NCBI RefSeq assembly: GCF_036507355.1
Contig: NZ_AP027877.1
Length of the DNA: 64,000 bases
Reading direction: 5' to 3' (one strand)
Source: Escherichia coli
GTDB lineage: Bacteria > Pseudomonadota > Gammaproteobacteria > Enterobacterales > Enterobacteriaceae
The notes under the pieces were generated by a model. The model worked only from the letters and a program-made list of their open reading frames with translations. It was not told the origin of the DNA and ran no database searches. Below are positions 1 to 64,000 of this stretch, piece after piece. The position numbers and the translations under genes were made by a program. The number at the start of each line of letters is the position of its first letter. Positions within the stretch are counted from its first letter, which is position 1.

Positions 1-1199
1 ACCGTAAAATCGGTAAACAGCTCGACCTGTACCATATGCAGGAAGAAGCGCCGGGTATGGTATTCTGGCACAACGACGGCTGGACCATCTTCCGTGAACT
101 GGAAGTGTTTGTTCGTTCTAAACTGAAAGAGTACCAGTATCAGGAAGTTAAAGGTCCGTTCATGATGGACCGTGTCCTGTGGGAAAAAACCGGTCACTGG
201 GACAACTACAAAGATGCGATGTTCACCACCTCTTCTGAGAACCGTGAGTATTGCATTAAGCCAATGAACTGTCCGGGTCACGTGCAGATTTTCAACCAGG
301 GGCTGAAGTCTTATCGCGACCTGCCGCTGCGTATGGCCGAGTTTGGTAGCTGCCACCGTAACGAGCCGTCAGGTTCGCTGCATGGCCTGATGCGTGTGCG
401 TGGTTTTACCCAGGATGACGCACATATCTTCTGTACCGAAGAACAAATTCGCGATGAAGTTAACGGATGTATCCGTTTAGTCTATGATATGTACAGCACT
501 TTTGGCTTCGAGAAGATCGTCGTCAAACTCTCCACTCGTCCTGAAAAACGTATTGGCAGCGACGAAATGTGGGATCGTGCTGAGGCGGACCTGGCGGTTG
601 CGCTGGAAGAAAACAACATCCCGTTTGAATATCAACTGGGTGAAGGCGCTTTCTACGGTCCGAAAATTGAATTTACCCTGTATGACTGCCTCGATCGTGC
701 ATGGCAGTGCGGTACAGTACAGCTGGACTTCTCCTTGCCGTCTCGTCTGAGCGCCTCCTATGTGGGCGAAGACAACGAGCGTAAGGTACCGGTAATGATT
801 CACCGCGCAATTCTGGGGTCGATGGAACGTTTCATCGGTATCCTGACCGAAGAATTCGCTGGTTTCTTCCCGACCTGGCTTGCGCCAGTTCAGGTTGTTA
901 TCATGAATATTACCGATTCACAGTCTGAATACGTTAACGAATTGACGCAAAAACTATCAAATGCGGGCATTCGTGTTAAAGCAGACTTGAGAAATGAGAA
1001 GATTGGCTTTAAAATCCGCGAGCACACTTTGCGTCGCGTCCCATATATGCTGGTCTGTGGTGATAAAGAGGTGGAATCAGGCAAAGTTGCCGTTCGCACC
1101 CGCCGTGGTAAAGACCTGGGAAGCATGGACGTAAATGAAGTGATCGAGAAGCTGCAACAAGAGATTCGCAGCCGCAGTCTTAAACAATTGGAGGAATAA
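1..1199 (+). CDS. thrS: Threonyl-tRNA synthetase, C-terminal part (5' end lies outside the window)
   Basis: Open frame from base 3 with no start in window; translation ([23 protein letters not shown]...) recognised as ThrS. Confidence 0.95.
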
Positions 1200-1745
<546 letters not shown>

Positions 1746-1764
1746 GGCCTTCAAGTAGCACTGT

Positions 1765-1800
1765 CTGTGGAGCCTTCGGGCTTCACAGGCTTTGTTCGCC
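1765..1800 (+). terminator. Stable 10-bp hairpin with UUCG tetraloop plus T-rich tail between infC and rpmI (attenuator/terminator-like)
   Basis: ctgtggagcc-ttcg-ggcttcacag followed by gctttgttcgcctttgtttcgttt. Confidence 0.5.
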
Positions 1801-1817
1801 TTTGTTTCGTTTATTAA

Positions 1818-2039
<222 letters not shown>

Positions 2040-2064
2040 GCCGTTAACGTTTTTAACTTTTTAA

Positions 2065-2448
<384 letters not shown>

Positions 2449-2457
2449 GCCAGTTGA

Positions 2458-2486
2458 AAGAGGGAGCTAGTCTCCCTCTTTTCGTT
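2458..2486 (+). terminator. Rho-independent terminator after rplT
   Basis: Hairpin agagggag-ctagt-ctccctct followed by tttcgttt. Confidence 0.7.
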
Positions 2487-2570
2487 TCAACGCCATCAAA
2501 ACATTGACTTTTATCGCCGTAGCCTTTTCAATAAAGGTCTTTTGAAGAGTACCAAAAGGTAACGCAAGCA

Positions 2571-2615
2571 ATGAATGCTGCTATTTTCCGCTTCTTTTTT
2601 TACTTTAGCACCTGA
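2571..2615 (+). CDS. pheM: pheST attenuator leader peptide (14 aa, 5 Phe)
   Basis: atgaatgctgctattttccgcttctttttttactttagcacctga = [14 protein letters not shown]. Confidence 0.9.
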
Positions 2616-2663
2616 ATCCAGGAGGCTAGCGCGTGAGAAGAGAAACGGAAAACAGCGCCTGAA

Positions 2664-2688
2664 AGCCTCCCAGTGGAGGCTTTTTTTG
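2664..2688 (+). terminator. pheST attenuator terminator
   Basis: Hairpin agcctcc-cagt-ggaggct followed by a T7 run, downstream of the pheM leader. Confidence 0.8.
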
Positions 2689-2856
2689 TATGCGCGTTTT
2701 GAAAAATAAAAAGCCTGTCTCATCAGGTGTAATTGTCGCAGCCAGCCTGGACACGGCCAGCGCGGAGAAACCGGAGCGTATTTAAGTACGTGAGAATTTC
2801 GAGCACTGCCCGGGACCAAAATGGCAAGTAAAATAGCCTGATGGGATAGGCTCTAA

Positions 2857-3882
<1,026 letters not shown>

Positions 3883-3893
3883 GGCAGGAATAG

Positions 3894-6284
<2,391 letters not shown>

Positions 6285-6288
6285 ACCT

Positions 6289-6588
6289 ATGGCGCTTACA
6301 AAAGCTGAAATGTCAGAATATCTGTTTGATAAGCTTGGGCTTAGCAAGCGGGATGCCAAAGAACTGGTTGAACTGTTTTTCGAAGAGATCCGTCGCGCTC
6401 TGGAAAACGGCGAACAGGTGAAACTCTCTGGTTTTGGTAACTTCGATCTGCGTGATAAGAATCAACGCCCGGGACGTAACCCGAAAACGGGCGAGGATAT
6501 TCCCATTACAGCACGGCGCGTGGTGACCTTCAGACCCGGGCAGAAGTTAAAAAGCCGGGTCGAAAACGCTTCGCCCAAAGACGAGTAA
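6289..6588 (+). CDS. ihfA: Integration host factor alpha subunit
   Basis: 99-aa [52 protein letters not shown]... Confidence 0.95.
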
Positions 6589-6602
6589 TCTGATCTAACT
6601 AA

Positions 6603-6628
6603 AAAGGCCGCTCTGCGGCCTTTTTTCT
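6603..6628 (+). terminator. Rho-independent terminator after ihfA
   Basis: Hairpin aggccgc-tct-gcggcct followed by ttttttc. Confidence 0.8.
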
Positions 6629-6688
6629 TTTCACTGTCGAAGAGTCACCGTAAAATCAACGCCATGACACTTCAGCAGAACGGATACC

Positions 6689-7669
6689 ATGCTGACACTT
6701 GCCCGCCAACAACAGCGACAAAATATTCGCTGGTTATTATGCCTGTCAGTTTTGATGCTGCTGGCGCTTCTCTTAAGCCTTTGCGCCGGTGAACAATGGA
6801 TCTCGCCAGGTGACTGGTTTTCTCCTCGTGGCGAACTGTTCGTCTGGCAAATTCGCCTGCCACGTACGCTGGCTGTATTGCTGGTTGGTGCGGCGCTGGC
6901 TATATCCGGCGCTGTAATGCAGGCGTTGTTTGAAAATCCTCTGGCAGAACCTGGACTACTTGGCGTCTCTAACGGCGCAGGCGTGGGGCTTATCGCCGCG
7001 GTATTGCTTGGGCAAGGGCAACTCCCCAACTGGGCGCTAGGGCTGTGTGCGATTGCTGGGGCGCTTATCATCACTTTAATACTCTTACGTTTCGCCCGTC
7101 GTCATCTTTCGACCAGTCGGTTATTGCTGGCTGGCGTTGCATTAGGGATTATCTGTAGCGCACTAATGACGTGGGCTATCTACTTTTCCACCTCTGTTGA
7201 TTTACGTCAGCTGATGTACTGGATGATGGGCGGTTTTGGCGGCGTAGACTGGCGGCAAAGCTGGCTGATGCTGGCATTGATCCCCGTGTTGTTGTGGATC
7301 TGTTGTCAGTCCAGGCCGATGAATATGTTAGCACTTGGCGAGATCTCGGCGCGGCAACTGGGTTTACCCCTGTGGTTCTGGCGCAATGTGCTGGTGGCAG
7401 CGACCGGCTGGATGGTTGGCGTCAGTGTAGCGCTGGCGGGTGCTATCGGCTTTATTGGTCTGGTGATCCCACATATTCTTCGGTTGTGTGGTTTAACCGA
7501 TCATCGCGTATTACTTCCCGGCTGCGCGCTGGCAGGGGCGAGCGCATTGCTGCTGGCCGATATTGTAGCGCGCCTGGCATTAGCTGCCGCAGAGCTGCCT
7601 ATTGGCGTGGTCACCGCAACGTTGGGTGCGCCGGTGTTTATCTGGTTATTGTTAAAAGCAGGACGTTAG
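6689..7669 (+). CDS. btuC: Vitamin B12 ABC transporter permease
   Basis: 326-aa hydrophobic protein [34 protein letters not shown]... Confidence 0.93.
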
Positions 7670-7731
7670 CCGCAAAAAGACGGTCTATGATTAAAAGCTA
7701 AGATTTTTACTGACCACACCCAGGAGAAACG

Positions 7732-8283
7732 ATGCAAGATTCCATTCTGACGACCGTAGTGAAAGATATCGACGGTGAAGTGACCACGCTGGAGAAGTAC
7801 GCCGGTAATGTGCTGTTGATTGTCAATGTCGCCTCAAAGTGTGGCTTAACGCCGCAATATGAGCAGTTGGAGAATATTCAGAAAGCCTGGGCCGATCGAG
7901 GTTTTGTGGTGCTGGGATTCCCGTGCAACCAGTTTCTGGAACAAGAACCGGGCAGCGATGAAGAGATTAAAACTTACTGTACCACCACATGGGGGGTGAC
8001 GTTCCCGATGTTCAGTAAGATTGAAGTTAACGGCGAAGGACGCCATCCGCTGTATCAAAAATTGATTGCCGCAGCGCCGACCGCAGTCGCGCCGGAAGAG
8101 AGCGGATTCTATGCCCGTATGGTCAGCAAAGGTCGTGCACCGCTGTACCCTGATGATATTTTATGGAATTTTGAGAAATTTTTAGTTGGCAGGGACGGAT
8201 TGGTCATCCAGCGTTTTTCCCCGGATATGACGCCGGAAGATCCCATTGTGATGGAAAGCATTAAACTGGCGTTGGCAAAATAA
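7732..8283 (+). CDS. btuE: Glutathione peroxidase-family peroxiredoxin
   Basis: 183-aa protein with the CGLTPQY peroxidase motif. Confidence 0.92.
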
Positions 8284-9032
8284 TGTCTATTGTGATGCAG
8301 TTACAGGATGTTGCGGAATCTACCCGCCTGGGGCCGCTTTCTGGCGAGGTTCGGGCTGGGGAGATCCTGCATCTGGTGGGGCCGAATGGCGCGGGTAAGA
8401 GTACCTTACTGGCGCGAATGGCCGGAATGACCAGCGGTAAGGGAAGCATTCAGTTCGCGGGGCAACCACTGGAAGCATGGTCCGCAACAAAACTCGCGCT
8501 GCATCGCGCCTATCTTTCACAACAGCAGACGCCGCCGTTTGCAATGCCGGTCTGGCACTACCTGACACTGCATCAGCACGATAAAACGCGTACCGAACTA
8601 CTGAATGATGTCGCAGGGGCGCTGGCTCTTGATGACAAACTCGGACGTAGCACCAATCAACTTTCCGGCGGTGAATGGCAACGCGTACGTCTTGCTGCGG
8701 TGGTGCTGCAAATCACACCACAAGCCAATCCCGCAGGCCAATTGCTGCTTCTTGATGAGCCGATGAACAGTCTTGATGTTGCGCAACAAAGTGCGTTAGA
8801 CAAAATTCTGAGCGCGCTGTGTCAGCAAGGACTGGCGATTGTGATGAGCAGTCACGATCTCAACCACACATTGCGTCATGCGCATCGGGCGTGGTTGCTA
8901 AAAGGTGGAAAAATGCTGGCCAGTGGACGCAGAGAAGAGGTGCTCACGCCGCCAAATCTGGCGCAGGCCTATGGGATGAATTTTCGCCGTCTGGATATCG
9001 AAGGTCACAGAATGCTGATTTCGACCATCTGA
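8283..9032 (+). CDS. btuD: Vitamin B12 ABC transporter ATPase
   Basis: 249 aa with Walker [10 protein letters not shown] and signature LSGGEWQR; ATG overlaps the btuE stop (ATAATG). Confidence 0.93.
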
Positions 9033-9109
9033 TTTCATCAGTATCTTGAAAATCGGGTAATTACGACGCTAAATTAATGCAAGAATAAAAAACAGAGGAA
9101 CCGTACGGA

Positions 9110-9574
9110 ATGCGTTTCTGCCTTATTTTGATCACAGCACTGTTTCTGGCCGGGTGTAGCCACCATAAAGCACCGCCGCCAAATGCCAGACTTTCTGATT
9201 CGATTACCGTTATTGCCGGTTTGAACGACCAGCTACAAAGCTGGCATGGCACGCCGTATCGTTATGGTGGCATGACGCGGGGCGGTGTGGACTGTTCGGG
9301 ATTTGTGGTTGTGACGATGCGCGATCGTTTCGATTTGCAGCTGCCCCGAGAAACCAAAGAACAAGCCTCTATCGGCACGCAAATTGATAAAGACGAGTTG
9401 CTGCCTGGTGACCTGGTCTTTTTCAAAACGGGTTCCGGACAAAATGGTTTGCATGTAGGTATTTACGATACCAACAACCAATTTATCCACGCCTCTACCA
9501 GCAAGGGAGTGATGCGTTCCTCACTTGATAATGTCTATTGGCAGAAAAATTTCTGGCAGGCGAGACGAATCTAG
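9110..9574 (+). CDS. nlpC: NlpC/P60-family lipoprotein (peptidoglycan endopeptidase)
   Basis: 154 aa; lipobox LFLAGCS and catalytic Cys context DCSGFV. Confidence 0.9.
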   Translation: MRFCLILITALFLAGCSHHKAPPPNARLSDSITVIAGLNDQLQSWHGTPYRYGGMTRGGVDCSGFVVVTMRDRFDLQLPRETKEQASIGTQIDKDELLPGDLVFFKTGSGQNGLHVGIYDTNNQFIHASTSKGVMRSSLDNVYWQKNFWQARRI

Positions 9575-9820
9575 TATGTCGAAAAATGGACGGTGATGAT
9601 ACATCGCCGTCCATTTACTCCTGAATACAGTAGTATTTTGCAGACAACAATTCCGTAAATGGATTATTCGTTTATAATCAGGATAATCTAAAAAAAGGAC
9701 CCCTGAAAAAGTGGTTAACATGGAACAAATGAAAGTTACTCCTTATGTAATTGTTATGTCTTATGGCCTCATCCCTTTTAGCCGGATACTGAAAAACATC
9801 CTTCGAGAGGGACGGTTACC

Positions 9821-10534
9821 ATGAAGATTTTTTTGGAGAATCTTTATCATTCTGATTGCTATTTCCTGCCGATAAGAGATAACCAGCAAGACCTTGTCGG
9901 CGTTGAGTTAATTACCCATTTCTCCAGTGAAGATGGTACGGTTCGTATCCCGACGAGTCGGGTTATAGCGCAACTTACCGAGGAGCAACATTGGCAATTA
10001 TTTTCAGAGCAGTTGGAATTACTAAAATCATGCCAACATTTTTTTATTCAACATAAACTCTTTGCCTGGCTTAATTTAACGCCACAAGTGGCTACATTAT
10101 TATTAGAGAGGGATAATTACGCAGGCGAACTATTAAAATATCCGTTTATTGAACTGTTGATTAATGAGAATTACCCGCATCTCAATGAAGGAAAAGATAA
10201 TCGCGGTCTTTTATCCTTATCGCAAGTGTATCCCCTTGTGTTAGGTAATTTGGGAGCAGGCAATAGCACAATGAAAGCGGTTTTTGATGGTCTTTTCACC
10301 CGCGTCATGCTGGATAAAAGTTTTATTCAGCAACAAATCACGCACCGCTCCTTCGAACCGTTTATTCGTGCGATCCAGGCGCAAATTTCCCCTTGTTGCA
10401 ATTGCATCATCGCGGGGGGCATTGATACGACAGAAATATTGGCACAGATTACCCCCTTCGATTTCCATGCTCTCCAGGGATGCCTGTGGCCTGCCGTTCC
10501 TATAAATCAGATAACGACGTTGGTTCAGCGATAA
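9821..10534 (+). CDS. ydiV: Degenerate EAL-domain protein, anti-FlhD4C2 factor
   Basis: 237-aa MKIFLENLYHSDCYFLPIRDNQQDLVGVELITHF...; AT-rich gene. Confidence 0.88.
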   Translation: MKIFLENLYHSDCYFLPIRDNQQDLVGVELITHFSSEDGTVRIPTSRVIAQLTEEQHWQLFSEQLELLKSCQHFFIQHKLFAWLNLTPQVATLLLERDNYAGELLKYPFIELLINENYPHLNEGKDNRGLLSLSQVYPLVLGNLGAGNSTMKAVFDGLFTRVMLDKSFIQQQITHRSFEPFIRAIQAQISPCCNCIIAGGIDTTEILAQITPFDFHALQGCLWPAVPINQITTLVQR

Positions 10535-10557
10535 CCCTCCTGTTTGCTGGTGTTTAA

Positions 10558-12033
<1,476 letters not shown>

Positions 12034-12036
12034 AGG

Positions 12037-12228
12037 CTACTTGGTCAACAGCAGCTTGCCAGCCTGAGTTTTACGGAGCAGATATTCTTGCCCGTCATGA
12101 TCGATAATCAGTTTGCCATCCGGACCTAACAGTGTCTGGCTGGAAATTCGCCGAATAGGCTGCGGGGAAGCGGTCTTGTGATTGGCATCCGTTTCAGGCG
12201 TGAGTTTTCTGCTATCCGTATAACGCAT
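12037..12228 (-). CDS. ydiE: HemP-like small protein
   Basis: 63-aa [27 protein letters not shown]...; track ORF extends 9 codons further upstream. Confidence 0.8.
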
Positions 12229-12236
12229 AAAAATTA

Positions 12237-12275
12237 ATAATAATTGATATAACAATGATTCTTATTATCAATATT
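12237..12275 (-). promoter_or_regulatory. Fur-box-like AT-rich hexamer array upstream of ydiE
   Basis: Minus strand reads GATAATAAGAATCATTGTTATATCAATTATTATT, i.e. GATAAT/ATTATC-type repeats. Confidence 0.45.
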
Positions 12276-12330
12276 ATGGCTGACCAGAGCAAGCAGTAAT
12301 GTGTTGAGAAGACAACAAGTTGCGCAGAAA

Positions 12331-12354
12331 TGCCCATTCCGTCAGGAATGGGCA
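12331..12354 (-). terminator. Hairpin immediately downstream of aroH (terminator-like, weak U tract)
   Basis: Perfect inverted repeat tgcccattcc-gtca-ggaatgggca abutting the aroH stop. Confidence 0.5.
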
Positions 12355-12359
12355 CGCAT

Positions 12360-13406
12360 TCAGAAGCGGGTATCTACCGCAGAGGCGAGTTTTTCGACCA
12401 GGCGTTCGGTATCTTCCCAGCCCAGACACGGGTCGGTAATGGATTGACCGTAAGTGAGCGGCTGACCGCCGACGATTTTTTGCGTTCCTTCGCGCAGGAA
12501 ACTTTCCGCCATAATTCCAGCAATCGCCGTAGAGCCATTGCGGATTTGCTGACAAATATCCTCACAAACTTCTAACTGGCGACGGTGCTGCTTCTGGCAG
12601 TTACCGTGGCTGAAATCCACCACCAGATGTTCAGGTAAATCAAACTCGTGCAGCGTATCGCAGGCTGCGGCGATATCATCGGCATGATAATTCGGTTTTT
12701 TGCCGCCACGCATAATAATGTGGCCATACGGGTTGCCGCTGGTCTGATAGATGGTCATCTGACCATTTTTGTCTGGCGAGAGGAACATATGGCTGGCGCG
12801 GGCTGCGCGGATAGCATCCACAGCAATCCGCGTGTTGCCATCGGTACCATTTTTAAAACCTACCGGACAGGAGAGTGCCGAAGCCATTTCGCGGTGGATC
12901 TGACTTTCGGTAGTACGTGCGCCAATCGCGCCCCAACTGATTAAATCAGCAATAAACTGACCGGTCACCATATCGAGGAACTCGGTCGCGGTTGGGACGC
13001 CCAGCTCATTTACCTGTAAAAGTAATTTGCGCGCCAGTTCCAGACCGTGATTTACCCGATAGCTGCCGTTTAAATCTGGATCGGAGATTAGTCCTTTCCA
13101 GCCGACAACAGTTCGTGGTTTTTCAAAATAGGTGCGCATTACGATTTCCAGCCGTGACTGGTACTGGTTGCGCAGCGACTGCAGACGGGTGGCGTACTCC
13201 ATTGCAGCGGTGAGATCGTGGATCGAGCAGGGGCCAATAATGACCAACAGTCGCTTATCTTCACCATTGAGTATTTTTTCAATTCTGCGGCGGGAGTCGG
13301 TGACATGGGTGGCGACGCCAGGCGTTACGGGATACCGTAGCGCGAGTTCGGCGGGCGTTACCAGGCTCTCAATACGCGCAGTACGGAGTTCGTCAGTTCT
13401 GTTCAT
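12360..13406 (-). CDS. aroH: DAHP synthase, tryptophan-sensitive isozyme
   Basis: 348-aa MNRTDELRTARIESLVTPAELALRYPVT...; track ORF extends 41 codons upstream. Confidence 0.93.
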   Translation of the reverse strand: MNRTDELRTARIESLVTPAELALRYPVTPGVATHVTDSRRRIEKILNGEDKRLLVIIGPCSIHDLTAAMEYATRLQSLRNQYQSRLEIVMRTYFEKPRTVVGWKGLISDPDLNGSYRVNHGLELARKLLLQVNELGVPTATEFLDMVTGQFIADLISWGAIGARTTESQIHREMASALSCPVGFKNGTDGNTRIAVDAIRAARASHMFLSPDKNGQMTIYQTSGNPYGHIIMRGGKKPNYHADDIAAACDTLHEFDLPEHLVVDFSHGNCQKQHRRQLEVCEDICQQIRNGSTAIAGIMAESFLREGTQKIVGGQPLTYGQSITDPCLGWEDTERLVEKLASAVDTRF

Positions 13407-13551
13407 TACAAGTCTCAGAAATTTGTTGCTTCTACGGCAGGACTGCCGGGAAGTGATGCGCATCACGATAAACCAATCGCTGCTGATTTCAAGTGCGAGG
13501 TGTGTCACACCTCGCCGGGTGGTTAGCATGATAACAAAAAAATAAGCTAAT

Positions 13552-13569
13552 GCACTAGTTCTCTAGTAC
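13552..13569 (-). promoter_or_regulatory. TrpR operator of the aroH promoter
   Basis: Minus strand GTACTAGAGAACTAGTGC matches the trp-repressor palindrome; overlaps the ppsR stop codon. Confidence 0.8.
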
Positions 13570-14396
13570 ATTCGGCGACTAAGGCCCATGATATCGAGGA
13601 TCTTGGTGGCAATCTCTTCTACCGAATAATTGGTACTGTTAATCCACGGGATCTGATTTTTACGGTACAAGGCTTCCACTTCCGCGACTTCCATCCTGCA
13701 CTGACGAAGCGAGGCATAGCGACTGTTCTCCCGACGTTCCTCGCGAATCGCCGCCAGACGTTCCGGGTCGATAGTCAGGCCGAACAATTTATGCTGAAGC
13801 GGTTTGAGCGACGCGGGTAGCACCAGATTATCCATATCGTCGGCAATAAAGGGGTAGTTTGCCGCGCGGATACCAAATTGCATTGCCAGATACAGACTGG
13901 TGGGGGTTTTACCACAGCGAGAAACACCGAGCAGGATCACCTGAGCCTGATCCAGATTGCGCAACGAAATGCCGTCATCGTGGGCGAGGGTGTAATCAAT
14001 CGCCGCAATGCGCGCATCATATTTATTGAGATTATTAGGGTTAAGGCCATGGGTACGATGAGCAATCGGCGTTGGATCCAGTTTCATCTCTTGTTGTAGC
14101 GGGGCAACCAGCGCCTGAACGATATCCTGGCAAAAGCCTTCACTTTGCAAGATGATGGCGCGAATCTCCGGCAACACGATGGAGTAGAAGACCAGCGGGC
14201 GCACGCCTGTCTGGTGATAAATTGCGTCAATCTGATCCTTCACTGCCCGTGCTCGGCTCTCATTTTCGACAAACGGCAGCGTGATGCTGCTGATAGTGAC
14301 GGGAAATTGTGACATTACTGCGTGTCCTAATACCTCCGCAGTTATTGCCGTACCATCAGAAATATAAAAAACGTGGCGATCAACAGCATTATCCAT
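13563..14396 (-). CDS. ppsR: PEP synthetase regulatory protein (bifunctional kinase/pyrophosphorylase)
   Basis: 277-aa [32 protein letters not shown]... Confidence 0.92.
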
Positions 14397-14627
14397 TTTG
14401 TTCTTCCCGTGATGCAGACATAATTCTATGAAAGCATAAATTAAAAACGCACAGAAGCGTAGAACGTTATGTCTGGTTTATAAAATGAACCTTCAATTTT
14501 ATTTTTTATGAAAACAGTATTTCATTTTTATGGTTTCGTTTATACCGATGGTTTATGTGGAAATTGTCGAAGAGAGCAGATTTGCGCAACGCTGGGATCA
14601 GTCTTAAAAAGTAAAAAAATATATTTG

Positions 14628-14642
14628 CTTGAACGATTCACC
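14628..14642. promoter_or_regulatory. Cra (FruR)-like site in the ppsR/ppsA divergent region
   Basis: cTTGAACGATTCAcc resembles the TGAAWCGWTTCA Cra half-palindrome. Confidence 0.45.
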
Positions 14643-14728
14643 GTTTTTTTCATCCGGTTAAATATGCAAAGATAAATGCGCAGAAATGTGTTTCTCAAAC
14701 CGTTCATTTATCACAAAAGGATTGTTCG

Positions 14729-17107
14729 ATGTCCAACAATGGCTCGTCACCGCTGGTGCTTTGGTATAACCAACTCGGCATGAATGATGTAGACAGGGTT
14801 GGGGGCAAAAATGCCTCCCTGGGTGAAATGATTACTAACCTTTCCGGAATGGGTGTTTCCGTTCCGAATGGTTTCGCCACAACCGCCGACGCGTTTAACC
14901 AGTTTCTGGACCAAAGCGGCGTAAACCAGCGCATTTATGAACTGCTGGATAAAACGGATATTGACGATGTTACTCAGCTTGCGAAAGCGGGCGCGCAAAT
15001 CCGCCAGTGGATTATCGACACTCCCTTCCAGCCTGAGCTGGAAAACGCCATCCGCGAAGCCTATGCACAGCTTTCCGCCGATGACGAAAATGCCTCTTTT
15101 GCGGTGCGCTCCTCCGCCACCGCAGAAGATATGCCGGACGCTTCTTTTGCCGGTCAGCAGGAAACCTTCCTCAACGTTCAGGGTTTTGACGCCGTTCTCG
15201 TGGCAGTGAAACATGTATTTGCTTCTCTGTTTAACGATCGCGCCATCTCTTATCGTGTGCACCAGGGTTACGATCACCGTGGTGTGGCGCTCTCCGCCGG
15301 TGTTCAACGGATGGTGCGCTCTGACCTCGCATCATCTGGCGTGATGTTCTCCATTGATACCGAATCCGGCTTTGACCAGGTGGTGTTTATCACATCCGCA
15401 TGGGGCCTTGGTGAGATGGTCGTGCAGGGTGCGGTTAACCCGGATGAGTTTTACGTGCATAAACCGACACTGGCGGCGAATCGCCCGGCTATCGTGCGCC
15501 GTACCATGGGGTCGAAAAAAATCCGCATGGTTTACGCGCCGACCCAGGAGCACGGCAAGCAGGTTAAAATCGAAGACGTACCGCAGGAACAGCGTGACAT
15601 CTTCTCGCTGACCAACGAAGAAGTGCAGGAACTGGCAAAACAGGCCGTACAAATTGAGAAACACTACGGTCGCCCGATGGATATTGAGTGGGCGAAAGAT
15701 GGCCACACCGGTAAACTGTTCATTGTGCAGGCGCGTCCGGAAACCGTGCGCTCACGCGGTCAGGTCATGGAGCGTTATACGCTGCATTCACAGGGTAAGA
15801 TTATCGCCGAAGGCCGTGCTATCGGTCATCGCATCGGTGCGGGTCCGGTGAAAGTCATCCATGATATCAGCGAAATGAACCGCATCGAACCTGGTGACGT
15901 GCTGGTCACTGACATGACCGACCCGGACTGGGAACCGATCATGAAGAAAGCATCTGCCATCGTCACCAACCGTGGCGGTCGTACCTGTCACGCGGCGATC
16001 ATCGCTCGTGAACTGGGCATTCCGGCGGTAGTGGGCTGTGGTGATGCAACAGAACGGATGAAAGACGGTGAGAACGTCACTGTTTCTTGTGCCGAAGGTG
16101 ATACCGGTTACGTCTATGCGGAGTTGCTGGAATTTAGCGTGAAAAGCTCCAGTGTAGAAACGATGCCGGATCTGCCGTTGAAAGTGATGATGAACGTCGG
16201 TAACCCGGACCGAGCTTTCGACTTCGCCTGTCTGCCGAACGAAGGTGTGGGACTTGCGCGTCTGGAATTTATCATCAACCGTATGATTGGCGTCCACCCA
16301 CGCGCACTGCTTGAGTTTGACGATCAGGAACCGCAGTTGCAAAACGAAATCCGCGAGATGATGAAAGGTTTTGATTTTCCGCGTGAATTTTACGTTGGTC
16401 GTCTGACTGAAGGGATCGCGACGCTGGGTGCCGCGTTTTATCCGAAGCGCGTCATTGTCCGTCTCTCTGATTTTAAATCGAACGAATATGCCAATCTGGT
16501 CGGTGGTGAGCGTTACGAGCCAGATGAAGAGAACCCGATGCTCGGCTTCCGTGGCGCGGGACGCTATGTTTCCGACAGCTTCCGCGACTGTTTCGCGCTG
16601 GAGTGTGAAGCAGTGAAACGTGTGCGCAACGACATGGGGCTGACCAACGTTGAGATCATGATCCCGTTCGTGCGTACCGTAGATCAGGCGAAAGCGGTGG
16701 TTGAAGAACTGGCGCGTCAGGGGCTGAAACGTGGTGAGAACGGGCTGAAAATCATCATGATGTGTGAAATCCCGTCCAACGCCTTGCTGGCCGAGCAGTT
16801 CCTCGAATATTTCGACGGCTTCTCAATTGGCTCAAACGACATGACGCAGCTGGCGCTCGGTCTGGATCGTGACTCCGGCGTGGTGTCTGAACTGTTCGAT
16901 GAGCGCAACGATGCGGTGAAAGCACTGCTGTCGATGGCGATTCGTGCCGCGAAGAAACAGGGCAAATATGTCGGGATTTGCGGTCAGGGTCCGTCCGACC
17001 ACGAAGACTTTGCCGCATGGTTGATGGAAGAGGGGATCGATAGCCTGTCTCTGAATCCGGACACCGTGGTGCAAACCTGGTTAAGCCTGGCTGAACTGAA
17101 GAAATAA
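14729..17107 (+). CDS. ppsA: Phosphoenolpyruvate synthase
   Basis: 792-aa [34 protein letters not shown]... Confidence 0.95.
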
Positions 17108-17115
17108 AATAAATA

Positions 17116-17138
17116 CCCGGCGGCGTTTTGTCGCCGGG
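17116..17138. terminator. Hairpin between convergent ppsA and fadK
   Basis: cccggcg-gcgttttgt-cgccggg. Confidence 0.5.
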
Positions 17139-17163
17139 TTTATGTGATCCCCGAAGATGAAAC

Positions 17164-18810
17164 TTATTCAATCTCTTCACAGGCATCCTGAGTTAACCGC
17201 CGCATAATATCTTTTCTTAACAAAAACTTTTGTATTTTACCTGAGGCAGTGCGCGGTAGTTTTTCGATTACCACGATATGTTCAGGATATTTATATTTTG
17301 CGACCCGTTTACGGCTAAAAAAAGCCACCACCTCTTCCAGCGATAATGAATGATGCGGCGCTTTCAGCACGACATAAGCGCATGATCGTTCACCTAAACG
17401 TTCATCGGGCATTGCAACCACACAGGCATCGTGAATTTTAGGATGCTGCAATAAAATATCTTCCACTTCACGGCTGCTAATATTTTCGCCGCCGCGGACA
17501 ATAATATCTTTTTTGCGTCCGGTAATTTTTATATAGCCAGCCTCATCCATGCGGCAGAGATCGCCGCTGTAATACCAGCCTTCTTCATCCAGGGCACGGG
17601 CGGTTAATTCAGGTTCATCAAAATACCCCATAAACACATTGGGGCCACGCGAGGCTTCTTCACCTTCGCAACCTGGCGGTAAGGTCTTGCGTGCGTCATC
17701 GACCACTTTAATCTCTACACCTGCGGCAGCGTAACCATCGGTGTGCATAAAGCGCGACAAAGGATCATCGAGATTCACCACCGCATGCGGCGAACTTTCT
17801 GTGGAACCATAAACACTTAATAATTTAATGCCGCGCTGCTGGCATTCACGTGCCACTTTTTTGGGGATTGTGGTACCGCCGCAAAGAAAGAAACGCAGCG
17901 CTGAAAGGTCTGCGGGCTGTTTCTCTAGTAAATTCAAAAGATCATAGACAAACGGCGTTGCGCCGAGCATACAGGTGCAACGCTGCTGCTCAAGCAGCGC
18001 GAGACACGCATCAGGAGTGAAAATATCTAACAACACGCTGCGAGCGCCAATTAAGAATGGTGCCGTTACGCCATGCAGAAAGCCCGTTGCGTGACCAAGT
18101 GGCGCAGGCATCATAAAGACATCCTGCCAGGTCAGATTCAGCCGCGCGCAATAAGCTCGCTCACTGGCGAGAATATTGTTATGCGTTAGCATCACGCCCT
18201 TTGGCAGGCCCTCGGTTCCGGAGGTAAACAGCACCGCGGCTAATTCATCGCCGTGGGTCGTTATCGCCGTGGTCAGTGGGGTATTGTCGGCGATAATCTG
18301 ACTTAATGAGAGGGAAGAGGTGGCGGGAGCCAGTTTGTCCACGCCGACAATTTGTTGTAGTTGTGGAAGCTGATTTTGCAGCGGCAGGATTAAATCTACC
18401 GGACGCGTTTGTTTAAACAACGTCGGTGCAAAGAACATTTTTGCCTGACACTTATTGAGCACCCACACCAGTTCTGCTTCTCGCCAGGAAGGCAACAACG
18501 GCACGGAAACCGCACCGGTTTTCAGGCAGGCAAGATAGATAACAGTAAATTCACACCAGCCAGGCAGCTGAAAAGCGATGCGATCGCCCGATTCAATACC
18601 GTTAGCCAGTAACCAGCTTGCCAGACAGTTCGCGGCGTGATCGAGTGCGCTATAGGTGTACGATGCACCATGATTATCGACCACGGCAATTTTGTCAGGC
18701 ATCGCACGAGCGGTCTGCTGCCAGTAATCAGCCAGCGAAGCATCGCCCCATAACCCTTGCTGACGATACGCCGCACGACGTTGTTCGTTAAACGTTAATG
18801 TCACTTTCAT
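17164..18810 (-). CDS. fadK: Short-chain acyl-CoA synthetase (anaerobic)
   Basis: 548-aa AMP-binding-family protein; start as given by the track, not independently verified. Confidence 0.85.
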   Translation of the reverse strand: MKVTLTFNEQRRAAYRQQGLWGDASLADYWQQTARAMPDKIAVVDNHGASYTYSALDHAANCLASWLLANGIESGDRIAFQLPGWCEFTVIYLACLKTGAVSVPLLPSWREAELVWVLNKCQAKMFFAPTLFKQTRPVDLILPLQNQLPQLQQIVGVDKLAPATSSLSLSQIIADNTPLTTAITTHGDELAAVLFTSGTEGLPKGVMLTHNNILASERAYCARLNLTWQDVFMMPAPLGHATGFLHGVTAPFLIGARSVLLDIFTPDACLALLEQQRCTCMLGATPFVYDLLNLLEKQPADLSALRFFLCGGTTIPKKVARECQQRGIKLLSVYGSTESSPHAVVNLDDPLSRFMHTDGYAAAGVEIKVVDDARKTLPPGCEGEEASRGPNVFMGYFDEPELTARALDEEGWYYSGDLCRMDEAGYIKITGRKKDIIVRGGENISSREVEDILLQHPKIHDACVVAMPDERLGERSCAYVVLKAPHHSLSLEEVVAFFSRKRVAKYKYPEHIVVIEKLPRTASGKIQKFLLRKDIMRRLTQDACEEIE

Positions 18811-18866
18811 TTTGGACTCTCGAAACAGAACGTCAGGCCCGATGTGCGGGCCTGTGGGATGCGTGA

Positions 18867-19160
18867 TTAGCCGTAACGGAAATCAATACCGAAGGTGCCT
18901 GCGGGGTATTGCCATTGTTCGAGAATAGTGTTGCCACACAGCACCCGACAGGTGCCGCACTCCAGACAACCGGCAGAATCAAAATGAATGTTTCCTGCAT
19001 CATCCTGCTTATACAGTCCGGCAGGGCAGGCTTTCATTAATTTTTGAAATTCTTTGATGTCGGGATTTGCCGCCAGAATGATATGCGGATGGCCCTCATC
19101 AACATGGAATTTATTGACGCCTAATTTGACGTCAACGTTGACCGTAGCGTTCTGGCTCAT
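18867..19160 (-). CDS. ydiT: Ferredoxin-like protein (FixX-like)
   Basis: 97 aa with CxxC/CGxC pattern; start overlaps the ydiS stop. Confidence 0.85.
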   Translation of the reverse strand: MSQNATVNVDVKLGVNKFHVDEGHPHIILAANPDIKEFQKLMKACPAGLYKQDDAGNIHFDSAGCLECGTCRVLCGNTILEQWQYPAGTFGIDFRYG

Positions 19161-20446
19161 AGCGCGGTTGCTCCCTTAATGCCATCTTTCAGCAGATTGA
19201 TCAGCCCGATTTTCTTCGCATGTCCAAGAATCATTTTTCGTACCGGCTGGTTTGGTTTGCCGTCAATGGTGAACATATCGTTCATGATGTCGGCGACCAT
19301 GCGCGGATACTGACTAAACAGGCGCGGGTTTTCCATCAGCGCCGGGATCTTGCGAAAATGCTGCATATCACGCATGACGCAGCTTTGTTCCAGCTCACGT
19401 TTGTATTGCGCCAGACTGCTGGCGGAGAAATCCGCGCGTTCTTTGGCGGCGATCACCGTTGTGGCGGCAGCCTGAGCCGATGCAATGGCTAAATCCATGC
19501 CGCGGACCGTAAAACCCAAATTCAGGCAGAAGCCTGCGGCGTCACCAACGATCATCACGCCCTCGTTAACCAGTTGTGGCACCATTGCCAGACCGCCTTC
19601 CGGCACCATATGCGCGGAATATTCAAGCAGTTTGCCGCCGCTAATCAGCGGGCGAATGGCGGGGTGTTGTTTAAAATCTTCCAGCATTTGCGGCACGCTT
19701 TTTTGCGCATGGGCGATATCACCCAATCCACAAACCAGCCCCAACGATATGGAATCCTTATTGGTATAGAGGAATCCGCCACCCATCAGACCGTCAGAAG
19801 GGGAACCGGCAAACAGCCAGGCGGCACCTTCCTCGCCCGTAATATTAAAGCGATCGTTGATCTGTTCTGGTGTAAGGCCAATAACCTCTTTAACACCAAC
19901 AGCGTAATGATGCGGATCGGAAGCGGGAACCATTCCCAGCGAGCGGCCAAGCATCGAGTTAACGCCATCAGCCAGAATCACCACATTCGCTTCGAGAATA
20001 TCATCCCCAGCCTGCACGCCAGTGACCTTGTTTCCTTCACGAACCAGCGCATCGACGCGAACGCCTGGGATAAACTGCGCGCCCGCCTGCTCGGCTTGTT
20101 CCATCAACCACGGGTCCAGACGATTACGCAATACGGTATAAGATGCGTGTTGCGGAACATCTGGTTGCTCGCGGTGAAAATCGAGGGTAACGGCGCTTTC
20201 TTCGGTTAAGAAGGAGATTTTCTCGCGTGTGACCTTGCGTTCTACCGGCGCTGATACTGCAAAGCCTGGAATGATTGCTTCAAGTGTGTGGGCATAAAGA
20301 CGCCCGCCGGTCATGTTTTTACATCCGGCACTGTCGCCGCGTTCTATCACCAGGACATCCAGCCCGGCACGCGCCATGACCAGTGCGGCAACGCTACCAG
20401 CAACGCCCGCACCGACCACAATGGCATCAAATTTGTCATCCGACAT
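19157..20446 (-). CDS. ydiS: FAD-dependent ETF-quinone oxidoreductase-like (FixC-like)
   Basis: 429 aa with N-terminal FAD fold FDAIVVGAGVAGSVAALVMA. Confidence 0.88.
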   Translation of the reverse strand: MSDDKFDAIVVGAGVAGSVAALVMARAGLDVLVIERGDSAGCKNMTGGRLYAHTLEAIIPGFAVSAPVERKVTREKISFLTEESAVTLDFHREQPDVPQHASYTVLRNRLDPWLMEQAEQAGAQFIPGVRVDALVREGNKVTGVQAGDDILEANVVILADGVNSMLGRSLGMVPASDPHHYAVGVKEVIGLTPEQINDRFNITGEEGAAWLFAGSPSDGLMGGGFLYTNKDSISLGLVCGLGDIAHAQKSVPQMLEDFKQHPAIRPLISGGKLLEYSAHMVPEGGLAMVPQLVNEGVMIVGDAAGFCLNLGFTVRGMDLAIASAQAAATTVIAAKERADFSASSLAQYKRELEQSCVMRDMQHFRKIPALMENPRLFSQYPRMVADIMNDMFTIDGKPNQPVRKMILGHAKKIGLINLLKDGIKGATAL

Positions 20447-20501
20447 GCGTTATGCTCCCTTCCCGCTGCGTTTACAGCGGGAGATGTGGTTGAAAGGGGA
20501 A

Positions 20502-21440
20502 TTAGCGGCTCAACTGGCTAATCAGGGCAGGGACGACTTTGTAGATATCGCCCACCAGACCGTAGTCGGCATAGTTGAAGATTGGCGCATTTTTATCTTT
20601 ATTGATGGCGACAATCACTTTTGCGCCGTTGCCGCCAACCATATGTTGGATCTGCCCGGAGATCCCCAGCGTCAGGTAGAGATCGGATTTCAGCAACACG
20701 CCGGAGACACCGATATAACGTTCACGCTCCATCCAGTTCTCGCCTTCGGCAATTGGACGTGAACAGCCGACTTCAGCATTCAGCACCGCCGCCAGTTCGT
20801 GGACCATTTTCAGGTCATCCTGCGCCGCCAGACCACGACCGACGCCAACCACACGTTTTGCTTTGCTCAGGTCCACGCTGCTTGCGGCTTTCGCACGGCG
20901 TTCGCGACAGAGAATTTCATGACGCGGAGCAACGTAAGGTACCGTTTCTGTCGGGCACTGATGAGAGGTATCACTGGTGCACGGTTCCTGAACACCGGGT
21001 GCAAGGGTAATGATCGCCAGCGAGCTGTTGATCTTTTCCTGAGCGAACGCTAACCCGCCATACATCCGGTGTTCGACGCAAATGTGACCATCGACAATAT
21101 CCACCGCCGTGGCATCGTTCACCAGCGCCGCATTCAGTTGCACACTTAACCGTGCTGCCAGAGCTTTACCACGTTTCGTCGCGGCCAGTAGCAACATAGC
21201 GGGGTGTTTATCTTTCAGCAGAGCAGCAATGCTTTCGGCGTAATTTTCAGTGCGTTGCAGCGCGTCGTTTTGCGCAAGAACATAAATACATTTTGGCCCA
21301 TAAGGCATAACTGCCTGCGCCTGGTCGGTATTTTGTACAATGGCATACACCTGTTGGCCCCATTGCTGAGCGCCGCCAAACAGTTCAGCATAACGTTCAG
21401 GATTATCGCTAAAGACCCAGACGCTGTTTAATTGACTCAT
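20502..21440 (-). CDS. ydiR: Electron transfer flavoprotein alpha subunit (FixB-like)
   Basis: 312 aa, ETF-alpha-like. Confidence 0.88.
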   Translation of the reverse strand: MSQLNSVWVFSDNPERYAELFGGAQQWGQQVYAIVQNTDQAQAVMPYGPKCIYVLAQNDALQRTENYAESIAALLKDKHPAMLLLAATKRGKALAARLSVQLNAALVNDATAVDIVDGHICVEHRMYGGLAFAQEKINSSLAIITLAPGVQEPCTSDTSHQCPTETVPYVAPRHEILCRERRAKAASSVDLSKAKRVVGVGRGLAAQDDLKMVHELAAVLNAEVGCSRPIAEGENWMERERYIGVSGVLLKSDLYLTLGISGQIQHMVGGNGAKVIVAINKDKNAPIFNYADYGLVGDIYKVVPALISQLSR

Positions 21441-21459
21441 CGTTTCTTCTCCGTAGGCT

Positions 21460-22224
21460 TCAGTTCAGGGCTTTCTTCAGATGTTCCGCCAGCTCGGCAA
21501 TGGCCTCCGGCGAATCGTTATCGAGAATGATGTGCTTACGTTCTGTTTGCGGCGGTACGCGAATGCCGGTCAGTTCAGCAAGTGGTGCGCTCTGGCTCCA
21601 GCCAATATCACTTGCCTGCCACTGATTTACCGGTTTTTTACCCGCGCCGAGAATGGCTTTCATCGAAGGAATGCGTGGCACGTTAATATCGGAGGTGACG
21701 CAGAGCACGGCTGGAACAGAGAGTTCAATAACTTCAACGTTATCTTCAAGCGTGCGTTCAATCACCAGTGTATTTCCCTGACGCTGAATAGCACTCACTG
21801 CATTAATCACCGGAAGTTGCAGAATTTCTCCGACCAGCAAGCCAACCTGCTGGGCATAAAGGTCGCCGGAACCTTCACCAAAGATCAGTAAATCGAAGCC
21901 GATCTTTTCAACTGCTGCCGCCAGCGCTTTTGCGGTATCGAGAGGCAGTGCATGTTCAAGTTGCGCATCCTGCACCAAATACAGGCTGTGCGGCCCGCGA
22001 GATAGCACGTCTTTGCGCACTTTCGAGTTCTGCAACAATGAGCCGCCAACGGTCAGCGCGGCTATCTCATCGTCATCTGTTGCAAGCTGGCTTGCAGCTT
22101 CAATGGCATTGAGATCGAACTGGCTGATTTTGGCGTCGGCATTGTCGAAATTCAGGGTGTATTCTGGAGTGACAACAATGTCCTGTTCTTCAGGCACCAG
22201 CTTAAAGCAGGTTATTATTTTCAT
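21460..22224 (-). CDS. ydiQ: Electron transfer flavoprotein beta subunit (FixA-like)
   Basis: 254 aa from MKIITCFKLVPEEQDIV...; track ORF extends 33 codons upstream. Confidence 0.85.
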   Translation of the reverse strand: MKIITCFKLVPEEQDIVVTPEYTLNFDNADAKISQFDLNAIEAASQLATDDDEIAALTVGGSLLQNSKVRKDVLSRGPHSLYLVQDAQLEHALPLDTAKALAAAVEKIGFDLLIFGEGSGDLYAQQVGLLVGEILQLPVINAVSAIQRQGNTLVIERTLEDNVEVIELSVPAVLCVTSDINVPRIPSMKAILGAGKKPVNQWQASDIGWSQSAPLAELTGIRVPPQTERKHIILDNDSPEAIAELAEHLKKALN

Positions 22225-22538
22225 GATTTCTCCTGTGAGTCGCATACGGAACCATCTCCGATGGAAGGTAAAAATGGCCTGAAAATAGTGTGCGATAGCG
22301 GTGCGGGGTTTTCGACGGAGCAAGCTGTTTTCCTTGCCAACAATCTTGCAAAAAAATGCGATCGCTAAAACAAAAGTGCAATTTGCGGCAATATAGTTAT
22401 TCCATGACCGTACAATCTTGCATTCAGGGTAAATAATCTTGTTTAGCTCTCGCTAAACGCGGTTGTATAACCGCAATACACGCCGTATTTTATCCGGCAT
22501 ATATTGTTTTTGCTTGCTCATGGAATAGGGAGGTTGTC

Positions 22539-23450
22539 ATGTATCAACGCTGTTTTGATAATGCCAGTGAAACGCTGTTTGTCGCCGGTAAAACGCCACG
22601 GCTTTCACGTTTTGCATTTAGCGATGATCCAAAATGGGAGTCTGGACATCACGTTCATGACAATGAAACCGAGCTGATTTACGTCAAGAAAGGGGTGGCA
22701 AGGTTTACCATCGATTCTTCGTTATATGTCGCGCATGCAGATGATATAGTGGTGATAGAACGCGGCAGGCTGCATGCGGTGGCCTCTGACGTTAACGATC
22801 CGGCAACGACGTGTACCTGTGCGCTGTACGGCTTTCAGTTTCAGGGGGCTGAGGAAAATCATCTACTGCAACCGCATTCTTGTCCGGTAATTGCCGCGGG
22901 GCAGGGAAAAGAAGTCATTAAAACCTTATTTAATGAGCTAAGTGTGATTTTGCCGCAAAGTAAAAATAGCCAAACATCTTCGTTATGGGATGCATTTACC
23001 TATACATTAGCAATTCTTTACTACGAAAACTTTAAAAATGCTTATCGTTCGGAGCAGGGGTATATTAAAAAAGATGTTCTGATAAAAGATATTCTTTTCT
23101 ATCTGAATAATAATTATCGCGAAAAAATCACTTTAGAACAGTTATCGAAAAAATTTCGTGCCAGCGTCAGTTATATTTGCCATGAATTTACCAAAGAGTA
23201 TCGTATTTCCCCAATTAACTATGTTATTCAACGGCGTATGACGGAAGCAAAATGGTTACTCACTAATACTGAATTATCACAGGCAGAGATCTCCTGGCGT
23301 GTGGGTTATGAAAATGTCGATCACTTTGGCAAACTGTTTTTGCGCCATGTCGGCTGTTCACCCAGCGATTACCGCAGGCAATTTAAAAACTGTTTTGCGG
23401 AACAAGAAATCCTATCTGAATTTCCTCAACCGGTAAGTCTTGTTGGATAA
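22539..23450 (+). CDS. ydiP: AraC/XylS-family transcriptional regulator
   Basis: 303 aa with C-terminal AraC-type HTH; divergent from ydiQ. Confidence 0.85.
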   Translation: MYQRCFDNASETLFVAGKTPRLSRFAFSDDPKWESGHHVHDNETELIYVKKGVARFTIDSSLYVAHADDIVVIERGRLHAVASDVNDPATTCTCALYGFQFQGAEENHLLQPHSCPVIAAGQGKEVIKTLFNELSVILPQSKNSQTSSLWDAFTYTLAILYYENFKNAYRSEQGYIKKDVLIKDILFYLNNNYREKITLEQLSKKFRASVSYICHEFTKEYRISPINYVIQRRMTEAKWLLTNTELSQAEISWRVGYENVDHFGKLFLRHVGCSPSDYRRQFKNCFAEQEILSEFPQPVSLVG

Positions 23451-23492
23451 ATCTGGCGGCGCAGTTTGTTAAGAAGCTGCGCCGCCTGCAGA

Positions 23493-24644
23493 TTATTTGT
23501 TCTGATAGTCTTTCAGGATCTGCCGACCTGCTACGTAAATCATAATTTCGTCTGTACCGCCGCCGATACGTTCACAACGGACATCACGCCAGAAGCGGGA
23601 GACGCGCGCCTCATCGGTATAGCCCAGACCGCCCATGATTTGAATCGCATCATCAATGACTTCCATTGCGGTACGTGCGCAATACAGTTTTGCCAGCGCC
23701 GCGCTGGTGCGCAGTGACTGATGCTGATCGGCTTGCCATGCCACTTTCAGCACCATGTTGCGCATGTTGTCGATCTTAATCGCCATCAGCGCCAGTTTTT
23801 CCTGGATCATCTGGTTATGCCCAATGGGTTTACCAAAAGCGATACGCTGGTTGGCATAGCGAGCGGCATCTTCAAAGGCACACTCGGCAAAGCCGGTGCT
23901 GCGCGCGGCGTTGATCAGGCGCTCCATCTCAAAGTTGTACATCACATTGAGGAAACCCATTCCTTCTTCGCCCACCATGTCGCTCTCTTCAACTTCCACG
24001 TTGTCGAGATAGACTTCGCAGGTGCTGAGCATATGCCAGCCGATTTTATGCAGCGGGTTAATCTTAATGCCGGGCTTACTGGAGTCGACCCACCACAGGG
24101 TGAAGACTTTTTTGGGATCTTTCGGTTCAGGATCGCGCGCCAGCACCAGCATATACGGGTACTCTTTCGCACCGGTAATAAAGGTTTTCTGTCCGTTGAT
24201 GTAAACCTTGCCGTTTTTACGCGTGTAAGTGGTGGTGGCACTGTTGTTATCTGAGCCAGCACCTGGTTCCGTCAACGCTAGGGCATAGGCGGGGTCGCCG
24301 GTTTCCAGGGTGCTTTCTGCCGTTTTACGTAGCTGCTCTGCAGAACCGAAACGGCGCATACTGTGAATACATTGACCGTTGGTGATCAAAAATGCCGGAG
24401 CACCGCATTTTGACACTTCCATCAGCGCCAGCATCTGGGTGACGTAATCCGCAGGGATACCACCAAATTCTTCCGGCACGCCAAGCATGGAAATACCGTT
24501 ATCCGCCAGTGCCCGCATAAATTCACGCGGGTATGTCCCGTTTTGATCGCAGGTGCGGAAATACTCTTCCGGAAAGTTAGTCGTAATCAGTTCGCGAATA
24601 CTGGCCAGCAGCAGTTCTTGTTCTTCAGTTAAAGAAAAATCCAT
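23493..24644 (-). CDS. ydiO: Acyl-CoA dehydrogenase-family protein
   Basis: 383 aa from MDFSLTEEQELLLASIRELITTNFPEEY...; good RBS (aggagt) upstream; track ORF extends 18 codons. Confidence 0.88.
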   Translation of the reverse strand: MDFSLTEEQELLLASIRELITTNFPEEYFRTCDQNGTYPREFMRALADNGISMLGVPEEFGGIPADYVTQMLALMEVSKCGAPAFLITNGQCIHSMRRFGSAEQLRKTAESTLETGDPAYALALTEPGAGSDNNSATTTYTRKNGKVYINGQKTFITGAKEYPYMLVLARDPEPKDPKKVFTLWWVDSSKPGIKINPLHKIGWHMLSTCEVYLDNVEVEESDMVGEEGMGFLNVMYNFEMERLINAARSTGFAECAFEDAARYANQRIAFGKPIGHNQMIQEKLALMAIKIDNMRNMVLKVAWQADQHQSLRTSAALAKLYCARTAMEVIDDAIQIMGGLGYTDEARVSRFWRDVRCERIGGGTDEIMIYVAGRQILKDYQNK

Positions 24645-24657
24645 CGTGATACTCCTG

Positions 24658-26253
24658 TTAATGAGCCGCTTCAGGCAGGACAAAACCCATCGCCGCATCG
24701 ATAAATAATCTTTCGTCCATCAGTTTGAGTTCTGGCGAAATCACTGGGGTGAAATCCATTTTGTCGAGAATATCTTTTTGTAAATCGACGCCAGGGGCGA
24801 TTTCGATTAAATGCAGGCCGTCTTCTTTCAGCGTGAATACTGCGCGCTCAGTGATATAACGAACATCCAGCCCTCGCTCGAGAGCGATTTTTCCGCTGAA
24901 AGTAATTTCCGGTAGTTCCCGAATAAATTTCTTCACCCGTCCTTCCTGGACGATATTTAATTTGCCGTCGGTAATTTCTGTTTTTAAACTGCCCGCAGTT
25001 AATGTGCCGCAGAAAATGATTTTCTTCGAAGTGGCACTGATATCAATAAATCCACCGGTGCCCATGATTTTACCATTGAATTTATGCACGCCGACGTTAC
25101 CGTGCTGGTCGACTTCAGCAAAACTCAAATAACAAACATCCAGACCACCACCGTGATAAAAATCAAACTGGGACGTCATATCCAGAATGGCACGGGTATT
25201 CACGTTCGCGCCAAAGGCGATACCCTGTGAAGTAATTCCGCCAATCGGACCTGTTTCTACCGTCAGAATAAAGTCATCAGCACAACCTTCTTCCCGGGCG
25301 ACCAGGCCAATGCCGTCAGCAATACCGACGCCGACATTCCCCACCGCGCCTTTACGCATTTCGAATAATGCACGCCGCGCAACTAATTTACGTTGGTTTA
25401 GGGGCAGGCTAAGTTTGGTGCTGTCATCAAGGGTGAAGTCACCAGAAATAAAGCGGTTAACCGGCGCACCGCCATACAGTTGGGTTTGATCCGGATCGAC
25501 CACCACAATATCCACCAGATAACCCGGAATACGGACAGATTTAGGATGCAGCGTGGCTTTCTTAACCATTTTCTGCACCTGCATCATCACAATACCGCCG
25601 TTATTGTGCACCGCCTGGGCAATAACCAATGCGTCGAGATACATCACCTCATCTTCAAAAGTGGCGTAGCCTTCGCTGTCGCAGGTGGTAGCGCGAATGA
25701 AGGCGATATCTGGCGCAATCGCTTTGTAATAGAGATATTCTTTGTTATCAAACTCGACCAGTTTAATCAGGTCTTCTTTAGTGACTTCATTCAGTTTGCC
25801 GCCTTGCTGGCGTGGATCGACAAATGTCCCGATGCCAATATCACTAATAATACCTGGCTGGTGGGCTGCGGCGGCGCGTAAGGTTTGTGTAAGTACACCT
25901 TGTGGATAGTTATAAGCAATAATTTTATTTTGTTCTGCGAGATCAGAAATACGCGGCGATTGTCCCCAGTGACCGCATAATGCCCATTTCACCAGACCTT
26001 CTTGCGCCAGCGGACTAATACCGCGGTCGGCGCGATCGCCAAGCCCTGTTGGACTAATAATCGATAAATTACGTGGCGTTTGAGTCTGTTTATATTTATC
26101 AGCAAGAGCAGTAATTAACGTGGTGGCTTCCAGAATACCGCCGCCAGCGCCTAACACACAAAGTGTTGCTTCGTCGGGAATATAATTCACCGCTTCCTGT
26201 GCCGACAGGACCGGCACTCGTCCATTAATACGAGGTGGTTTTACAGGTTTCAT
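24658..26253 (-). CDS. ydiF: Acetate/acyl CoA-transferase (fused alpha/beta)
   Basis: 531-aa MKPVKPPRINGRVPVLSAQEAVNYIPDEATLCVLGAGGG... Confidence 0.88.
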   Translation of the reverse strand: MKPVKPPRINGRVPVLSAQEAVNYIPDEATLCVLGAGGGILEATTLITALADKYKQTQTPRNLSIISPTGLGDRADRGISPLAQEGLVKWALCGHWGQSPRISDLAEQNKIIAYNYPQGVLTQTLRAAAAHQPGIISDIGIGTFVDPRQQGGKLNEVTKEDLIKLVEFDNKEYLYYKAIAPDIAFIRATTCDSEGYATFEDEVMYLDALVIAQAVHNNGGIVMMQVQKMVKKATLHPKSVRIPGYLVDIVVVDPDQTQLYGGAPVNRFISGDFTLDDSTKLSLPLNQRKLVARRALFEMRKGAVGNVGVGIADGIGLVAREEGCADDFILTVETGPIGGITSQGIAFGANVNTRAILDMTSQFDFYHGGGLDVCYLSFAEVDQHGNVGVHKFNGKIMGTGGFIDISATSKKIIFCGTLTAGSLKTEITDGKLNIVQEGRVKKFIRELPEITFSGKIALERGLDVRYITERAVFTLKEDGLHLIEIAPGVDLQKDILDKMDFTPVISPELKLMDERLFIDAAMGFVLPEAAH

Positions 26254-26396
26254 TGTTAATTCCTGATTCAGGTGTGATTTTCCCTATGCCAGATGGATAA
26301 TTAGCGCACAGAGACTCACGAAATATTTTTATTAAATACGGTTGAATATATTTTTTAGTTCGGCGGGGGAGGATATTCCCGCCGAAATATTATTGC

Positions 26397-27155
26397 TTAT
26401 GCCTGATGTAAAATAGTTAATACTGTGCGCAAATCATTTACCGAGATTTGCCCTGGCGCAGAGGCTTTTTTTACCGCACCAAAAGTTGCCGCCGAGCCAA
26501 ATACTTCACCAGCCAGACGAGAAATTACGCCAGTTTTTGCCATCGACATCGTGATGATTGGACGATCGGCATACTGCTCCTGCATCTCCAGGGTCGCGGC
26601 AAGCAACGTCAGCACATCGCTGGTACTTTGCGGCATCAGCGCAATCTTAGGAATATCGGCGTCGAAGGATTGCATTTTGCGCAGACGGGCAATGATTTCT
26701 TCGGCTTCCGGCGTTTTATGGAAGTCATGGTTGGACATGACAACTTTCACATCATGCGCGTGGGCGTAGGCGACGGTTTCTTTAACCTGATCATCGCCGG
26801 TAAATAACTCCAGATCGATCATATCAACCAGGCCGCTGTCGATGGCTGCACGATTGAGTGCAATATAAGCCTCGGTGGAAATCGCCTGCTCGCCGCCTTC
26901 TTTGGCACTGCGGAAGGTAAACAGCAGCGGTTTTTCTGGCATGGTTTCACGGAGAATTTTTGCCGCCGCCATGACAGACTCCACATTGGAGAGGTCGGCA
27001 AAGTGGTCCACACGCCATTCCAGAATATCAAAGTCCGCTTCACGATAGGCGAGAGCTTCGGATTTCACGCGGGCGATATCTTTCGCCATCAGCGAGACGA
27101 TGATTTTAGGTGCGCCCGTACCAATGACGAGATCTTTTACAGTTACGGTTTTCAT
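26397..27155 (-). CDS. aroD: 3-dehydroquinate dehydratase (type I)
   Basis: 252-aa [39 protein letters not shown]... Confidence 0.93.
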
Positions 27156-27185
27156 TTTTTACCCTTTCTGCACGCGGTCAGCCTG

Positions 27186-28052
27186 TCAGGCACCGAACCC
27201 CATGACCTGTTTAACATATTCCAGAGGGAAATCTTTGCCAGTCCATAACGTGAACTGTTCAGCCCCTTGCCACAACAACATGCCGTATCCATCAATCGTT
27301 TTGCAACCAGCTTGTTGCGCCTGCCGCAATAACTTCGTCATATGCGGGTTATACACGCATTCAGTGACCAGCAGTCCCGGATGTAACAGACTGATATCAT
27401 TAACTAATGATTCATTCTCAAGGGGTTTCATACCCACTTTTGTGCCATTGGTTAAAATGTCGGCGGAAGCCAGGGCTTCAGCAAAGGCTTGCTGATCGGC
27501 GAGATCGGTAACCGTGACGACACAATCGGTGTTTTCGTTAACCCGCTGCGCGAAGGCGAGGGCTTTATCGAAGAACTCATCCCGACGGTTAAAGAGTTTA
27601 ATTTCTTTTAAACCTTCAATTGCCCCCTGCGCGCCAATCGCCGTTGAGGCACCTCCGGCCCCTAACAGCACCATCGTTTTGCCTTTGATATCAAAACCGC
27701 TCTCTTTAATGGCGCGAATATGGCCCGTGCCGTCGGTGTTATAGCCACGCAGATAGCCATCATCATTAACGATGGTGTTGATGGCACCCACCAGTTTGGC
27801 TGCTGGCGTTAATTCATCAACATATTCACACGCCAGTTGTTTGTTCGGCATTGATACGCCAGTTCCGCGCATTTTTAGAGCTTTTAATCCTTCAATTGCT
27901 CCGGGAAAGCTATCGTTATCCACTTCGAAGGCCATATAGGTAAATGGCAATCCCGCTTTTTCTAAGGCTTTATTCTGCATTTCAGGCGATAAACTGTGGC
28001 GGATAGGATAAGCCATCAACCCAATCAATTCGTATTTTGCGGTAACATCCAT
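27186..28052 (-). CDS. ydiB: Quinate/shikimate dehydrogenase
   Basis: 288-aa [39 protein letters not shown]... Confidence 0.92.
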
Positions 28053-28063
28053 AATTAACTCCT

Positions 28064-29065
28064 TTAACCTCTATGCTTAATTGTGTTTAACCGGGTGCTA
28101 AATTTGCGCTCGCCAAACCGCACATCATTCTCAGGAATAATAAAAACGCGGTAATAGCGGATAAAAACAATAATTGCGGTAATCAGGGCCAGCAGCGCGA
28201 AAGTAAAATCGAGAACAATGATATATTGCAGGCCGATGTTCGACAGATAACCGGTAATCAGCGGAATAACAAAGTTAGCCAGTCCACCCATCATCATATA
28301 AATACTGGTGACTTTGGCTTTGCTTTTTGGGAAAAACTCTGACATGACCGAAACACCGAGCTGTAAAATGCCGCCAGCTGCTGAGAAACCGATAACAAAG
28401 GCGCCGGCATTACACACCAGTGGAGAAGGGTACAGGTAGATAATGGCTGCTGTTATTGTTGCCAGTGCAGAGTTAAATACATTAGCCCAGATGGGCCGGA
28501 CCATTTTTTTCAGTAGTGCGGCAAAAATAAAGACACAGACCAACGAGCCCATACTGTAATAAGAGATGGTTTTTAATGCCTCAGCTTCTGACATACCAGC
28601 AAAAGCCATCGCATATTTGGGCATCCACACCACAATCACATAAAAGGTCGAGAATGCGGCTACACCGAACAGTACCGATGAAACACCTTCCAGCCAGACT
28701 AACGGTTTGCTGTTCATTTGCGGTAATTCATTAGCTACGCTGGCGTCCACCAACTGGCTGGGGAATTTGCTTTTCAACAGCATCAGCGTGATCAGTACAA
28801 ACAGAATACCCGGAATAATCAGCCCATAGCCGTACCAGATATTATTGAGCAACATATAGCTCACCAGCATTGGGTAGAACATTTGCCCGAATGACACCAT
28901 CGCTTTAACCAGTATGACCGCCGAACCAGAGGCTTTCGGAAAGCATTCCATGAGCGCGGGGTAGCCACCCGTATCCAGCGCTGAGTTAGCGATACCTACG
29001 CACACTGCCAGACCGTAGGCGAGAGTTAAATTCGGGCAAGCGGGAATACCAAAGAAGAATAGCAG
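28064..29065 (-). pseudogene. ydiN: MFS transporter ydiN, 5'-truncated by IS1 (C-terminal ~330 codons remain)
   Basis: The MFS reading frame runs without a stop straight into the IS1 left end at 29066 (...LLFFFGIPACPNLTLAYGLAVCVGIANSAL...); the track 'start' at 29005 is an internal GTG. Confidence 0.8.
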
Positions 29066-29120
29066 GGTGATGCTGCCAACTTACTGATTTAGTGTATGAT
29101 GGTGTTTTTGAGGTGCTCCA

Positions 29121-29396
29121 GTGGCTTCTGTTTCTATCAGCTGTCCCTCCTGTTCAGCTACTGACGGGGTGGTGCGTAACGGCAAAAGCACCGCCGGACA
29201 TCAGCGCTATCTCTGCTCTCACTGCCGTAAAACATGGCAACTGCAGTTCACTTACACCGCTTCTCAACCCGGTACGCACCAGAAAATCATTGATATGGCC
29301 ATGAATGGCGTTGGATGCCGGGCAACAGCCCGCATTATGGGCGTTGGCCTCAACACGATTTTACGTCACTTAAAAAACTCAGGCCGCAGTCGGTAA
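29121..29396 (+). CDS. insA: IS1 InsA
   Basis: 91-aa [43 protein letters not shown]... Confidence 0.95.
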
Positions 29397-29818
29397 CCTC
29401 GCGCATACAGCCGGGCAGTGACGTCATCGTCTGCGCGGAAATGGACGAACAGTGGGGCTATGTCGGGGCTAAATCGCGCCAGCGCTGGCTGTTTTACGCG
29501 TATGACAGGCTCCGGAAGACGGTTGTTGCGCACGTATTCGGTGAACGCACGATGGCGACGCTGGGGCGTCTTATGAGCCTGCTGTCACCCTTTGACGTGG
29601 TGATATGGATGACGGATGGCTGGCCGCTGTATGAATCCCGCCTGAAGGGAAAGCTGCACGTAATCAGCAAGCGATATACGCAGCGAATTGAGCGGCATAA
29701 CCTGAATCTGAGGCAGCACCTGGCACGGCTGGGACGGAAGTCGCTGTCGTTCTCAAAATCGGTGGAGCTGCATGACAAAGTCATCGGGCATTATCTGAAC
29801 ATAAAACACTATCAATAA
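29315..29818 (+). CDS. insB: IS1 InsB frame, expressed as the InsAB' transposase by -1 frameshift
   Basis: InsB reading frame; A6 slippery run at 29372-29377 inside the insA 3' end. The 5' boundary is frame-defined only. Confidence 0.85.
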
Positions 29819-29924
29819 GTTGGAGTCATTACCCAGCTTGCTGACGGCTTGAAGAGAGTCACAGTATCTTGTGCAACATTATTGGAAAGAGTGAGGGGCG
29901 AGGTAGCGAAGCGGAAAAATGTTA

Positions 29925-30029
29925 AAAAAAAGCCCATCGTGGGAGATGGGCAAAGACTACACACAGCAATTCGTTGTTTCACTCAGGGGATTTCCATGCT
30001 TATAAATCAATATGTTGATTTATAACCGT
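29925..30029 (-). ncRNA. rprA: Small RNA RprA (positive regulator of rpoS translation)
   Basis: Minus strand ACGGTTATAAATCAACATATTGATTTATAAGCATGGAAATCCCC...CCCACGATGGGCTTTTTTTT recognised as RprA, with -10 TACTAT at 30036-30041 and an intrinsic terminator. Confidence 0.85.
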
Positions 30030-30064
30030 GAGCTAATAGTAGGCATACGGACTTTTTGCGTCGA

Positions 30065-30078
30065 TCAGATTCGTCTCA
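30065..30078 (-). promoter_or_regulatory. RcsB box upstream of rprA
   Basis: Minus strand TGAGACGAATCTGA, about 36-49 nt upstream of the RprA 5' end. Confidence 0.6.
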
Positions 30079-30214
30079 TTAGTTTAAAAACTGTAAAGAA
30101 TTTGCGACAGGTACTACCAGCTGAATGGCGGTACGCAGGAAAATATGGGGAAGAGCAAGCAAATATCAATTAGCGGTGGTTAACAATCAGGCGGCAGAGC
30201 CGCCTGATGAGAAA

Positions 30215-31327
30215 TTACTTATTCGGTTTCTCGATTTCGCCAAGTTCTTCGAGAATTTCTTCCGGTTGGTCCGTCGGCGGCGGGACTTCTTCCACCCACG
30301 CGGCAAACAGACGCCAGGAAACGGCTAACAGAACCGGACCAATAAACAGACCGATCATCCCGAAAGCAATCAAACCACCAATAACGCCAGAGAGGATCAG
30401 GATCAGCGGTAAATCGGCACCCATGCGAATTAACATTGGGCGGATGACGTTATCCAGCGTGCCAACCACACCGCTCCACACTAACAATACCGTTCCCCAG
30501 GTGGTATCGCCGGTCCAGTAGAGCCAGATAATCGCCGGAATCAGTACCGGCAACGGGCCAAGCTGGACAAGGCAGGAGAGGATCATTAACACCGTTAGCA
30601 ACGTTGCATAAGGTACGCCGGATACGGCGAGGCCGATACCGCCAAGCACTGCCTGTACTAACGCCGTCACCACCACACCCAGCGCCACCGCGCGGATAGC
30701 CTGTGCCGCCAGCAGCACGGCGGCATCTCCGCGAACGCCTGCCAGACGGGTTGCAAAATGGCGAATGCCTTGTGCCACCTGTTCACCGCGCCAGTACAGC
30801 AGGGCACTGAAGAGAAGCATCAGCGCACAATGCACCATAAAGCGCCCGATATGCGCCGCTTGCCCAACGAACCAGGTGGTGGTGGTGCCAATATAAGGGC
30901 GGACTTTCGCCATGATCGCCGTCCCCCCCATATCCAGCAAGTTGTGCCAGCCTGCATATAGCTTCGCGCCAATCACCGGAATGGTATTAAGCCACGCCAG
31001 ATCGGGTAACGTCATGTCACCGCTGGAAATGGCTTTAATTAGCGGGCCGCTGCCGTCGACGATACTGTTAACCAGCAAAGCAATAGGGATGATAAACACC
31101 ATCACTAATAACAGTGTCATCACCAGAACGGCGAGAGAGCGGCGGCCAAACATGATCTTTTGCAAACGTAACAATACCGGCCAGGTGGCGATAACCACCG
31201 TACCGGCCCATGCAAAGCCGAGAATAAAGGGTTGAACAATCCACAGACATGCCACAATCATGATGGCTAAAAACAGCACCGAAAGCAGAATTTGTGCGAC
31301 ATCCCTGGGCTGACGAACATTTACCAT
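30215..31327 (-). CDS. ydiK: AI-2E (PerM)-family membrane transporter
   Basis: 370-aa polytopic membrane protein MVNVRQPRDVAQILLSVLFLAIMIVACLWIV... Confidence 0.9.
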   Translation of the reverse strand: MVNVRQPRDVAQILLSVLFLAIMIVACLWIVQPFILGFAWAGTVVIATWPVLLRLQKIMFGRRSLAVLVMTLLLVMVFIIPIALLVNSIVDGSGPLIKAISSGDMTLPDLAWLNTIPVIGAKLYAGWHNLLDMGGTAIMAKVRPYIGTTTTWFVGQAAHIGRFMVHCALMLLFSALLYWRGEQVAQGIRHFATRLAGVRGDAAVLLAAQAIRAVALGVVVTALVQAVLGGIGLAVSGVPYATLLTVLMILSCLVQLGPLPVLIPAIIWLYWTGDTTWGTVLLVWSGVVGTLDNVIRPMLIRMGADLPLILILSGVIGGLIAFGMIGLFIGPVLLAVSWRLFAAWVEEVPPPTDQPEEILEELGEIEKPNK

Positions 31328-31715
31328 AACTACTTTTCACCTTTTTTGTGCGTCAAATCGTCGACGCGACGTGAACACGCGAAACTCACCTGCATAATGA
31401 TGAGCAATTTCAGCGGTTTTTAACAGGCCGATTCTGCCCTTAATTCTGATGGGCGTGTTAGAAAAAAATGTGGTACAACAACTCAGGCAACACGCAAACG
31501 ATTTACTCGTCGTATTTCAAGTTGCATATGCTGCGGCTACGTTCGTTCACCCCAGTTACTTACTGTTGTAAGCTCCTGGAGTTCACTCGCTTGCCGCCTT
31601 CCTGCAACTCGAAATCCATAGAGTAAATAAACATCACCTTTCTGTGCGCTATTGCAGCCGCCTGAAAGAACAGTGTATCGACCTACATCACAGACCGCAG
31701 GAAAGGGTCAATATA

Positions 31716-34700
31716 ATGATTCCACAGATTTCCCAGGCACCCGGCGTCGTTCAACTGGTGCTTAATTTTTTGCAAGAGCTGGAGCAACAAGGTTTTACCG
31801 GCGATACGGCGACAAGTTATGCCGATCGTCTGACAATGTCGACCGACAACAGTATTTACCAACTTCTCCCCGATGCGGTGGTATTTCCGCGTTCAACCGC
31901 AGATGTGGCGCTGATCGCCCGTCTTGCCGCGCAGGAACGCTATTCATCGCTGATCTTTACCCCCCGCGGCGGCGGCACCGGCACTAACGGTCAGGCGCTC
32001 AACCAGGGGATTATTGTTGATATGTCCCGCCATATGAACCGCATCATCGAAATTAACCCTGAAGAGGGCTGGGTGCGCGTTGAGGCCGGGGTGATAAAAG
32101 ACCAACTCAATCAGTACCTGAAACCGTTCGGCTACTTTTTTGCGCCGGAACTTTCGACCAGCAACCGGGCAACGCTCGGTGGGATGATCAATACCGATGC
32201 ATCCGGTCAGGGATCGCTGGTCTATGGCAAAACGTCAGATCACGTACTTGGCGTACGCGCGGTATTGTTGGGGGGCGATATTCTCGATACGCAACCTTTA
32301 CCCGTCGAGCTGGCGGAAACGCTGGGTAAATCCAATACCACAATCGGGCGAATTTATAACACGGTTTATCAACGTTGCCGTCAGCAACGCCAGTTAATCA
32401 TCGACAACTTCCCCAAACTTAACCGCTTTCTTACCGGTTACGATCTGCGTCATGTCTTTAACGATGAGATGACCGAGTTCGATCTGACGCGCATTCTGAC
32501 GGGTTCAGAAGGGACGCTGGCCTTTATTACCGAAGCGCGGCTGGATATTACGCGCTTGCCTAAAGTGCGCCGTCTGGTGAACGTCAAATATGACTCTTTT
32601 GACTCTGCGCTGCGTAACGCGCCGTTTATGGTTGAGGCGCGGGCGCTTTCGGTAGAGACGGTGGACTCAAAAGTGCTGAATCTGGCGCGGGAAGATATTG
32701 TCTGGCATTCCGTCAGCGAGTTGATTACCGATGTGCCTGACAAAGAGATGCTCGGGCTGAACATTGTGGAATTTGCTGGTGATGATGAGGCGCTGATTGA
32801 TGAGCGGGTAAATGCACTCTGTGCGCGGTTGGATGAGCTGATCGCCAGTCATCAAGCAGGTGTCATCGGCTGGCAGGTGTGCCGTGAGCTGGCGGGGGTT
32901 GAACGTATCTATGCAATGCGCAAAAAAGCCGTTGGTCTGCTTGGCAATGCCAAAGGTGCCGCTAAGCCAATTCCGTTTGCTGAGGATACCTGCGTACCGC
33001 CGGAACATCTGGCCGATTATATTGCTGAATTTCGCGCGCTGCTCGACAGCCACGGCTTAAGTTATGGCATGTTTGGTCATGTCGATGCTGGGGTGTTGCA
33101 CGTCCGTCCGGCGCTGGATATGTGCGATCCACAACAAGAGATTTTGATGAAGCAAATCTCTGATGACGTGGTTGCGCTGACTGCGAAATACGGTGGTTTG
33201 TTGTGGGGCGAACACGGAAAAGGTTTTCGTGCCGAATACAGCCCGGCGTTTTTTGGGGAGGAACTTTTTGCAGAACTGCGCAAAGTGAAAGCGGCATTTG
33301 ACCCGCATAACCGACTCAACCCAGGGAAGATTTGCCCGCCAGAAGGTCTCGATGCGCCGATGATGAAAGTGGACGCGGTGAAGCGCGGTACATTCGATCG
33401 GCAGATCCCCATTGCGGTACGCCAGCAGTGGCGCGGTGCGATGGAGTGTAACGGCAACGGTTTATGCTTCAACTTTGATGCCCGTAGTCCGATGTGTCCG
33501 TCGATGAAGATCACCCAGAACCGGATTCATTCACCGAAAGGGCGCGCAACGCTGGTGCGTGAATGGCTGCGTTTGTTGGCGGATCGCGGCGTTGACCCAC
33601 TCAAACTGGAACAAGAACTGCCTGAATCCGGCGTCAGTTTGCGGACGTTAATTGCCCGCACGCGCAATAGCTGGCATGCGAATAAAGGCGAATATGACTT
33701 CTCACACGAAGTCAAAGAGGCGATGTCGGGCTGTCTGGCCTGTAAAGCGTGTTCGACCCAGTGCCCCATCAAAATTGATGTGCCGGAGTTTCGCTCTCGT
33801 TTTCTGCAGCTCTATCACACCCGTTATTTACGCCCGCTGCGCGACCACCTCGTCGCTACGGTCGAGAGCTACGCGCCGCTGATGGCACGCGCGCCGAAAA
33901 CCTTTAACTTCTTCATTAACCAGCCGCTGATGCGCAAACTCTCGGAAAAACATATCGGCATGGTTGATTTGCCGCTGCTGTCGGTCCCCTCGCTACAACA
34001 ACAAATGGTGGGGCATCGCTCGGCAAACATGACGCTGGAACAGCTTGAAGCTCTCAATGCAGAGCAGAAAGCGCGCACGGTGTTGGTGGTGCAGGACCCC
34101 TTTACCAGCTATTACGATGCGCAAGTGGTGGCGGATTTTGTCCGTCTGGTCGAAAAATTAGGTTTCCAGCCTGTGTTACTGCCATTTTCGCCAAATGGCA
34201 AAGCCCAGCATATTAAAGGTTTTCTTAATCGTTTTGCGAAGACGGCGAAAAAGACGGCGGATTTCCTCAACCGTATGGCGAAGCTGGGTATGCCAATGGT
34301 AGGCGTCGATCCGGCGCTGGTACTTTGTTATCGCGATGAATATAAACTGGCACTGGGCGAGGAACGTGGCGAGTTTAACGTCTTACTGGCGAATGAATGG
34401 CTGGCAAGCGCACTTGAGTCACAGCCAGTGGCTACAGTCAGCGGTGAATCATGGTATTTCTTTGGTCACTGTACCGAAGTTACCGCCTTGCCGGGTGCGC
34501 CAGCACAATGGGCCGCGATATTTGCCCGTTTTGGCGCGAAACTGGAAAATGTCAGCGTGGGTTGCTGCGGCATGGCAGGGACTTACGGACATGAAGCGAA
34601 AAACCATAAAAATTCGCTCGGGATCTATGAGTTATCCTGGCATCAGGCTATGCAGCGACTGCCGCGTAACCGCTGTCTGGCGACCGGATATTCCTGCCGT

Positions 34701-34772
34701 AGTCAGGTCAAACGGGTTGAAGGCACGGGGGTACGCCATCCTGTGCAGGCTTTACTGGAGATTATTAAATGA
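31716..34772 (+). CDS. ydiJ: FAD-linked oxidoreductase with Fe-S domain (D-2-hydroxyglutarate dehydrogenase-like)
   Basis: 1018 aa from MIPQISQAPGVVQLV...; track ORF extends 24 codons upstream. Confidence 0.85.
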   Translation: MIPQISQAPGVVQLVLNFLQELEQQGFTGDTATSYADRLTMSTDNSIYQLLPDAVVFPRSTADVALIARLAAQERYSSLIFTPRGGGTGTNGQALNQGIIVDMSRHMNRIIEINPEEGWVRVEAGVIKDQLNQYLKPFGYFFAPELSTSNRATLGGMINTDASGQGSLVYGKTSDHVLGVRAVLLGGDILDTQPLPVELAETLGKSNTTIGRIYNTVYQRCRQQRQLIIDNFPKLNRFLTGYDLRHVFNDEMTEFDLTRILTGSEGTLAFITEARLDITRLPKVRRLVNVKYDSFDSALRNAPFMVEARALSVETVDSKVLNLAREDIVWHSVSELITDVPDKEMLGLNIVEFAGDDEALIDERVNALCARLDELIASHQAGVIGWQVCRELAGVERIYAMRKKAVGLLGNAKGAAKPIPFAEDTCVPPEHLADYIAEFRALLDSHGLSYGMFGHVDAGVLHVRPALDMCDPQQEILMKQISDDVVALTAKYGGLLWGEHGKGFRAEYSPAFFGEELFAELRKVKAAFDPHNRLNPGKICPPEGLDAPMMKVDAVKRGTFDRQIPIAVRQQWRGAMECNGNGLCFNFDARSPMCPSMKITQNRIHSPKGRATLVREWLRLLADRGVDPLKLEQELPESGVSLRTLIARTRNSWHANKGEYDFSHEVKEAMSGCLACKACSTQCPIKIDVPEFRSRFLQLYHTRYLRPLRDHLVATVESYAPLMARAPKTFNFFINQPLMRKLSEKHIGMVDLPLLSVPSLQQQMVGHRSANMTLEQLEALNAEQKARTVLVVQDPFTSYYDAQVVADFVRLVEKLGFQPVLLPFSPNGKAQHIKGFLNRFAKTAKKTADFLNRMAKLGMPMVGVDPALVLCYRDEYKLALGEERGEFNVLLANEWLASALESQPVATVSGESWYFFGHCTEVTALPGAPAQWAAIFARFGAKLENVSVGCCGMAGTYGHEAKNHKNSLGIYELSWHQAMQRLPRNRCLATGYSCRSQVKRVEGTGVRHPVQALLEIIK

Positions 34773-35179
34773 TATGGAAACGAAAAATCACCCTGGAAGC
34801 ACTGAATGCCATGGGTGAAGGAAACATGGTGGGGTTACTGGATATTCGCTTTGAACATATTGGTGATGACACCCTTGAAGCGACAATGCCAGTAGACTCG
34901 CGGACAAAGCAGCCTTTCGGGTTGCTACATGGAGGTGCATCCGTGGTACTGGCCGAAAGTATCGGTTCCGTTGCCGGTTATTTATGTACCGAAGGTGAGC
35001 AAAAAGTGGTTGGTCTGGAAATCAATGCTAACCACGTCCGCTCGGCACGAGAAGGGCGGGTGCGCGGCGTATGCAAACCGTTGCATCTCGGTTCGCGTCA
35101 CCAGGTCTGGCAGATTGAAATCTTCGATGAGAAAGGGCGTTTGTGCTGTTCGTCACGATTGACGACCGCCATTTTGTGA
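34769..35179 (+). CDS. menI: 1,4-dihydroxy-2-naphthoyl-CoA hydrolase (hotdog thioesterase)
   Basis: 136-aa MIWKRKITLEALNAMGEGNMVGLLDIRFEHIGDD...; ATG overlaps the ydiJ stop. Confidence 0.9.
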   Translation: MIWKRKITLEALNAMGEGNMVGLLDIRFEHIGDDTLEATMPVDSRTKQPFGLLHGGASVVLAESIGSVAGYLCTEGEQKVVGLEINANHVRSAREGRVRGVCKPLHLGSRHQVWQIEIFDEKGRLCCSSRLTTAIL

Positions 35180-35278
35180 CGTTGTCACCAGAAAAGTGTG
35201 ACGCATATTGCTTTTGGTCATTATCTGCACAGTAAACGGTGGTATACTGTGCAGGTCTTGTCTAAAAGCGAGGATGCT

Positions 35279-35467
35279 ATGTCTACTCAACTTGATCCCA
35301 CCCAGCTGGCCATTGAATTTTTACGCCGTGACCAGAGCAATCTTTCACCTGCCCAATATCTCAAACGTCTGAAACAACTAGAACTTGAATTTGCTGACCT
35401 GCTTACTCTCTCTTCTGCTGAATTAAAAGAAGAAATCTACTTTGCCTGGCGTCTGGGTGTGCATTGA
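35279..35467 (+). CDS. ydiH: Small protein of unknown function
   Basis: 62-aa MSTQLDPTQLAIEFLRRDQSNLSPAQYLKRLKQLELEF...; track ORF extends 27 codons upstream. Confidence 0.7.
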   Translation: MSTQLDPTQLAIEFLRRDQSNLSPAQYLKRLKQLELEFADLLTLSSAELKEEIYFAWRLGVH

Positions 35468-35692
35468 TCCTGACTTAATGCCGCAAGTTCGCCAAATCGA
35501 CCTGGATTAACCTCCGTCCAGGTTCGATGACCTTCTTAATACTGCTTATCTACCCGCCTGATATTGTTCAAAAATAATACTAATCGCAGTTTGTGTTAAA
35601 ACGGCGGCTTAGCTTTATGAGATTATTCTTATCGCCCCTTCAAGAGCTAAGCCACTGAGAGTGCCGGAGATAAGCGCCGGATGGGGTAGAAA

Positions 35693-35737
35693 CCCTTAAG
35701 CCTGTGTCGCACAGACTTAAGGGTTTTCTTATTTCTG
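35693..35737 (+). terminator. Intrinsic terminator about 230 bp downstream of ydiH; possible 3' end of a small RNA (RydB locus?)
   Basis: cccttaagcctgtg-tcg-cacagacttaaggg followed by ttttcttatttctg; too far from ydiH to be its own terminator. Confidence 0.35.
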
Positions 35738-35820
35738 AACGCTGCACTTTTTTACCTATCTCTTAAATAGTCAGTTTCAATACAACTTTTTCTTTTTCAT
35801 CACAGCCTTAATTCTCCTTA

Positions 35821-35839
35821 GATAATAACCATTATCTAA
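35821..35839 (+). promoter_or_regulatory. Fur box in the suf operon promoter region
   Basis: GATAATAACCATTATCTAA matches the GATAATGATAATCATTATC-type Fur consensus, about 180 bp upstream of sufA. Confidence 0.65.
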
Positions 35840-36015
35840 CAATGAGATACCTAATTCTTAGCGTGCCTGTTAACCCACACATCAGGGTCTATGCTTATTA
35901 AAAGCAGGCAAAAAGCATGTTTTACGGTAAAGCCCCTGCGTTTGCTGGGTTGAACTGATAATCATTATCACTAACATGCTGTTATACGCTGAAAGCGATG
36001 AAGTGAGGTAAATCG

Positions 36016-36384
36016 ATGGACATGCATTCAGGAACCTTTAATCCACAGGATTTCGTCTGGCAGGGCTTAACGCTGACACCCGCAGCGGCGATACACATCC
36101 GCGAGCTGGTGGCAAAACAGCCAGGTATGGTCGGCGTGCGCTTAGGTGTGAAGCAAACGGGCTGCGCGGGCTTTGGCTATGTGCTCGACAGTGTTAGCGA
36201 GCCGGACAAAGACGATCTGCTGTTTGAACACGACGGCGCGAAGCTGTTTGTCCCGCTGCAAGCGATGCCGTTTATTGATGGCACGGAAGTCGATTTCGTT
36301 CGTGAAGGACTTAATCAGATATTCAAATTTCACAACCCTAAAGCCCAGAATGAATGTGGCTGTGGCGAAAGCTTTGGGGTATAG
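36016..36384 (+). CDS. sufA: Fe-S cluster A-type carrier
   Basis: 122 aa with C-terminal CGCGESF motif. Confidence 0.93.
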
Positions 36385-36392
36385 GCGGTACT

Positions 36393-37880
36393 ATGTCTCG
36401 TAATATTGAAGCAACTGACGATGTCAAAACCTGGACCGGCGGCCCGCTGAATTATAAAGAAGGATTCTTCACCCAGTTAGCCACCGATGAGCTGGCAAAG
36501 GGGATAAACGAAGAGGTGGTGCGCGCAATTTCGGCGAAGCGTAATGAGCCGGAGTGGATGCTGGAGTTTCGTCTAAACGCCTATCGCGCATGGCTGGAGA
36601 TGGAAGAACCGCACTGGTTGAAAGCGCACTACGACAAGCTGAATTATCAGGATTACAGCTACTACTCGGCACCATCGTGCGGTAATTGTGACGACACTTG
36701 CGCGTCTGAACCCGGCGCGGTGCAGCAAACTGGCGCGAACGCCTTTTTAAGTAAAGAGGTGGAGGCGGCGTTTGAGCAGCTAGGCGTTCCCGTGCGGGAA
36801 GGCAAAGAGGTGGCGGTGGATGCCATTTTCGACTCTGTTTCGGTTGCCACCACTTATCGCGAAAAACTGGCGGAGCAGGGAATTATCTTTTGCTCCTTTG
36901 GTGAGGCGATCCACGATCACCCGGAGCTGGTGCGTAAATATCTCGGCACCGTGGTGCCGGGGAATGACAACTTCTTTGCCGCGCTTAATGCGGCGGTGGC
37001 CTCTGACGGTACGTTTATTTATGTGCCTAAAGGCGTGCGCTGCCCGATGGAACTTTCCACCTATTTTCGCATTAACGCGGAAAAAACCGGGCAGTTTGAG
37101 CGCACCATTCTGGTGGCCGACGAAGACAGCTACGTCAGCTACATTGAAGGCTGTTCCGCTCCGGTGCGTGACAGCTATCAGTTACACGCGGCGGTGGTGG
37201 AAGTCATCATCCATAAAAACGCCGAGGTGAAATATTCCACGGTACAAAACTGGTTCCCTGGTGATAACAACACCGGCGGTATTCTCAACTTCGTCACCAA
37301 GCGTGCTTTGTGCGAAGGCGAAAATAGCAAAATGTCATGGACGCAATCAGAAACCGGATCCGCGATTACGTGGAAATATCCCAGCTGCATTCTGCGCGGC
37401 GATAACTCCATTGGTGAGTTTTACTCAGTGGCGTTGACCAGCGGTCATCAGCAAGCGGATACCGGCACCAAGATGATCCACATCGGTAAAAACACCAAAT
37501 CGACCATTATCTCGAAAGGGATCTCTGCCGGACATAGTCAGAACAGTTATCGCGGCTTAGTGAAAATCATGCCGACGGCAACCAATGCGCGCAATTTCAC
37601 TCAGTGCGACTCAATGCTGATTGGCGCTAATTGTGGGGCGCATACCTTCCCGTATGTCGAATGTCGCAATAACAGCGCACAACTGGAGCACGAGGCAACG
37701 ACATCACGTATTGGTGAAGATCAACTGTTTTACTGCCTGCAACGCGGGATCAGCGAAGAAGACGCCATCTCGATGATTGTTAACGGTTTCTGCAAAGACG
37801 TGTTCTCAGAACTGCCGCTGGAATTTGCCGTTGAAGCACAAAAACTCCTCGCCATCAGTCTTGAACACAGCGTCGGATAA
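36393..37880 (+). CDS. sufB: Fe-S cluster assembly scaffold SufB
   Basis: 495 aa from [26 protein letters not shown]...; track ORF extends 13 codons upstream. Confidence 0.93.
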
Positions 37881-37889
37881 GGAATAAAC

Positions 37890-38636
37890 ATGTTAAGTAT
37901 TAAAGATTTACACGTCAGCGTGGAAGATAAAGCTATTCTGCGCGGATTAAGCCTCGACGTTCGTCCCGGCGAAGTTCACGCCATTATGGGGCCAAACGGT
38001 TCGGGCAAAAGTACCTTATCGGCAACGCTTGCCGGGCGAGAAGATTATGAAGTGACGGGCGGCACGGTTGAGTTCAAAGGCAAAAATTTGCTTGCACTGT
38101 CGCCGGAAGATCGTGCAGGCGAAGGCATCTTTATGGCCTTCCAGTATCCGGTGGAGATTCCAGGTGTCAGTAACCAGTTTTTCCTGCAAACGGCACTTAA
38201 TGCGGTGCGCAGCTATCGCGGCCAGGAAACGCTCGACCGCTTTGATTTTCAGGATTTGATGGAAGAGAAAATCGCTCTCCTGAAGATGCCGGAAGATTTA
38301 TTAACCCGTTCGGTAAACGTTGGCTTTTCCGGCGGCGAGAAAAAGCGCAACGATATTCTGCAAATGGCGGTGCTGGAACCGGACTTATGCATTCTTGATG
38401 AGTCGGACTCCGGGCTGGATATTGACGCATTAAAAGTGGTCGCCGATGGCGTGAACTCGCTGCGTGATGGCAAGCGCTCATTCATCATTGTTACGCACTA
38501 CCAACGCATTCTCGACTACATCAAGCCTGATTACGTTCATGTGCTATATCAGGGACGAATTGTGAAATCCGGCGATTTCACGTTGGTCAAACAACTGGAG
38601 GAGCAGGGTTATGGCTGGCTTACCGAACAGCAGTAA
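37890..38636 (+). CDS. sufC: Fe-S cluster assembly ATPase SufC
   Basis: 248 aa with Walker A GPNGSGKST. Confidence 0.95.
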   Translation: MLSIKDLHVSVEDKAILRGLSLDVRPGEVHAIMGPNGSGKSTLSATLAGREDYEVTGGTVEFKGKNLLALSPEDRAGEGIFMAFQYPVEIPGVSNQFFLQTALNAVRSYRGQETLDRFDFQDLMEEKIALLKMPEDLLTRSVNVGFSGGEKKRNDILQMAVLEPDLCILDESDSGLDIDALKVVADGVNSLRDGKRSFIIVTHYQRILDYIKPDYVHVLYQGRIVKSGDFTLVKQLEEQGYGWLTEQQ

Positions 38637-39882
38637 CGCACTGCAACAGTGGCATCATTTGTTTGAAGCTGAAGGGGTGAAACGTTCCCCGCAAGCACAA
38701 CAGCATTTACAACAATTGCTGCGTACCGGACTGCCGACACGTAAACATGAAAACTGGAAATATACGCCGCTGGAAGGGCTGACCAATAGTCAGTTTGTCA
38801 GCATTGCGGGAGATATATCCCCACAGCAGCGTGATGCCTTAGCGTTAACGTTAGACGCCGTGCGGCTGGTGTTTGTCGATGGACGTTACGTGCCCGCGCT
38901 GAGCGATGCAACTGAAGGCAGCGGATATGAAGTGAGCATTAACGACGACCGTCAGGGGTTACCCGACGCTATTCAGGCGGAAGTGTTTCTGCATTTGACG
39001 GAAAGCCTGGCGCATAGCGTGACGCATATCGCCGTGAAGCGCGGTCAACGGCCGGCAAAGCCATTGCTGTTAATGCATATCACCCAGGGCGTGGCAGGTG
39101 AAGAGGTGAACACTGCCCATTACCGACATCATCTGGATCTGGCGGAAGGTGCCGAAGCAACGGTGATCGAACATTTTGTCAGCCTTAATGATGCTCGTCA
39201 TTTTACCGGGGCACGGTTCACTATCAACGTCGCAGCGAATGCCCACTTGCAGCATATCAAGCTGGCGTTTGAAAACCCGCTCAGTCACCACTTTGCTCAT
39301 AACGATTTGTTGCTGGCTGACGATGCCACCGCATTTAGCCACAGTTTCCTGCTGGGTGGCGCAGTGTTACGACACAACACCAGTACGCAACTCAATGGCG
39401 AAAACAGCATGTTGCGGATCAATAGCCTGGCGATGCCGGTGAAAAACGAGGTGTGTGATACCCGTACCTGGCTGGAACACAATAAAGGTTTTTGTAACAG
39501 CCGACAGTTGCACAAAACTATCGTCAGCGACAAAGGCCGCGCGGTATTTAACGGTTTGATCAACGTCGCGCAGCACGCCATCAAAACGGATGGTCAGATG
39601 ACCAACAATAATCTGCTGATGGGCAAACTGGCGGAAGTGGATACGAAACCGCAGCTGGAAATCTATGCAGATGATGTGAAATGCAGCCACGGCGCGACGG
39701 TGGGGCGTATTGATGATGAACAGATGTTCTATCTGCGCTCGCGCGGGATCAATCAGCAGGATGCCCAGCAGATGATCATTTACGCCTTTGCTGCCGAACT
39801 GACGGAAGCACTGCGTGATGAGGGGCTTAAACAGCAGGTGCTGGCCCGAATCGGTCAACGGCTGCCAGGAGGTGCAAGATGA
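38611..39882 (+). CDS. sufD: Fe-S cluster assembly protein SufD
   Basis: 423 aa; overlaps the sufC 3' end by 26 bp. Confidence 0.92.
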
Positions 39883-41099
39883 CTTTTTCCGTCGACAAAG
39901 TGCGGGCCGACTTTCCGGTGCTTTCGCGTGAGGTAAACGGTTTGCCGCTGGCTTATCTCGACAGCGCCGCCAGTGCGCAGAAACCGAGCCAGGTGATTGA
40001 CGCCGAGGCCGAGTTTTATCGTCATGGCTACGCGGCGGTGCATCGCGGTATTCATACCTTAAGCGCCCAGGCGACCGAGAAAATGGAGAACGTGCGCAAG
40101 CGGGCATCGCTGTTTATTAATGCCCGTTCGGCGGAAGAGCTGGTGTTCGTCCGCGGCACGACGGAAGGGATCAATCTGGTCGCCAATAGCTGGGGCAACA
40201 GCAACGTGCGGGCGGGCGATAACATCATCATAAGTCAGATGGAGCACCACGCTAACATTGTTCCATGGCAGATGCTTTGCGCACGCGTTGGCGCAGAGCT
40301 GCGTGTGATCCCGCTCAATCCCGACGGTACGTTGCAACTGGAGATGCTACCTAATCTGTTCGATGAGAAAACTCGCCTGCTGGCAATTACTCATGTCTCC
40401 AACGTGCTTGGCACAGAAAATCCACTGGCGGAAATGATCACGCTTGCGCACCAGCATGGCGCAAAAGTGCTGGTGGATGGCGCTCAGGCGGTGATGCATC
40501 ATCCGGTGGATGTTCAGGCGCTGGATTGCGACTTTTACGTGTTCTCCGGGCATAAACTGTATGGCCCCACCGGAATTGGCATTCTTTATGTGAAAGAAGC
40601 CTTGTTGCAGGAGATGCCGCCGTGGGAAGGGGGCGGTTCTATGATCGCCACCGTCAGCCTGAGTGAAGGCACTACCTGGACCAAAGCACCATGGCGGTTT
40701 GAAGCCGGTACACCCAATACCGGGGGCATCATTGGTCTTGGCGCGGCGCTGGAGTATGTTTCGGCGCTGGGGCTTAATAACATAGCCGAGTATGAACAGA
40801 ATCTGATGCATTACGCGCTATCACAGCTGGAATCTGTACCGGATCTCACTCTCTATGGTCCGCAGAACAGGCTTGGCGTTATTGCTTTTAATCTCGGTAA
40901 ACACCACGCCTATGATGTTGGCAGTTTTCTCGATAATTACGGCATTGCTGTGCGTACCGGACATCACTGCGCTATGCCATTAATGGCCTATTACAACGTC
41001 CCTGCGATGTGTCGGGCGTCGCTGGCCATGTATAACACCCATGAAGAAGTGGATCGTCTGGTGACCGGATTGCAACGTATTCACCGTCTGCTGGGATAA
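39879..41099 (+). CDS. sufS: Cysteine desulfurase SufS (PLP-dependent)
   Basis: 406-aa [36 protein letters not shown]...; 4-bp overlap with sufD. Confidence 0.95.
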
Positions 41100-41111
41100 C
41101 AGGGAGGCACT

Positions 41112-41528
41112 ATGGCTGTATTGCCGGATAAAGAAAAATTGCTGCGTAATTTTTTACGCTGCGCCAACTGGGAAGAGAAATATCTCTACATTATTGAGCT
41201 GGGCCAGCGTCTGCCAGAATTACGCGACGAAGACAGAAGCCCACAAAATAGCATTCAGGGCTGCCAGAGTCAGGTGTGGATTGTCATGCGCCAGAATGCG
41301 CAGGGAATTATTGAATTGCAGGGCGACAGCGATGCGGCGATTGTGAAAGGGCTTATTGCGGTCGTCTTTATTCTCTACGATCAGATGACGCCGCAGGATA
41401 TTGTCAATTTCGATGTGCGTCCGTGGTTTGAAAAAATGGCGCTCACCCAACATCTCACCCCATCTCGTTCACAAGGTCTGGAAGCGATGATTCGCGCAAT
41501 TCGCGCCAAAGCCGCTGCACTTAGCTAA
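41112..41528 (+). CDS. sufE: Sulfur acceptor SufE
   Basis: 138 aa. Confidence 0.93.
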
Positions 41529-41676
41529 ACTAAAGGGACAGCTTTCATCCGGTTGGCTCACATTGCCGGATGGTCAATGTTTACACTGACCTGCACAGGA
41601 GTGTTTCGGTTTCAGGTGAACATAAGCGCCATCCGACGTTTCAGCGTGAGTCTCCGGCAAATACAGGAGGTTTACA

Positions 41677-42681
41677 ATGAAACGCGCGTCTTTGCTTACA
41701 CTCACGCTTATCGGCGCTTTTAGCGCCATCCAGGCTGCCTGGGCGGTTGATTATCCGCTACCACCAACCGGAAGCCGACTGGTTGGGCAAAATCAAACGT
41801 ATACGGTGCAGGAAGGGGATAAAAACCTTCAGGCCATCGCCCGACGTTTTGATACTGCGGCAATGTTGATCCTTGAAGCCAATAACACTATCGCCCCGGT
41901 GCCAAAACCCGGTACGACGATAACTATTCCTTCGCAACTGTTATTACCTGATGCGCCGCGTCAGGGGATTATCGTTAACCTTGCAGAGCTGCGCCTTTAT
42001 TATTATCCGCCGGGAGAAAATATCGTGCAGGTTTATCCGATAGGTATTGGCTTGCAGGGGCTGGAAACGCCAGTGATGGAAACGCGTGTGGGGCAGAAAA
42101 TCCCTAACCCAACCTGGACGCCTACGGCAGGCATTCGTCAACGTTCGCTGGAGCGTGGCATTAAATTACCGCCAGTCGTTCCTGCCGGACCAAATAACCC
42201 GCTAGGACGTTACGCACTGCGCCTCGCGCATGGTAATGGCGAATACCTCATTCATGGCACCAGTGCGCCGGACAGCGTCGGTTTGCGCGTCAGTTCAGGG
42301 TGTATTCGCATGAATGCACCGGATATTAAAGCCTTGTTCTCCAGCGTGCGGACGGGAATGCCGGTGAAAGTGATCAACGAACCGGTGAAATATTCCGTGG
42401 AGCCTAACGGGATGCGTTATGTTGAAGTACATCGACCACTATCGGCAGAAGAACAGCAGAACGTTCAGACAATGCCATACATACTGCCAGCAGGCTTTAC
42501 GCAATTTAAAGACAATAAGGCTGTAGATCAGAAGTTAGTCGATAAAGCGTTGTATCGTCGGGCAGGGTATCCGGTTGCGGTGAGCAGTGGAGCAACTCCC
42601 ACAGCCAGCAATGCGCCTTCAGTAGAGTCAGCGCAGAATGGTGAACCAGAGCAAGGGAATATGTTACGCGCGACGCAGTAA
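41677..42681 (+). CDS. ldtE: L,D-transpeptidase with LysM domain (YnhG)
   Basis: 334 aa with signal peptide and the YkuD catalytic motif [20 protein letters not shown]. Confidence 0.9.
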
Positions 42682-42695
42682 TGGTAAATAGCAGA

Positions 42696-42729
42696 CAAAA
42701 AAAATGGCGCACAATGTGCGCCATTTTTC
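42696..42729. terminator. Bidirectional intrinsic terminator between ldtE and lpp
   Basis: A8-atggcgcaca-a-tgtgcgccat-T5; A-run and T-run flank a perfect hairpin. Confidence 0.8.
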
Positions 42730-42744
42730 ACTTCACAGGTACTA

Positions 42745-42993
<249 letters not shown>

Positions 42994-43236
42994 CTAGATT
43001 GAGTTAATCTCCATGTAGCGTTACAAGTATTACACAAAGTTTTTTATGTTGAGAATATTTTTTTGATGGGAAGGCACTTATTTTTGATCGTTCGCTCAAA
43101 GAAGCATCGAACGCTGGGTTTTAGATAAAAAAATTGAGAGAAAACAGGATGCTTCCATCGGATTCATCTTAGATAAAGTGAGATTATATAGTGAAATCCG
43201 ATTTGATTTTTTATTGCTTCTGGTTATCGATTAAAT

Positions 43237-43262
43237 AAAAAAAGCGCCCATCAGGGCGCTTC
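43237..43262 (-). terminator. Rho-independent terminator of pykF
   Basis: Minus strand hairpin agcgccc-tgat-gggcgct followed by TTTTTTT. Confidence 0.8.
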
Positions 43263-43291
43263 GATATACAAATTAATTCACAAAAGCAATA

Positions 43292-44704
43292 TTACAGGAC
43301 GTGAACAGATGCGGTGTTAGTAGTGCCGCTCGGTACCAGTGCACCAGAAACCATAACTACAACGTCACCTTTGTGTGCCAGACCGCTCTGCAGAGCCAGT
43401 TCTTTACCCAGACGGTAGAAATCATCAGTAGAAGTGATCTCTTTAACCAGCTGCGGCACAACGCCTTTGCTCAGTACCAACTGATGAGCCGTTTTTTCGT
43501 TGGTGGTCAGTGCCAGGATGGTGGCATCCGGGAAGTATTTACGTACTGCGCGAGCAGATTTACCGCCCTGGGTAGCAACCACGATCAGCGGAGCATCCAG
43601 TTTTTCAGCAGTTTCAACGGCACCACGGCATACCGCTTCGGTAATGCGCAGTTTACGGTTGTCATTGTTGAACTCGAGACGGCTGTTCATCACGCGGTCG
43701 GTACGTTCGCAGATGGTCGCCATGATAGAAACCGCTTCCAGCGGGTATTTACCTTTTGCGGATTCACCAGACAGCATCACTGCGTCAGTACCGTCGAGGA
43801 TGGCGTTTGCAACGTCACCGGCTTCTGCGCGAGTCGGGCGTGGGTTTTTGATCATGGAATCCAGCATCTGGGTCGCAGTGATAACGACTTTACGTGCACG
43901 GATACATTTTTCGATCATCATCTTCTGGGCGAAGATAACTTCTTCTACCGGGATTTCTACACCCAGGTCGCCACGCGCAACCATGATGCCGTCAGAGGCT
44001 TCGAGGATTTCGTCGAAGTTGTTGAGGCCTTCCTGGTTTTCGATTTTGGAGATGATGTGGATGTTTTCGCCGCCGTGCGCTTTCAGGTGCTCACGGATTT
44101 CGATAACGTCAGAACGCTTACGAATAAAGGAAGCAGCAACAAAGTCTACGCCTTGTTCGCAACCAAAGATCAGGTCCTGTTTGTCTTTTTCAGCCAGTGC
44201 TGGCAGAGCAATGGAAACGCCAGGCAGGTTCACACCTTTGTTTTCGCCCAGGTCGCCGTTGTTCAGTACTTTACAGATAACTTTGTTACCTTCAATGGCG
44301 GTAACTTCCATACCGATCAGACCATCGTCAACCAGTACGGTGTTGCCAACAGACAGGTCAGTAGTGAAACCTTCATACGTTACCGCAACCATTTCGCTGT
44401 TGCCGATAACAGATTTATCAGTGGTGAAAGTAAAGGTCTGACCAGCTTTCAGAGAAACGTCGTTACCGCCTTCCAGTTTCATGGTGCGGATTTCCGGACC
44501 TTTGGTATCAAGCAGGATAGCGGCGGTTTTACCAGTTTTGCTCATCACGTTGCGCAGATTCTGAATGCGCTGACCGTGTTCTGCATAGTCACCATGAGAG
44601 AAGTTCAGACGCATAACGTTCATGCCAGCGTCCAGCATTTTAGCTAACATCTCTTCAGATTCGGTTTTCGGTCCGATGGTGCAAACAATTTTGGTCTTTT
44701 TCAT
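43292..44704 (-). CDS. pykF: Pyruvate kinase I
   Basis: 470 aa from [38 protein letters not shown]...; track ORF extends 72 codons upstream. Confidence 0.95.
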
Positions 44705-44909
44705 GACAGTCTTAGTCTTTAAGTTGAGAAGGATGGGAGAAACTTGCTTTCTGGGCGCACTGCCGGAAAGCGAATCCGGTATTACGAAAGTGGTGGTGCC
44801 TCGCTCTAAGGATAGGTGACATCGAAAAAGCGTGCAGAGGAATGTGTGCTTGTGTCTCAGCCCAACGTGAGTGCCTGTTTTTGAGTCGTTGAGTTCTACA
44901 GTCCAAAGT

Positions 44910-44923
44910 GCTGAAACCATTCA
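44910..44923. promoter_or_regulatory. Cra (FruR)-like box upstream of pykF
   Basis: GCTGAAACCATTCA against consensus GCTGAAACGTTTCA. Confidence 0.4.
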
Positions 44924-45260
44924 AGAGTCAATTGGCGCGTATTATACGCTGAAATTAATCCAAAAGGAAAACAAAAACAGCGTTTCAAAAAATATACAAC
45001 TTGTTAGACAATAAATTGTTATCAAAGATTTAACGTTCCAGGAAAAAGGTTACGCAAAAACTTCGCTGTTTGCGCAACGTCTGGTGCCGAAGTTGTCAGT
45101 GTGAGGATAAGTGAAAGTTCATCCGGTGTATAAATATATCATCGCTCAATTGCTACAGTTAAAATAATTTATCGCGTTATTTGTCTGATTTTGTTTGATT
45201 TTTGTTTAATTGGTTAGATTGATATATGCTGATAGTTGGCATGATAAATAGGTATAAAGA

Positions 45261-45470
45261 ATGGGAAATCGGACAAAAGAGGATGAACTGTACCGAGAAA
45301 TGTGCAGAGTTGTCGGTAAAGTTGTGCTGGAAATGCGCGATCTGGGGCAGGAACCAAAGCATATTGTTATCGCAGGCGTATTACGTACAGCATTAGCCAA
45401 TAAACGCATTCAGCGCAGTGAGCTGGAAAAGCAGGCGATGGAAACCGTCATTAACGCACTGGTAAAATGA
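45261..45470 (+). CDS. fumD: Small fumarase-like protein (YdhZ)
   Basis: 69-aa MGNRTKEDELYREMCRVVGKVVLEMRDLGQEPKHIVIAG... Confidence 0.8.
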   Translation: MGNRTKEDELYREMCRVVGKVVLEMRDLGQEPKHIVIAGVLRTALANKRIQRSELEKQAMETVINALVK

Positions 45471-45710
45471 CCATTCAGGATGAGGCGGTAAGCTTCATCC
45501 TGATATTCTTGCTTCAGTTGCGGTCCAGTTAATCATTCTAAATAACAACTGCTGAAATTATACGAATTTCGGTATGTATTTTAATTTATAGCGATAATGT
45601 TATTTTTATTTTCTGCAATGAACGTCACAAATAATTGTCGCTTAAGTTAAATTTATTTCAAATGATAATAAATATCAGTTCACTTATAATTTCTTGCTTT
45701 GTAATTTTAA

Positions 45711-45724
45711 TTGATAACGATCAA
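45711..45724 (+). promoter_or_regulatory. Consensus FNR box upstream of ydhY
   Basis: TTGATAACGATCAA is a perfect TTGAT-N4-ATCAA, about 200 bp upstream of the ydhY ATG. Confidence 0.75.
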
Positions 45725-45925
45725 TGTTAAGGGCTCAGAATAATCACATTATTTTTTCTCCTAACCATAAAGGATTAGTTTATCGGCGTTAAATCTTTTC
45801 TCATACACTATCAGGTTAGGGAAAATATCTGGTGTTGAGGACAGAGTCAGCAGCGTATTAGTTGAATGCTTAATATCAGTCTGCTGAATTGTCAGCACTG
45901 TGTTTGCGAAGAGGATGCGAAATAA

Positions 45926-48675
<2,750 letters not shown>

Positions 48676-48678
48676 GGA

Positions 48679-49326
48679 ATGGGTAAGATGAACCATCAGG
48701 ATGAATTGCCGTTAGCGAAAGTCAGCGAAGTTGACGAGGCGAAGCGGCAATGGTTGCAGGGGATGCGTCACCCCGTTGATACGGTAACCGAACCAGAACC
48801 GGCTGAAATCCTGGCAGAGTTCATTCGCCAGCATTCTGTGGCTGGGCAGCTGGTGGCGCGCGCCGTGTTTCTCTCGCCACCCTATTCAGTTGCAGAAGAG
48901 GAACTGTCAGTTTTGCTGGAAAGCATTAAGCAGAACGGAGACTACGCGGATATCGCTTGTATGACGGGAAGTCAGGATGATTACTATTACTCAACGCAGG
49001 CCATGAGTGAAAACTACGCGGCGATGTCTTTGCAAGTTGTGGAGCAGGACATTTGTCGCGCCATTGCACACGCCGTTCGTTTTGAGTGCCAGACGTATCC
49101 TCGTCCTTACAAAGTCGCCATGCTGATGCAAGCGCCATATTACTTCCAGGAAGCGCAGATTGAAGCCGCGATCGCCGCGATGGATGTTGCACCTGAATAT
49201 GCCGATATACGGCAGGTGGAGTCATCGACGGCGGTGTTGTACTTGTTTAGCGAGCGATTTATGACCTATGGCAAGGCTTATGGCTTATGCGAATGGTTCG
49301 AGGTAGAGCAGTTTCAGAACCCCTGA
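48679..49326 (+). CDS. ydhW: Protein of unknown function
   Basis: 215 aa; position and sequence within the ydhY-T cluster. Confidence 0.8.
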   Translation: MGKMNHQDELPLAKVSEVDEAKRQWLQGMRHPVDTVTEPEPAEILAEFIRQHSVAGQLVARAVFLSPPYSVAEEELSVLLESIKQNGDYADIACMTGSQDDYYYSTQAMSENYAAMSLQVVEQDICRAIAHAVRFECQTYPRPYKVAMLMQAPYYFQEAQIEAAIAAMDVAPEYADIRQVESSTAVLYLFSERFMTYGKAYGLCEWFEVEQFQNP

Positions 49327-49389
49327 AATTTCAGGGAGATGTCATGGATAGGGTGGACAGTTGCAGCCACTGCATTAGGGGATAATCAG

Positions 49390-50058
49390 ATGTCCTTCAC
49401 TCGACGCAAATTTGTTCTGGGGATGGGAACAGTAATCTTTTTTACTGGTTCTGCGTCTTCTCTGTTAGCGAACACGAGGCAAGAAAAGGAAGTTCGGTAT
49501 GCCATGATTCATGACGAGTCACGGTGCAATGGCTGTAATATTTGCGCCCGCGCATGCCGTAAAACTAACCACGTCCCCGCTCAGGGAAGCCGTTTATCGA
49601 TAGCACACATTCCAGTCACCGATAACGACAACGAAACGCAGTATCACTTTTTTCGCCAGTCATGTCAGCACTGCGAAGATGCTCCGTGCATCGACGTATG
49701 CCCGACAGGGGCGTCGTGGCGTGATGAGCAGGGGATCGTGCGGGTAGAAAAATCGCAGTGCATCGGCTGCAGTTATTGCATTGGCGCTTGTCCGTACCAG
49801 GTTCGCTACCTTAACCCTGTCACTAAAGTGGCAGATAAATGTGATTTCTGCGCTGAGTCCCGACTGGCAAAAGGCTTTCCGCCCATTTGCGTCAGCGCCT
49901 GCCCGGAACACGCATTGATCTTTGGTCGCGAAGATAGCCCAGAAATTCAGGCGTGGTTGCAGGATAATAAATACTATCAATATCAGCTACCTGGTGCCGG
50001 GAAACCGCATCTGTATCGCCGGTTCGGTCAACATTTGATTAAAAAGGAAAATGTATGA
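49390..50058 (+). CDS. ydhX: Tat-exported 4Fe-4S ferredoxin-like protein
   Basis: 222 aa from MSFTRRKFVLGMGT... (twin-arginine-like signal) with four Cys clusters; track ORF extends 17 codons upstream. Confidence 0.85.
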   Translation: MSFTRRKFVLGMGTVIFFTGSASSLLANTRQEKEVRYAMIHDESRCNGCNICARACRKTNHVPAQGSRLSIAHIPVTDNDNETQYHFFRQSCQHCEDAPCIDVCPTGASWRDEQGIVRVEKSQCIGCSYCIGACPYQVRYLNPVTKVADKCDFCAESRLAKGFPPICVSACPEHALIFGREDSPEIQAWLQDNKYYQYQLPGAGKPHLYRRFGQHLIKKENV

Positions 50059-50840
50059 ACCCGTCGCAACATGCTGAACAGTTTCAGAGCCAGTTAGCGA
50101 ACTATGTGCCACAGTTCACTCCCGAATTTTGGCCGGTGTGGTTGATCATTGCCGGAGTATTGCTGGTTGGGATGTGGTTGGTGCTGGGGCTGCACGCCTT
50201 GCTTCGTGCTCGTGGCGTGAAGAAATCAGCCACCGATCATGGTGAGAAGATTTATCTTTACAGCAAAGCGGTCAGATTATGGCACTGGTCGAATGCGTTA
50301 CTCTTTGTATTGTTGCTGGCAAGTGGGCTGATAAATCACTTTGCGATGGTGGGCGCAACTGCGGTTAAAAGTCTGGTTGCGGTGCATGAAGTTTGCGGAT
50401 TTTTGTTACTGGCATGCTGGCTCGGCTTTGTGCTGATCAATGCCGTTGGGGATAATGGTCACCACTATCGCATTCGTCGTCAGGGGTGGCTGGAACGAGC
50501 GGCAAAACAAACGCGATTTTATTTGTTTGGCATTATGCAGGGGGAAGAACATCCTTTCCCGGCAACAACCCAGTCTAAATTTAATCCCTTACAGCAGGTC
50601 GCCTATGTTGGTGTCATGTATGGATTGCTGCCGTTGTTACTATTGACGGGGCTGCTGTGTCTCTATCCGCAAGCCGTGGGAGATGTGTTTCCTGGCGTTA
50701 GATACTGGTTATTGCAGGCGCATTTTGCTCTGGCATTTATAAGCCTCTTTTTTATCTTCGGTCATCTTTATCTTTGCACCACGGGGCGTACGCCACACGA
50801 AACCTTTAAAAGCATGGTCGATGGCTATCACCGGCACTAA
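50055..50840 (+). CDS. ydhU: Membrane cytochrome b-like subunit (PhsC-like)
   Basis: 261-aa polytopic membrane protein; 4-bp overlap with ydhX. Confidence 0.85.
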   Translation: MNPSQHAEQFQSQLANYVPQFTPEFWPVWLIIAGVLLVGMWLVLGLHALLRARGVKKSATDHGEKIYLYSKAVRLWHWSNALLFVLLLASGLINHFAMVGATAVKSLVAVHEVCGFLLLACWLGFVLINAVGDNGHHYRIRRQGWLERAAKQTRFYLFGIMQGEEHPFPATTQSKFNPLQQVAYVGVMYGLLPLLLLTGLLCLYPQAVGDVFPGVRYWLLQAHFALAFISLFFIFGHLYLCTTGRTPHETFKSMVDGYHRH

Positions 50841-50843
50841 CGA

Positions 50844-51656
50844 ATGATCATTACACGAGCAGACCTGCGAGAATGGCGTATCGGAGCGGTGATGTATCGC
50901 TGGTTCCTGCGCCATTTCCCACGCGGCGGTAGTTATGCCGATATTCATCATGCACTGATTGAGGAAGGATATACGGACTGGGCGGAGAGTCTTGTTGAGT
51001 ATGCGTGGAAAAAATGGCTGGCTGATGAAAACTTCGCGCATCAGGAAGTTTCCTCTATGCAAAAACTGGCCACAGACCCCGGAGAGATACCATTTTGCAG
51101 TCAGTTTGCCCGCAGCGACGATCATGCTCGCATCGGCTGTTGTGAGGATAACGCCCGAATCGCAACCGCTGGGTATGCCGCGCAAATTGCGAGTATGGGT
51201 TATAGCGTGCGGATTGGAAGTGTCGGCTTTAACAGTCACATTGGCAGCTCCGGTGAACGCGCACGGGTTGCTGTAACCGGTAATTCTTCGCGGATAAGCA
51301 GCGCTGGAGATAGTAGTCGGATTGCGAATACCGGAATGCGAGTACGCGTTTGTACATTGGGTGAACGATGTCATGTCGCCAGTAATGGTGACCTGGTGCA
51401 AATCGCCAGCTTTGGCGCAAACGCCAGAATTGCCAACAGCGGCGACAATGTACACATCATTGCCAGCGGTGAAAATTCAACGGTAGTGAGCACGGGCGTG
51501 GTCGACTCAATTATTCTCGGGCCAGGGGGCAGCGCCGCACTGGCATATCATGACGGCGAAAGAGTTCGCTTCGCCGTCGCCATTGAAGGTGAAAACAATA
51601 TTCGAGCCGGAGTCCGCTATCGTCTTAATGAACAGCATCAGTTTGTTGAGTGCTGA
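50844..51656 (+). CDS. ydhT: Repeat protein of unknown function (last gene of ydhYVWXUT)
   Basis: 270 aa; the C-terminal two thirds consist of nonapeptide tandem repeats. Confidence 0.85.
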   Translation: MIITRADLREWRIGAVMYRWFLRHFPRGGSYADIHHALIEEGYTDWAESLVEYAWKKWLADENFAHQEVSSMQKLATDPGEIPFCSQFARSDDHARIGCCEDNARIATAGYAAQIASMGYSVRIGSVGFNSHIGSSGERARVAVTGNSSRISSAGDSSRIANTGMRVRVCTLGERCHVASNGDLVQIASFGANARIANSGDNVHIIASGENSTVVSTGVVDSIILGPGGSAALAYHDGERVRFAVAIEGENNIRAGVRYRLNEQHQFVEC

Positions 51657-51667
51657 TAGCTTTACCT

Positions 51668-53272
51668 TTAATCAAACGAAAGACGCCGACGAGCACGGGA
51701 TGCAGGCTTTACGACCGCCCGAGCCATCGCCTCACCAATTTCTGCACATGCCGTAAGTCCCTGAACGAAAGGCTGGTCGTGCATCAACCAGGGCAACGCG
51801 CCGAACGCTACGCGCCCACGAATATCTTCGGGTTGCTGTAACGTATAATCTTCGCCAACATCAGGGATTTCATCCCCTGTTTTCTGTAATTGTTCGCGTA
51901 GTCCATGGAAAGGAATATCTTTCATTTTAAGCGGACGCTGCCCGCGGGCATCAATAAAAACGTCAAACGAGTAGCTGTTGTCTTCCGTTTTCAGGACGGT
52001 GCGCGACTCATTAATTTCCATTTTGTAGTCTTCACCGAGGGCGAGAATATGAATGATTCCCGCTTCACGTAAGGCAAGTAGGCGACGAATAGACTCTGAA
52101 GGGATTGCCGCATAATTATCGATGAAAACCCGGGCAAGGCCTTTACTGAACCGTTTATGGTCGTGTTCATTCAGATGTGGAACAATTTCCTGTACTGCTT
52201 CATGCAGGCGCAGAATGACATAACGCCAGGGAACAGTATGTTTTTCTCGTTTATTGCGTTCGACTTCCTGGAGATTTTTTTCTGCCCAGTCAAATGGGTC
52301 GCGTTGTTTGCGCTCGGCAAACCAGGCTTGAGCAAAGAAATCGACATTCAGGCTCTCTAAGGCTATGCGTTGGCTCCAGTCTGGATCAGCAAACTTGATT
52401 TCCTCTACTATCAATCTAAATACCCGATCCAAAAGGCCATATTCGCCTTTTTGAATCTCAGCATTTAATGCCTGATCAGTGACGATGTGTAAGGGCTCGT
52501 AGGGAATAGGGCAATAGAAATCGGCTTCGGGTAAAATACCCGTGCGCGACATTAACGTAATATTTAGCTTTTCACTTGCGTTATCGCGGTGAAAAACGAC
52601 GTGTTGTTTATCATCTTCAATGAACGAACCATGCTGAATTGCCACTGCCATTGCCGCATCCAGTCCGCTCAAGGATGTTCCCATAATACCCACGTTACAC
52701 GCATCGACCTTTGCTTCCATCAGGCCTGACCACGGGCTGGGAAAATACGTTCGGATTGCTTCTTCTTCATCAGGCCAGACGTGACCCGTGGCAATCACCG
52801 CTAAATCAAACGTCTCGCTGGGTAAATCCTGATTTGTAGCGAGCATGACGCCAGCATTTGTAATTTGCAGATCGGTAACCTGGCATGATTCATAAACAGC
52901 CACTGCAAATTTTTGCTGTCGTGCCTGGTCTACTAATCGTAAAAATTGATCGCGGAAATATTCGCCCAGCAGAATTCGCGGTAAAAACTGACGATCGTGC
53001 AAGGTTTCTTTTTTAACGCCATAACGCTGGAGATGGCTGGCTTCTTGCTTTTGTAGCCATTCGAGATACGTACAATAAATCGGCGGTATTTCAATACTGG
53101 CAATATTTGCCAGCATCATTTTTGAGTTTTCCTCATCACTGTATGGCATCCCGACACCGGCCACATCAGCCTGCTCGAAGATAGAAATAGAAAGTGGAGT
53201 TTGTTGCTGTAGAAGCGAGAATAAGGTGTAGATCCCCGTAGGCCCGGCACCTACAATAGCAATTTTTTTCAT
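51668..53272 (-). CDS. ydhS: FAD/NAD(P)-binding protein of unknown function
   Basis: 534 aa with N-terminal Rossmann motif IAIVGAGPTG. Confidence 0.85.
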   Translation of the reverse strand: MKKIAIVGAGPTGIYTLFSLLQQQTPLSISIFEQADVAGVGMPYSDEENSKMMLANIASIEIPPIYCTYLEWLQKQEASHLQRYGVKKETLHDRQFLPRILLGEYFRDQFLRLVDQARQQKFAVAVYESCQVTDLQITNAGVMLATNQDLPSETFDLAVIATGHVWPDEEEAIRTYFPSPWSGLMEAKVDACNVGIMGTSLSGLDAAMAVAIQHGSFIEDDKQHVVFHRDNASEKLNITLMSRTGILPEADFYCPIPYEPLHIVTDQALNAEIQKGEYGLLDRVFRLIVEEIKFADPDWSQRIALESLNVDFFAQAWFAERKQRDPFDWAEKNLQEVERNKREKHTVPWRYVILRLHEAVQEIVPHLNEHDHKRFSKGLARVFIDNYAAIPSESIRRLLALREAGIIHILALGEDYKMEINESRTVLKTEDNSYSFDVFIDARGQRPLKMKDIPFHGLREQLQKTGDEIPDVGEDYTLQQPEDIRGRVAFGALPWLMHDQPFVQGLTACAEIGEAMARAVVKPASRARRRLSFD

Positions 53273-53397
53273 TGTTACTTACCTGTACGCATTCTTTCGA
53301 ATTTAGTGTTATCAGATAAGTTTGGTTGAAATTTTTAGAATTTGAGAAATTTCAGACAGGGATGAAAAGGGCGCTAACCGCCCTTGATTAAAATCTG

Positions 53398-53703
53398 TCA
53401 GGCGAGTTTTGCCTGATTGATTTGACTCAGTGGCTCATTGACATCGAAAACTTTGGCGACAACTTCCTCAACGCCGAGATTTTTCAGTCGGGCAGTGTGT
53501 TTTTCCAGATAGGCAAGGGCGCTTTTTTCATCAGTGAAAAGGTAGATCCCACCGGCTTCGTGGTTCTTTTCACTTTCGGTCCATACCTTCCACAGAAAAC
53601 CAGGTTCCTGATTAATCGACTCAGCAAGCGGTTTAAGCTGCTCAGCCATTGCGTCGCCAAATGGGCCATTGAAAGAAAAATGAAGTTGTAACAAAGTTGC
53701 CAT
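53398..53703 (-). CDS. ydhR: Small dimeric alpha+beta barrel protein (putative monooxygenase)
   Basis: 101-aa [41 protein letters not shown]... Confidence 0.85.
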
Positions 53704-53810
53704 AGCGATTCTCCTTCTGATAACGCATACGAAGACAGTGTAAATCTTTTAACGTATTGGATACAGAGAAGAAGCAGAGGGAAAAAGGAGAAGACCAGAT
53801 TAAGAAAATC

Positions 53811-53887
53811 TGGTGCGTCCGAGTGGACTCGAACCACCGACCCCCACCATGTCAAGGTGGTGCTCTAACCAACTGAGCTACGGACGC
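53811..53887 (-). tRNA. valW: tRNA-Val (anticodon GAC)
   Basis: Reverse complement GCGTCCGTAGCTCAGTTGGTTAGAGCACCACCTTGACATGGTGGGGGTCGGTGGTTCGAGTCCACTCGGACGCACCA; valV/valW assignment is by position only. Confidence 0.9.
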
Positions 53888-53891
53888 AGGA

Positions 53892-53968
53892 TGGTGCGTT
53901 CAATTGGACTCGAACCAACGACCCCCACCATGTCAAGGTGGTGCTCTAACCAACTGAGCTATGAACGC
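53892..53968 (-). tRNA. valV: tRNA-Val (anticodon GAC)
   Basis: Reverse complement GCGTTCATAGCTCAGTTGGTTAGAGCACCACCTTGACATGGTGGGGGTCGTTGGTTCGAGTCCAATTGAACGCACCA; 4-bp spacer to the second copy. Confidence 0.9.
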
Positions 53969-53994
53969 AACGTTGTAGGTGACAACGGGGACGA

Positions 53995-54023
53995 ATATTA
54001 GCGGCAGAGTGGGAAGGTGGCAA
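53995..54023 (-). promoter_or_regulatory. Sigma70 promoter of the valVW tRNA pair, with GC-rich discriminator
   Basis: Minus strand TTGCCA-N17-TAATAT followed by TCGTCCCCG. Confidence 0.6.
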
Positions 54024-54275
54024 GAGGCAAAACGTAATTTTCTGCGCTATTTCGACCGTTTGCAGAGCTTTTAAGCAAATTGGCTATATTTTGTTGATTT
54101 GCAAGGGCGATTTTTATTCAGGATCGCATTTACATCTGATACAACCCAATAATTCGTGTATCAGAGTTTAAACAGAGTTGTTTGCCACCATCTCAAATCT
54201 GTCGTGGATAAATCCTCCGTAGCCTTTACACTTAGGTAGCAATAAAGGCACACAGATGCAGCAAAGGAATAAATC

Positions 54276-55532
54276 ATGGGATCTGATGCGAAAAACTTGA
54301 TGAGCGACGGGAATGTGCAAATTGTTAAGACCGGCGAGGTCATTGGCGCGACGCAACTTACTGAAGGCGAGTTGATTGTTGAAGCTGGCGGAAGAGCCGA
54401 AAATACCGTGGTCACGGGGGCTGGCTGGTTGAAAGTGACAACCGGTGGGATCGCCAAATGCACACAGTACGGTAACAATGGCACGCTATCGGTCAGCGAC
54501 GGTGCCATTGCCACAGATATTGTTCAGTCCGAGGGAGGCGCAATTAGTCTCTCTACGCTCGCTACGGTTAATGGCCGCCATCCCGAAGGTGAATTCAGCG
54601 TTGATAAAGGTTATGCCTGCGGTTTGTTGCTGGAAAATGGCGGTAACCTGCGTGTACTGGAAGGCCATCGCGCGGAAAAAATTATTCTCGATCAAGAGGG
54701 CGGCCTGTTGGTCAATGGGACAACCTCAGCGGTCGTGGTAGATGAAGGTGGTGAATTGTTGGTGTATCCAGGTGGGGAAGCCAGCAATTGTGAGATTAAT
54801 CAGGGCGGCGTTTTTATGCTGGCGGGGAAAGCCAATGATACGTTGCTTGCTGGTGGCACCATGAATAATCTCGGTGGTGAAGACTCTGACACTATTGTTG
54901 AGAATGGAGCCATCTATCGTCTGGGGACGGATGGTCTTCAGCTCTACAGTTCCGGTAAGACGCAAAACCTGTCCGTTAATGTGGGTGGTCGGGCTGAAGT
55001 GCATGCCGGTACGCTGGAAAATGCGGTAATACAAGGTGGAACAGTGATCCTGTTGTCACCCACCAGCGCGGACGAAAATTTTGTCGTAGAGGAAGATCGC
55101 GCACCGGTTGAACTGACCGGGAGTGTTGCATTACTGGACGGCGCTTCAATGATTATTGGCTATGGCGCAGATCTGCAACAATCAACGATTACTGTACAGC
55201 AGGGCGGTGTATTGATTCTCGACGGCAGTACGGTAAAAGGTGACAGTGTCACTTTCAGTATTGGTAACATCAATCTGAATGGCGGAAAACTGTGGCTGAT
55301 CACTGGTGCGGCAACGCATGTGCAGCTGAAAGTGAAACGCCTGCGCGGAGAGGGAGCGATTTGCCTGCAAACCAGTGCGAAAGAAATTTCACCTGACTTC
55401 ATCAATGTGAAAGGGGAAGTTACCGGGGATATACACGTTGAGATAACAGATGCCAGTCGGCAAACTCTGTGTAACGCACTGAAACTACAGCCAGACGAAG
55501 ACGGGATTGGCGCAACGCTCCAGCCTGCGTAA
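54276..55532 (+). CDS. ydhQ: Glycine-rich beta-helix-like protein (autotransporter-passenger-like, no obvious beta-barrel)
   Basis: 418 aa with repeated G-G-x-x-x-V/L motifs. Confidence 0.8.
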   Translation: MGSDAKNLMSDGNVQIVKTGEVIGATQLTEGELIVEAGGRAENTVVTGAGWLKVTTGGIAKCTQYGNNGTLSVSDGAIATDIVQSEGGAISLSTLATVNGRHPEGEFSVDKGYACGLLLENGGNLRVLEGHRAEKIILDQEGGLLVNGTTSAVVVDEGGELLVYPGGEASNCEINQGGVFMLAGKANDTLLAGGTMNNLGGEDSDTIVENGAIYRLGTDGLQLYSSGKTQNLSVNVGGRAEVHAGTLENAVIQGGTVILLSPTSADENFVVEEDRAPVELTGSVALLDGASMIIGYGADLQQSTITVQQGGVLILDGSTVKGDSVTFSIGNINLNGGKLWLITGAATHVQLKVKRLRGEGAICLQTSAKEISPDFINVKGEVTGDIHVEITDASRQTLCNALKLQPDEDGIGATLQPA

Positions 55533-55538
55533 AAACAC

Positions 55539-55564
55539 AGGCGCAACCCGCGAAGGTTGCGCCT
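55539..55564. terminator. Hairpin terminator between convergent ydhQ and mdtK
   Basis: aggcgcaacc-cgcgaa-ggttgcgcct. Confidence 0.65.
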
Positions 55565-55572
55565 TGTCTTTA

Positions 55573-56967
<1,395 letters not shown>

Positions 56968-57160
56968 TTATATGAGAGACTAAAAAGCCGCCTGAATGGG
57001 CAGCAAAAAGAAGAAGCAGGGGAAATTCAGTCTATTGTAGCGAGGATTTATTAATTCTCCAGTGAAAAAATAGTCATTCTTACCCCTTCACTGGTAAGGG
57101 CGTTTGCCACCTGCTATTGTGCTGAACAGAATGTCTTAACTGATTTCAGGAGTTGTAAGT

Positions 57161-57802
57161 ATGTTTACGGGGATTGTACAGGGCACCGCAAAACTGGTGT
57201 CGATTGACGAGAAACCAAATTTTCGTACGCATGTGGTGGAGTTACCCGATCACATGCTGGACGGCCTGGAAACCGGTGCCTCCGTGGCGCATAACGGTTG
57301 CTGCCTGACCGTGACGGAAATTAACGGCAACCATGTCAGTTTTGACCTGATGAAAGAAACGTTGCGCATTACCAATCTTGGCGATTTAAAAGTGGGGGAT
57401 TGGGTAAACGTTGAGCGTGCGGCGAAATTCAGTGATGAAATTGGCGGACACTTAATGTCAGGTCATATTATGACCACCGCTGAAGTGGCGAAAATATTAA
57501 CCTCGGAAAATAATCGCCAGATCTGGTTTAAAGTCCAGGATAGTCAGTTGATGAAATATATCCTGTACAAAGGATTTATTGGCATCGACGGTATTAGCCT
57601 GACCGTCGGCGAAGTCACGCCAACGCGTTTTTGCGTCCATTTAATTCCGGAAACTCTGGAACGCACGACTCTTGGGAAGAAAAAACTCGGCGCACGCGTC
57701 AACATTGAAATTGATCCACAAACTCAGGCAGTGGTAGATACAGTAGAACGTGTGCTGGCGGCACGAGAAAATGCCATGAATCAACCAGGTACAGAAGCCT
57801 GA
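57161..57802 (+). CDS. ribC: Riboflavin synthase
   Basis: 213-aa [30 protein letters not shown]... Confidence 0.93.
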
Positions 57803-57808
57803 TCTGAA

Positions 57809-57831
57809 ATCGCCCCCGGAGAGGGGGCGAT
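57809..57831. terminator. Bidirectional hairpin terminator between ribC and cfa
   Basis: Perfect palindrome atcgccccc-ggaga-gggggcgat. Confidence 0.75.
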
Positions 57832-57841
57832 AGAATAGCCT

Positions 57842-58990
57842 TTAGCGAGCGACTCGAAGGCCGTTTTCAACACCGCGTGAGAACACCACCTGCCAGAGCT
57901 GAATATCACGGGCGCGGAAAGCACCTGCACAGGCATTCAGATAATAGGTAAACATTCGTTTAAAGCGTTCACTGTAGTTATCCGCAATTTCTGGCCATGC
58001 GGCGAGGAATCGTTCATACCACGCCATCAACGTAGTATCGTAATCAGCACCGAAGTTATGCCAGTCTTCCATCACAAAGTGGGGTTCGCTGGACTGAGCA
58101 ATCTGGCGTACAGAGGGCAGGCAACCGTTCGGAAAAATATATTTATTAATCCAGGGATCAACATTCAGATCGGTTTTTTTCGAACCGATAGTATGGAGCA
58201 GGAATATGCCTTCCGGTTTCAAATTACGATCCACCACCGCAAAATAGGTATCGTAATTTTTCGGTCCGACGTGCTCGAACATCCCCACAGAAACAATACG
58301 ATCAAACTGGTCGTTCAGGTCACGATAATCTTGCAGCAAAATGGTGACATCCAGGCCTTCACAACGTTCCTGAGCCATTTTTTGCTGTTCGGCAGAAATG
58401 GTGACGCCAACCACGCTTACGTCATAATTAGATGCCATGTAGTGCGCCAGTCCGCCCCAGCCGCAGCCAATATCCAGTACGCGCATCCCTGGTTTTAACT
58501 GCAATTTTTCACAAATCATTTTGAGCTTCGCCTGCTGGGCAGATTCCAGATTATCGGCATCTTTCCAGTAAGCGCAGGAATATTGCATGAAGGGATCAAG
58601 CATGCGGCTGAACAAGTCATTACCCAAATCGTAATGCTCTTTGCCGACTATCCAGGCACGTTTTTTACTCTGCAGATTGAAGAGACGAGCGCCGGCAATA
58701 CGCAGCGTGTCTTTGAAATGATGGGGGAGTTGGTTCTCGAGACCTGCGCGTAAGACTTTGCTAAAAAACATATCCAGTCGGTCACATTCCCACCAGCCAT
58801 CCATATAACTTTCGCCTAACCCCAAAGAGCCTTCTTGCAGAACGCGTTTAAAAAAATCGGGGTTTTTCACACGAATATCCGCCGGGGCAGAACCGTTAAT
58901 GGCTATACCGGCACGGCTAAGTAATTCGTTGGCGATACGGTACCAGTTGTCATCCGGTACACTGACTTCTTCTATACACGATGAACTCAT
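57842..58990 (-). CDS. cfa: Cyclopropane-fatty-acyl-phospholipid synthase
   Basis: 382 aa with SAM-binding motif VLDIGCGWGG. Confidence 0.95.
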   Translation of the reverse strand: MSSSCIEEVSVPDDNWYRIANELLSRAGIAINGSAPADIRVKNPDFFKRVLQEGSLGLGESYMDGWWECDRLDMFFSKVLRAGLENQLPHHFKDTLRIAGARLFNLQSKKRAWIVGKEHYDLGNDLFSRMLDPFMQYSCAYWKDADNLESAQQAKLKMICEKLQLKPGMRVLDIGCGWGGLAHYMASNYDVSVVGVTISAEQQKMAQERCEGLDVTILLQDYRDLNDQFDRIVSVGMFEHVGPKNYDTYFAVVDRNLKPEGIFLLHTIGSKKTDLNVDPWINKYIFPNGCLPSVRQIAQSSEPHFVMEDWHNFGADYDTTLMAWYERFLAAWPEIADNYSERFKRMFTYYLNACAGAFRARDIQLWQVVFSRGVENGLRVAR

Positions 58991-59280
58991 AGTTTCTCCA
59001 TCACTGGTCGGTGATCAGAACCTTAAAACAGCGTAGACGCTTTTTGGGCTTTGTGAGAAATCTCGCAGAAAAAACCGCGAGTCTATAATCCGACGTAGAA
59101 CAGAGGGAAAGGAGGAACCCTTGCCGAAATGACCATCCATAGTGAGTCGGGAACGATCCTGTCCCCGTAAAAACATAATATTTATCGTAGCTTTAACAAC
59201 TCGAAATTAGTATAGGCCGCTAATTTCAATCATACAACAAAATTTTGTTAGCAGCCTAAGTATAAGTATATCGATATAGA

Positions 59281-60492
59281 TCAGTGTGATTCGCTATGAG
59301 CGACTTCGGCATTGCCATGATTCTGGCAGCCAACTTCTTCACAACGTTGCATCATGTAACCCAGCGCGACCAGCACTACTGTTGATAACATCACGCTGGT
59401 GGTGGTGAGCAATGGCGTGCTGATACTGATCAGCCAGGAAACTACCAGACTTGCGAGGAAGCACAGACCCAGTTGTAGAGTGTTCTGCAACGCTGCGGCG
59501 CGACCAGTTGCGTGTGGGAAGGGACGCAGCGCCTGGGCGACAACAATAGGGTAGATCGCGCCATTGGCAATCGCCATCACACAGAATGGGATCAGGATTT
59601 CGACCAGCGACACATGGCTAATGAAGCCCGCAGCCCAGGTCGCAATGACGCTGACAGCAAACAGCACCAGCAACCACGGTAATAACTGCTTGCCTTGCCA
59701 TTTCTGCAGCGCGGCGCGACAGCCATAACCACCAATCAGAAACGCGATAGTTTGCGGGACATAACTTAAACCAATTACTGCCGGGCTGTAGCCCATTTCA
59801 CTAAGGATGAACGGTGAACCGGTCAGCCATGCAAAAAAACTGGCTGAACAGGCTGCGTATATCAGCACGTTGCCGCGATAGGTTTTAGAACGTAGCAGGT
59901 CGGTAAAGGTCAGACCATCCTGACTATTGTTACGGGCCTTCGTCGTGGGTTTGAGCCAGAAAATAGGCAGAATCAGCACCACGGTAATGGCAAAAAGGGT
60001 GGCGAAAATCGCCTGCCAGGAAAAATGGACCAGCAGCCAGCTTCCTAACAGAGGAGCCAGGGCCGGAGATAGACCCACCAGCGGCATGATGGTCGCAAAA
60101 ATTCGGTTAACTTTCTGTGAAGGATAATAATCCGTCACTAACGCTTGCCAGATAACCGCCGCGGCGCAGACACCCACAGCCTGTACAAAACGCAATACCA
60201 GCAGCATAGCGGCGTTTTCTACCCACAGCATCCCCAGACTACCTAACGCAAAAATTGTCAGGCCGATTAATAATACCGGTTTACGACCATAACGGTCGGA
60301 GAGCGGCCCCCACAGAAGTTGGGCTGCGGCAAAACCGGCAAGGAACAGACTAAGGCTGGCACTGACAGCAGACGCAGGCGTTTGCAGGTCGGCCTGTATG
60401 GCGGCGAAAGCAGGCAGATACATATCGGTTGCCAGAAAACCGAGTACGCTCAAACCCGCCAGCCAGACTAAAAATCTTTTCCCAGGTTGCAT
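59281..60492 (-). CDS. ydhC: MFS transporter (purine nucleoside transporter PunC/YdhC)
   Basis: 403-aa 12-TM-like MFS protein. Confidence 0.88.
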
Positions 60493-60604
60493 GTATATTC
60501 TCTAAATCTCTCAATTAAACACCGCCGCAAAGTGTAGGGAGTGAAATTAGTGTTGTGAAACGGTAATATTTGATGACTGGTTTCAAAAATTTTGCAGGCA
60601 GACT

Positions 60605-61537
60605 ATGTGGTCAGAATATTCACTCGAAGTTGTTGATGCGGTAGCGCGTAATGGTAGTTTTAGCGCTGCAGCCCAGGAGTTGCATCGCGTTCCTTCTGCG
60701 GTCAGCTATACCGTGCGTCAGCTGGAAGAGTGGCTGGCGGTGCCGCTCTTTGAACGACGGCACCGTGATGTGGAGCTGACCGCTGCCGGAGCGTGGTTTC
60801 TCAAAGAAGGGCGCTCTGTTGTCAAAAAAATGCAGATCACCCGCCAGCAATGTCAGCAGATAGCGAACGGCTGGCGTGGTCAGTTAGCTATCGCAGTGGA
60901 TAATATTGTCAGGCCAGAACGTACACGGCAGATGATCGTTGATTTTTATCGCCATTTTGATGATGTCGAACTTCTTGTCTTTCAGGAAGTGTTCAACGGT
61001 GTCTGGGATGCGCTTTCCGACGGGCGCGTGGAACTGGCGATTGGCGCAACACGCGCGATTCCGGTAGGCGGTCGTTATGCCTTCCGGGATATGGGGATGC
61101 TAAGCTGGAGTTGCGTTGTTGCCAGTCACCACCCGCTGGCGTTGATGGATGGCCCGTTCAGCGATGATACGTTGCGCAACTGGCCGTCGTTGGTGCGCGA
61201 AGACACCTCGCGAACGCTACCTAAACGTATTACCTGGTTGCTGGATAACCAAAAAAGAGTTGTCGTGCCTGACTGGGAATCATCGGCAACCTGTATCTCG
61301 GCAGGATTATGCATAGGGATGGTGCCAACACATTTCGCCAAACCGTGGCTTAATGAGGGGAAGTGGGTAGCACTTGAATTGGAAAACCCCTTCCCGGATT
61401 CGGCATGTTGTCTGACATGGCAGCAAAATGATATGTCGCCTGCGTTAACCTGGCTGCTTGAGTATCTCGGCGATAGTGAGACGCTGAATAAGGAGTGGCT
61501 GCGGGAGCCGGAAGAGACTCCCGCAACGGCTGATTAA
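60605..61537 (+). CDS. ydhB: LysR-family transcriptional regulator (PunR/YdhB)
   Basis: 310 aa with N-terminal LysR HTH; divergent from ydhC. Confidence 0.88.
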
Positions 61538-62559
61538 CGACGATAGTCGCGGAACGGGCCGTCAGCCACGGAGCGGCGTTCAATCAAACGCGGATGCACT
61601 TCAATGGACTGCGGTTCTTCACGTTTGTTGACGATACGATCCAACAGCATGTTGAACGCTGTTTCACCCAGCGAATCTTTTGGCTGATGGATCGTGGTCA
61701 GCGCCGGCGTAAAATAGCGGGCGTTGCGCACGTTATCATAACCAATCAGCGAAACATCCTGCGGGACGCGCAGGCCCATTTCATCAGCAGCACAAAGTGC
61801 GCCCATTGCCATGATATCGCCACCACAGAAAACGGCAGTAGGGCGATGCGGCTGCGACAGGATTTGCTGCATGGCGCGATAACCGGATTCAGGTTCAAAG
61901 TCACCCTGCACAATCCAGCTTTCCGGCACCTTGATCATTGCTTCTTCCATCGCCTTCATAAAACCGGCAAGGCGGCCTGCGCCAGTGTTACGTTCCAGCG
62001 GGCCGGGGATAACGCCGATTTCGCGATGGCCGCGTTCTATCAGATAACGCCCGGCCATGTAGCCGCCTTCGAACGCGTTATCAATGACCGCATCGGTGAA
62101 GTCAGCTTTTGCTTCACCCCAGTCCATCACCACCATTGGGATATGGCGATACTCTTCCAGCATCGCCAGCAACGGCTCTGGGTACTCAGAACACATTACC
62201 AGCAGACCATCGACGCGTTTTTGCGCCATCATCGACAGATAAGCCCGCTGTTTCTCAAGATTGTTCCACGCATTGCCCAGAATCAGGGTGTAACCTTTCT
62301 GGAAGCAATTTTTTTCAACTGCTTCAATGATCTCGGCAAAATAGGCCGCTTCGCTGCTGGTCGCCAGCAAACCGATAGACTTGGTGTGGTTAACCTTCAG
62401 GCTACGCGCCACCGCGCTAGGGGAGTAGTGTAATTCTTTAATCGCTGCCCACACGGCGTTGCGCGTTTCTTCAGCGACGAAACGTGTTTTGTTGATCACG
62501 TGTGACACAGTTGTAGTGGAAACGTTTGCTCGTTTCGCTACATCTTTTATTGTTGCCAT
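61534..62559 (-). CDS. purR: Purine repressor (LacI family)
   Basis: 341-aa [47 protein letters not shown]... Confidence 0.97.
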
Positions 62560-62602
62560 TCCATTTCACTCCAGACCCTAACTTCAGCTCCTGCAAAATC
62601 GC

Positions 62603-62618
62603 AAGGTAAACGTTTGCC
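62603..62618 (-). promoter_or_regulatory. PurR box (autoregulatory operator) in the purR 5' region
   Basis: Minus strand GGCAAACGTTTACCTT against PurR consensus ANGCAAACGTTTNCNT. Confidence 0.65.
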
Positions 62619-62857
62619 TTTACACACCTTACGCACAACAAAAGTGTTGCGGTACGCCGGAAAAACGACACGGAGCGTCAGGAAGGGGTCAATGGCCAGT
62701 ACGCAAATAGTGTAAGCGTGGAATTTTGGCCGATCTTGACGAAAAGGGGAAGTGGTAAAAACACTTATCATTATAAATGACGGGAGATTTTTTCATCACA
62801 GTGTGTAAAAATGCGTAATATCACTTTTTGTGTGGTAATAAAAAAGGAGAAAACTTG

Positions 62858-62947
62858 ATGAGCACCGACCTTAAATTTTCACTGGTAACAACGATTATCG
62901 TCCTCGGTTTGATCGTAGCCGTGGGTTTGACTGCCGCGCTGCACTGA
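62858..62947 (+). CDS. ynhF: Small membrane protein (29 aa)
   Basis: MSTDLKFSLVTTIIVLGLIVAVGLTAALH* preceded by RBS aaggaga and followed by hairpin cgagggag-cgcgtt-ctccctcg. Confidence 0.75.
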   Translation: MSTDLKFSLVTTIIVLGLIVAVGLTAALH

Positions 62948-63112
62948 TTTCCTCTCGAGGGAGCGCGTTCTCCCTCGCATCTCCTTCCTGTTTGTTAGCA
63001 AAATGGCAAAAGTGTTTTCTCTTTTTGTTATTTTCATTTTTTTGTGATTGCTGTCATGCTTTCGCCACTTTAATGAATATCGCGTAATGACGCGAAGAGG
63101 TGGAGATAAGGC

Positions 63113-64000
63113 ATGAAAATTAACTATCCGTTGCTGGCGCTGGCGATTGGCGCGTTTGGTATCGGGACAACGGAGTTCTCGCCAATGGGCTTGTTGCCCG
63201 TCATTGCGCGCGGTGTGGATGTCTCGATTCCCGCTGCCGGAATGTTAATCAGTGCCTATGCAGTTGGCGTAATGGTTGGCGCGCCGCTGATGACGCTTCT
63301 ACTTTCTCATCGTGCCCGCCGCAGTGCGTTGATTTTCCTGATGGCAATTTTCACGCTAGGCAACGTACTTTCCGCCATCGCGCCGGATTATATGACCCTG
63401 ATGCTTTCACGCATTTTGACCAGCCTGAATCACGGAGCATTTTTTGGTTTGGGTTCAGTCGTGGCCGCAAGCGTGGTGCCAAAACATAAACAGGCCAGCG
63501 CAGTTGCCACTATGTTTATGGGGTTAACCCTGGCAAATATCGGTGGCGTGCCGGCGGCGACCTGGTTGGGTGAAACCATCGGCTGGCGGATGTCATTTCT
63601 GGCAACGGCGGGGCTGGGCGTGATTTCAATGGTAAGTCTGTTCTTCTCATTACCTAAAGGTGGTGCAGGGGCACGACCTGAAGTGAAAAAAGAGCTGGCG
63701 GTATTAATGCGTCCGCAGGTGCTGTCTGCATTGCTGACGACGGTACTGGGAGCTGGTGCAATGTTTACTCTCTACACCTATATCTCTCCGGTACTGCAAA
63801 GTATTACCCACGCAACACCAGTGTTCGTCACGGCAATGCTGGTGCTGATTGGTGTCGGATTCTCTATCGGTAACTATCTCGGCGGCAAACTGGCAGATCG
63901 TTCAGTTAACGGCACGTTGAAAGGCTTTTTGTTGTTGTTGATGGTGATTATGCTGGTAATCCCGTTCTTGGCCCGCAATGAGTTCGGCGCAGCTATTAGC
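63113..64000 (+). CDS. ydhP: MFS transporter, N-terminal part (3' end outside the window)
   Basis: ATG at 63113 with RBS gagg; hydrophobic frame open to the window end (MKINYPLLALAIGAFGIGTTEFSPMGLLP...). Confidence 0.85.
   Translation, partial: MKINYPLLALAIGAFGIGTTEFSPMGLLPVIARGVDVSIPAAGMLISAYAVGVMVGAPLMTLLLSHRARRSALIFLMAIFTLGNVLSAIAPDYMTLMLSRILTSLNHGAFFGLGSVVAASVVPKHKQASAVATMFMGLTLANIGGVPAATWLGETIGWRMSFLATAGLGVISMVSLFFSLPKGGAGARPEVKKELAVLMRPQVLSALLTTVLGAGAMFTLYTYISPVLQSITHATPVFVTAMLVLIGVGFSIGNYLGGKLADRSVNGTLKGFLLLLMVIMLVIPFLARNEFGAAIS

Follow-up and report, generated by a model that had tools for sequence, protein, structure and literature searches.

An inverted repeat between punC and punR of Escherichia coli is probably a by-product of the known PunR site and an adjacent conserved promoter block

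The window (the whole stretch of E. coli DNA that was analysed, 64,000 nucleotides) carries two divergent genes, a purine nucleoside transporter and its LysR-type activator:

59281-60492, minus strand: punC (ydhC), MFS purine nucleoside transporter, 403 aa
60605-61537, plus strand: punR (ydhB), LysR-type activator, 310 aa

PunR scored 527.9 bits against its NCBIfam equivalog model (NF008294; cutoff 345) and PunC 601.9 bits against NF008270 (cutoff 430); the Pfam domains found were MFS_1 in PunC, and HTH_1 (PF00126) together with LysR_substrate (PF03466) in PunR. Of 5426 complete E. coli genomes, 5423 carry the names punR and punC in RefSeq. Measured from the punC ATG (60492, minus strand) to the punR ATG (60605), the intergenic gap comprises 112 bp (60493-60604), which is the length that the sequence-only reading had given, and it is identical to the spacer of E. 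coli K-12 MG1655. The gene order punC, punR, purR was the same in all eight more distant Enterobacterales examined. At their 3′ ends, punR (ending at 61537) and purR (ending at 61534) are convergent and overlap by 4 bp (61534-61537), so there is no space for a separate terminator between them; this overlap is absent in some other genera (Pantoea, Cronobacter, Shimwellia). Within the ydhC ORF (59281-60492), genomic SELEX gave a PdhR peak, which a gel shift corroborated (PMC7660256); only 8 of 14 positions fit the proposed box.

The biology of this locus is already known, as regulator, target, effector and main operator were all published in 2021 (Rodionova et al, 2021, Commun Biol 4:991; PMC8376909). 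In that work, YdhB, the activator of ydhC, was renamed PunR, and ydhC was renamed punC. Phylogenetic footprinting predicted a 23-bp palindromic PunR motif (consensus TsttwTCAAwAwwwTTGaaGGCA), and a ChIP-exo peak demonstrated occupancy of the DNA between punC and punR in vivo. PunR bound a 36-bp oligonucleotide with a Kd of 27 nM (fluorescence polarisation), solely with adenine present; binding was also measured by mobility shift, for which the oligonucleotide was gactggtttcaaaaattttgcaggcaga. Deletion of punR lowered the punC transcript (log2 -2.55 by RNA-seq), and induction of punC by adenine needs Nac besides PunR (PMC8376909). The protein used in vitro was refolded and of about 40% purity, and the fragments assayed were all devoid of the conserved block termed A below (PMC8376909). 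The published motif is present in the spacer, and within it lies a shorter dyad:

60578-60600, no strand: PunR-binding motif TGGTTTCAAAAATTTTGCAGGCA (motif of PMC8376909 mapped to the window; conserved across the alignment)
60582-60596, no strand: 15-bp dyad core TTCAAAAATTTTGCA (6 of 7 pairs, centre 60589)

Between positions 60530 and 60604, this is the sole 15-bp dyad with at least five of seven pairs.

From the letters alone, the sequence-only reading had singled out a different element, TGAAAC-N18-GTTTCA between ydhC and ydhB, and had proposed it as the site at which the regulator binds its divergent target. The repeat is there exactly as described, its arms being separated by an 18-nt spacer (60562-60579):

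60556-60561, no strand: left arm TGAAAC (invariant in all sequences compared; in the punR promoter spacer, -20 to -15; 4-bp overlap with the predicted punC -35)
60580-60585, no strand: right arm GTTTCA (part of the published PunR operator, in its left half; punR leader positions +5 to +10)

It can be lengthened to 9 nt at 89% complementarity (one mismatch), pairing 60553-60561 with 60580-60588. A perfect 6-bp inverted repeat with a spacer of 0-30 nt occurred, however, in 51% of 5000 dinucleotide-preserving shuffles of the 112-bp spacer, and the same class was present in 246 of the 571 (43%) real 112-bp tiles of the window; the count of "expected 0.00" that accompanied the repeat holds for the exact pattern only, which had been picked post hoc. 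The repeat is real, yet no commoner than chance alone gives, and because half of the shuffles contain one of its class, it carries little meaning by itself. Another inverted repeat (10 nt, 90%), TGTATATTCT / AGAATATTCA at 60492-60501 and 60613-60622, flanks both start codons; its right copy is coding sequence (SEYS), its left copy is not kept in other genera, and it is probably due to chance.

The two arms relate differently to the published operator. The 23-bp motif includes the right arm and excludes the left arm and most of the N18 spacer. The genomic part of the published binding oligonucleotide corresponds to window positions 60575-60602, again with the right arm inside and the left arm outside; as PunR binds this fragment, the left arm is dispensable for binding in vitro. 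One dimer of a LysR-type regulator reads a dyad of about 15 bp, and the centres of the two arms, being 24 bp apart, are therefore too distant for a single dimer. What had been proposed thus divides: that YdhB (PunR) binds the spacer and activates the divergent ydhC agrees with the published work, but TGAAAC-N18-GTTTCA is not the operator, as the motif overlaps its right arm only, the bound oligonucleotide lacks its left arm, and its six pairs are complete in just 8 of 89 sequences compared.

For both genes, promoter elements could be placed in the spacer. A sigma-70 scan returned one promoter-like site, TTCACA-17-TACACT, on the punC strand, and the elements of punR were placed relative to a mapped transcription start:

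60531-60536, minus strand: predicted punC -10, TACACT (sigma-70 scan, 17-bp spacer; marked in PMC8376909 Supplementary Fig. 2)
60554-60559, minus strand: predicted punC -35, TTCACA (sigma-70 scan; same marking in PMC8376909 Supplementary Fig. 2)
60541-60546, plus strand: candidate punR -35, GTGAAA (4 of 6 matches to TTGACA, 17-bp spacer; placed from the start site)
60564-60569, plus strand: punR -10, TAATAT (ends 7 nt before the mapped start; invariant in Enterobacteriaceae, TAAAAT in Mangrovibacter)
60576, plus strand: punR transcription start (A) (SMRT-Cappable-seq, PMC6131387 Supplementary Data 2)

The hexamer TACACT is invariant in Enterobacteriaceae, and in Yersinia as well as in a distant metagenomic punR-punC pair (L090, see below) TAGAAT is found at the same position, which supports the prediction of this element as the punC -10. 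The predicted promoter would place the punC start near 60524, which is 65 bp from the dyad at 60582-60596; the SMRT-Cappable-seq table (PMC6131387 Supplementary Data 2) contains no start for punC. For punR (b1659), the same table gives NC_000913.3 position 1739827 on the reverse strand. This position maps to window 60576 and results in a punR 5′ UTR of 29 nt. As a control for the mapping, the start of cfa from that table was located likewise and fell on window 59203, 213 nt upstream of the cfa ATG, which agrees with the position of cfa P1. TAATAT is invariant and stops exactly 7 nt short of the mapped punR start, which identifies it as the punR -10. For the -35, GTGAAA (60541-60546) is a plausible candidate; the tetranucleotide AGTG (60540-60543) shows no variation.

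The mapped punR start refines the picture of the control region. The whole PunR operator falls inside the punR leader, from +3 to +25, and this overlap with the regulator's own leader, which by position is the geometry of LysR-type autoregulation, suggests that PunR represses punR; the point is absent from the PunR paper (PMC8376909). The predicted punC -35 and the punR -10, in turn, stand back to back inside one invariant block. A sigma-E promoter in which the arms of the repeat would serve as -35 (GAAAC) and -10 (TCAAA) was judged by eye and rejected, as the ~19 nt between them would make too long a spacer, and as TAATAT accounts for the start at 60576; sigma-24 predictions of RegulonDB are cited in the PunR paper (PMC8376909).

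Conservation was assessed on the regions upstream of punR from 80 species-level genomes of Enterobacteriaceae (80 distinct sequences, aligned), and on an outgroup of eight more distant Enterobacterales (Serratia, Yersinia, Erwinia, Pantoea, Mangrovibacter, Cedecea, Cronobacter and Shimwellia). In the Enterobacteriaceae alignment, two conserved blocks, A and B, flank a linker of variable sequence and fixed length; block B is the published PunR site and has the pattern TG..TTCAAAwwwTTTTGyAGGCA. The other two elements are as follows:

60554-60572, no strand: block A, TGTGAAACG[S]TAATATTTG (19 bp; holds the left arm, the predicted punC -35 and the punR -10)
60573-60577, no strand: linker between block A and the PunR operator (5 bp, variable sequence, fixed length; holds the punR start)

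The repeat itself does not behave as a unit in this comparison. The outer bases of the right arm vary freely (G at 60580 is present in 19% and T at 60581 in 35% of the sequences), while the left-arm bases opposite them (60561 and 60560) are invariant, that is, there is no covariation. In Klebsiella-type sequences, 60580-60581 read CA. Across 89 Enterobacterales, the arms paired at 6/6 positions in 8 sequences, at 5/6 in 27, at 4/6 in 49 and at 3/6 in 5. The inner 4 bp of the arms (TGAA, and TTCA at 60582-60585) are kept in 83 of the 89, at a strictly fixed distance, and block A and the operator keep the same separation in 87 of 89. In Serratia and Yersinia, CTGTTA replaces the right arm, which abolishes the repeat and leaves block A intact. 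Two metagenomic punR-punC pairs (L090 and L091), whose PunR proteins are only 42% and 38% identical, respectively, and both above the NCBIfam PunR cutoff, retain TGAAACGnTAA plus the dyad TCAAAtttTTTG at the same spacing; their arms pair at just 3/6 and 4/6 positions. Judged from these alignments, selection acts on each block and on the distance between them, not on the repeat as such. The punC-punR spacer of Yersinia pseudotuberculosis (locus L082, about 1270-1370) is about 290 bp long, versus 112 bp in the window, and the extra DNA contains several units resembling GGTTATTGTT, located between punC's start and its promoter.

Block A surpasses every other element of the locus in conservation, the published PunR operator included, in Enterobacterales and beyond. 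In the 80 sequences of Enterobacteriaceae it is invariant save for 60563, which is free, and 60562, which differs in one sequence; the eight more distant Enterobacterales add one further change, TAAAAT for TAATAT in Mangrovibacter. Its core, TGAAACGnTAA, persists beside punC down to the PunR identities of 42% and 38% mentioned above. Seven of its invariant positions lie outside both promoter hexamers, and the non-consensus positions of the hexamers are invariant too. As this invariance goes beyond the hexamers, we infer that block A carries contacts of a regulator, most simply of a second PunR dimer, so that block A would probably also hold a second PunR site, the activation site. A candidate 15-bp stretch for it is 60560-60574, the centre of which lies at about -43 and is separated from that of the dyad by 22 bp, about two helical turns; its right half, ATTTG, resembles TTTTG of the recognition site. 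More generally, we give about even chances to block A being a second sequence-specific regulator contact, be it an activation site of PunR switched by adenine or the docking site of a further factor, which would account for the dependence on Nac. If so, PunR would have a bipartite operator of about 50 bp in all, not a 23-bp site. A search for the PunR activation site, or for whatever underlies the Nac dependence, would therefore best begin with block A.

A PunR-family gene at a locus without punC (L089; 442.5 bits to the PunR model, above the NCBIfam cutoff) retains a dyad resembling block B, TTGAAAATAATTGATGGCCA, just upstream of its start codon (1440-1500), and has no block A; this single case fits a role of block A as regulator contact. 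The neighbours at L089 are a tRNA gene and Bax1-I/DsrE genes. The representative P0123 (45% identity) lies at a locus devoid of punC. Upstream of add, the other adenine-induced gene, block A was absent. Just upstream of add, the malY-add spacer of E. coli K-12 (locus L092, 836-865) contains a perfect 11-bp inverted repeat, ATTGCGCAACG-N8-CGTTGCGCAAT, of a sequence unrelated to the PunR site; this repeat may be an operator or the terminator of malY. Elsewhere in the window, a near-copy of block A, TGTGAATCGGTAATATT (904-922, minus strand), has one mismatch over its first 17 nt (15 of 16 specified positions); since it falls in coding sequence of thrS (MNITDS), it was set aside as most probably a chance match.

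Could the arms nevertheless be true PunR half-sites, read by different dimers of one tetramer via the core TGAA...TTCA? A LysR-type tetramer normally covers 50-60 bp, within which both arms would fit, and the invariance of TGAA, the retention of TTCA in 83 of 89 sequences and the block spacing fixed in 87 of 89 are what such an arrangement would lead one to expect. Yet the two outer pairs show no covariation, TTCA has become GTTA in Serratia and Yersinia with TGAAAC unchanged, the metagenomic pairs reach only 3/6 and 4/6, the 24 bp between the arm centres put them about 100 degrees apart on the helix, and the oligonucleotide without the left arm is bound at 27 nM. Half-site function of the arms is thus regarded as unlikely. 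RNA pairing has next to nothing in its favour: pairing of the arms is possible (plus strand -4.7 kcal/mol, minus strand -2.7), but the folding z-scores of -0.45 and -1.12 are not better than those of shuffles, and no compensatory changes occur among the sequences. Moreover, the left arm lies upstream of 60576, where the punR transcript begins, and transcription of punC leads away from the two arms. As neither transcript holds both arms and folding is as in shuffles, a hairpin in a 5′ leader is excluded, and to the repeat as RNA hairpin or DNA cruciform taken together we assign a negligible probability.

A further possibility concerns block A with the left arm, which may be the operator of another regulator, either a LacI-family protein (Cra- or PurR-like, with the half-site TGAAAC followed by G) or Nac. 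Block A does match, with one mismatch (60554-60567), the Cra consensus, RSTGAAWCSNTHHW. However, this pattern gave 18 matches in the window versus 14.2 expected, which is uninformative, and a Cra/FruR operator at block A was therefore rejected as a match at chance level. A search for the PurR palindrome CGCAAACGTTTGCG (14-16 bp, up to three mismatches) found no match in the spacer (60493-60604), block A included; the same search found two sites adjoining purR (62517-62530 and 62605-62618), which, assumed from their position to be purR's own operators, serve as a positive control. Nor was a Nac-type site (consensus ATA-N9-TAT) found with up to one mismatch upstream of the punC promoter, or in the promoter region. 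In favour of a further regulator, the conservation of block A exceeds the need of promoter hexamers alone, and induction of punC by adenine requires Nac too (PMC8376909). On the other hand, block A accompanies punR-punC pairs down to 38% PunR identity, which a locus-specific factor fits better, and the PunR-family gene without a neighbouring punC (L089) is without block A. Another protein as the reader of block A is accordingly held to be rather improbable.

The explanation that accounts best for the repeat, and to which we attach considerable confidence, is that it is a by-product of two adjacent functional elements, the known PunR site and block A; it would not be the operator itself, and PunR would act from the dyad. 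The right arm would be the 5′ edge of the PunR recognition site, the core of which is the dyad at 60582-60596, and the left arm would be part of block A, where it overlaps the predicted punC -35 on the minus strand and lies next to the punR -10 on the plus strand. Together with adenine, PunR binds the dyad, the centre of which is at +14 of the mapped punR start and ~65 bp upstream of the punC start as predicted, and from there activates punC; by position, it should at the same time repress its own promoter. As with other LysR-type regulators, block A probably offers an activation site (around 60560-60574, adjoining the punC -35) to a second PunR dimer. In this scheme, binding of PunR to 60575-60602, its occupancy of the spacer in vivo, the fall of punC upon punR deletion and the punR start come from experiments; the punC start, binding as a tetramer, the activation site and autorepression are deduced.

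The closest known system is the PunR operator itself, described for the same locus and the same regulator: the right arm of the repeat lies inside its 23-bp motif, and the left arm and, for most of its length, the 18-bp spacer are excluded from it. The PunR paper describes no activation site, Nac site or punR start, and labels the left-arm stretch as -35 and nothing else (PMC8376909). The modest added value of the present analysis is a finer map of this known control region. In classical LysR-type divergent promoters (BenM/CatM, CbnR, AtzR, OxyR), a recognition site is located near -65 and an activation site near -35. The punC-punR region resembles them in that punR is divergent from its target, in that the dyad overlaps the punR leader and, given the predicted punC start, would be centred ~65 bp upstream of it, and in that block A forms a second conserved block 22 bp (about two turns) nearer to the punC promoter. 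Unlike the textbook T-N11-A, the dyad reads C-N9-G / T-N13-A, and no literal T-N11-A is found within it. The oligonucleotide with the PunR recognition site was bound only with adenine, whereas LysR-type recognition sites are usually bound without inducer. Finally, conservation is higher in the promoter-proximal block A than in the recognition site, whereas LysR-type promoters usually show the opposite.

Follow-up and report, generated by a model that had tools for sequence, protein, structure and literature searches.

The 29-codon reading frame between purR and ydhP of Escherichia coli is cydH (ynhF), the gene for a single-helix subunit of cytochrome bd-I

Here we describe the short open reading frame (ORF) that lies between purR and ydhP in a stretch of 64,000 nucleotides of E. 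coli DNA, which was analyzed as a whole and is referred to as the window in the following. This ORF is E. coli cydH, formerly named ynhF and also known as cydY, a gene that is already known, annotated and structurally characterized. When the different lines of evidence are taken together, we regard it as close to certain that the ORF is cydH and that its product is a CydA-bound single-helix subunit of cytochrome bd-I; in the model we favour, the gene would have a transcript of its own and the subunit would shield heme b595. The features of the region are collected in Table 1.

Table 1. Features of the purR-cydH-ydhP region, numbered from the first nucleotide of the window
Feature	Position	Strand	Remarks
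cydH (ynhF, cydY) coding sequence	62858..62947	+	29 codons and TGA; single-TM subunit of cytochrome bd-I
Shine-Dalgarno sequence AAGGAGA	62844..62850	+	7 nt 5' of the cydH ATG
Candidate extended -10 element TGTAAAAAT for cydH	62804..62812	+	proposed from the conservation pattern; start would be near 62818-62820
GC-rich hairpin after the cydH stop codon	62956..62977	+	stem 62956-62963, loop 62964-62969, stem 62970-62977
purR, divergent upstream neighbour	61534..62559	-	
ydhP, 5' part (MFS transporter), downstream neighbour	63113..64000	+	continues beyond the window
purR-cydH divergent intergenic region	62560..62857	.	298 nt; strongly conserved
PurR operator, PUR box AGGCAAACGTTTACCT in the purR leader	62604..62619	-	0 mismatches to the PUR-box pattern; palindrome also written AGGTAAACGTTTGCCT
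Match to Rfam RF02081 'STnc550 sRNA'	62560..62950	+	396.5 bits versus a gathering score of 48; full length

The identity of the gene was established by comparison with annotated and structurally solved sequences. At the same coordinates RefSeq/PGAP annotates cydH, 'cytochrome bd-I accessory subunit CydH' (WP_000102278.1). The translation of the reading frame, MSTDLKFSLVTTIIVLGLIVAVGLTAALH, is identical in 29 of 29 residues to chain H of PDB entry 6RKO ('Uncharacterized protein YnhF / Cytochrome bd-I ubiquinol oxidase CydH'; E = 4.5e-13), and the same sequence is found in 8 PDB entries; nor does the peptide differ from the chain built in 6RX4. The peptide reaches 50.2 bits against a cut-off of 30 with the NCBIfam equivalog NF033411 (small_mem_YnhF), residues 1-29 being aligned to profile positions 1-29 of 29. 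In a large protein collection the exact sequence is found in a cluster whose 163 members go by the names YnhF or CydH, and a Pfam-A scan of the peptide at E <= 1 matched no family. No difference was found to CydH/CydY/YnhF of strain K-12 (UniProt A5A618; chain H of 6RKO), which has the same 29 residues, the same neighbours purR and ydhP, the same orientation and the same annotation; Thesseling et al. 2019 also place cydH between ydhP and purR (PMC6853902). A preliminary description of this DNA, which was made from the sequence, had matched the ORF to ynhF. This identification is correct, but the known function of the protein and the renaming of the gene to cydH had been missed.

The locus is a regular part of the E. 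coli chromosome. Megablast of positions 62560-63115 against the 5426 complete E. coli RefSeq genomes gave a match in 5425, and at least 80% of the segment is contained in 5421 of them, with cydH annotated and purR and ydhP flanking it. In E. coli PCN061 (NZ_CP006636.1, 1697657-1698989) the two aligned pieces of the query span 1333 bp, as compared to 556 bp for the query itself; the annotation shows an IS1A transposase within this match, indicating an IS1 insertion somewhere in the purR-cydH-ydhP stretch.

The cydH frame starts with the ATG at 62858-62860, comprises 29 sense codons and ends with the TGA at 62945-62947. A 29-codon ORF at this place was part of the preliminary description, as were a good ribosome-binding site, a single predicted transmembrane helix and a hairpin of its own downstream, and all of these were recovered. 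The Shine-Dalgarno sequence is the one listed in Table 1. The means of the Kyte-Doolittle hydropathy over 19 residues reach a maximum of 2.53, which fits one transmembrane helix, and a GC-rich stem of 8 bp begins 8 nt past the stop codon. Within the 3.5 kb around cydH, however, the ORF listing contains 55 ORFs of at least 20 amino acids, so that an ORF of 29 codons could in itself arise by chance and other evidence is needed. The cydH ORF is significant because it is conserved across species.

For the analysis of conservation, one genome per species (GTDB) was scanned with a degenerate DNA pattern for D-L-K-F-S-x-x-T-T-x-I-V-L in which the third codon positions were left free; start codon, stop codon and Shine-Dalgarno sequence lie outside this pattern. 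The scan yielded 81 loci. One of them (L032, Anaeroplasmataceae) is a chance match without an ORF and another one (L047) is cut by the end of the locus, leaving 79 loci. These are all from Enterobacteriaceae and include Escherichia, Salmonella, Citrobacter, Enterobacter, Raoultella, Leclercia, Lelliottia, Kosakonia, Cedecea, Buttiauxella, Atlantibacter, Phytobacter, Pluralibacter and other genera. As the pattern requires the conserved residues, the sample is biased and comprises homologues close enough to retain them, without more divergent ones.

An ATG three codons 5' of the codon for D and a length of exactly 29 codons were found in all 79 loci, followed by TGA in 71 and by TAA in 8 cases, and a Shine-Dalgarno core (GGAG, GGGG or GAGG) is present within 20 nt 5' of the ATG in 79 of 79. 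The 79 loci contain 77 distinct nucleotide sequences, which are 63-93% identical to the ORF of the window and encode only 43 distinct proteins. Column entropies at codon positions 1, 2 and 3 amount to 0.42, 0.23 and 1.26, respectively. Averaged over pairs of sequences, pN/pS amounts to 0.18 for the whole frame and to 0.27 when only the 18 codons that are free of pattern constraint are considered. Furthermore, the annotated frame is the only one without stops in all 79 loci. The cydH reading frame is under purifying selection, and the check for conservation among enterobacteria that had been proposed in the preliminary description thereby turned out in favour of the gene.

Two other reading frames overlap with cydH. 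In the ORF listing the cydH frame starts at an in-frame TTG at 62828, which gives a product of 39 amino acids, and an antisense ORF of 52 amino acids (62879-63037, - strand) is also present in the window; over the 90-nt segment the antisense frame is free of stops in 70 of the 79 loci. It is nevertheless extremely improbable that one of them is the real gene. The longest antisense ORF ranges from 0 to 147 amino acids among the loci, its boundaries are not conserved, and the positions that vary as third codon positions in cydH serve as first codon positions in the antisense frame. As for the extended form, a TTG at codon -10 occurs in only about 3 of 79 loci, an in-frame stop is found 2-7 codons 5' of the cydH ATG in 54 of 79, and the Shine-Dalgarno sequence would fall within the extension. 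Both the chain solved by cryo-EM and the mass of the intact protein fit 29 residues with formyl-methionine. The 39-residue extension and the antisense ORF were rejected.

Some peculiarities were observed among the orthologues. At position 22 of CydH (codon 62921-62923) only one of the 43 distinct proteins carries valine, namely that of the window (E. coli and E. albertii), and the remaining ones carry G, A, S or T. A metagenome-assembled genome labelled Proteobacteria bacterium (L014) is clearly Enterobacter-like. The genome labelled Citrobacter freundii M-21 (L042) has the same CydH protein and the same hairpin-less 3' region as Atlantibacter (L043, L070 and L071); it is unlike all other Citrobacter loci in this respect and may be mislabelled. 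In these four Atlantibacter-type loci CydH ends in N and not in H, the stop codon is TAA, and the spacer to ydhP is longer (235-340 nt).

Regarding the neighbourhood of cydH, a divergent purR is located 5' of the gene in all orthologous loci whose sequence extends far enough upstream, and the distance between the two ATG codons is 287-307 nt where the N-terminus of PurR could be aligned in full. On the downstream side, 63 of 79 loci carry a co-directional ydhP, and the distance from the cydH stop codon to the ydhP ATG is 154-338 nt (median 166). In 12 loci with room for ydhP (Cedecea, Buttiauxella, S. enterica arizonae and Pluralibacter) this gene is absent. Since purR is kept in these 12 loci, cydH is tied to purR and not to ydhP. 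The cydABX genes are not found in the 64,000-nt window.

The strongly conserved spacer between purR and cydH contains the 5' UTR, operator and promoter of purR on the - strand and the promoter and leader of cydH on the + strand. The core of the PUR box at 62604-62619 is near-invariant across genera. A second match to the PUR-box pattern with 2 mismatches, GAGCAAACGTTTCCAC, is located at 62516-62531 (- strand) inside the purR coding sequence. We take these two boxes to be the two operators of purR autoregulation, which were reportedly described by Rolfes and Zalkin in 1990. Another block, GCGTGGAATTTTGGCCGATCTTGACGAAAAGGGGAAG at 62715-62760, is almost invariant over many genera and thus even better conserved than the coding sequence of cydH. 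It may represent the purR promoter on the - strand, with CAAAAT at 62728-62723 as a -10-like element; the literature search yielded no usable transcription start of purR. High conservation is also seen in the block TGCGGTACGCCGGAAAAACGACACGGAGCGTCAGGAAGGGGTCAATGGCC at 62648-62700, in the area of the purR leader and promoter, which contains TTGACC on the - strand. Inside this block the terminator scan called a - strand hairpin at 62680-62666.

A scan with consensus promoters called no + strand promoter, neither 5' of cydH nor between cydH and ydhP, and visual inspection of the sequence 5' of cydH revealed no recognizable site for FNR, ArcA or CRP to which the reported induction at low oxygen could be assigned. 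Positions T62804, G62805, A62808, A62810, A62811 and T62812 are invariant in an alignment of 77 sequences that represent many genera. From this pattern (TG, -11A and -7T) we infer a candidate extended -10 element, with which the leader would be about 38-40 nt long. A mapped start site of ynhF, together with RNase G-dependent trimming of the 5' end of its mRNA, is mentioned in an RNA-seq study (PMC4191395). According to the model we favour, a promoter in the purR-cydH spacer would give rise to a separate transcript of cydH, which is translated from the ATG at 62858 by means of the AAGGAGA Shine-Dalgarno sequence.

The hairpin 3' of cydH consists of an 8-bp stem (CGAGGGAG and CTCCCTCG) with the loop CGCGTT. 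Its folding energy is -13.6 kcal/mol with a z-score of -3.9 versus mononucleotide shuffles. In a context of 61 nt it is less striking, with -15.8 kcal/mol and a z-score of -1.57 versus dinucleotide shuffles. Hairpins in the orthologous loci were scored sequence by sequence, as the different classes of stems were misaligned by MAFFT and the consensus computed by RNAalifold from this alignment (-0.07 kcal/mol) was therefore meaningless. Of 80 loci, 75 have a stem of at least 6 bp, mostly starting 5-11 nt past the stop codon, with a median energy z-score of -3.9; within 45 nt of the stop codon no such hairpin was found in L040, L042, L043, L070 and L071. The 5' arms of the stems have 43 distinct sequences, and Cedecea and Buttiauxella carry a wholly different GGGCCGC/GCGGCCC stem. 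The occurrence of many different stems at the same position argues for selection on the structure.

The tail 3' of the stem in the window contains 4 T within 9 nt, and most orthologues have 2-5 T. The hairpin was not called in the terminator scan of the window because this tail is not T-rich. Owing to the missing U-tract and the weak z-score in the longer context, termination at the hairpin is not established. Judged from its sequence, the hairpin is probably a weak terminator or a stabilizer of the 3' end, with some read-through towards ydhP. Such read-through would also be compatible with cydH being the first gene of a cydH-ydhP operon, in which the hairpin would act as a regulated attenuator and not mark the 3' end. 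The two genes are co-directional and separated by the distances given above, the hairpin lacks a canonical U-tract, and no promoter was called in between. We nonetheless consider this arrangement unlikely, as the 12 loci without ydhP keep purR-cydH together with a hairpin, showing cydH to be independent of ydhP, and as the spacer beyond the hairpin is poorly conserved. In the favoured model of a separate transcript, the hairpin would most likely define or stabilize the end of a short monocistronic cydH mRNA.

The purR-cydH spacer and the cydH coding sequence are covered by the Rfam model RF02081, which is filed as the enterobacterial non-coding small RNA STnc550, yet its 3' quarter codes for CydH. 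The match ends at the base adjoining the purR start codon on one side and at the third base past the cydH stop codon on the other side. These boundaries suggest that the model was defined as an intergenic region and not by mapped ends of an RNA. The cydH coding sequence makes up the last 90 nt, and the remainder is the divergent control region between purR and cydH. The name 'STnc550' was found in no full text of the literature searched.

A full-length match with 396.5 bits could be taken to mean that the conserved element is this small RNA and that the ORF is incidental. In the cydH part of the RF02081 consensus, however, weakly conserved letters are distributed over codon positions 1, 2 and 3 as 5, 5 and 24 (chi-square p = 2e-5), a strict three-base periodicity that is also seen in the 77 distinct orthologous sequences with their pN/pS of 0.18. 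The consensus structure of RF02081 was also mapped onto an alignment of 77 Enterobacteriaceae sequences. Although 71.5% of the cells are paired, several helices are broken in at least half of the sequences, and the helix that is retained best corresponds to the palindromic PurR operator at 62604-62619. Pairs changed on both sides numbered 14 as compared to 15.6 in shuffled controls (430 of 500 shuffles were at least as high) and further pair types 44 as compared to 51.5; thus, the structure has no covariation support. Finally, CydH has been observed directly by mass spectrometry and cryo-EM, which refutes a small RNA as the exclusive explanation, and we rate the probability that the ORF is incidental as very low. 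The conservation of RF02081 is better explained by a divergent control region and a coding sequence than by a structured RNA, and the family looks like a misclassified mRNA and promoter region.

Both the hairpin and the spacer of 298 nt show signs of constraint. A more speculative possibility is that the cydH transcript is the very RNA listed as STnc550 and in addition a riboregulator, or that the hairpin is a regulated attenuator which couples expression of the transporter gene ydhP or the purR control region to the respiratory state. This idea draws on the position-conserved 3' hairpin, the RNase G-dependent 5' trimming (PMC4191395) and the strict adjacency to purR; we think it improbable.

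The protein encoded by cydH is well documented. E. coli cytochrome bd-I was found to contain a fourth subunit that had not been expected, a single helix of about 3 kDa, and nano-LC-ESI-MS/MS identified it as YnhF (PMC6853902). According to the same work, YnhF is produced at low oxygen, keeps its formyl-methionine and is encoded outside of the cyd operon; the original discovery papers cited there are PMC2614699, PMC2798279 and PMC3018292. CydH is located in a cleft of CydA between TM1 and TM9, opposite of CydX, and is stabilized by a lipid (PMC8951039, PMC12648545). It has been reported to co-occur with bd oxidases that have a long Q-loop. The CydA-CydB-CydX-CydH complex has since been resolved again at 2.4-2.6 Å (PMC13189123 and preprint), and in a top-down proteomics study the intact protein was seen in its formylated form, its sequence being covered to 100% (PMC12529367). 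The translation, the membrane location and the place of CydH in the complex are therefore shown by published mass spectrometry and cryo-EM on the identical sequence, which also settles the question of translation raised in the preliminary description.

For tagged CydH a dual membrane orientation has been reported, as cited in PMC13232886, which counts against the favoured model. In that study full-length CydH was positive in a two-hybrid assay with RNase E fragments, which its authors credit to the transmembrane helix. PMC12529367 assigns CydH to cytochrome bd-II. As PMC6853902 places it in bd-I and bd-II was found to be without such a subunit (PMC8585947), this is probably a slip.

On this basis the 29-residue product retains formyl-methionine and inserts into the inner membrane as one helix (about residues 8-28), which binds to the TM1/TM9 cleft of CydA in the bd-I quinol oxidase on the side opposite of CydX. 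There it would cover the lateral, membrane-facing access to heme b595, and O2 would reach heme d by a narrow channel that starts in CydB. This is in line with the proposal that YnhF closes the spacious O2 entry seen in the Geobacillus enzyme and that O2 enters through the narrow CydB channel (PMC6853902). A knockout or other loss-of-function phenotype of cydH was not found in the literature searched, so that the functional consequence of closing the access to heme b595, the blocking of O2 access, is a structural inference. Another point against the favoured model is that E. coli bd-II (PMC8585947) and the mycobacterial bd oxidase (PMC8324918) both work without such a subunit.

CydH resembles CydX, AppX and CydS, which are likewise peptides of about 30-40 residues with one transmembrane helix that bind to CydA or AppC and co-purify with the oxidase. 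A sequence relationship between CydH and the CydX/YbgT family was not detectable in the Pfam-A scan at E <= 1. Assembly and activity require CydX, which contacts CydA close to heme b558 on the side facing away from CydH; CydH itself occupies the TM1/TM9 site close to heme b595. The two also differ in their genes, since CydX is encoded in the cydABX operon and cydH is an orphan adjoining purR.

Overall, a genuine gene of 29 codons that is missed by automated ORF tracks was recovered from the raw sequence, which speaks for this way of reading DNA. The finding of cydH is correct and adds no new biology. A mildly useful by-product is a point of curation, as RF02081 appears to model a protein-coding mRNA together with divergent promoter and operator DNA and not a structured sRNA. 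The interest of CydH lies in the role of cytochrome bd-I as an antibiotic target, in which the peptide would shape the access of ligands to the di-heme site.
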